Positions 1 through 64,000 of a DNA stretch of 64,000 nt are shown here, piece after piece. Both the position numbers and the translations under genes were made by a program. How positions within the stretch are numbered: the first letter of the stretch is position 1; every line of letters begins with the position of its first letter. The DNA lies in assembly GCF_963853765.1 (NCBI RefSeq), contig NC_088854.1, positions 56,420,001-56,484,000 on the forward strand, written 5' to 3'. This DNA comes from Magallana gigas (Eukaryota). The notes beneath the pieces are model-generated. The model saw only the letters and a list, made by a program, of their open reading frames with translations. It did not search any database and was not told the DNA's origin.

Positions 1-12704: not shown

Positions 12705-13544
12705 GAGTTCAATATTGCTTGGATCCATACAATTTTCGAGAAATATTTCTATCACTGATACATAGTTTGATTGAATTAATTTTATCTTTAAATATTATTT
12801 AACATGATTCGTATGGGGGTTTCTCGACATTCTTGTCGAAAAGTCCCAAAATTCATATTATAAAAATGTTAGTAATTCAACTTCATGAATTAGAAACTAC
12901 ATGTACTTGTCATGCAAAATAACATATCATTGATTTTTAAAATAAATAAACATCGACAAAATCAACTCCCGTCAGTTCTTCAGTACTTTGATTATTGTTA
13001 TTACTACTATCTGAACTAAAACGGTCCAGGTAAATACGTTAAATCACTTGAAAGAAACATAAATTTGTGTCATGAATACTCAAATACACGTATATTTAAA
13101 TGCATTTCATGCTATATCAAACAATCTTGGTTAATACTTCAGTACAGTCATGGCGATAATCTGTCGTAACTTTAAATTTGTGGTTACTATAGAGAATGGT
13201 AAATGGTCATGCGCACTAAAAGTTTCCGGGGCTACACGAAGAAATACGTCAAAAACGTCCAGTATATAACGTAATATCAGACGATCTTGATTAATACTAT
13301 AATACAGTCATGGGGAGAGTCTATCTTTACCAAAATAGGACAACATACTGGTACTTCAGTATTTTGATCAACATAGCAGTAAATGGTCATGCAAAAAAAA
13401 CAACAAACCTATAGAAAATAACCCACTCACCCACCCAAATAAACGTAAATATACCGTTGCACTAAATTCAAAATTAACAACCAAAACAACCGCCATATAT
13501 AGTAAATTACAAATAATATACTTCATTTATCTGATCATGTACAA

Positions 13545-16500
13545 TCAATGTTCTTTTTCATTACACTGGCCTTTCCTAGTTAACATTAAATGTCGAATAT
13601 TTGAAGTCAATAAAATGAGAGCACCCAAAAACATAGAACTGCCTCCCACATAAAAGGCGTTCTCATATTGTCCGTTGATGTCTTTCAGAAAACCTGTGGG
13701 AAAAACAAGGGAATTTTAGTTGCATTTGAGTTTGGGAGAAAAGTCTTCATATTATTTAATTGATACATATATGAGAATATCTATTTTCATAGGGAAATAC
13801 TAGAATCTACTATTGATTTTTAATGAGTACATATTGAGAATTTAAAAGAAAAAAACATTTCAGGAAGATTATGAATAGTCAATCTGACAATATTTGTAAT
13901 CTTACCTGAGAAAGGCGGACCTATAAGCATTCCCACGCCCTGGAAACATATCAGGAGTCCGAAAGAGTTGATGAGTTTTTCCGCGCCCAACAGATCGACT
14001 AGGATGACGGACTTCTGGGAGATGAAGATTCCAATCAGTAGCCCGTACAGTCCACACACTACAAAGAGCTGGGTGTACGTACCTGTCATGGGGATAACAA
14101 AGGAGACCCCGCCCACCAGAAACATGATGATGTTGTAGATATACACCCGCGGAACCTTTTGACTTTCTTCAGATCAAGAACTACCCCAGAAAACACCCTA
14201 CCCACCCCGTCAAAAGCCCCGGTGATGATGACAAGATACGCAGACTCCATGTCAGTGTTTCCAAGCTGTTTACCGTAAGCAGGAAGGAACACGAAGGCAG
14301 ACTTAAAGGCAAGTGTGAACAACATTATGGCTAAACAGAATGATAAAAATCGGAAATCTTTTAGTAGAGAGAGTTCTAGATATTTATTTCTTGGGTGTTC
14401 TGGTTTCGATTTTGATCTGAATATACCACAACAGGAGTTTTGTTCTATCTCGATCTCTTTGTTCTTTGGATTGCTATTCATCGCAGACTTGCACTTTTCT
14501 TGACTCTTAGATAGCTGCTCTTCTTTTTCAGCTACATATAGTTTGGTTGATAGGTATTCTTGAACCATTGGTGCTTCGTTATCATTTTCTTTTAATAAAA
14601 CCTGCACGTGACAAGAATCTTTACAACCTTTTTTCCTGTTAAATTAAAGGAGAAAATGTTGACAAACATTAGTTCCATTTACAAACTGTCAAAATCAATG
14701 TTATAGGTATTTTCTTAAACTCTTGCCTTTTGTCAAAAGCCATCAGCAATCTTTGCTTCTGAAGAGGTCTTAACAGCATACCAGCTATACACAAGTTGAG
14801 TGCAAAGCCGGCTAATATATAGAACACTCCGCTGTAACCGTAAAAGTGGAAGGCCATCTCTACGATTACCGGGGCAGCGAACGACCCGAATCCAACCCCA
14901 GACGTTGCCAAACCCACGGCAATGCCTCTCTTTTTGTTGAAGTATATTCCAACAATCATAACGGCCGGTGCATATGCTAAACTACGTCCAAATCCTGAAA
15001 AAGAATCCGATTTTTCTTATATATGACCATGGCAGTCAGTTTAAACAAAGACATCTGTTAAGAACTTTTGTGTGTACATATACCTCCTATGAATCCAAAA
15101 GTGACGAAGACTGTCCACAGATTGGGTGCATACGCCGTCATAATAAGAGTAACGGTGAGGATGAGCGAACCCACGATGACCACGTGTCTGCAGGAGAATT
15201 TGTTACAGAGGAAACTACACAGAGGACCTATAAGAAAAATAACGTAATTACTGACCATATATTTCGTATCTTTCTAGCTGTTGTATGCAATTTGTGGTCA
15301 CTTTGACTGCGGTTACAAGAATGACCGGTAAAATATTGCATGTTCATGTTGAAATCATTTTAGGATGAATGAAGCTTGTAAGAAGAATGACATCGTATAA
15401 AATGTTTTCTGGATAAACAGGTGCCCAAAGGGGCACAGCCCTACCCAGCATGAGTCTGATGGCGGAAGCTATTGTGGTTGCCCATGCGGTGGTTGCGGCG
15501 CTCTGTCTGAACCGCTCTAAGAAGTACAGGTACAGCAGACCCGCGGACCGGTCCATTCCACCGATGATAAAGTGACACAGAAAGCTTCCAAAGACGATAA
15601 ACCAGCCCCACCCACCGTCAGGGACCACGACCTCTTCTCTCTGTGTAGAACACAATAATTAATGCACTTGAAAAATTACGCACTTTGAAAAATGTAATCG
15701 AGAAACTGTTTATCAAGTTATCTGAGAATGCATTGGGTTCTTTTTTAGCTCACCGAGACGAAGTCGGGGGGACCTTATGCTATATCCTCCTGTATCTAAG
15801 TTTTACTTGTCCTATCTTCAACAAACTTGCATGGATGATGAATCTGGACCTACTTATGGACTTCAAAGACTTGGATGTTTAATTTGGGCCATGAATTTTA
15901 GATGATGTAGGAGGTTAAGGTTTTTGGAGCAGGTTAAAGTTTATAAAGCAGGTGGCTTTTGATATCAATTTCTAAGTTACTACTGGTCCTAACTTCACCA
16001 AACTTGCATGAACAGTGCGTCTTATGATACTGATGCACCTGACAAGATTGAATGCTGAATCTGAGCCATATGTCTTGAATGCTGGAGGAGGTTAAGGTTT
16101 TCAGAGCTGGTTAAAGTTTTTGGAGCAGGTGCCTTAGATGATTATATCCAAATTATTACTGATCCTAACCTCACCAAACTTGCATAGATGGTGCGTCTTA
16201 TAATACTAATGCTCCTTACAGGCTTGAATGCTGAATCTGAGCGATAGGTTTTGGATGATGGATGAGGTTTAGTTTTTTTGAACAGGTCACATGTTTAATA
16301 GATAATAGTATCATATTTTAAACTTGCAGTTATAATGTAAATGAATCGCAGAGGTATCCTCAGATGCAGAGCCCGATCTCCATTATCAAAGATGATAAAA
16401 AAAACAACCTCACTCAAACTTGCTTGATATATGTGTTTGTTGTTTAATGATATCACAATATTCCTACTATATAATTTATTGTTATAAATAATACAATATT

Positions 16501-16818
16501 ATTGTTATAAATAATACAATATTAAATCATATATTATATTTTTTTAACGTAATCGAAGATTACGAAGATATCGAAGATATCAACGCACTTTGAAAAAAAT
16601 ATTTTTTTCAAAGTGCGTTGACTTTATCCAAAAATTAACACACTTTGAAATAAAAAAATGAAGTGCGTACTTTTCATTGTGTGTTGTAACAGTGCGTCTT
16701 AGGCAACAGAAAGTCGACTTTGAATGCTGTTTCTTACCTCGATATATATGGACGGGGAAATATCCTTGGAACCTTCCTGTCGGCCCGTCCCGTTGCCTGT
16801 CTTTTCCTCATCCTCCAT
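13545..16818 (-). pseudogene. SLC16/MCT monocarboxylate transporter, copy 1; 2-bp frameshift in exon 5 (pseudogene, null allele or assembly error)
   Basis: Exons 16818-16738, 15640-15445, 15227-15084, 14994-14727 (GC donor), 14635-13906, 13693-13545. MCT motifs PDGGWGW, GPLCSFLCNKFSCR, YFNKKRGIAVGLATSG. Extra GC at ~14149-14150 (ACCCGCGGAACC versus ACCCGGAACC in the other copies) shifts the frame. Confidence 0.85.
15741..16390. mobile_element. Helentron-associated (HINE/pearl-like) non-autonomous element with ~177-bp internal core repeats, in intron 1 of MCT copy 1
   Basis: Starts TTTTTAGCTCACCGAGACGAAGTCGG; core CCTAACTTCACCAAACTTGCAT recurs at ~15812, ~15988, ~16164; absent from the matching intron of copy 3. 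Right boundary approximate. Confidence 0.6.
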
Positions 16819-18652
16819 TATTTTAAATTTCCATAGTATAAATTATATATTTCTGGAAGTTCCGAAGAGTATACTAGAATGCCAATGTTCTGTATAAGCG
16901 ATAAACTTTGACTCTCTTATGTCACCATATCTAATCCTCTCTGTTACATTTATTATATTTTATCAAAAATACGGACTCGACATAAAAACTGTAAGGCGAT
17001 AATTTTTTTCAATAATGCATTTTAACATAAAATTTTGGACAATATTTTATTTTATTTAACTTCTTATATACAGATTTGTAATATTTAAAAGAAAATGGGG
17101 GAATAAGATGGCGCAAATGCCCATTCGGCTTAGAAGTGAGATACAATTTTGAATTTATTTTTTCCCAATTAAATCTATTTAAATATATTATAATACAAGT
17201 TTGCAAAAGTACAATTTCTAACTATATTCAGTTTTTAATATATTTAACAAAAGATAAGAACAAAAATTGCCTGCAATTTTTGTGGTATCGAACCCATAAC
17301 ATAAAAACTCTAGATATATAAGGTTAGCTCATGTCAGGTACTCTATTCTCTGTCATTTCAGACACAACAAAGTGCAGGCTGTTTAAATATTATGTGTGAC
17401 TTAGACCACGAATTTACGGACTTGTATTTTTTTTTTCAAAACGTTCAATTGCTGGGATACATAATGACATTTTTAATGTATAGTGGGTCTTCTCTACACG
17501 TTTTTGTTGATTGAAATCGGTTTGTTTTCCAAAATACCTTATTTAGATTATGAGAAAAATATGGAGCACAGACACACTCTATAAAAGAAAATGCCTTGAA
17601 GTTCTAAAAAAAAATGACAGTATTTGCAGGTTTTGATATTTATATATATAAATTTATATTGTTTTAAATGGTTTGTTAAAAAAAATATTAGATTTATTGA
17701 TATTTGAATTTTTCAGTAACTTGTCCGACCGTGTATGGGCATATTTAACGCCTTATCCACCCATCTTCTTTAAGGGATTTTTCTTAATTTTCCAAAACTG
17801 ACATACTTTTTTAAAAGGAAAAAAAAATTACAATCAAAAGTCTATAACATACAATAGATGGTTTTTCATTATTATCAATGTTTTTTTTTTATTCTGAGTA
17901 AACGCCATCGTTAAGCTTTCTTTAGATATAGAACATTTCCAAAATATAAACTTCATCATTGCATTCCATTCGATTCAAAGTTTTACAAATATTATAATTA
18001 CTTTCAATCTCATTAAACAATCACTCGTAAACGTTTGATATTGACGAGTTGCAAAGCATTTGAATAAGAGAACCAAACAAACAATCTTAGAAAAACTTTC
18101 ATTATTTCATTGTTATTATCTGAACTAAAAACGGGTCAGGTACATACGATAAAACACTTGAAAGAAACATAAATTTGTGTCATGAATACTCAAATACACA
18201 TGTAAATCTAAATGCATTTCATGCTATATCAAACAATCTTGGTTAATACTTCAGTACAGTCATGGCGATAATCTGTCGTTACTTTAAATTTGTGGTTACT
18301 ATAGAGAATGGTAAATGGTCATGCGCACTAAAAGTCTCCTGGACTACACGAAGAAATAAGTCAAAAATGTCCAATATATACCGTAATATCAGACGATCTT
18401 GATTATTATACTATAATACAGTCATGGCGATAATCTATCATTACTAAAATAGGACAACATACTGGTACTTCAGTATTTTGATCAACATAGCAGTAAATGG
18501 TCATGCAAAAAAAGCGTTATCGAAAATAATCCACTCACCCACCCCAATAAACGTAAATATACCGTTGCACTAAATTCAAAATTAACAACCAAAACAACCG
18601 TCATATACAGTAAATTACAAATAATATACTTCATTTATCTGATCATGTACAA

Positions 18653-19535
18653 TCAATGTTCTTTTTCATTACACTGGCCTTTCCTAGTTAACATTAAATG
18701 TCGAATATTTGAAGTCAATAAAATGAGAGCACCCAAAAACATAGAACTGCCTCCCACATAAAAGGCGTTCTCATATTGTCCGTTGATGTCTTTCAGAAAA
18801 CCTGTGGGGAAAACAAGGGAATTTTAGTTGCATTTGAGTTTGGAAGAAAAGACTTCATATTATTTAATTGAGACACATAGGAGAATATCTATTTTCATAG
18901 GTAAATACTAGAATCAACCATTGATTTTTAATGAGTACATATTGAGAATTTAAAAGAAAAAAACATTTCAGGAAGATTATGAATAGTCAATCTGACAATA
19001 TTTGTAATCTAACCTGAGAAAGGTGGACCTATAAGCATCCCCACGCCCTGGAAACATATCAGGAGTCCGAAAGAGTTGATGAGTTTTTCCGCGCCCAACA
19101 GATCGACTATGATGACAGACTTCTGGGAGATGCAGATTCCAATCAGTAGCCCGTACAGTCCACACACTACAAAGAGCTGGGTGTACGTACCTGTCATGGG
19201 GATAACAAAGGAGACCCCGCCCACCAGAAACATGATGATGTTGTAGATATACACCCGGAACCTTTTGACTTTCTTCAGATCAAGAACTACCCCAGAAAAC
19301 ACCCTACCCACCCCGTCAAAAGCCCCGGTGATGATGACAAGATATGCAGACTCCATGTCAGTGTTTCCAAGCTGTTTACCGTAAGCAGGAAGGAACACGA
19401 AGGCGGACTGAAAGGCAAGAGTGAACAACAAAATGGCAACACAGAATGACAAAAACCGGATATCTTTCAGCAGAGAGAGAGCTCCAGAAAGTTATTCCTC
19501 GGTTGTCCCGGCTTAGATTTAGATCTGAAGAAACC
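18653..19535 (-). pseudogene. SLC16/MCT copy 2: only the 3' part of exon 5 and exon 6, with a frameshift
   Basis: Exon 6 at 18801-18653; exon 5 remnant ~19535-19014. (AG)5 versus (AG)4 in copy 3 at ~19472-19481 breaks the frame. Homology to copy 3 stops near 19535; exons 2-4 absent. Confidence 0.88.
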
Positions 19536-19599
19536 ACAACAAGATTTCTGTTCTTTGTAACTTTTAACGTTTTTCAACTTAAGGATTTATTATTTTTTT

Positions 19600-20010
19600 C
19601 TTATCGTTTTTTGAAATATTTCAAACTGAATATAATTAGAAATTACCCTTTTGTCAACTTGTATTATAACATATCAAATATATTTAATTGAAAAAATGTT
19701 AAATTTGAAATTGTATTTTACGACTAAACCAAATAGGCAGTTGCGCCATCTTATTCACCCATCTTCTTTAAAATGATGGAGGAGGATGAAAAGACAGGCC
19801 ACAGGACGGACCGACTCCGTCCATATACCGGGTATATCGAGGTAAGAAGCAGCATTCAAAGTCAATTTTCGGCTGCCTAAAATGCACTGTTATACACTTT
19901 GTAAAATTTCCAAGTGCCTTAATTTGGGACCAAGTGAACGCACTTTGAAGAATAACAGATTTTTCCCCAAAGTGCGTTGATAGTGTAGATATTAACGCAC
20001 TTTGAAAAAA
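19600..20010 (+). pseudogene. Inverted duplicate of the MCT exon 1 and its flanks
   Basis: 19773-19841 reads MMEEDEKTGHRTDRLRPYTGYIE followed by GTAAG, homologous to exon 1 of copies 1 and 3 but on the opposite strand. 19620-19720 is the reverse complement of ~17140-17235. Confidence 0.8.
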
Positions 20011-20684
20011 AATGTTCAGGGTTTTTTTTTATATAATTGATACTTTAATATACAATAATAATTGGATCAACCTTGTTTAGCTCAATAGGATATATTTTTT
20101 AAAAAACCCAACAAATGCATTCTTCGCTAATAAAAAGATAACCAAACAAACAATCTTAGAAAAACTTTCATTATTTCATTGTTATTATCTGAACTAAAAC
20201 GGTCCAGGTACATACGATAAAACACTTGAAAGAAACATAAATTTGTGTCATGAATACTCAAATACACATGTATATCTAAATGCATTTCATGCTATATCAA
20301 ACAATCTTGGTTAATACTTCAGTAAAGTCATGGCGATAATCTGTCGTTACTTTAAATTTGTGGTTACTATAGAGAATGGTAAATGGTCATGCGCACTAAA
20401 AGTCTCCTGGACTACACGAAGAAATAAGTCAAAAATGTCCAATATATACCCTAATATCAGACGATCTTAATTATTATACTATAATACAGTCATGGCGATA
20501 ATCTATCATTACTAAAATAGGACAACATACTGGTACTTCAGTATTTTGATCAACATAGCAGTAAATGGTCATGCAAAAAAAAGCGTTATCCAAAATAATC
20601 CACTCACCCACCCCAATAAACGTAAATATAGTTGCACTAAATTCAAAATTAACAACCAAAACAACCGCCATATATAGTAAATTA

Positions 20685-21256
20685 CAACTAGAGGTACTGT
20701 GAGCAAGCTCACAGAAAAAAATCATAACGTGTGTATTTTTGCTATTATAGAAAATATTGGATGAATCTATTTCACTGTCCATTTTCTAAAAATAACAACT
20801 GCTTTATTTTTGAAAACTGTTAATTTTAAGCTTCTAATATTTCCATTAATACAAGACATGACACAGACAGAATTTAGCTTTTTTGAAACAATGACCTTGA
20901 ACTTTCTCAATTGACCTTGGGTCAAGGTCATGACACACCCTTTAATCATAAGCAATCTTTGTGTGAAGTAAGAACTTCCAATGTTTCCCCATAAGAAAGA
21001 TATGGACCGGACACGAATTTTGCATTTTTTCTGCCAGTGACCTTGACCTTGCCCGAATGACGTTGGGTCAAGGTCATGACACACCCTTAGGTCATAAGCA
21101 ATCTTTGTGTGAAGTAAGAACTTCCAATGTTTCTCCATAAGAAAGATATGGACCGGACACGATTGCACAGACAGACGGACAGACAGACAGACAGACGGAC
21201 GGACGGACAAGGTGATTCCTATATACCCCCCCAAACTTTGTTTGCGGGGGGTATAA
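20685..21256. mobile_element. Pearl/HINE-like (Helentron-associated) element with tandem cores, tetranucleotide microsatellite and 3' hairpin
   Basis: Interrupts a flank that is contiguous in copies 1 and 2 (GTAAATTACAA|ATAATATACTTC). Two core repeats GGGTCAAGGTCATGACACACCCT...GATATGGACCGGACACGA; (ACAG/ACGG)n at ~21165-21210; terminal CCCCCC..GCGGGGGGTATAA hairpin. Confidence 0.82.
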
Positions 21257-21288
21257 AAAATATACTTCATTTATCTGATCATGTACAA

Positions 21289-24165
21289 TCAATGTTCTTT
21301 TTCATTACACTGGCCTTTCCTAGTTAACATTAAATGTCGAATGTTTGAAGTCAATAAAATGAGAGCACCCAAAAACATAGAACTGCCTCCCACATAAAAG
21401 GCGTTCTCATATTGTCCGTTGATGTCTTTCAGAAAACCTGGGGGGAAAACAAGGGAATTTTAGTTGCATTTGATTATGGGAAAAAAGTCTTTATATTATT
21501 TAATTGAGACACATATGAGAATATCTATTTTCATAGGGAAATACTAGAGTCTACTATTAATTTTTAATGAGTACATATTGAGAATTTTTGAAAAAGAAAA
21601 AAAACATTTCAGGAAGATTATGAATAGTCAATCTGACAATGTTTGTAATCTTACCTGAGAAAGGTGGACCTATAAGCATCCCCACGCCCTGGAAACATAT
21701 CAGGAGTCCGAAAGAGTTGATGAGTTTTTCCGCGCCCAACAGATCGACTAGGATGACGGACTTCTGGGAGATGTAGATTCCAATCAGTAGCCCGTACAGT
21801 CCACACACTACACAGAGCTGGGTGTACGTACCTGTCATAGGGATAACGAAGGAGACCCCGCCCACCAGAAACATGATGATGTTGTAGATATACACCCGGA
21901 ACCTTTTGACTTTCTTCAGATCAAGAACTATCCCAGAAATCACCCTACCCACTCCGTCAAAGGCCCCGGTGATGATGATAAGATAAGCAGACTCCATGTC
22001 GGTGTTTCCAAGCTGTTTACCGTAAGCAGGAAGGAACACGAAGGCAGACTGAAAGGCAAGAGTGAACAACAAAATGGCAACACAGAATGACAAAAACCGG
22101 AAATCTTTCAGCAGAGAGAGCTCCAGAAAGTTATTCCTCGGTTGTCCCGGCTTAGATTTAGATCTGAAGAAACCACAACAAGATTTCTGTTCTTTGTAAC
22201 TCTCCACGTTTTTCATTGAGCCATTCTGCCCAGACACGCTATCTTCCTGGGTCTTCAGTAACGACAATTCCTTTTCAGCCACTTCAGCTGACTTGGTGTC
22301 TTGGACGACTAGTGTCATACTGTCGACATCCAGGTATCCCCCGTCCGTAGGATTTACTGCAGGAACGAACTCCGTCGGTAGCTGATTTAAACTGTCCCGA
22401 GAAATAAACGAATCGCTTTCTTTTAGTGGAAATTCAACATCAAAAGTTTTCATACTCTTTCTCCTGTCAAAGTAATTCAATAGGCATTTATAGTCACGAC
22501 TGCTCTTTGTCCTTTGTTATAAAGGGGTATTAAAATAAAGTAATTAATGTCATTAGAATAGAACAGACCTCTTGCCTTTTGTCATAAGCCATCAGTAATC
22601 TTTGCTTCTCCAGAGGTCGAAACAGCATACCAGCTATGCACAAATTGATGGCAAAGCAGGCCAGTATATAGAACCCTCCGCTGTAACCGTAGAAGTGGAA
22701 GGCCATCTCTACAATTGCCGGGGCAGCGAACGACCCGAATCCAACCCCAGACGTTCCCAAACCCACGGCAATGCCTCTCTTTTTGTTAAAATATATCCCC
22801 ACCATCATAACTGCGGGGGCGTACGCTAAACTACGTCCAAACCCTGAAAAAAGACTAGCCTATATTATCTCTGACCACTGGGATAATTTCTCAGCATTGG
22901 TGCAAATATAAAGAACGTGTTTTATACATGTACCTCCAAGGACTCCAAAAGTGACGAAGACTGTCTCCAGATTGGGTGCATACGCCGTCATAATATGAGT
23001 AACGGTGAGGATGAGCGAACCCACGATGACCACGTGTCTGCAGGAGAATTTGTTACAGAGGAAACTACACAGGGGACCTACAACAGAACGATCGCAGTTA
23101 CTGACCATGGTAATCTTATTTCATCAAGCTTAAAAAGGAATCCCCGCGCCATTTTTCCAGTGGCTCCATAACTTAATCTTTCGATGTCTATATCATTCAC
23201 ATGTATAGAGACTTTCATAAAAATATCCTGTTGTTAATAATAATATTCAAAGACAAAAGGTGCCCAAAGCGGCGCAGACGTACCCAGCATGAGTCTAAGT
23301 GCGGAGGCCAGTGTGGTTGTCCATGCGGTGGTTGCGGCGCTCTGTCTGAACCGCTCTATAAAGTACAGGTACAGCAGACCCGCGGACCGCTCCATGCCGC
23401 CGATGATAAAGTGACACAGGAAGCTCCCGAAGACGATAAACCAGCCCCACCCACCGTCAGGGACCACGACCTCTTCTCTCTGTGTATAGAACACAATAAA
23501 ATACATCAACTAGGCAGGACTCGTTCTCTTTGTGTCGAAAAAATACAGACTTACTAAATAAGGAATAAGGAATCATTCTTTGAGTATTATGAGGTGATAA
23601 TTTTGGTCAGGGCGTGATCAAATCCAATAAAGCCCGAAGGGCTTTATGATAGATTTGATCACGCCCTGACCGAAATTATCACCTCATAATATTCAAAGAA
23701 TGATTCCTTATTACTTATATTTATATAATTATAGGCCATCGTACGATTAAATATTTAAATGTAAATAAACAAACCCCGCTGGCGCCTTAATTTGGCGTCA
23801 TTTGAAGTTATGGGTTATATAGTACAAAATCGATACGTAGTGTTATCACAGGCAAAGACACTGGATGATGTAAATATAACAGTATAAACCCCGTTCTCTT
23901 CTCTCTATGCACAAAACAAAAGGACATGCATACTCTTCTCAATATAATATACACTGGGTATCAAAAATAAATTTTGGCGGCGTTTTATTTTTCAACATTC
24001 ACACCAGTATTGATCATCATTGGCTACAGAAATTTAAAAGCATGCTTTGTAAAACTAAACAGGACTCTGACTGCTGCTTCTTACCTCGATAAATATGGTC
24101 GGGGATGTGTCCTTTGAACCTTCCTGTCGGCCCGTCCCGCGGTCTGTCTGTTCCTCATCCTCCAT
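21289..24165 (-). CDS. SLC16/MCT monocarboxylate transporter, copy 3 (intact)
   Basis: Exons 24165-24085, 23479-23284, 23077-22934, 22843-22576 (GC donor), 22463-21655, 21437-21289. Phases consistent and no internal stops seen; MFS motifs PDGGWGW, YFNKKRGIAVGL, DGVGRVISG. Confidence 0.92.
23557..23880. mobile_element. Hairpin-ended non-autonomous element in intron 1 of MCT copy 3
   Basis: ~150-nt stem-loop 23564-23712 (AATAAGGAATCATTCTTTGA...TCAAAGAATGATTCCTTATT, centre GCCCGAAGGGC), then TTATATTTAT ... GTAAATATAA inverted pair. Absent from copy 1. Confidence 0.7.
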
Positions 24166-24948
24166 TAATGGTGCGTACTACACATGACCTGAAGTTCGGA
24201 AAGAATTACTAGAATGCCAACGTTCTCTGAGAGCGCTAGATAAACTGTCACAGGCCACCATATCAACTTGTCCTATATACTGACCTTCTTTTATGATGAA
24301 ATAAACGAGTTTATTACGTTAAAATTACATTATAACAGTACATAAAGTAAGGGCTAAAAAAATTGCGTATCCATTTGACATTTCCAAGGACATGATTATT
24401 GTTTTGCACTTCTCTGCACTGATAAATAACTTGGATATTTGCTAAATGATCAGACATGTAGAGAAAACCCACTTATGTGTCCTCCGCTTAATTACTAGCA
24501 TTCATTTCGTCATGATTTCATATTGGATTTCATTTTCGTAAACCATGATATGGAAATTTGCGACCTGTTTGCTCTGTAAGCACTTGTTTTTGTATTTTTA
24601 TACAACCTGAGCGCAATTATGACAAACAAATCATGTTACAGTTATAGTATGCATCTGCCATTTTTCCATGTTGAATGTATGAAACGAAAAATAACTTTCT
24701 GACTTTGAAATAAAGAATTTGTTTTCATGTGTCAAATGTTCCAACGAATAGCTACATATTTTGACCAAAATTTCGAGTTCAAAGTCGTATTTAAACTATA
24801 AAATACATGCGTGTAAGTCGTGCTATGAAACCTACAAAAACTCTTATCAGGGCAGGCTGGAGATTGGTGACGGCGGTGCACAACAGTTGCATTCAGGGTA
24901 AAACTACGATAAATACTGCCCAAGTTCTAATCACTTAGTTAACATTAA

Positions 24949-25135
24949 AGGGGCATAGTCACGATTTTGGTCAAAAATCATTTTTCCGATTTTAATGTGT
25001 ACAATCAGTAAGGCATTTTTACTAGACAGTCACTATTTGAGTGTCTTTCATTGAGTTATAAGCAAGTTATACTTACAATTCTTTCCTATGTAGACAAAGC
25101 TTTTGTTTACATTTTGAACGTTGAAATGAAAATTC
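24949..25135. mobile_element. Truncated Kolobok-like (TTAA-targeting) non-autonomous transposon end
   Basis: TTAA followed by AGGGGCATAGTCACGATTTTGGTCAAAA; matching opposite TIR not found. Confidence 0.4.
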
Positions 25136-26289
25136 CAAACAACAGCAGACCAGACCAGACAACTAGAAAATCCATTAATAAAGATATACAGCAAGCAAGA
25201 CAACAACAAAATTTAAGCAATACAAATTAAAAGATAAAGGATGTAACAATTGGCGAAATCAATAACAAAACAGAATAAACAACGAACTTATCTAACAAAA
25301 TACAAAACAACAGATATCAATTCTTCAATACATAAAATAAGTCTTTCTGTAAGCGAAGAGAGATGTTTGTCCACCATAGACCCCCCTCTCCCCCGTCTCA
25401 TTCAATAAAATATAAAATTTGACTTAAGAGGAATAATTATATCAACATGCAATATCAAAGAAAAACATCAAAATTAAGTTGACAGATTTCCCTATACTAA
25501 ACTTTCAGCATCTGGGATACATTTACATAAATCACAATAACAAATACAGATATTGATTTTTTGGCATTTATATTCATCAAATATTCACAAAAGCTGCCAT
25601 TTTAGATTTTTACAGTAGAGCTTCTTTGAAGATAATAAACATGATACACAAACTACAGTTTGATAAACAGTGTGGTGAAATTTTTTCATTGACGTTTTTT
25701 ATATCTTCATATAAAGACAAAGAATTTCAGTGAGATTTCACAGATGAGGTTCCTTATTGCAAGCAAATCAATGGTTTAAACATTGGCCCATATTTAAGAA
25801 CAAGCAGGATCTACATCACTTCCTGCCCAGGAACTGAATAATAACTTTCTAAAGTTTGCCCTACAGATACATCCTGTGTATTGATTTCTTACTCTCTGCT
25901 CCCTGATTACTGTCAGACCACCCCTCCCCCCCCCCCCCCCAATCCCTATCATCATGCTCTCTGATCCCATTTTCTCTGATGGCCAAACCACAACATTGAT
26001 CTCATGCTTAAGACAAAGTAACTTTTGACATGAATGAAGAATAAAAACAGCAATATTGTCATTACCGACCCTGTCTTTCAGGAAGCTTGGAAATTCATTT
26101 GGTCTTAGGAGACATGTTAAATAATGGTATCTTCGGAAACAAAAGTACTTTATTTCATAAGATGCAATTAACGGACCTAGACCATATATATCCTGTGATT
26201 GCAACACTAAAAATAGTCCTTGATAATTAATTCCCAAATGAAATGTAACCTTGTTTAAAAACTACTACAACTAGGGACTCTCTTGGACC

Positions 26290-27360
26290 AATAGAATCAA
26301 ACACTTCTACAGATGCAACAACCACCAAATAAACAAAGGTGGCATCATAACAAGTGAATCCAACAAAATGGTTACAAAACAACGAAATTGACAACACATG
26401 CATCTAACACTACAACAGATCACAATTAGCAACCCAACAAAACTGACAACAATCAAATTCAGCAGTAATATTAAAACAGATATCATATCATATGGTGAAT
26501 CCAATAACTACTAGCAAATCAAAGAATACAAGAGACATGACATCTAGTGAATCCAACAATACAACAAAATTGACAACAAGCAAATCCAGTACTACACCAG
26601 GTATCACAACTGTACTATCAATCCTACAATAAAACAGACTTGACAACAAGCACATTCGACACTACAACAGATATTACATTAACTGAATCCAACACTACAA
26701 TAGGTATCATACAACTAGCGATTACAACAACACAATAGAAGTCATACATAGTGAATCAAACACTACAACAGACATCACAAACACCACAACAGACATCACA
26801 AACACTACAACATCACAAACAAACAATACATCACTACAACATCACTCACAAACACTACAACATCACTCACAAACACTACAACATCACAAGCAAACACTAC
26901 AACATCACAAACAAACAATACATTACTACAACATCACTCACAATCACTACAACAGACATCACAAATGCTACAACATCACACACAAAAAATACATCACTTC
27001 AACATCACACACAAACACTACAACATCACACACAAACATTACAACAGATATAGTATATAGCAAATCCAACAATATCAGAGACATGACAATTAGCAAATCC
27101 AACATATGAAAGAATATGACTTGAACTTGCAAACAACATTACAACTGACATAGCAATGATTAAAATCCAACCCCAACAGATATCTCAGACAATACAACAT
27201 ACATCATAAACACTATAATGAATATGACAAGAAGCAAATCAAACAATATCAGAGACAAGACAACTAGAAAATCCCACATTACAATGACATGATAACTGGT
27301 GACTCCAACTCTAAAACAGACATAATAAACAGTAAACCCAACATTAAAACACACAATACA
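26290..27360 (+). repeat. A/C-rich degenerate repeat encoding Thr/Ser-rich (mucin-like) peptide in broken frames
   Basis: Recurrent AGTGAATCCAAC / AGCAAATCCAAC and ACTACAACAGACATCACA motifs (S[EK]SN..TTTDIT); frameshifts and stops throughout. Confidence 0.6.
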
Positions 27361-29658
27361 ACAAGGATAGCTAAACTATAACATATTTACCAAAAGGTGC
27401 CACAACAGACTGTATAATACAACAAATATTTTATCTTAAATAGAGATATTAAAGTTAAAAAAAACCCTAAAAAACACTTTAACTGACACAACATTGGACA
27501 ATACAAAAAAATGACATAAAGACAAAATAGAAAACACTTCAATTGACAACATGTGCTTCATTGGGCAGTATAATTAATTACAACAAAAAAGAAAATCATT
27601 TATTAAAATGAGAACAAACATTTACAAATGGAAAATACAACATGCATATCTTATAGCAGATTCAATATACAATAACAGAAGAAACAATTCATATAACATC
27701 AGCGTCTTCAACTTGATTGCATATTGCAAGTTCATATTCCGTTTAATTACCATCGAGTTCCTCTTATATTGAGATGTGCGTTTGTAAGATGTTATAATTT
27801 GTAATGCATCTATAGCCATTGGACAATGAAGGATCTTGATCATGCTAATGTCTACTGAGACAAATCATCTAAAGGACCTAGCTGTCTCTAGTTTAGGCCC
27901 TTTGTAATTCTGGTACACATAATATATATTACAGTCTTTGACCAGTTCAGGGTAAAGATTTGGCGGTGCTGTAAATGTTCCCGGATGTTATTTTGAGATA
28001 TAATTTTTACACCGATGTACACTATATCCTTGCTGAAGTTAATGCAAAATTACTGTATTTAAAAAATTTTTAAAAATGAAATTTTATTCTAACAATTAAA
28101 TTATGTGGGAAGCCATTTTACCAGATGGGAATAAGCTGATAAGTTTAGAATAGCACAGCTGAAACCAGTCAAATCAAATGCAGATAAAAAAGTAAGAACT
28201 AAGGTCTCTTTGATTTTATACCAGTATGTCGAGTCATAACATTGACAGGCCTTTGGAATCAAACCTACACAATGTATCGACTGGCCTCCCGAGATTCTAA
28301 ATCCAAAAGACTTGCTATCGGGGGCTCAAACCTGAGACATATTATTTAAAGGACCAATCTCCTGTGCTAGGTTCAAAACTAAAACACATCATCCAAAGAT
28401 TGAAGAACAATATCAGTATAATTATATATAAGTAGAGTAGTATATTGATATATACTATCCTTTCACTAACTGTCCTACCTTGAAAATATATCACAAATGC
28501 ATAATTATATAATATGTCTACATACAATTGTATATAGAATACAAATACATATGTTGGGTTGTATATAATGTGTTTGTATCAATAATAACACATTGCTTTG
28601 AGGGAGTGTGGACTTGCAAATAAATGTATAACAAGGGTATACCATACCCTTGCATATATGTATGACAACTTGATGTGTGTTATATCAAATGTACCTCCCA
28701 TTGTAACTTACTATGCTTACTTAACAGTACAATATTTATATATTTCATCCATTATTTTTTATAATCATGTTGTTTTATTGTTATAATGCATATGCCCCCG
28801 AGGGCCCTTGATTTGTTGCATATAAGCCCGCTGTAATGTCCACTTCTCTTAAAAAAGAGAATAATGTTCAAACCTGCACAAAGATATTTTTCAACAGCGT
28901 CAAGTGCATACCTATGACACATCATATAAAGGGCATGTATTGACAAAATCACCCCGAACTTATGTCACTCATTATATTCTTCCTACATAACACGGAACAG
29001 CTGATCATAATTCTACATTGACCAGTACCATGGCAGTGTGTGTATTTATAGCGTGAAACAGAAGGAAACTTCAGTCGTAACAGCCAAAGATAACCAATGA
29101 TAAATATTGCAACATCAAAAGTTATGTACTTACATATACGTATACTATACTGAAATCACCGACCTCAAATCCTACACTTTTCCGGAACGCAGTAGGTTTA
29201 TTTTTTAGTTGCACATCCGGGTAATTCTAATATGGAGGCGCCCATCGAATAGAATTTGTGTCAAAAGCAATAACAATGTACCGCCCCACCAACGTTTAGA
29301 GTTCTTTTTCGTACAAACTGGTGATACTGAGTTTTCAGGAGAAAGTCGTCAGCTATTGATTCAATGGTAGTAATATTGATTTTATTGATTTAGGCAACAG
29401 CTACTCAATTTGTAATGTTGTTAATTGTTTGGTGTTACCAGAGACATAAATAACATGTTATTTATGTCTCTGGTGTTACTTCAATTTTCACATACCAAGC
29501 TAGCCTTTTAACTCGTAATATGTTTTACGGTGCTACCGTTCTTGCGACCTTGCATCATTGTCAACTTATAGTGTTATTTAGGTATCAGCGAACGTCAAAG
29601 AATTTTTGAGAGAGTATTGCTCTACAATAAGTATGCCAAAGGTACTAATTTTAATGGC

Positions 29659-29870
29659 TATGATACATACAGCGCAACCCCATACCCAGAGAAAGAGAGA
29701 GAGAGAGAGAGAGAGAGTCCGGTACCTGTTTGTAGGTGTGCAATTTCCCTAATTTATTGGTTATGATACATACAGCGCAACCCCCTACCCAGAGAGAGAG
29801 AGAGAGAGAGAGAGGGGGAGAGAGAGAGAGAGAGAGAGCCCGGTACCTGTTTGTAGGTGTGTAATTTCCC
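29659..29870. repeat. Two-copy tandem duplication containing a (GA)n microsatellite
   Basis: TATGATACATACAGCGCAACCCC..TACCCAG(AG)nCCGGTACCTGTTTGTAGGTGTG occurs twice. Confidence 0.9.
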
Positions 29871-32003
29871 ACTTTTAAATTTAATGGTCTGACTATATGC
29901 AATATCTACATAATTTTTTACCTGTTTATTTTTTTCATTTTATTCCTTTTTATTTAGTTCAAAATGTCCTATTGTTTATTTCCTCCCTACTCATATACTT
30001 ATTACCTGCCTACTGTACATGCATGCACAATTAGTTTAAAAATGGATCGATATGACAGTAAAGTATGGCTCTTGCTAGTATATATATATAAAATCTCTAT
30101 ATTAAAAAAAGATTAAAAACAAATCATATGTCAATGAGGCAGGTATCGCAGTCTATATACTGAAATAGCCAGTACACTCATTACAGATGTTTGATCCACC
30201 TCTAAATTTATATAGCGCGAGTGCACTGTGACGTCATCCATGACTTTGTTCGTCTTTGTTTACGTTTCTCGACTCAATACGGATGTATGGAAGCATGTAA
30301 CAAATCTTTTGAGTCTCGCCAAAGCATATGCAGTATTCAAAACGTGTCTTCAAACTTTAAGTCACCGTAAATTACGAGTTAAAAGTCGGCCATTTTTGGC
30401 ATAGCACCACGGGTGAAAACATTAGAGAGCATTATGGGACGTAGACAAAAAATTTTGTTTGATGAACTGTAGGTTTAGCTCGTTCTTTTTCCCGCGCACA
30501 CTGGTTCTTAGAGCTCGCTTTGCTAGCCGGCGCTGCGCGCCGGCGAGCTGCGCTCGCTATTAATGCTCAGTGGTAGTTTGTTAAGTGTAAAAGCCTAGGA
30601 AGGGCCATTGGAATAAAAGTTTGATAACTTCGGGTTCCTTGCGGTGGTAAAAGTTTTCGAGACAAAGCCAAAGTTTTTTGGTTAGGGCAAGTCCACGGGT
30701 TGCATTTAACAATGATGACAGATGTGTGGTTCCTTCTGCGCTCGCCCCAACGGTCACACCGTAAAACATATTAGTGAATAAAATATTTGTGAGCATTCAT
30801 CCAAATAAGTGCAATTTACAACTGTTTCCTGTATCTGAAGAAATGTCCTTATTCGTCAGCTGTTCTTTATCTTAGCCTTTGCAAGATTTTGAGAGGATTT
30901 TGGTCATTTCAGCAGATTTACAATAACTTCAATTAGAGTAATTTCCCCTTATCAGTGCTTATTGTGACGTCAAAGCTGACGTTGGTTAAGTGTCGTCTTA
31001 CTCTTTAAAATTCCCTTGAGAAATAAAAGTATGCGAAGTATACTGTTTTATTTACTTAAAAAGCATGATGTTCTTAAAATTACACATCTTATAAGCTTTT
31101 CAAAGGTTTTACTTTGATTCTCGGGAGAACGTGATGTTGGAACGTGAGGTTGGAAACCATTGGTACTATGAATTGTGGGTCAAAATTTACTGACTCCGAA
31201 AAAATATATCGGATCAATGTGTAAACGTTTGTGACGTCGCACGATTATTTTTGATTGAAAGTGTACTGAGGTGAACTTTAGAGGTAACATTGACTGTATG
31301 TCGCTTACATCGTTATTGTTTTTACTGTCTAAATTTGTCTTGCTGATTCTCGTGAGAGTGTGAAGTGATAAAAATTGCCATGATTACAGGGAACTACTGG
31401 GACGATTAAAACGATGCATTACTGGTCCGATTTACTGACGCCAAAAAAATCCGTTGAATGAATGTGCAAATAGTCCGAATTTTCTATTCACACACGCCTT
31501 GCCGGTAGAGCTCGCTTCGCTCTTAAAAAGCATTATTTTTCCCATCCTTAATATTTTGTTGTGATTCTTAGTTGGGATAATTCCTTTATTTTTACTAGGC
31601 CAGGCAAAATTTTGCGTCAAGGACTTTAATAATAGTACTTAGAATGCTCAGTAAAAACGCTCTACAGAGTACCGACCGATCTAAAGGGTTAACCCACTAG
31701 CTAGTGCAAGTACAATAATGACAGCATACACGTACACTATCTAAATTATGTTAAAATTTCATTCGTTAATTTCTTCTTCCTTTAATCTACATTCAATTGT
31801 CTGTTAACAATTGTCTGCTACATTAAGATTTACCAGAGTTACTCCAGTTGATTTAATGTTTTTGCTCATAGCTGAAAACCTATATTCAAAACACCTTGTT
31901 TGTAAGGTCTTCAAATACCCTTTAGCATAGAATAGAGTTGCACTTATCATTTTATTTAATATTTGAGGTACTCTGTTACTGTAATATTATATTAATATTC
32001 TAG

Positions 32004-34811
<2,808 letters not shown>

Positions 34812-35974
34812 GAATGGTCACTGATATTCAGGGTCAGCTAGGAGCACTTTCTGTGATACTGCTGTCAGTCTAGTCAGCAAGCGTACAAAGGATCGAGATG
34901 GTTGTCAGGGGGATAGACTTAAAAAAAAAACATCCTGCCTTTTGTAATGAATGATGGGAAGGAACTGAAGAAAAGAGTAATAGAATGGATGAATAAAATT
35001 TGCATGCAGTCTGATGTATAGGTAGCTTCATTTTGTGTTTGTTAAAGACTATCCTCTTGCCAACCTACTGCAAGAACAGCATGTTTTGTAGTCCCAGTTG
35101 TTTTTTTCAGAAATGTGTTAGAGTTACTTACCTTGAATGATCTACATTTCACTGTTTAAGGAAATGAACAAAATGGATACTAAGTAATTATGAAATGTTA
35201 TATACTTGAGCCAGCAGTAATGTTAATCTATAGGCACAATATGGTTACAATGTAATTTCCAAGTCTCATCCTCATCCAAATCATGTAACAAAGGAACTCA
35301 GCATACCTTATCGTCTACATACAACTGCAGTACTCAGCTTGCTCTTGTAGCACTTTATTTAGTGTCGGGACAAAAAATAGCTTTTGATATTGTTGTATAA
35401 ATTCAAGTTAAAAATGTTATTATTGATCTATTTTAAACATATGCAAGTAGTTTAACATTAATTATCACATGTCCATTTTGATGTTATGTTATTTTGTTCT
35501 TTATGTGTTATAGCAAATATTAATAAATGTTATAATCAAATATATGTTCATGTTCTGTCGTAATTGTATAGATGAAGGGTATGGCTCATGCAAACTGTTT
35601 TCTACATGTAAATCTTTCAGTAATAATAATTCCATGCATTTCCTTTTTTGGAACCCTTGCTTTCACTTTGGATATACGTAAAACAATTATGCTGACATTT
35701 GGAAGTTTAACTTTTGGTACCCTTTTTCAAGTCCAATTTGGCAAAATTTTACTTCAGAGTATTCATTAAAATAGAAAATAAGGAAATAATATATTAGGAA
35801 TAATTCCACAGTATTCGACAAGGGGATAATTCATAAAAAAAAAAAAGAAGAACAAATGTAGTTGATGTAAACATGAATTTATACAAATGGTATCGTACAA
35901 TAAAAATGTATTTACAAAATATGATCAATCTGTACATAAAAATGTGATGTCATTATATATATAGAACAAAACAA

Positions 35975-37613
<1,639 letters not shown>

Positions 37614-40600
37614 ATTGCCGCTATTTGTTGTCAAGAGAAACCAGATAATAATGGAACTTAAACGATCGGAGAAAAAAATTCCGGCTTGTAAAAAAATGGC
37701 ATTCGTTGCCTTGCGTTTATATTTGAGTTTGCACAAATATATAGGCTACTTTGAAGAAGTGGGACGATTCTGACTATAATAACATGATAACACAATTTTG
37801 ATGAATTATTTGTTGTAGGCGAAAATTTCCGAAGGTTAAATGGAAAAAAAAAATATCGACGAGGTGCATTAGCACTTGGGAAAAAAAAAGTAAATACATG
37901 TATGTTAAACTATGCGCTGTATATTCCCAAATGGGCATAAGAGTTCGATTGAATAATACCAAGATTATAAAAGCTTAATTTTAGTCTGATTTATCTATTT
38001 ATATCAAGTAGACAATTCAGCACCTTTCTAAAAGTTATTTCAGTGAGGAAAAGACAGTTACCAAAACTGTGGCTAATATTTCACAAGAATCCCTCAGAGA
38101 TTATTATAAAAATTTGTACCAACTGATGCTTTAAAACTCAACTCATTGAAAAAGTTTTAAAACTTTGATTCCGATTCATTTTCATGCGAATCTTAAACCG
38201 TAAAAAATAAAATTTCTTGCTGCAACCCTTCTTTTGAAGTTATATTTTTTTTACCAATTTATTTATAAGTAACATGTAATGATAACTGATTAACATGATT
38301 TGTTTTATATCGGCAAATGGCATGTACAGTTTATACACCTATAATTATGTAGGTTTTTTTTTCTTTATGCATCAAAGTGAATTTCAACAATGATTATATA
38401 GTTCTCAATGTATTTTATGATAAAATCTATCTCCAGAGGATTTTTTCCAAGTTGAATATTTGGCTGTCACGGTATTACACAATGCATTACAGACGTTGTA
38501 ATTATCGTAAAAATACATTTTTAATGCAAATAAAAAGTTACTTCTTATTCTTAACAGTTTTTGTGCAAACGGTACTATCCATGCGCACGTATATATGGGA
38601 GTTCTTAAAGATGTATTTGTGCTTTTGCCAACCCTCAAATATGGATACACATTATACTCATGCATATAAAATAAACTTTAAAAACTTGTCAATTAATTGA
38701 ATCAGCAAAAAGTAATCAAATGTGATAGCGATCTCCTATCCATTATCTTAAAATTGAAAATAAAGTTTAATTAGTACATGTATTTTTAAGTTTTGAGTTC
38801 GTTGTAACTTTGACAGCAATTGTCGGTGTGTTTTAATTGACAGCTATTTGTGAGATCTGCGTCCCCAGTACACTATGTTTTACTATGTCTCTCACTTCCA
38901 CCGAATATCTGTTGCATATTTATAGAACAAATCAGCTTGCCCTGTATACGCTCTGTGATCTCCGGGGCCCGGTTTCTTGGCGGATATTGAATCTAGACGC
39001 GTTTGTCGAAATCAAATAAGTTTGTGATTACATTTTCCAGAACAGGCGGACTCAACTACATGCTAAGTCAGCATGTACGGGATCTCTAGACAGCGGAATA
39101 TTGATGTTAGGCAGACAGGGGTACTCACAAGCATTGCCAAGAGAAAGGCCAACACTCACGCCAATGCGGGCCCCCGAATAACAAGTTTTGGCCATTATCT
39201 GTGCGAGGTGCACAGTGTGCAGATCGATCCAATGGCCAAGAAAATGCAATGGGATCATCTCCTGTGAAAACTTATTAATACTGAATATCAAAGCCCTCTG
39301 TAAGTCTATTAATGTCCTACAGCGAGGATCCGGCTATGTTCCATATCGTAAAGGCCTGGGAACGTCCCAAGTAAGGGATATATCAGTTCCGTCTGGCAGT
39401 TCTAATATGTTCTCATAAACAGTTGATATGTAGCTAGATGATTAAGAATTATTGAGAGCAATTTTGTTAATACACATTCTTTTAATTCGAATTTGAAGTT
39501 TCAGTTTTTAAAGTTCTGCTCAGGGGATTCGTGTTTTCAATATTTTGAGGTAAAATATTTGCAAAATCTTGGACTGAAAAAACATGTACCAGAAAATTCA
39601 ATTAAATTAGATCTAATTTGGTTATGGATTCGCCATGTTTTGTATTACGTAATAAACTCCCAAGAGAATTCGTTTCTGGTTAATTAGGTTTCTGAAAGAC
39701 GAAAAAAGTCTACACTTTTTACCATCAGCATTGTATAATGCTGTTCCTCGGAAAGTTGCATTGTCGGACTTCAAAAGACGTCAAAAAGTAGATGATGAAG
39801 AGAATACTATCAACTATTACGATAGGGACTATGGGCTTTTGCTATCAATCTCGAATAGAGATTGTATAATTTTTGCTGTCATTTTATTTTCCGACTTCAA
39901 AGAAGACTACGGATTGGGTGATGATTGTCCATTTCCTCTTTTTTTTTAACCTTTGACAAAAGGTGCCATAAACACACTTTGGATGAATAGAAACCATTTT
40001 CAGTTAAAATATTTAACATATCTTGCACCGAACAGTGTTAACCAAATTCGCCAGAGATGAAGAGTAGAAGTCAGATTAAGCGACTATTGGAATTGCTGAT
40101 TGTGATATAAATCTCGCTTGAATTCTGGCTAGACTTTTTATCAGTTCAGTTTATTGGTATTATTACATAACACTTATTTTTCTAAATCCCACGCAAGCTC
40201 ATTTAAGAAATACAATGTTACAAGGCCCAATATGAACCTGAGAGAAATAAGCAAGTATTCGTTTTGGGGCAAAATCGATTTAACAGACCATTCTGTAAGA
40301 GCCACAGAAATGTATCACTGGCAACCAAAATTTTGAATGTGTTTTATGTGATCTTAAAGGAAAAAGATGATATTTTGATGTTTGAATAAAAATAAGGAGA
40401 ATTGTCTTATTAATTGTAAATAAAATAAAAACATTTTTATGATAAAAACAAATAATACTTTTATCTAAAAATAAAACAAAATATTATCTGGGATGAAGGT
40501 ATGTTGATACTGAAACACAGATATTTGAGTGGTCAGTGTAAAAGAGGGATTTCCACAGTGTCCAGGTGAATCAGAGTAAAGTTGAGTCATATAATTAAGA

Positions 40601-40639
40601 TATATGTGTATGAATACAAAACCGTGTCAAAGTTCTATA

Positions 40640-41150
40640 AAAACAATGGAATAGACGCGGTGGGTGTCGCTGACTGGGTCATTTTTCACCACACCCTAAT
40701 AATATTAAGCCGTCTCGTCACTCTGCTGTAGGGGGTGAGATTTACTGTACTTATCATAGGACTGACCGACAAGATTAGGGGAAACCAATCACTTCTTTCG
40801 CACTCTTCAAGCATTGCGGACTTTGCTGCAAATCGTGGTGTTGGTTTTTTAACAACTTTAAAAAAGTACAAAATTACTGCATATTCAGCACAAAGTATTT
40901 GAAGTAAATTAAAGAAAGTTTATCTTCTCCAGAAGCTTCTGAGAAGATGGATCACTCTGGCTAGCGCCCTGAGCCATCTGACCTTGGAAAACAAGGGTTG
41001 ATGGGTGTTGACCATTTTTCACCATCTGTGGGAGCCCGGGGCTGCGTCATGCTTGCTGTCGTTTTGATGACATCACTCGAGTTAAGCGTTTCGCGGACCT
41101 GTTTTTGGCGAGATGATTAACGACATTAGGGGCTCTGGCATCTAGCTGTA
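40640..41150 (-). mobile_element. Degenerate BEL/Pao LTR-retrotransposon pol fragment
   Basis: Broken frames give GSHR.., EKWST, LRALARVIHLLRSF, ILSVSP...RVTRRLN and an EKxPV-like motif, in the order of the BEL/Pao region between RNase H and integrase as recalled (LGSHRF..FS.W..L.RA.ARL; ILSLSP..D..G.LRVGGRL; EKNP.I). Confidence 0.5.
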
Positions 41151-42059
41151 TAGAAGTACATGTTCTGACAAATACTTCCCTGGAATACACACTTATACAT
41201 ATACATTACATTGCCAATGTACATATAAGCGAAAGGAAAACAAGAAATAACGCTAAAAAAGATACCTGTACAAAATACCCCTCTATATAATTAACGAGAA
41301 ATATACGGACATTCTCCTGTCTTATCAGGATTTTGCCGTATGGATAGGAGTTCTTGCCTTGGGAAATTTGGTATCAAAGGCTTTCAGGGTCTGTGGGGGC
41401 TTTGTCATTCGTTTTAATAAAATGATAATGGCATATATCACTTGTAATAGCTTTAAAATGTCACTGTCATAATAAAAGTTGTCCAAAAAGTGAAGGGAGT
41501 TATTGGTAATCCGGGAACCGAAATGATCCACGGTTGGTTTATCGGGTCTCTAACCCTAACATAGACTTTAAGTATTTCAACAGCTGTTAAGAGAATGGCT
41601 GGCCAGTATGAACTTTTAAAATTTTCACATTATTATTATGAACTTTTAAATTTTTTACCTTTATATTATTATAGATAGAATAAAAAAGATTGATTTAATT
41701 GTTTTTTCTAGAGTAGTAATGAATAATATTACTAGTGGTAAATTGCGTTCAAAACATAGACAAAATAATGAATTAATAATTCTATAAAATAAATAAATAG
41801 TAATATACTCCCCTCCTGGGTGTTTTAAATAACATGCTGAGAGAAATATTTCCGATTCATAAGGATAGACGTTATACAGTTTTAGCACGAGAAGCAGCTA
41901 GAAGGAGCAAGCTGAAAAAAGAGAGATGATATGACCATAAATAATAAATCAGTGTTTTGGAAGAAATGTGGAAAATTCATTTGGTTCTGACACGATTGGC
42001 GTATAAACTGTGTCAGAGCAGAGAGTTATTTCTGGAGCGCTTCCATTAAGTGTTGCTGG

Positions 42060-42350
42060 ATATGATAGAGTGGGATAGGATAAAATATGATAGAATAAGA
42101 TATGATAGGAGAGGATAGGGTAAAATATGATAGAATAGGATATGATAGGAGAGGATAGGGTAAAATATGATAGAATAAGATATGGTATATAGGAGAGGAT
42201 AGGGTAAAATATGATAGAATAGGATATGATAGGAGAGGATAGGGTAAAATATGATAGAATATAGGATATGATAGGAGAGGATAGGGTAAAATATGATAGA
42301 ATAGGATATGACAGGAGGGGATAGGGTAAAATATAATAGAGTAGGAGAGG
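42060..42350. repeat. 40-bp purine-rich minisatellite, about 7 copies
   Basis: Unit TAGAATAGGATATGATAGGAGAGGATAGGGTAAAATATGA. Confidence 0.93.
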
Positions 42351-45023
42351 CTCTTCTCAGCAGTCCGTTATACTTTTGTCTATAGTAAATACTCAGAGCA
42401 GCACCACTATTGTCAATGGAGCCACCGATAAATCAAGCTCAGTGAGGCCGCCTGGGTGGTCCATTGCCTTGTTTTGTGGATCTATAAGTCCCTAACCAGG
42501 CCCGTCCTTACCCTACATATGTCTACATGTTCAGGGTCCGATAGGGCCCCATTCGAGCTGCTGCTGTAGATGAAGGAAGCAGATCCCTCAGGTGAGTGGG
42601 CGTGGCCTGCTGCAGTCTCCTCCGTCACATCGTCACGGACTCAGGTGTTTTGGTTGTAGAATGTGATGATGCACCTGTGTAATGAATGTCATACCTTCTG
42701 TGTGATTCAAATGTTGTTATTCTCCAGAGCACGGAAAACTGGGCCCTCCGCCCCCTTTAGGGCGAGTTAAACATTCTTTACGGTTTTGAAAAAACTTAAA
42801 TACTAGAAAACACACACAAGAAAAATAAAGAGAGAGCCCGAGGAAAGCAACGTGAAGACGTATTACGTAAAAATAAAAGCATCAGATATAGAACAGATTA
42901 ATAAAAGCATCAGATATAGAACAGATTAATAAACATTTAAATCAAATACGTAAAAGTCGACTCTGATATACACACATTCATTACGAGATGTAAGAAGTTT
43001 ATTCAAGTGATAAATTAAGCATCCAGAGGGCTAAAGCAAAGGTTGTACCGAGAAATGCATTCACTCTGTGTAGGGGGATCCTTTGTAGAAACAGCAAAGC
43101 TATGCTACAATAATCAAATACCAGAGACCCGAAGACAGCAATCCTTATAGCATGATAATCACTAGCTACTATAATAAAATTAGTTAACTATATTTAGTAT
43201 ATTTATCGCTTCTACAGTGTACAAAATCATTTATTCAAGGAAATTTCACATTAAAAGGAATCACATCTTTCACACCTCTAAATGCTAGTTTGATTCAATA
43301 TCAACTTTACAAACTGAACTATTCGTTGATTTTGGAGCGGAATTTGATTCTATAAATGCTACTTTATTGAGACACTTAATATGTCGCGCTCGTTTAAAAT
43401 TTTAGAATGTAATGACTGTGGTTTTTGGTTTTGATGCTTTGGTAAAAAAAATTAGATTTTTTTTTATCATTGTATTTCAATGTAAAATTGTATATCCTTA
43501 TTAAGGGTCCTCTCGCTTTAACCATTTGGACCAAAGATTTCATATATGAAAAGAACTTCTTTAGCGACAAATACATTATACAAATTAGCGTTTCATGCCA
43601 TTCAGAAATATTTTTAGAATGCATTAAAGTCAAAAAATTTGATGGGATTCAGTTTTTGGCATTGTATATGTATTAGCCAGATTGTTGATCTATTTGTTGA
43701 TATATCATCACTACGAATACATGTATTAGTAACTTCTCACCAACTCCTTTTTGAAATCACTGTTAAATTTATTAAATATACCAATTTTTTAGGACGAAAC
43801 TCCACTATACAATATCTACTAAGATTTTTAAAAATCTAACTGTTTTATATTGTCTACAGTCTTAGAAAAGAAAACCTGAAACGTTCTGATATACACAATG
43901 TACACGGAGCTTTCTTTGATATACCCGATGAATCAAATACACTGATGAAGGAGTTTCACATAATACATGTATGACCATCCTGGTTTCCGGGAGCGATGCT
44001 TTGAACAAATATGAATTTATCTGCATGATAGATGTACATGTACATGAAAGCTTTGAAAATACTATCTGGCTTTGATTGAAAATTTTAGACACTTATCATA
44101 TCTTCGTTGTCCTTATTATTTCTTCTCTTCTCTTACTTTTTTCTTTCTCTCAACCAATTTCATGCTTCGCCTTACTGGGCAGACAAAATATAGAACAAAT
44201 GAGGAAACGGATTAGTGTAAGTTTCACAACTTGTTTCAGAATCCTGTTGTAATACATTTCAACATGTACAGCTTTGAAAATATTATCTGGTTGGATGGAA
44301 AATTTTAAACACCCATCAGATCCTCTTTATTCTTATTATCGTTCCTTCCCTTCTTTATTACACTGAGTTAAATTAATAAGTTACGATGTAGTAGGGACCC
44401 GCCTTAACTCGAAGAATCTATTTACCATCAAATTTCGGTTTACAGGCGAGCAAAACCCCTATGTATTGAAAGGACCGTGTCTTATACAATAATATCCCCA
44501 CATACACTAAAAATCATGTTATGGTTTATCTATGATATATATGCTAAGATATTGGTCAATTTTTAGTGTTTTTTTTTTAATTCTAATTTTATTGACATGA
44601 TACAGTAACATGGGTTTTATTTGACTGGTTTCAAATAAAACATAGCATTTGATCATCATGCCTTACTCCCACTCTTAGCTACCCCTACCCCTCATTAAGA
44701 TCTTTATTCTCCAGTGTATAAAGGTCATTGATATAGTTTGAATCCGTGTAGATCTACTCAGGAAAGACAGATAGATGCTATGTCTGATAGAACGTAGAGC
44801 ACTGATCTGTATTGTATATTGTCATGAAATCTGCATCTTTGGGTAGGAATCCTTAGTCGAAATTGGCTTCCTTTAGCGCTTATATCAGCGGAATCTGTTT
44901 TACTGGCCGATTTTTACATGGTATCATAAAATATTGAGGATATTGATCAGTTAATGGCTAGGATTAAAGTCTTAATCTTTCCCGAATTTGCCAACCAGCC
45001 AAATAAATTCTATGAATGAATAA

Positions 45024-45026
<3 letters not shown>

Positions 45027-45083
<57 letters not shown>
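45027..45083. repeat. (GA)n microsatellite
   Basis: Directly visible. Confidence 0.97.
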
Positions 45084-45086
<3 letters not shown>

Positions 45087-47010
45087 TTTGATTGATGGTC
45101 AGAAACCAACTTCATACATATTAAGATTTCAGTTAAATTATATGAAAATTGCTTATTATTGATCTATTACTACTTGTTAATAATTTAATCCAAAATTGCA
45201 TTGTGAAAAATGCAATAAATAAAATTAAATCAAACATTCAAATTCTGCGAAAGACTACATTGTAGGAACAAACTCAGGCCGAGTGTTTAAGAATAGTTGA
45301 TAAGAATTCTCGATCAAAAAAAATGTTAAGATGCTGAAAGTCTGAAATATTACGTAAATGAAATCAACTCACTGATTATCTAGCCAATCAAACCTAAAAT
45401 GTTGATTTGCGGCTGTACATAGCGTTATGCAGCCATGCAAAATTGCCTGTTTTATAAAAGTCGTTATCGATTTCATTTCTCGGCATTTGACTTTTACTCT
45501 AGCATTCATTATACAATAGGTACACATTCAATGAATTATTCAGCAAGCTTAACTAAGATGAACCTAAGACCTATGCTTCTACAAGAAATGATACCCTATA
45601 TTTCCTGTTATTACACATTTATATCGGTAATGCGTCTTGAATATTCTGTGGGCTTGACCTGAAATGACCAGTAGCTCTTTGTCCCGTGCTTTTGTCAGCT
45701 GCAGAAAGTTTACATTCTGTCTGTCTGATTCCACAATTAAAACGCCTGTCTATCTGTCTGTTTGATACAGGAATATCAATTTCCATTGTAAATCAAAAAA
45801 AAAATTCAAAATATTTTTTTTTAAATGTGTCTTTCCAATATAATTGGGGATGCTTTTTTGAGATACGTATTAAAGTTTAGATCAAATATTTTGTCATTTT
45901 TACATGATTAAATATCTATATTGTAGACCTTTAGAAAAATTGATATTAGTTTCCTGGAATGTTTTGATATATTTGATAAATTAATATAATTTATCTACCA
46001 AATACACATAATTAAATCTCATGTATTTTGCTATTCAGATAAGCTATTCTCAAAATCAACAAACAGTCCAATTTAAAATGATGATTTAAAATATTCGTCA
46101 CAATACGAACAAGTGTCTGTGTCAATTTAAAAGACACCACCACTTTTTGTCAGATCGATATGTTTTGTCTGTGAGGGCGGTAGAGCAGAGAGCTAACGGA
46201 ATGCACTACTACGGGGTTCCCCGGCCGATCACTCTCTCGTAATCCAGCGACATTCACCGGGACCAATACAACGGTGCAGTTTAATTCATTCATAAAGGGA
46301 CTGCCACGGTTGACTCATTCCTGTTTACGCAGAGCGTACGAAAATATGACTTGGACGAATTAATTTCAATCTGGCATATCAAAGGACATGTTGTGAAGCT
46401 GGGAGAGATAGGCCGCGGGCTGGGGAGTATCTACAGGTAAGTAGCCATGATTAACATCTGATCAATGTTCTGGAAGCTCCCTACTGTCATTTCTCTTCGT
46501 AAAACGTCTGCCTGTCCGGACCGCGATACAGAAATGCCGACATAGAGGTTTGCTATGTTTATTCATAGTGGGCGTTGCCAGAGACGCGGATTACTTCCAT
46601 ATATAGAAATGGCCGTACTCCAGATAATTGACGGTAATAAATTTTTACACCAAGTGTGTAAATTTGGACATTTGTTTATACTATCAATATCTACATGTTT
46701 TTGGACAGCCAAGTTTAGCCACGTGACTCCTGAAGCCAATCCTGGAACGCTTGATAAATTACTCCAGCAGTCCTGACATAATATATAGAAGAGCTGCAGG
46801 TAGAATCTGGTATCATTTGAAACTGTGTCTGGAAAGTTAAGGAGTCAGCGCTAGCTGGGAGGCTTATTACTGTGTTAGGTATATAAGATACGTTGCCCTC
46901 TCCAGTCGGTCTTTTTAATCTGTGCAACCAACCTTGCTGCATCCTATAGTAAGGAAGGCCTGCTTTCACTTTTGCCTTTTGTTTCACTTTGTAGGAAATA
47001 GTTCATCGAC

Positions 47011-50000
47011 ATGTCTCAGACGAGGGAAACGGTCACTGAGAAGAGGACAGTCATCAAGTCCTCTTCGGGGTCCTCTGGTGGTTTTGATAATAAACCTTCA
47101 ATGGATCACATGGACGTCAACTTTAGGTCCAGCATCACCCCGCGCCGGAGCAACGTCATCCAGCGTAGCTCCACCGGTCCAGGGTTCCGCCAGAGTATGG
47201 GGGGTAGTAGCAGTGGGGGAACCTCGTATGTCAGGACGGTGGAGTACGGCTATGGGTCCAAAATGGACTCTGGTTTGGGACCAGGGGGATACGAGAAGGT
47301 GTCCTCAACCGGAGTGTCCACGGTGAAAAATAGCCGAGAAAGGGAAAAGAAAGACATGCAGGAACTGAACGAGAGATTCGCAAACTACATTGAGAAGGTC
47401 CGGTTCTTGGAGGCCCAGAACCGTAAGTTAGCATCGGAACTGGAAACCCTGAGGGATAAATGGGGCCAGGAAACTAGTGCTGTGAAACAAATGTATGAGT
47501 CGGAATTAGCAGAGGCCCGGAAACTGATAGACGACCTGACCCGGGAAAAGACAAACCTGGAAATCAAGAACCAGAGTCTGCAAGAGCAGATGCAGGACAT
47601 GCAAAGACAGTAAGTATATAAGTATAGACCTGGTAAATCAAGTAGAGCCATCTCAACCCCGTCAGAGGCCGGCGGGGGTCAACACTCTCATATCTTGTTG
47701 TTTGCACTATATTTCAAAACCATAAATCACTTTTGGGGTATGTAATTGAAATCAGCTGACGAATTCGTTTGTAGTGCTGTTTCTTGGAGTGTTTGACAGA
47801 TACCTGTCTCCATTAATGCATTTATATCATGCTTTCCTAAATGTATCTGTCAAATTTTATTAGCGAGAAAATTTTATGAGAATGTTAAATTTTGATCAAT
47901 TTTCATGAAGATCTAACATTTGCTGTTCATAGTTAATTACGAGTAGTGTAGTTTGATGACTGAAAGTAATGGGAGACCTGAAAGCGAAAGTGTAGTGTAT
48001 GTCAACTAAATCTGAAGTAGTTCCTACAGCGAGGTTTCTTTCTTATGTTGCACAACAATACAAAGTAAATACCAGTTTCTATTCATCCGCTTACCAAGCC
48101 CCCGATCTACCGTAGGTCTGCATTATTCTTAACGATCTACCTGTGTCTAAATGACCAATAAATCAAATCCTTTGGGGGACCGGAGTTAGGAGGGGGCGTG
48201 GGGCACCTGTTTTTACCTGGCGACCCAGAAATCGCTGTCTTTAAAAAATAAAATAAATAGGACAACAGTTTGATCTGATCCGAAACTTTCTGTATGATTA
48301 GAATTAAACAAACACGTTTAAAATGTAAATGAACCCCGACCCCGCATGTATGCTTGAAGAATTTGTATTGCTGTCAAACCGGTTATTTTGACGGTGAGTT
48401 AACATTACAGACTCGTTATAGAAAACGAGACGGAAAAACGAAATACACAGAGAGGGGATAAGCTAAAAGTAACAAAACATCCTACATGAATTTTGTCCAC
48501 CGTTTAACCCTTTTCCCGTGGGGGACAGTTTCTTATGTAGTTATAAATGGGAGAGATCCTCAGCTATCATTGATCAAGGCGGACCCGGTACCGCGGTGTG
48601 AACTCAGATGTTCAACAGAGGTTAAGGGAAGGGCCTTGATCCAACTACTTCAAAGTCCATATATATGTACGAATAATTCAGGTGTTACTTGATAATCCCC
48701 GTACATCGTCACAGTCTGTTCACAACTCTTGCATGTTTAACACACTCAGTTTACAAGTAAATCCTGTCAAGTTTTCTTTGGTTCTCTATAATTGCACAAG
48801 CTTTATTGTTATATTCTGGGGCGATTTAACATTTCAAAGCTCGGCTTCGTGTGTCACTGTAGGTAGGAATAGTAAATAACAGATTCTTATTTCACTTTTA
48901 AAGTGTATAGAATGTTGACTTGGCCTTGGGGGTTAAAAAAGCGATTCAAATCGGATATTTCAATGAACATTGATTTAGAAGTATTTATGCAAAGCGTGTT
49001 ATATAAACAATAACTAAATCCAGGATTCTTCAAGCGAAACTTTAGAGTAAATAGTGAAACATTAACGTTAAAGTTAAAGTTATGATAGGGTAGTTTTTCA
49101 AAGAGCTTTAAGGAATTTTTGTAATTCTAATGTTCTAAGAGTGTTTACTATTATGTAATGAAAAACCTTTTCACTAAACACAAAAAGCAAAACGCTTTGA
49201 AAAGGGAAAATGTATTAAATTATAATAATTTAAAATGAAAAAAAATAGTTTGGGTTTTCCCATAGACTGATTTTATAATCTGCATTGTTATGCCTCAGTA
49301 AATTTGTGAAAAATCGCACAAAGTTAAAAAAAGCGTGAATAATTTCTGGATTTGTCAGACTCCCTTAGATAGCATCTATCCCGTTAGAGAACAGCAACGA
49401 TCGATGCCCAGAGCTACCGATCCGTGCGGGCAGGAATCCGAGGTGTTCCGAAACAGCACCTGTCTGCGATAAAATCTAGATAACGATGACAATGAGATTG
49501 TCAGCATTAGCATTAAATCTTGGCTTGAGGGTATCAATGACCTCTTCATTACCTATATAGTACTTAACTACTTACAATGTTAATTTATATCGCATATATA
49601 GTAAAGCCATAAGTCACCTTTACATCCGCTGCATCACAAAAACTATCAATATGCTATGTTCGAATGATTATTCGTGAAATATTTAACAAGATAACAAAAT
49701 GATATAGATATGGTTTCTTTTGTCTCGCAGACTGGATGATGCCAAGAAATACCGCAACCAAGACAGAGAAACCATTGGCAGGCTGAACCAGCAGGTATCT
49801 GACCTCGAGGCGGAAGTGAACCTTCTCCGCCGAACCGTGGACTCCTTGGAGACGGACAGAAGCCGTGACCGTGAAAGGATCAAGAACTTGGAGGCCGAGG
49901 TCGACAGACTCAGACTGGTGAGTAATACAGAATTCGAAAAAAGGGGGAGGGGGTTATCGCTGAAGCTGGTTAAGGCCACCTGTTAAAATGGCGAATATTG

Positions 50001-53000
50001 TCAAAGATCAGTGCTTCCATGCTTATGTCAACCCTTGATTATAGTGAAAGGTCAAAGGGCACCCTGTAAAATTATGAAAATCGTCAAAGGTTATAGCGTA
50101 CCACATCAAACGAATATGACTTAGGGGGAAATCTAAACTTATGGGAGAAAAGACAGAAAAATAGGGATAGTATTTGTCCTTGATTAGCTGAGTATCATAG
50201 CGCCATTGGTACATTGATGCACTAGACTGGAGTCCACATTCCCCACATCAACATCAATATTCATATTCAATGAGGACTAATATTGCTGTCTAATGACCAT
50301 TTCCATTTAATTTCGATTAGGCTAATTACTATCACCAGAAGTGAAATACCCTAAAGTAAAGTATTTGTCTGGGTCTTATGCTTGGCATTGCATCGACGAT
50401 ACTCTCCAAACATTGGAAATACTGGCTGGAGGATGTTCTCTGTGTAATTTGTAGATATGTTTTGACTTAATGTATTATTTATTAACATTTCACCTCGATG
50501 TCCATCTCTGGCAATTGTTTAACGATGCTGGAATAATCAGTTTGGCAATTCCCCACCCAGACTTATCGAACCGGGAGCCCGTGCCAAAATGGCTAAATAA
50601 GCATTATATAGGAGAGCCTTCGCTCATCCAGACACTTTAACATGTAGACTATTATTGATGATGAACTTCAAAGCATTTTAATAGATACCGTAGATTTGGC
50701 AACTGAAGTATGAGTATAAGCGAAAACTGGTATATCACCAAAAAATATTACAAAAAAAATTTGATGTATCATGCCAAAATGGATAGGGCAGTTATCCGAT
50801 TCAAAACGTTTTATTTTACACTTCGTGCTGTATAGGTATCTGTTGATTGCAGTTTATTACATGTTTGAGCTTCGTTAGTTTCTAAACATTTCAGTGATGA
50901 TTTGCTTGCACAGCATTTTCCGATTTATCAATTATTCTGAACAGCACAAATTCGCGTCAAGGAAATGAAGCAGCGACAGCATCATAATCATCCATCAGAT
51001 ATTCTGTAGTTGGTTTTCAGTGCGTTTTTGTATTGTAAAGTCGTTCACCAAAGTATTTGTGCTTGTGATCGAATCCCTCGATCGAAGCTCGAGCCGTTAT
51101 TATGAAGCCCAAATACATGCAGCCTTTTGTTTCATAGAAATGGAAACTTGATCAGTATAAGGCGATGTCCTTTCATGCTCCACATAAGTCGCATGGGTCA
51201 AAAGGTCAAGTCTATTATCGCCGATATGTGAAGAAAATTTAAGAACGGTTATTGATTCAAAATAAGACCTTGGTTATGGCTTAACTACAAACTTTATGGC
51301 AAAGGCTTTGCAGGCTGTATCATCTGTTTATATTTTATGTAAAACCCCTGTTAATGGAACCAAATATAGGAGGTTTATTTCACTTAACCAGTCGGGAATC
51401 AAAGTACAGTCTTATAAAATTCTTATTAGGCGATCCATTTCGACATTAAATAAGTTTAATTGCAATCCCAGAGCATAAAACATGTCTACCTTAACTGGAA
51501 CTCTGTGAAGCCTCGTCAAGCTTAAATGGGTACTTTTATTAGTCTAGTCTAGTCTATAGGTAATTAGACTTTTAAACCATTTTGATTTTTCCAGGACTTG
51601 AACAACGAAACCCTTGCCCACCTCGACGCCGAAAACAGAAGACAGACCCTGGAGGAAGAGATTGAATTCCTGAAGAAGGTCCATGAACAGGTAAGTAGAA
51701 CAAAATGCTTAAATATGTAATACATATGTATAAGATCTACCTATTGAATATGTACATGTTTTTGTTATCATGGTTTTTGTCCATGTTTTTGTTTTAAATA
51801 AAAACAATGCAACATTATGAAAATGAAAACGCAAAATTAGGCTAAGCACAATGCATAATATGGTTTTAATGATAATGATATACCATCTTACATTAGACCG
51901 TTTATTAGTCGAGCTGTCAACTGGGAAATAAAAAGAAATCTTGCTTTACTTTTAGTTTACAGTGTAGGTGTGGGAAATACGATCCTAAAGCTACTAGTAT
52001 TATATTCAGCGGAATGTGGCTGCTTATCACCATTTATAGCACATTAATGCAGGCATAAAAGTGTCGATAAGCACATTAGCATATCCTATTATCACAATGA
52101 CGAATAACCATTATGATTGTCCTTACAGGAACTGAAGGAGTTAGCTGCCCTTGCCTACCGGGACACCACCGAAGAGAATCGGGAATTCTGGAAGTCGGAA
52201 CTTTCTCAAGCCATCCGTGACATCCAGAAGGAGTATGACAACAAGGTGGACCAGATCCGAGGGGACATGGAGGGCTTCTACAACCTCAAGGTACGTCACA
52301 ACCTCCGGCTGAATGAATATTGTCTGTTCTTTGTGAATTTGGGCATGCATGATTGATGTTTTGTTTTTCTCAGATCCAAGAATTCCGTACTGGGGCTACT
52401 AAACAGAACATGGAAGTTACCCACATAAAGGAGGAGAACAAGAAACTCATGAAACAGATCTCCGACCAAAAGGGAAGACTTGCCGATTTAGAAGCTAGAG
52501 TAAGTAACAGATAATGACTCGAATCAAACACTAGCTCCACTGAAATTTATAAAATAAAATTGTCAAAGAAAGCAACTTTTCTTAACTTTGGGTATTTTCT
52601 CATTAGAACGCCTTATTAGAGAAACAATATCAAGATCTCCTCCGTGAATATGAAACAATTGAATCTGAGCACACAGTTGAGACAACAAGACTTAAGGAAG
52701 AGATCACCAGCCTAAGAGCCGAGATGGAAGGCATTCTACAAGAACTGCAGACCATCATGGACCACAAATTATCCCTGGAACTCGAGATTGCCGCTTACAG
52801 AAAACTACTGGAATCCGAAGAAAGCCGGTATGCTATATTGAGTATTAAAATTTAGTAAATTCATGATCTTAATAGTACTGGTTAAGTCCTTATCACTATG
52901 TTATCAGTAATACATTATGTTGACGATGTGGAGCAAGACCCTAACGTTTGTTATTTGTTTCTTTCTAATGCTGTCGTGCTGGTGGTGGTATGTGGCTACT

Positions 53001-56000
53001 TTACTTTTATCAAACAACAATTAGATATGTTCGTGGTATAGTAGCAAGCGTAGCTGCTCTACGCCATCCATCATGGCGAACCCAAAGAATGCAACCAAAC
53101 AATTTCACTGAACCAGACGAGGAGCCCCAGGATTTCCCTGAACCTAAACCTGTCCCTGAACCCAAAATGGATATGGATGACGACAGAGCGGAACGAGACA
53201 TAACCCCTGATGAGGACAACAAACCACTAGAGGAGGAAACCCCTGCTGTGGAAATCCCGCTGAATGAAGAGTCTGAACAACCAGAAACAACTGAAGAGGT
53301 GGTGGAAAATACAGCCGACGATGGAAATCCGGAAGATGACAACGCCCAGAAAGAAGAACCAGTGGAAGGTGGAGACGATGCAGACACAGCTGGTGAAAAT
53401 GAGGTGGAACAAGAAGGAGCTACAGAGATTACAGAGGCACAAAAAGAAGAAAGCAAAGAAGCAGATATTCAAAGTGAGGACAAAGACGAAACCAAAGAAA
53501 CGGGTGATAAACAGAAAAACACAGATGAGAAAAAAGAAGCTGACCAGAAAGAAGACAACGTGGATGATAAGAACGCCGAAGGAAATGATGAGAAAGAAAC
53601 TCCAGAGAGAGAGGTTGAGGACTCTGGTGTCGCTAATGATAAAGAGGGAAATGATAATCAGGATGATGGAGAAAAGGGTGAAGAGAAACCTGTAGAAGAC
53701 TCAAATGAGAAAGACATTCAGAAGTATAAAACTGACACTGAAGAGATTGATAGTAAAGTAAGAGATGAGGAAGCAGAGGACACACAAAAAGAATCTAAAG
53801 ACCAAAGCCAGGACCAGGACGACGAGGTTAAAGAAGACGTAAAAGAAGATAAGACTAATGATGATGCTGATGTTAAAACTGACGATAAGTTAGACGATAA
53901 GACTGATGATAAGGTTGAAGACAAGACAGATGATGAAAAGAAAGATTCGCAAGACATTGAGCAAGAGAAAGAAACCCCTACAGTGAATGGGGATGCAAAA
54001 GAACCTGGGGATGACGACGAAGGTTCCATGCACTATATTGGATACTTTTTGTTTTCCACAATCACCACTATGCATGCTTTAAGCAGGATGTGCTGTCACC
54101 TTTAATACTAACTTTTATCATTTATTTTTTTCCTTTTAAACCATTCATGTGCTACTCATGATTCCATATTTGTCATACTAGGTATAACCCAATTTTGAGG
54201 CTTCGTACCGATGTAAATGACTCCATCGAAGTTCATGATAATGAGGTTAACCCGAGGGGAGGTAACTCGTGCACATCGCCACATAATATCATATCTACCC
54301 AGATGCATGCTTTGTCCTCCTCTGTGCAGCTTTTGATATTGTGTATTCGCTATTCATTATATTTTTAGTTTCAGACCTCACTGGGTTTAGCGACCACTCA
54401 ATGTTGTAGATTCTTTACATGTTGTCTTCACCGTTTTGCTGTATTTTTGTCGTTGTTATATCAACCAGCTTTTTATTCAATGCACACAGGGTGGGACTTA
54501 GAAACTTTGTTGAACAGACCACAACTTCCCAGACTCGGGGTGGCGCGCACTTGTCCGAAATGATCCAAGGCTATGAGCAGAAGGGTGGTGCGTATCCCAG
54601 ACTACAGAGACCATTAACACTCTTACTAATACGGGTGCGGCAGTAGAAATCAAATACATTCACTGAATGTCATTTTCATTTTAGTTTCTTTATAGGTTTG
54701 GGAATGGTGTTAATTGATAAAGATGTCTCATACTATCACAATTATTCTTCGAAGTACCATCGTAACTAAATTGGAGATAGGTGACAGGTGGAGCATGCTA
54801 CATATATAATTAAGTTCTCTATTCTGCAATATTTTAAAATTATTTGTAACCAGTTGCCTGAAATCTTTACACATAAATATTCAATTGCATCGCTATTTGT
54901 ATCATACCGGCATTTAGTCATATATTTCTAAATAAACCTTATAAATGTATATATGTATAAACTTTTAAAAGAAAGTGTATCAACGTATATTATGTACATT
55001 GCATGCATCTTCAAATTTAAAATCGATTTAAAAACATAATGAATCGGATTTTTTCATAATACATCTATTTCAATCCTGTATAATGCCAATCTCTTAGAAT
55101 CGCACCAAACCATGAAGATGATGAGAGGGGAGGTCTCAGCTAAGACAACCTTCCAGAGAACAGCTAACGGACCACTGACCATCTCCGAAGTCTGTCCAGA
55201 GGGAAAATACATCAGCATAGAGAACACCACCAGTGGAGCCAACCGTAGGGTAAGGGCAACAGTAAAAAACAAGATGCTTCAACAAAAATGTCTGTGATCA
55301 ATTTCTCTGATTTATAACTATCACTTATTATTTCCAACAGGAAGTTAACATGGATGGATGGAGGCTGAAGAGAACGGTTGATGGCAAGAGAGATTACATC
55401 TACATGTTTAGAAACTTTACTCTTAAACCCGGCAAAGTTGTCAAGGTAAGGGAAAATTAACCAATTAATAATATAAGTATATTCTGTTATTGGTCATTTT
55501 AGATCTAAATTTAGACAACCAGTCATTAATTAAGGTGGTATGAGACACCTCCATGTTATGACGTGTTATTTATCGAAATAAACAATAAATCAAGTATAAT
55601 TATATAAATAGTTTCTTTCCCAAAATCGTCATCTAACAGCTAAGTGCAGTGGGTTAGAGAGTTCACTACGGATCTGTAAGTCATGAGTTCGAATCCCGGG
55701 GAGACTTTTGAAATGTTTAAATTTTCAATTTTTTTTTAAACCTTAACGTACTTTTGGTTAAATATTGTAAAATTTGAAAATTCTAAACCGGTAAAAGTAG
55801 TTTGACTTAAAATATACTTTGATCCACATTAATAACGACAGGTATCCCATACCACCTAAGCATTGGTTTTAAACCTTTGTATTTTGCACGTTGTCCTGTT
55901 ATTGGTTATTGTATTTAAATGACCAATCATCATACTTGTGTATTACTCCACTTGTCCTGACGCCCTGTGTCTGTTTATTGTAGATCTACTCCCGTGGCTC

Positions 56001-56473
56001 GGCTGCCGACGCCAGTGTTAACGACTTGGTGTACAGGGACGACGACTCTTGGGGCGTGGGATCCCAGGTCACCACTGTCCTTCTGAACGAGAGCAGCGAG
56101 GTAAGCCCAGCTAATTAAACCACCGTACTTACTGAACAAATTCACTCCGTTCTAAAAAAAAGTTAAGCTTTACCTTTAGACAAGGAACTCCGGAAATGTT
56201 TAGGAAAATTTACAAACTTTATTACTGAAATATTTCGATTTGTTCTCTAAATAATATGGTTTATTAATACGCATGTACTAAGTTTTTAAGGTTGGTATGG
56301 TAGGTAAATTATTGACCATCCAGCTTCCTATTTAACATGTTTCTTTAATGTTTTTTTTTATTTTTCCTGACCTTTTTAAATAGGTTAAAGGAGTAAGTGC
56401 AAGATAATGAATTAAGCCGTTATGTATTTTTCAGGAGAAGGCAACACACACACAGAAGACTCTTTACAACTAA
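47011..56473 (+). CDS. Molluscan neurofilament-type cytoplasmic intermediate filament protein with lamin tail domain (squid NF60/NF70-like)
   Basis: Exons 47011-47609, 49731-49917, 51595-51690, 52129-52290, 52374-52499, 52607-52827, 54490-54587, 55098-55249, 55341-55445, 55984-56100, 56435-56473; phases consistent. Coil 1A LNERFANYIEKVRFLEAQN, rod end LELEIAAYRKLLESEESR, LTD (GKYISIEN, MDGWRLKR, DSWGVG). Ends QKTLYN* with no CaaX, so not a lamin. ELAALAYRDTT.ENREFW and EFRTGATKQNMEV match squid neurofilament as recalled. Confidence 0.92.
53025..54022 (+). CDS. Candidate alternative exon encoding a ~330-aa Asp/Glu/Lys-rich neurofilament tail
   Basis: Stop-free frame of >1 kb inside the intron after the rod-end exon. 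Phase-2 acceptors at 53025 (TTAG) and 53088; phase-1 donor candidate at 54022/54023, or read-through to the stop at 54105. Confidence 0.7.
55534..55856. mobile_element. Kolobok-like TTAA-flanked non-autonomous transposon carrying a tRNA-like segment
   Basis: TTAA|GGTGGTATGAGACACCT ... AGGTATCCCATACCACC|TAAG imperfect TIRs; internal 55638-55702 has an A-box-like CAGTGGGTTAGAG and B-box GTTCGAATCC. Confidence 0.7.
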
Positions 56474-59400
56474 ATGAATTACAGAACGTTAGAGAACAAC
56501 TACTGCAATGCTGCAACAGGCTTACTGCTTTGTGAATTAAGAATGTGGACAATGTTTTTTTATCTTCCATACTACATGTACTTAATTATATGATAATATG
56601 TCGATGCTTTTTGTGTTTTTATATCAGTGGTTGTGATTGTAGTGTATTTTTAGTTTGTCTTCCATGGACAAAAAACCTCATTGTATATGCCAGCCCTTTT
56701 AAAGATAATTTTCTATAGTTTTTTTTGAGACCAGTGACTGCCATGTTTATTTATGATGTTAAATTGTTACTCAAACTTGATGTTTACTTTGTGTATGCTG
56801 ACTGTGTCTTTCCAATGTATTGGTTTCCTAGCGTTTTGTAATTAGCTAACGCTTCTCCTCTTTCGAACTTTGGAGGGACATGCGCAGTTAAAGACTTGTA
56901 TGACCTTCTCCGCTACTGTTTATATTAAACATGATCTTTGTCATCTCTTTGTGCCACTGCTTGTGAGATAAATGTAAAATGATAGAACACAAATATACTT
57001 AGGTCTTGCTGCCTGTTACTTGCCGACATCTTTAGTAATAAATTTCTAAGACAAATGAATTGTGTCATGTTTTTGTATGTACAAGGTTTATGTTAAGGTT
57101 GATCTCTTATTATTAAAAAAAAAGAATCATACAACGGAATTATTTAAGAAAATGAAGAATTCTTTCAATTTCATTTAATTGTTTATTTATTACTTCCCAA
57201 GTCCATCTCGACAGAAATTGGAGGAACTGAAAACATCTACTACCAATATATTCGAAATTTCAAAACCCAAGGAGACGCTTAGATTTAAACTTATCCAAGG
57301 CTTTATGTGTAAATGGGTGCTTTAGAATGATTTAATTGGACGTTTTCTGTAAAATTTGAAATTACTTGAGTTTGTAGTTTTTGATAAAAAAATCTGTTCA
57401 ATACTATACATGACCTATCAATATTAATATGCTATTTGGTTAACAATACTTGAAAACGGGTTAGTCTACTGGTCTATAGTATTTAAAAGTCTTTTCCGGA
57501 AGGGTGATTTAAAATCTAATTTTTCGATATTTATGTCCTCAACAGTTAGTTTGAGCATATGTAATTTTTGACCAACATTTGAATGTTAAAAACAGATTAT
57601 AAGCAATATATAAAAATATGAATTTAGGAACAGTATAGTCTTCATTTTGTTTATAAATAATGCACTGAAAATTTCGTTTACTTGATAATATTTATTTCAG
57701 TGCCGAGTACGATAAACGGTTTTATTTAGAGGGCCGATGGTCGCGGCCATTTTAGACTACCATATTTGCGTCCTTAAAAAGAAGAGCTCTATATAAAGAT
57801 GTAGAAAAATATTAAAATATTGAAGCTAAAATATATGAATGTTTTCTATACTTGATAATAGTATACAAGAATAGCTAAAAAATCATGTATAAAAATTTAA
57901 GGTAGATCTGATCGCTTCTTTGTTAACCAGTCAACCTTCTTAGCTTAACAAAAACAAGGCCTAGAGTTTTGTTTACAAAAGATAGAATCCGAACTCGTTA
58001 TCTTAAATGTTACTGACCAATGAAATTTAAATTCTGGTCAAGTTAAACATTCAAGATATTAACAAAATGGAATTTGATCCACTCTGCTCCTCTACAAAGG
58101 AACAGAGAGGCAGAGTGGATCGAAAGCCCTTGGCTAGCGAAGATGGGGCTAACAATCTTTCGTGTTTAAAGGTCATAAATTAACTATGGATGTCTGTATT
58201 ACAATCAAATGTTACATGTACTCAAAAGCTATACAATTACCGATACTTCGCTATTATATATCCTGGAGCTACAGTTCCATCCAAACAAAAAACTGTCTAT
58301 TTGTTGCGCACAAAAGGTTGCGCACGGTTTTGGTCTTATTAAACTAATATAGGAATATATTCTGTAAATATTTCTATGTTAAAAAAAATTTCTTAGATAA
58401 TTTACTACTGATTCACCATTTTACTTGCCTCAAAATTTTCTGAAAATTTTGAGTACAAATTGTGTCTAAATCTCTTTCAGGACTGTCTTATGGTAAGAAT
58501 ACCCTTAAAAAAAAATTTTGTGGTACAATAAAAGCAGTATTCATTATAAAGATTGAAGATTGTTGTAAAAAATTCAGTGAAGTTTATCATATATTATTAT
58601 TGCCAAAGCAATAAGATTTCTTGTAAGTTGAACCCCGCGCACTCGTATTAAAAAAACCCTGTACAAATATTAAATATTATTATTAGCTTCCCGTATCCAG
58701 GAAACTCTGCGTTGTTTTCTGTTCTATTCTGTTCTATTTTTCGTTTTAATTTATAAATCGGAAACAAGTAGAAAAAATATAAATTATGTACCGCCTAAAA
58801 ATTTTGCCTACAGAAAAAAAATATTATTTAATCGCTCGCCATCTCGTACCTTTTTTTTTCATTAGATGTCCGACGAACAAGAAATTATATTGGTGTGGCC
58901 TATTGTTATAATGCAAATATAGTGTCACATGACTTATTCCACTTATCTGAAATATAAAATTATAAGCACAACTGCTCAAATGCAAGAACAACCTTTATTT
59001 TCATGTAAAGAACATTCAAAAATAAAACTGGCCACTACAAAACAAAGAAACACAACGCAAATACAATCAAGATCTACAAACAATCCGATAAATTATAGTG
59101 ACATTGTAACTGCAGTATTTCTATTGAATTGACATATTTATACGCTTACATATTACTATCTGTCTATTTCGTGTTTTGATATATTAATGTACAAACAGTT
59201 CATCCTCTATAACGTGAGTCAACAGAATCTACATTGCAATTTTCGTTTTCTAATGTCCATAGTGTAAACTTTTAGAATGTATTATGTAATAAATCTTATT
59301 TATAATTTAATTATACATGTACTTTGCAAATAATACACACACAGTTACGTTAACGATAATGCCCATACTCGTTCACCGAATAATCCCTATCTTTACACGA

Positions 59401-60088
59401 CTAGGTCACATAAAACGATATTCAATAAGCCATCACAAATAAAGGACTAATATTGCTCTCCAAATTTTGATAGGAAATTGTTTGTCCAATCAAATATTTT
59501 ACATAACACAAAGATCTTTGGAATAATAGAGCTACTAGAAAATAAATTCAATCAGCATCTTGTTTATAGAAAGGAAGCAACGTGTAACTGTCCATGCTTG
59601 GCAGTCGTTCTAGTACAATGTCTTGACAACACAAAAACACATGCATTCAAATATCCAATATTCAAATATCCAAGAAAATAAATCAGATTGAGAAAAAAGA
59701 TTTAAGTTTTCTACCGAACGATGTTTTATAAATAAAGCTTGATAAAAATGTATGTTAACAAAAAAAGCAAAAAGTATATAAAAAAGACATTCATTTTTGT
59801 TATAATTACTGAAACGAGAGAGTTTTTTTTTTGCAGGGACAAAATGTATAAACACACTTTGATTTTCACTGTATACATGGAATTTAAAGACTGGTTTTCT
59901 ATTTACAAAGGCAAAAAATAACAAGCACATGAAGCTGAGCACGAATTTAAAAAGAGGGAAAAGATTTCTATATGAAGTGAACAACATGGACTTCGAGATT
60001 CATTCATTAGAAATATTTACTTCTATCGACATTGACACAGTACATAATGCTAATGACGTAATAGGAATCATTGTGACCGAATACTCAC

Positions 60089-63000
60089 TTCCAGTTCGAC
60101 TGTCGGAAAAGACGGAATGACTGAATAAAATGATCATTGAAGAAAGTCCAGCTACCATACACACATATTCACATAAAAGTATATAGATTCACAAGTTGCT
60201 TTATACTTTAAACAATTTGTTAATTCACAAGTTGTTTTATACTTCAAACAGGCCTACCTATTTGTTGCTTAACATTTTCGTACCCAGATAGACAGGATTT
60301 CAGAATCTGTTCCAACTTAGCGACAGTATTGATGGAGATGTTTTTGGAGTTCTTCTCTGCATCTATTAACGTCAAAGCTTGCCTGATTTTATCAGAAACG
60401 TCTGTAATGGCGGCACACACGTGAGGGTTGGTGTCCTGGTACTTAGCATACATGGTGTTAAGCTGGTTGTCCACCAGTTTAAAGTTGTCATGGAACTTGT
60501 CAACCATCACTCTTCTTTTCTTTAAATGGATATCCCTAAAGATCAAACAATTGTGTCACGTTAAACGTTTCTCTTCAAAAACTTCCTACCTGTTTCATAG
60601 AAAGAAGTGATGCAAAATATGAAACTTACTGTGTAATTTCTTCTTGCTTTTGTTTGTCTTGTTCTTCCTAGAATGAAATAATCAATAATCATAACAAACT
60701 GAAAATCAAACAGAAGAGAGGTAATTTGTAGGTAATGTATTTATGAGAAAGTTACTCACCAGTAACTGTGTCAGTAAACTGAAGTGTTTATCTAAATCTT
60801 GTAATGATATCATCAGGTATCTAAGATGCGTTTCTGCATTGAACTCGCCGAGCTCTTTCTTAAAATAAAGCAGACAATTTCTGTAGCACTTGGCTTTGGT
60901 TTTAATTTTTTGAAGCCGTTTTTTAGTCAGCGGTCCAGTAAAGGAGAGCATCATCGCTTTTCTTGCTTTATGAATTTCCTCCATTCCACTTTTCAACCTT
61001 TGCACCTGTTCTTTATTTTCAGACGATTCTGCTTCCGCCATTTCTTTTTTTGAATTCTCGAGTTTTTCTCGAAGTGATAGCAGTTTCTGAAAAGCCTTTG
61101 ATGGTATGTATCCCGACAACACAAGAACTAAACTTTCTTCTGAGAAATGACTGGTTTTCTCTTCTGCTGTTAGTAACTCATTTGGCACTCGTCGATTAGG
61201 AACACCAAAATGTGCTCCGTACGTTGTGACCCTCTGCACCAGATCGGTCTCAATTTGTTGCATGTCTTGTCGAATAGAAAACAAATGCACACTCGAAGTG
61301 TTGCCAGGCGGTACATCAATCTGTTCTTGGGTGTGATGCCAAAGTCTCTTCAAATGATCCCTTACAATCTCCAACTCTTTCTCTATCAGATTTTTCGTGA
61401 AATTTAAAGGCTCAAATGGTCTTATTTCTAAAGCATTTTTATCATCTTTAACAACGTTTTCTGCAGTAGAAGCCGGGAATGATTGATTAGCACCCAATCG
61501 TTCGATTCTCATATTTTCTAAGGCAACTTCTACTTCTTTCCTTATTTTCGCTTTCATCGACTTTCTTTGATTCTTCGATAGCTCTGAAATCGTTAAATTC
61601 AAATCTACAGTGATCTTTGATGCTATTTCGTTGAAATCTGATTCTGAATGAAACTTTAATTCTCTTATCGCCCATGACCTTAAAGTTTCTGAAGATGCTG
61701 TGTTTCGAATTTTTTGAACAAAATGTTTTACTTCTTTAAACTGCTCTGCTGTTACATTGTCATTCCTATTTACATTCGTCGAAGTTTTATTCATATTTTG
61801 TTGCGCCATATATATTTTTAATTCTTTGTCTACATCGAAATCTTTTTGGCTGCTATTTGAGACAACTCTGCCAACTGTCTCGCCTTTGATTACTTCAACG
61901 TTGGTAGGATTCTGCATCGAAATTTCCGACCAAGCATTGGCTACCTTGGATGTGTAATTCTTTCTTTCATTTTGAATTCTGTTGACATCTTTATATTCTT
62001 TGGTCTTGGAAGCAATGCCTTCTACAGACTTTATTATGACTTCATTATCGTCGTTTATTCTTTCTTTCCTGTTATTTTCTATATAAACATTTCTCTTTGG
62101 CTTCGCGTGTTTGTCGCCGCATTCACGAATATTGGAAACTTGTTTTTCTGACGAGTGTCGTTTTTCACTGCTTAAACTGCGATCACGCGATCTATATCGT
62201 GTGCCTCCACCTAAGCTTCGACCACGTGACCTATACAGCCTCTCACTGCTTGAACTACGACCATGTGACCTGTAAAGCCTCTCACTGCTTGAACTACGAT
62301 CGCGTGATCGGAAACGCCTCTCGCTACTTGAACTATGATCACGTGATTTGTACCTTCTACTACGACTTGCACTGCGGCCACGTGATCTAAATCGCTTTTC
62401 CCGACTTGCACTGCGGCTTGCACTGCGACAACGTGATCTATATCGCCTTTCCCGACTTGCACTTCGACCACGGGATTTTTTTCGTCTTTCACTACTTGAA
62501 CTACGTTCACGAGATTTATATCGTCTCCCCTCACTTGGACTTCTTTCACGTGATTTATATCTTCCTTTCATTTTGTATCGGCGTGACTTGTATTTTACTT
62601 CACTGCTTGAACTTCTACTTCTTGATCTAAATCGTCTTGAATTATAATCATGTGATCTGCTGGAATAGTTATCTTTTTTACTGAATTTGTAGCTTTCCTT
62701 CTCTCTTTCTGAATGTCCTTTTCTGTCAACTTCGTGTTCACTGTTAACACATGCAACCTTCTCTACACTTCTGCTATCAGTCTGCGATACGATAATTGCT
62801 GAATCCCATACATCTGTATCTTTACTTCTTACAGTAACACTTAAGCCTGTGTTGTATTTGCTTAAAATTTTGTCACTCGTATCATCACTCTCATGTATAG
62901 CAACTGTTCTATTTTCAGTAGCCAGTGTGGCTTTTTGACTTTCTTTCATTTCCGTGCCTTTCTCATTTATTTCTCCTTCTTCTAACTCCTCGTCCGATAT

Positions 63001-64000
63001 TTCTATTAAATCGGCGCCTGATTTTAACTGAACTTTTCTGCTCACTCGGGGCGACCCGGAACTAGACCGAAGGTCATCCAGCTGTTTTCTTATCATTTCT
63101 CTTTTACGAGCAAGTCCATCTATTGATATATCAAGATGGTCACTATCGTCCGAGTGTCTCTCGGGACTTTCGCTTACATCAATCACTTCACAAGGATGGT
63201 GTTCATGATCGGGACTTGCGGGTGTTTCTGGTTCAGGGCTGGCAGGAGTCTCCAAAATCACATTTCGAACAGTGTCTTCGGGACTAGCCGGAGTGTCTGT
63301 TATGTCCTCTTTTAGATGAGTTTCATCGTCTATTAACGTAAACGTGTTTTTAAATGCAGGTTTTGGTTTGTCAAAATTGTGTTTCCCTGAAAGATAACTG
63401 CGAGTGGATTCCTTGTTCTTTGAGTTGTCGTCTACATTTTCCTGCATAATTTCTAGCTGTTTAGTTGCTGTAATAAAATCACCAGGAACTAATGATCTAT
63501 TTTCTTTATCCACTGAAGCAGGCCTGTTTTCAACAAATGTTGAAACTGCATCTCTTTCAGATGACTTGTTTTTTCCATTCTCATATTTGTCAAATATCTC
63601 GTTTGGTTTCGTAGTGGATTCATTTCTGCCAGCTTCCTCCGGCTGGCATCCATAGACTAAAAAAGAATCTGATCTCTTTTTCTGAGGACTTGGAGAGAGC
63701 GACATATCAGTGTACGAGTCATTTGGACTATGAGATGTTGGTAAACTCATGGAATCAGCGTCCGTATAATTTTCCGTAAAGCTGCTTGATCCACTCTCTT
63801 TGACGTGTTTTTTCGGTACAAACTTTTCCGCAAACCAATCCATTACGTCGGTAGATTTTCTTTTCAAAGATGGAGTCTCATTTATCATAGCTTGTGTAGC
63901 TGCCGCCGGCGTTTGTTCAAATTGATGTAACTGATAAGGAGGTACACCCTGATGGATTGGTTGAGAATGCACATTTTGTGGCGAAGGGACAGGATTTACC
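60089..64000 (-). CDS. Large uncharacterised protein with an Arg/Ser repeat region and C-terminal helical/coiled-coil part; 5' end beyond the window
   Basis: Frame open from the window edge to a donor at 60760 (>3.2-kb exon), then phase-consistent exons 60667-60630, 60535-60258, 60120-60089. Possible terminal exon 59898-59884 (KTSL*), uncertain. No known domain recognised. Confidence 0.8.

Follow-up and report, generated by a model that had tools for sequence, protein, structure and literature searches.

The window analysed here, a stretch of 64,000 nucleotides from the oyster Magallana gigas, harbours a protostome-type cytoplasmic intermediate filament (IF) gene, which encodes a rod and a lamin-tail domain (LTD). 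The gene lies on the forward strand, as do all features described below, is single-copy in the oyster and belongs to the NF70/NF60 type, in which a lamin-like rod is combined with an LTD and a CaaX box is missing. Exon 1 (47011-47609), recognised by its open frame and GT donor, provides the start codon, the head domain, coil 1A and the beginning of coil 1B, and its translation is identical to the K1PWQ2/P0006 N-terminus. Coil 1B in its lamin-like long version continues in exon 2 (49731-49917), which was placed by its splice sites and whose end is read in the loose end of RNA contigs at 51594. Exons 3 (51595-51690; joint 51690/52129 in four runs), 4 (52129-52290; RNA joints in four runs) and 5 (52374-52499; RNA joints) lead to exon 6 (52607-52827), which encodes the rod end (…YRKLLESEES-R), finishes in phase 2 and has a single donor (GTATGC) at 52827 that is common to all three alternative exons of the gene. 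Their common acceptor is that of the first LTD exon (55098-55249), which is followed by two further LTD exons (55341-55445 and 55984-56100, both with RNA joints) and by the last coding exon (56435-56473; joint 56100/56435), encoding …EKATHTQKTLYN and the stop codon. The 3' UTR extends to at least 56990-57351, with RNA contigs reaching as far as 57351.

The rod matches the Filament profile (PF00038) with an E value of 5.5e-56 at residues 112-464, which corresponds to 353 residues versus 313 profile positions. Read from the length of this match rather than from mapped heptads, the protein appears to possess the long, lamin-like coil 1B with approximately 42 extra residues. The LTD (PF00932) was scored with an E value of 9.5e-13 in the 627-aa isoform P0010, which has the same C-terminal exons as the 933-aa form, and the CaaX box, a mark of nuclear lamins, is absent from the C-terminus, which reads …QKTLYN. 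According to database matches rather than a tree, the closest characterised relatives are NF70/NF60 proteins, and orthologues bear the name 60/70 kDa neurofilament-like. Of the matched proteins that have been studied by experiment, NF70 of Helix (Cornu) aspersum (Q25017) is the nearest, with 60% identity and both Filament and LTD domains. Relatives were also found in Mytilus shell-matrix proteomes alongside muscle proteins, and a strictly neuronal role is doubtful for this reason.

Three linker exons, probably mutually exclusive

The stretch from the rod-end exon to the first LTD exon contains three alternative linker exons, which are probably mutually exclusive: the acidic exon A (53025-54022; 998 nt with 332 full codons), exon B (54182-54261; 80 nt, encoding YNPILRLRTDVNDSIEVHDNEVNPRG) and exon C (54490-54587; 98 nt, encoding the canonical linker VGLRNFVEQ…). 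Since each of the three lengths is 2 mod 3, the frame is kept when exactly one exon is included. Single inclusion of A, B or C yields proteins of 933, 627 or 633 aa, respectively; when all three are skipped, translation stops at residue 479, and when exon A is combined with the 80-nt exon, it stops at residue 802. Skipping all exons or including two is thus unproductive and leads to an early stop. The original prediction had recognised the acidic and the canonical exon as a phase-matched pair, either of which links rod to LTD in frame, while both together shift the frame. The phases it had assigned to the rod-end exon, the 98-nt exon and the LTD exon were correct, its frame arithmetic was confirmed, and the RNA junctions listed agree with mutual exclusivity; the count of two was wrong, as the third exon at 54182-54261 had been missed.

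Joints were found in RNA from the rod end to each alternative exon (52827/53025, 52827/54182 and 52827/54490) and from exons B and C to the LTD (54261/55098 and 54587/55098). All of them are of the GT..AG type and lie on the gene strand according to stranded poly(A) reads. The joint 52827/53025, one of those proposed for checking in RNA, is supported by a contig of X4 with a depth of 86 and by one X22 read. Of the two acceptors that had been considered for exon A, 53025 is thus the one in use, while 53088 has no joint among those listed. Junction 54022/55098 appears in this species only as a 16-nt overhang of an X4 contig before 55096; this overhang is the unique 16-mer of 54005-54020 and therefore reports the junction. 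The 3' junction of exon A rests on this overhang together with database and sister-species evidence. Hence, exons A, B and C each join singly to the same two flanks (donor 52827 and acceptor 55098), the 3' joint of A being given by the overhang and the sister-oyster cDNA contig L002. Raw-read support for the junctions is thin, amounting to 1-2 reads per run in a 1% read sample. RNA depth reaches 38-86 in exon A and 71-73 in the 98-nt exon versus 0-26 in most other intron bins, but depth alone is no proof of an exon because X3 and X4 hold intronic contigs too.

Like the 98-nt exon, exon A opens in phase 2 and closes in phase 1, with the acceptor TTAG/A at 53025 and the donor AAG/GTTCCA after 54022, which confirms the phase-1 GT expected at 54023. 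The acidic frame stays open for 378 codons (52969-54102), a length with a probability of ~7e-12 by chance, and the longest open frame in the other introns of the gene (4.8 kb) comprises 79 codons. The encoded peptide consists of 38% D+E and 13% K+R (pI 4.05) and has a net charge of -82 (FCR 0.51, NCPR -0.25) and a hydropathy of 0.29 versus the boundary of 0.50. Repeat finding and translation identified the anticipated KTDD-like repeat as six copies of a (D/E)DK(T/L/V) tetrapeptide with a 12-nt period at 53844-53946. KSP and SP motifs are absent from the exon A peptide, which contains four TP motifs and only 11 serine residues. A search for dispersed copies found the segment to be single-copy in the 564-Mb assembly at the DNA and protein level. 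The peptides of exons A, B and C yielded no BLASTP matches to each other even at E 100; the exons probably did not arise as tandem duplicates of one another, an origin that is common in such clusters, but not obligatory.

The isoform with exon A comprises 933 aa (107 kDa, pI 4.55); the 627-aa isoform P0010 with exon B was obtained from cDNA contigs. In the AF2 model, the spacer is placed between the helical rod end and a 9-strand beta LTD, and its pLDDT of ~34 and lack of secondary structure are weak evidence of disorder as they are based on a 6-sequence alignment. The spacer of ~330 residues is predicted to be a disordered polyanion, by which the folded LTD is attached to the rod end.

Conservation in other bivalves

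All three exons are kept in unchanged order in Saccostrea and Mytilus, and Mya has kept the acidic exon 5' of the canonical exon. In pairwise codon alignments to related oysters, exon A shows a dN/dS of ~0.22 versus 0.014-0.018 for the rod, and all gaps in both alignments are frame-preserving. Judging from such comparisons, exon A is under purifying selection and conserved in three other bivalve genera. Shared stretches include the short motifs ERDITPD, EEPQGLP(D/E)PKPV and TVNG, and at the protein level, other oysters have conserved the residues encoded by 53025-53087. Exon B is 88% identical in Saccostrea. The exon C motif also occurs in Mya, Mytilus and annelid proteins as well as in Helix NF70, which has the VGLR…VEQ linker of the oyster 98-nt exon and for which this short linker form, without acidic insert, is alone on record; exon C represents a linker form common to gastropod and annelid IFs.

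In a sister oyster, cDNA contig L002 (3792 nt) contains an unbroken ORF of 921 aa, which covers the rod, the acidic part and the LTD, and the spliced long form is present in two full-length cDNA contigs from the sister species. Predicted long isoforms of other bivalves (Mytilus californianus, 1145 aa; Mytilus-like, 1169/1320 aa; Mya arenaria, 1495 aa; Saccostrea cucullata, 902 aa) resemble the oyster protein in the insertion point, the exon order, the acidic insert (D+E 26-38%) and the retained LTD, and share the motifs ERDITPD and TVNG. Their inserts comprise 308-923 residues, and most of the sequence is unalignable; several of these models are chimeric, e.g. P0022, which runs past the donor into the next exon. 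The proposed isoform of rod, acidic spacer and LTD thus finds agreement in RNA junctions, sister-oyster cDNA, the database protein K1PWQ2 and a conserved open frame, which occupies the syntenic site in each of Saccostrea, Mytilus and Mya. We regard it as highly probable that 53025-54022 is a genuine conserved alternative coding exon, one of three exclusive linkers, which gives rise to the 933-aa spacer isoform.

Sequence downstream of the exon A donor

The donor AAG/GTTCCA of exon A is identical in Saccostrea and reads GTTACT in Mytilus. It is followed by a conserved intronic block (54023-54115) with high identity to Saccostrea despite frame-breaking 1- and 2-nt indels directly past the donor, and conservation of nucleotides across such indels indicates regulatory rather than coding sequence. 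The block contains a UGCAUG element (54071-54076), a candidate Rbfox-type splicing enhancer, whose position is conserved: TGCATG starts 49 nt after the exon A donor in the window, 48 nt after it in Saccostrea and 62 nt after it in Mytilus. A second conserved (U)GCAUG, present in both oysters, is located at 54304-54309, 42 nt 3' of the exon B donor. The density of GCAUG (4 in 2.27 kb) is near background and not clearly above it, so that only the positional conservation counts. The conserved weak GTT donor and the downstream UGCAUG may govern the inclusion of exon A; with control of the Rbfox type, enrichment would be expected in neurons and/or muscle.

The same stretch bears on the alternative that the acidic frame mainly serves as a terminal or retained-intron exon, which is read to the stop at 54103-54105 and yields an 823-aa isoform without LTD, similar to gastropod NF60-type tails. 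The original prediction had kept this possibility in view, and besides the weakness of GTTCCA it can invoke contigs X3 53275-54119 and X4 54005-54210, which continue past the donor, and the tail of the Haliotis 'NF60-like isoform X3', which shows the shared EEPQGLPDPKPV motif and lacks an LTD. Some exon A transcripts are indeed unspliced at the donor or end there. However, the X4 depth falls from 85.8 in the exon to 18.7 in the read-through, neither AATAAA nor ATTAAA occurs within 54023-54489, the read-through peptide is unconserved with its frame broken by the Saccostrea indels, and the spliced form is found in X4, in K1PWQ2 and in both full-length sister-species contigs. We thus consider a mainly terminal or retained exon improbable and favour the spliced linker exon.

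Database models and published use

The long isoform is already known as a predicted protein, UniProt K1PWQ2, which dates from the 2012 genome. This automatic model with an automatic name (933 aa) has the identical exon structure, from the rod via 53025-54022 to the LTD, and differs from the translation of the window only by allelic substitutions. In the literature searched, K1PWQ2 is nowhere described as one of three exclusive isoforms and its acidic spacer is passed over without comment. The expectation that gene predictors would easily miss the architecture therefore fails for K1PWQ2, in UniProt since 2012, but holds for two newer models, A0A8W8LET9 (acidic plus 80-nt exon) and A0A8W8LG77 (acidic plus 98-nt exon), which wrongly join two exclusive exons. 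A study of larvae and juveniles by proteomics and qPCR (PMC4527670) made use of K1PWQ2, and the qPCR primers for it map to 52701-52725 (forward) and 53028-53054; the amplicon spans the 5' junction, and the published 'neurofilament' assay measures the acidic isoform only.

Taken at face value, the existence of A0A8W8LET9 and A0A8W8LG77 would suggest that the exons are ordinary cassettes, which can be combined. Yet two exons joined at their real splice sites cause the frameshift described above, and the two models stay in frame only by means of other junctions (…ALSRM/YNPIL and …DDDEAFYSMH/RVGL) and an internally frame-shifted stretch, which is absent from the RNA contigs (0 gaps over 53024-54003). 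No joint between two alternative exons is among those listed from the small read sample, and combinable cassettes are very unlikely. A chance open frame, transposon remnant or assembly artefact within the intron, for which the low-complexity, repeat-like composition might speak, has virtually no standing, being refuted by the single copy number, the length of the open frame, splicing in RNA and purifying selection with conservation in three other bivalve genera.

Discussion

Alternative RNA processing reportedly generates NF60, NF70 and NF220 from the neurofilament gene of the squid Doryteuthis pealeii. Lys-Ser-Pro repeats occur in squid NF220, whose long tail forms the C-terminus. As in the oyster, a single molluscan IF gene with lamin-like rod produces isoforms that diverge just past the common rod, one of which is far longer and highly charged. 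The oyster exon shares with NF220- and NF-H-like side-arms a long, charged extension past the rod, predicted to be disordered, but lacks Lys-Ser-Pro repeats and encodes an internal spacer, which is followed by the LTD. Database searches with the exon A sequence returned matches in oysters only, and the labels 'neurofilament' and 'NF220-like' are best taken as analogies.

In vertebrates, the side-arms of NF-M and NF-H are long, disordered, charged and located at the rod end; these subunits co-assemble with shorter ones, and the resulting brush is expected to set filament spacing. The oyster spacer would likewise be a long, disordered and strongly charged projection from the rod end, but it stems from an alternative exon instead of separate genes, and its charge is built in (38% D+E), whereas that of vertebrate side-arms comes mostly from KSP phosphorylation. 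Because vertebrate side-arms have no LTD at their far end, the likeness is convergent and not homologous. By analogy, the long oyster isoform may copolymerise with the 627- and 633-aa isoforms of the same rod, and its charged brush on the filament could set spacing and interactions.

More tentatively, the locus may represent an ancient Rbfox-controlled three-way switch, at least bivalve-wide and perhaps homologous to the tails of gastropod and cephalopod NF60/NF220 via the EEPQGLPxPKPV motif found in the Haliotis NF60-like tail. Such a switch, which we consider possible rather than probable, would endow a generic subunit with a brush in particular cell types and place the LTD on a tether of constant charge (approximately -80) and free length. 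If true, it would be an independent, splicing-based counterpart of the separate vertebrate NF-M and NF-H genes and their phosphorylation.

For annotation, our analysis flags two chimeric UniProt models and brings in an 80-nt exon that seems unannotated. A testable model of how the choice between the exons may be controlled follows from the conserved weak donor, the UGCAUG downstream of it and the exclusivity enforced by the frame. Through the choice of exon, one bivalve IF gene can produce subunits with or without a side-arm, in parallel to squid NF60/70/220 and convergent with the vertebrate neurofilament triplet. In its unusual layout of rod, polyanionic spacer and LTD, the Ig-like LTD would not be replaced, but shifted tens of nanometres off the filament, which makes the bivalve gene a natural experiment on the role of the LTD in cytoplasmic IFs.

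Results

Protein matches assign the window to Magallana (Crassostrea) gigas. A single intermediate filament (IF) gene occupies approximately 47.0-57.3 kb on its + strand, with exons placed by their open reading frames, their splice sites and the joints seen in RNA. Its exons at 47011-47609, 49731-49917, 51595-51690, 52129-52290, 52374-52499 and 52607-52827, the last of which encodes the rod end (...YRKLLESEES-R) and finishes in phase 2, are followed, beyond a cluster of alternative exons, by the lamin-tail domain (LTD) side with exons at 55098-55249 (opening in phase 1), 55341-55445 and 55984-56100 and the stop-bearing exon at 56435-56473. Pfam matches to Filament (residues 112-464; E 5.5e-56) and LTD (E 9.5e-13), together with a C-terminus (...QKTLYN) that lacks a CaaX box, identify the product as a cytoplasmic IF of the protostome type rather than a lamin. 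The label 'neurofilament' goes back to automated naming and to Helix NF70, with which the protein is 60% identical; relatives are also present, alongside muscle proteins, in Mytilus shell-matrix proteomes. As the rod-end exon has only two further matches in the genome (G000:C2:3148095-3148310, 46%; G000:C6:35685562-35685777, 42%), presumably another cytoplasmic IF gene and/or a lamin gene, the NF70-type gene of the window appears to be single-copy. Approximately 2 kb upstream of its start lies a (GA)n-type microsatellite (~45016-45090), one frame of which reads as an Arg-Glu run.

The original prediction held that two phase-matched exons, an acidic one and the canonical 98-nt linker exon, may alternate between rod and LTD. 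Both were confirmed, and a third, which had been missed, was found between them. RNA was placed on 51500-57499, employing the contig sets X3 and X4 and the stranded poly(A) raw-read runs X22 and X23, and all constitutive junctions were present as GT..AG joints with a strand fitting a + strand mRNA. Three joints leave the single donor 52827. The first leads to 53025, the acceptor of acidic exon A (53025-54022, +, 998 nt, phase 2 to phase 1; acceptor TTAG|A, donor AAG|GTTCCA), and was seen in an X4 contig (depth 86) and in one X22 read with a shorter side of 69 nt. The second leads to 54182 and exon B (54182-54261, +, 80 nt, YNPILRLRTDVNDSIEVHDNEVNPRG; an X3 contig and one X23 read), the third to 54490 and exon C, the 98-nt exon (54490-54587, +, phase 2 to phase 1; X3 and X4 contigs and one X22 read). 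Acceptor 53088, proposed as a substitute for 53025, is unused among the joints listed, which were all but two. On the LTD side, joints enter acceptor 55098 from 54261 and from 54587, giving exons B and C RNA joints on both sides; for the acidic exon, an X4 contig aligned from 55096 bears a 16-nt overhang equal to 54005-54020, a stretch unique in the window, which with the shared AG is the predicted junction 54022|55098. Contig depth reached 38-86 in the acidic exon, 71-73 in the 98-nt exon and 64 in the 80-nt exon (X3), at 109-404 in upstream exons and 0-26 in most other intron bins. In the small raw-read sample, the acidic exon showed ~5-25% of constitutive-exon depth. At least 83% of its sampled words were found in 20 public runs, two of which are on record as RNA.

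The three alternative exons are mutually exclusive by reading frame, since each length (998, 80 and 98 nt) is 2 mod 3 and wrong combinations run into early stops. The acidic exon alone yields 933 aa (106.9 kDa, pI 4.55), the 80-nt exon alone 627 aa and the 98-nt exon alone 633 aa; omission of all three leads to a stop at residue 479, and joining the acidic to the 80-nt exon to a stop at residue 802. Nonsense-mediated decay would presumably remove such aberrant products. The 627-aa isoform (P0010) matches exon B, and its 90%-identity cluster comprises 75 member sequences, into which the 633-aa form would probably fall too. Peptide comparison detected no similarity among the three exons. Two further mechanisms of exclusivity were considered for the oyster gene: docking/selector RNA pairing was rejected in that the window and Saccostrea have no conserved inverted repeat in common, and steric exclusion in that the introns between the alternative exons (159 and 228 nt) are too long. 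In the gene of Mytilus californianus, alternative exons two and three are separated by only ~70 nt of intron (L004 19076-19146), against 228 nt in oyster, and here steric hindrance could reinforce the exclusivity imposed by frame.

The acidic frame is open over 378 codons, compared to a longest frame of 79 in 4.8 kb of intron sequence elsewhere in the gene, and its length is not due to chance (probability ~7e-12). Nor is the segment a dispersed repeat, since a search of the 564-Mb, 29-contig assembly found it single-copy at DNA and protein level. The KTDD-like repeats noticed before number six copies with a 12-nt period (53844-53946, +). The encoded spacer has 126 D+E versus 44 K+R (FCR 0.51, NCPR -0.25), a mean hydropathy of 0.29, well under the disorder boundary of 0.50, and four TP but neither KSP nor SP over its sequence; a Pfam search with the exon gave no match. 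In an AlphaFold2 run on residues 430-933 (alignment of 6 sequences), the rod-end helix continues for ~12 residues into the acidic exon and is followed by ~330 spacer residues without secondary structure (pLDDT ~34) and an LTD of nine strands (pLDDT 65-75). The exon is highly polymorphic (over 53037-53761), RNA contigs of two studies differing from the window at 8-9 sites per 850-980 nt.

An exhaustive HMMER profile search with the acidic exon retrieved little apart from A0A8W8LET9, an M. gigas protein of 908 aa. A region-restricted search added K1PWQ2_MAGGI, a '60 kDa neurofilament protein' of 933 aa, two proteins of 921 aa encoded by transcript contigs and one 902-aa protein of Saccostrea cucullata. 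The structure of K1PWQ2 is exactly rod | 53025-54022 | LTD; against the window it shows several residue differences in the acidic exon (e.g. QKYKTD vs QNDKTD), with a nearly invariant rod. One 921-aa protein (P0007) comes from a Logan contig of 3792 nt, in which rod, acidic and LTD exons are contiguous and the ORF uninterrupted; by this arrangement, the contig is a spliced mRNA of a related oyster. RNA joints, K1PWQ2 and the sister-oyster contig together bear out the predicted isoform of rod, acidic spacer and LTD. Two database models, A0A8W8LET9 (P0001) and A0A8W8LG77 (P0005), join the acidic exon to the 80-nt or 98-nt exon (53025-54587), differing from the junctions seen in RNA, and hold an internal frame-shifted stretch (...ATEITE DTKRRKQRSRYSK...), whereas RNA contigs have no gaps over 53024-54003. 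Neither feature has RNA support, and both models are probably chimeric. A larval and juvenile proteomics study (PMC4527670) classed K1PWQ2 as a 'neuron-specific protein' that is higher in juveniles; its supplement lists ~4% coverage without a peptide list, and peptides specific to the acidic exon are not given there. In the window, the primers of the study's qPCR assay match 52701-52725 and 53028-53054, thus flanking the junction of exon 6 (the rod-end exon) and the acidic exon, and the assay therefore reports only the acidic isoform.

The acidic frame is also open at the syntenic site in other bivalves. Saccostrea genomic DNA (L003) carries all three exons in the same order, namely the acidic exon at 9293-10197 (protein identity to the window 43-49%), the 80-nt exon at 10342-10421 (88%) and the 98-nt exon at 10636-10733 (78%), and its acidic exon has the same acceptor context and the identical weak donor AAG|GTTCCA. 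Compared with the sister oyster and with Saccostrea alike, the acidic exon has a dN/dS of 0.22 (rod 0.014-0.018; LTD tail 0.07-0.10), and all gaps in the two pairwise codon alignments preserve the frame. In Mytilus californianus, the rod end is likewise followed by an acidic exon (1.66 kb), then by one of 163 nt, the VGMRN exon and finally the LTD; in Mya arenaria (L005), an acidic exon of 2.8 kb precedes the canonical one. The 80-nt exon of oysters corresponds to the 'ILERIR' exon of Mytilus in position only. The bulk of the acidic exon cannot be aligned between orders, and neither the exhaustive HMMER search nor two word-based searches found relatives outside oysters. The case for homology beyond oysters hence lies in position, the order of the exons and three short motifs. 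ERDITPD is found in oysters as well as Mytilus (pairwise E 1e-4), (I/P/V)TVNG is shared by oysters, Mytilus and Mya close to the C-terminal end, and EEPQGLP(D/E)PKPV is common to the oyster exon and the LTD-less tail of 'NF60-like isoform X3' from Haliotis (pairwise E 2e-5). Whole-linker net charge amounts to -74 to -105 in pteriomorph species (308-733 residues) and -163 in Mya. We take these comparisons as evidence for the presence of the acidic exon in three bivalve orders. The 98-nt exon is the ancestral form; Helix NF70 and presumed annelid IFs have its VGLR..VEQ motif as well. Gastropod orthologues (Haliotis P0101/P0102, Patella P0118) include LTD-less 'NF60-like' isoforms of 531-545 aa beside LTD-bearing ones of 594-667 aa, and the Haliotis NF60-like tails bear the EEPQGLPDPKPV motif of the oyster acidic exon.

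Given the weak donor, a terminal-exon isoform ending at 54105 had been named as the alternative. The donor is indeed read through by contigs of X3 (53275-54119) and X4 (54005-54210, depth 18.7), and the same libraries also hold some intronic contigs. Against such an isoform stand the lack of any AATAAA or ATTAAA before 54489 and the comparison with Saccostrea: ~90 nt past the donor are conserved with frame-breaking 1- and 2-nt indels, which argues for a putative regulatory element rather than a coded peptide. This block contains UGCAUG (54071-54076, +); at the DNA level, TGCATG starts 49 nt past the donor in the window, 48 nt past it in Saccostrea and 62 nt past it in Mytilus, where the donor is GTTACT. 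Both oysters have a second conserved GCAUG after the 80-nt exon and none after the 98-nt exon; (U)GCAUG density in the region is unremarkable.

Further downstream, the intron between LTD exons 2 and 3 shows very high RNA depth on both strands at 55500-55900 (up to ~2000, X3), with numerous loose ends and rearranged joints inside it; these features indicate a dispersed repeat that is expressed. A tRNA-like B-box (GAGTTCGAATCCCGG) in its sequence suggests that the element is SINE- or MITE-like; ARAGORN called no tRNA in 55450-55980.

Discussion

We could show that an alternative acidic isoform exists, which has the rod in common with the short isoforms and in which a long polyanionic insert, predicted to be disordered, separates the rod from the LTD. 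As a sequence it is not new, K1PWQ2 having been in UniProt since 2012 and long isoforms being predicted in Mytilus, Mya and Saccostrea; a description of the isoform was not found in the searchable literature. Beyond confirming a real and conserved feature, we add the third exon, the three-way exclusivity enforced by frame, the conserved motifs, evidence for the acidic exon in three bivalve orders, the conserved weak donor with UGCAUG and the recognition of two probably chimeric database models.

Rbfox proteins promote inclusion of weak exons in neurons and muscle when (U)GCAUG lies downstream. With conserved copies of this element after exons A and B, we propose that the 98-nt exon would be the default and exons A and B factor-dependent.

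Squid NF60, NF70 and NF220 arise from one gene and part after the rod; the oyster gene is likewise a single gene with isoforms diverging past the rod. The oyster acidic isoform may work similarly to the side-arms of vertebrate NF-M and NF-H, but in contrast to these and to squid NF220, its side-arm lacks KSP repeats and is internal, followed by the LTD. The long isoform would co-assemble with the short ones in the same filaments, where the spacer would form a charged brush setting spacing or interactions and would move the LTD away from the filament surface.
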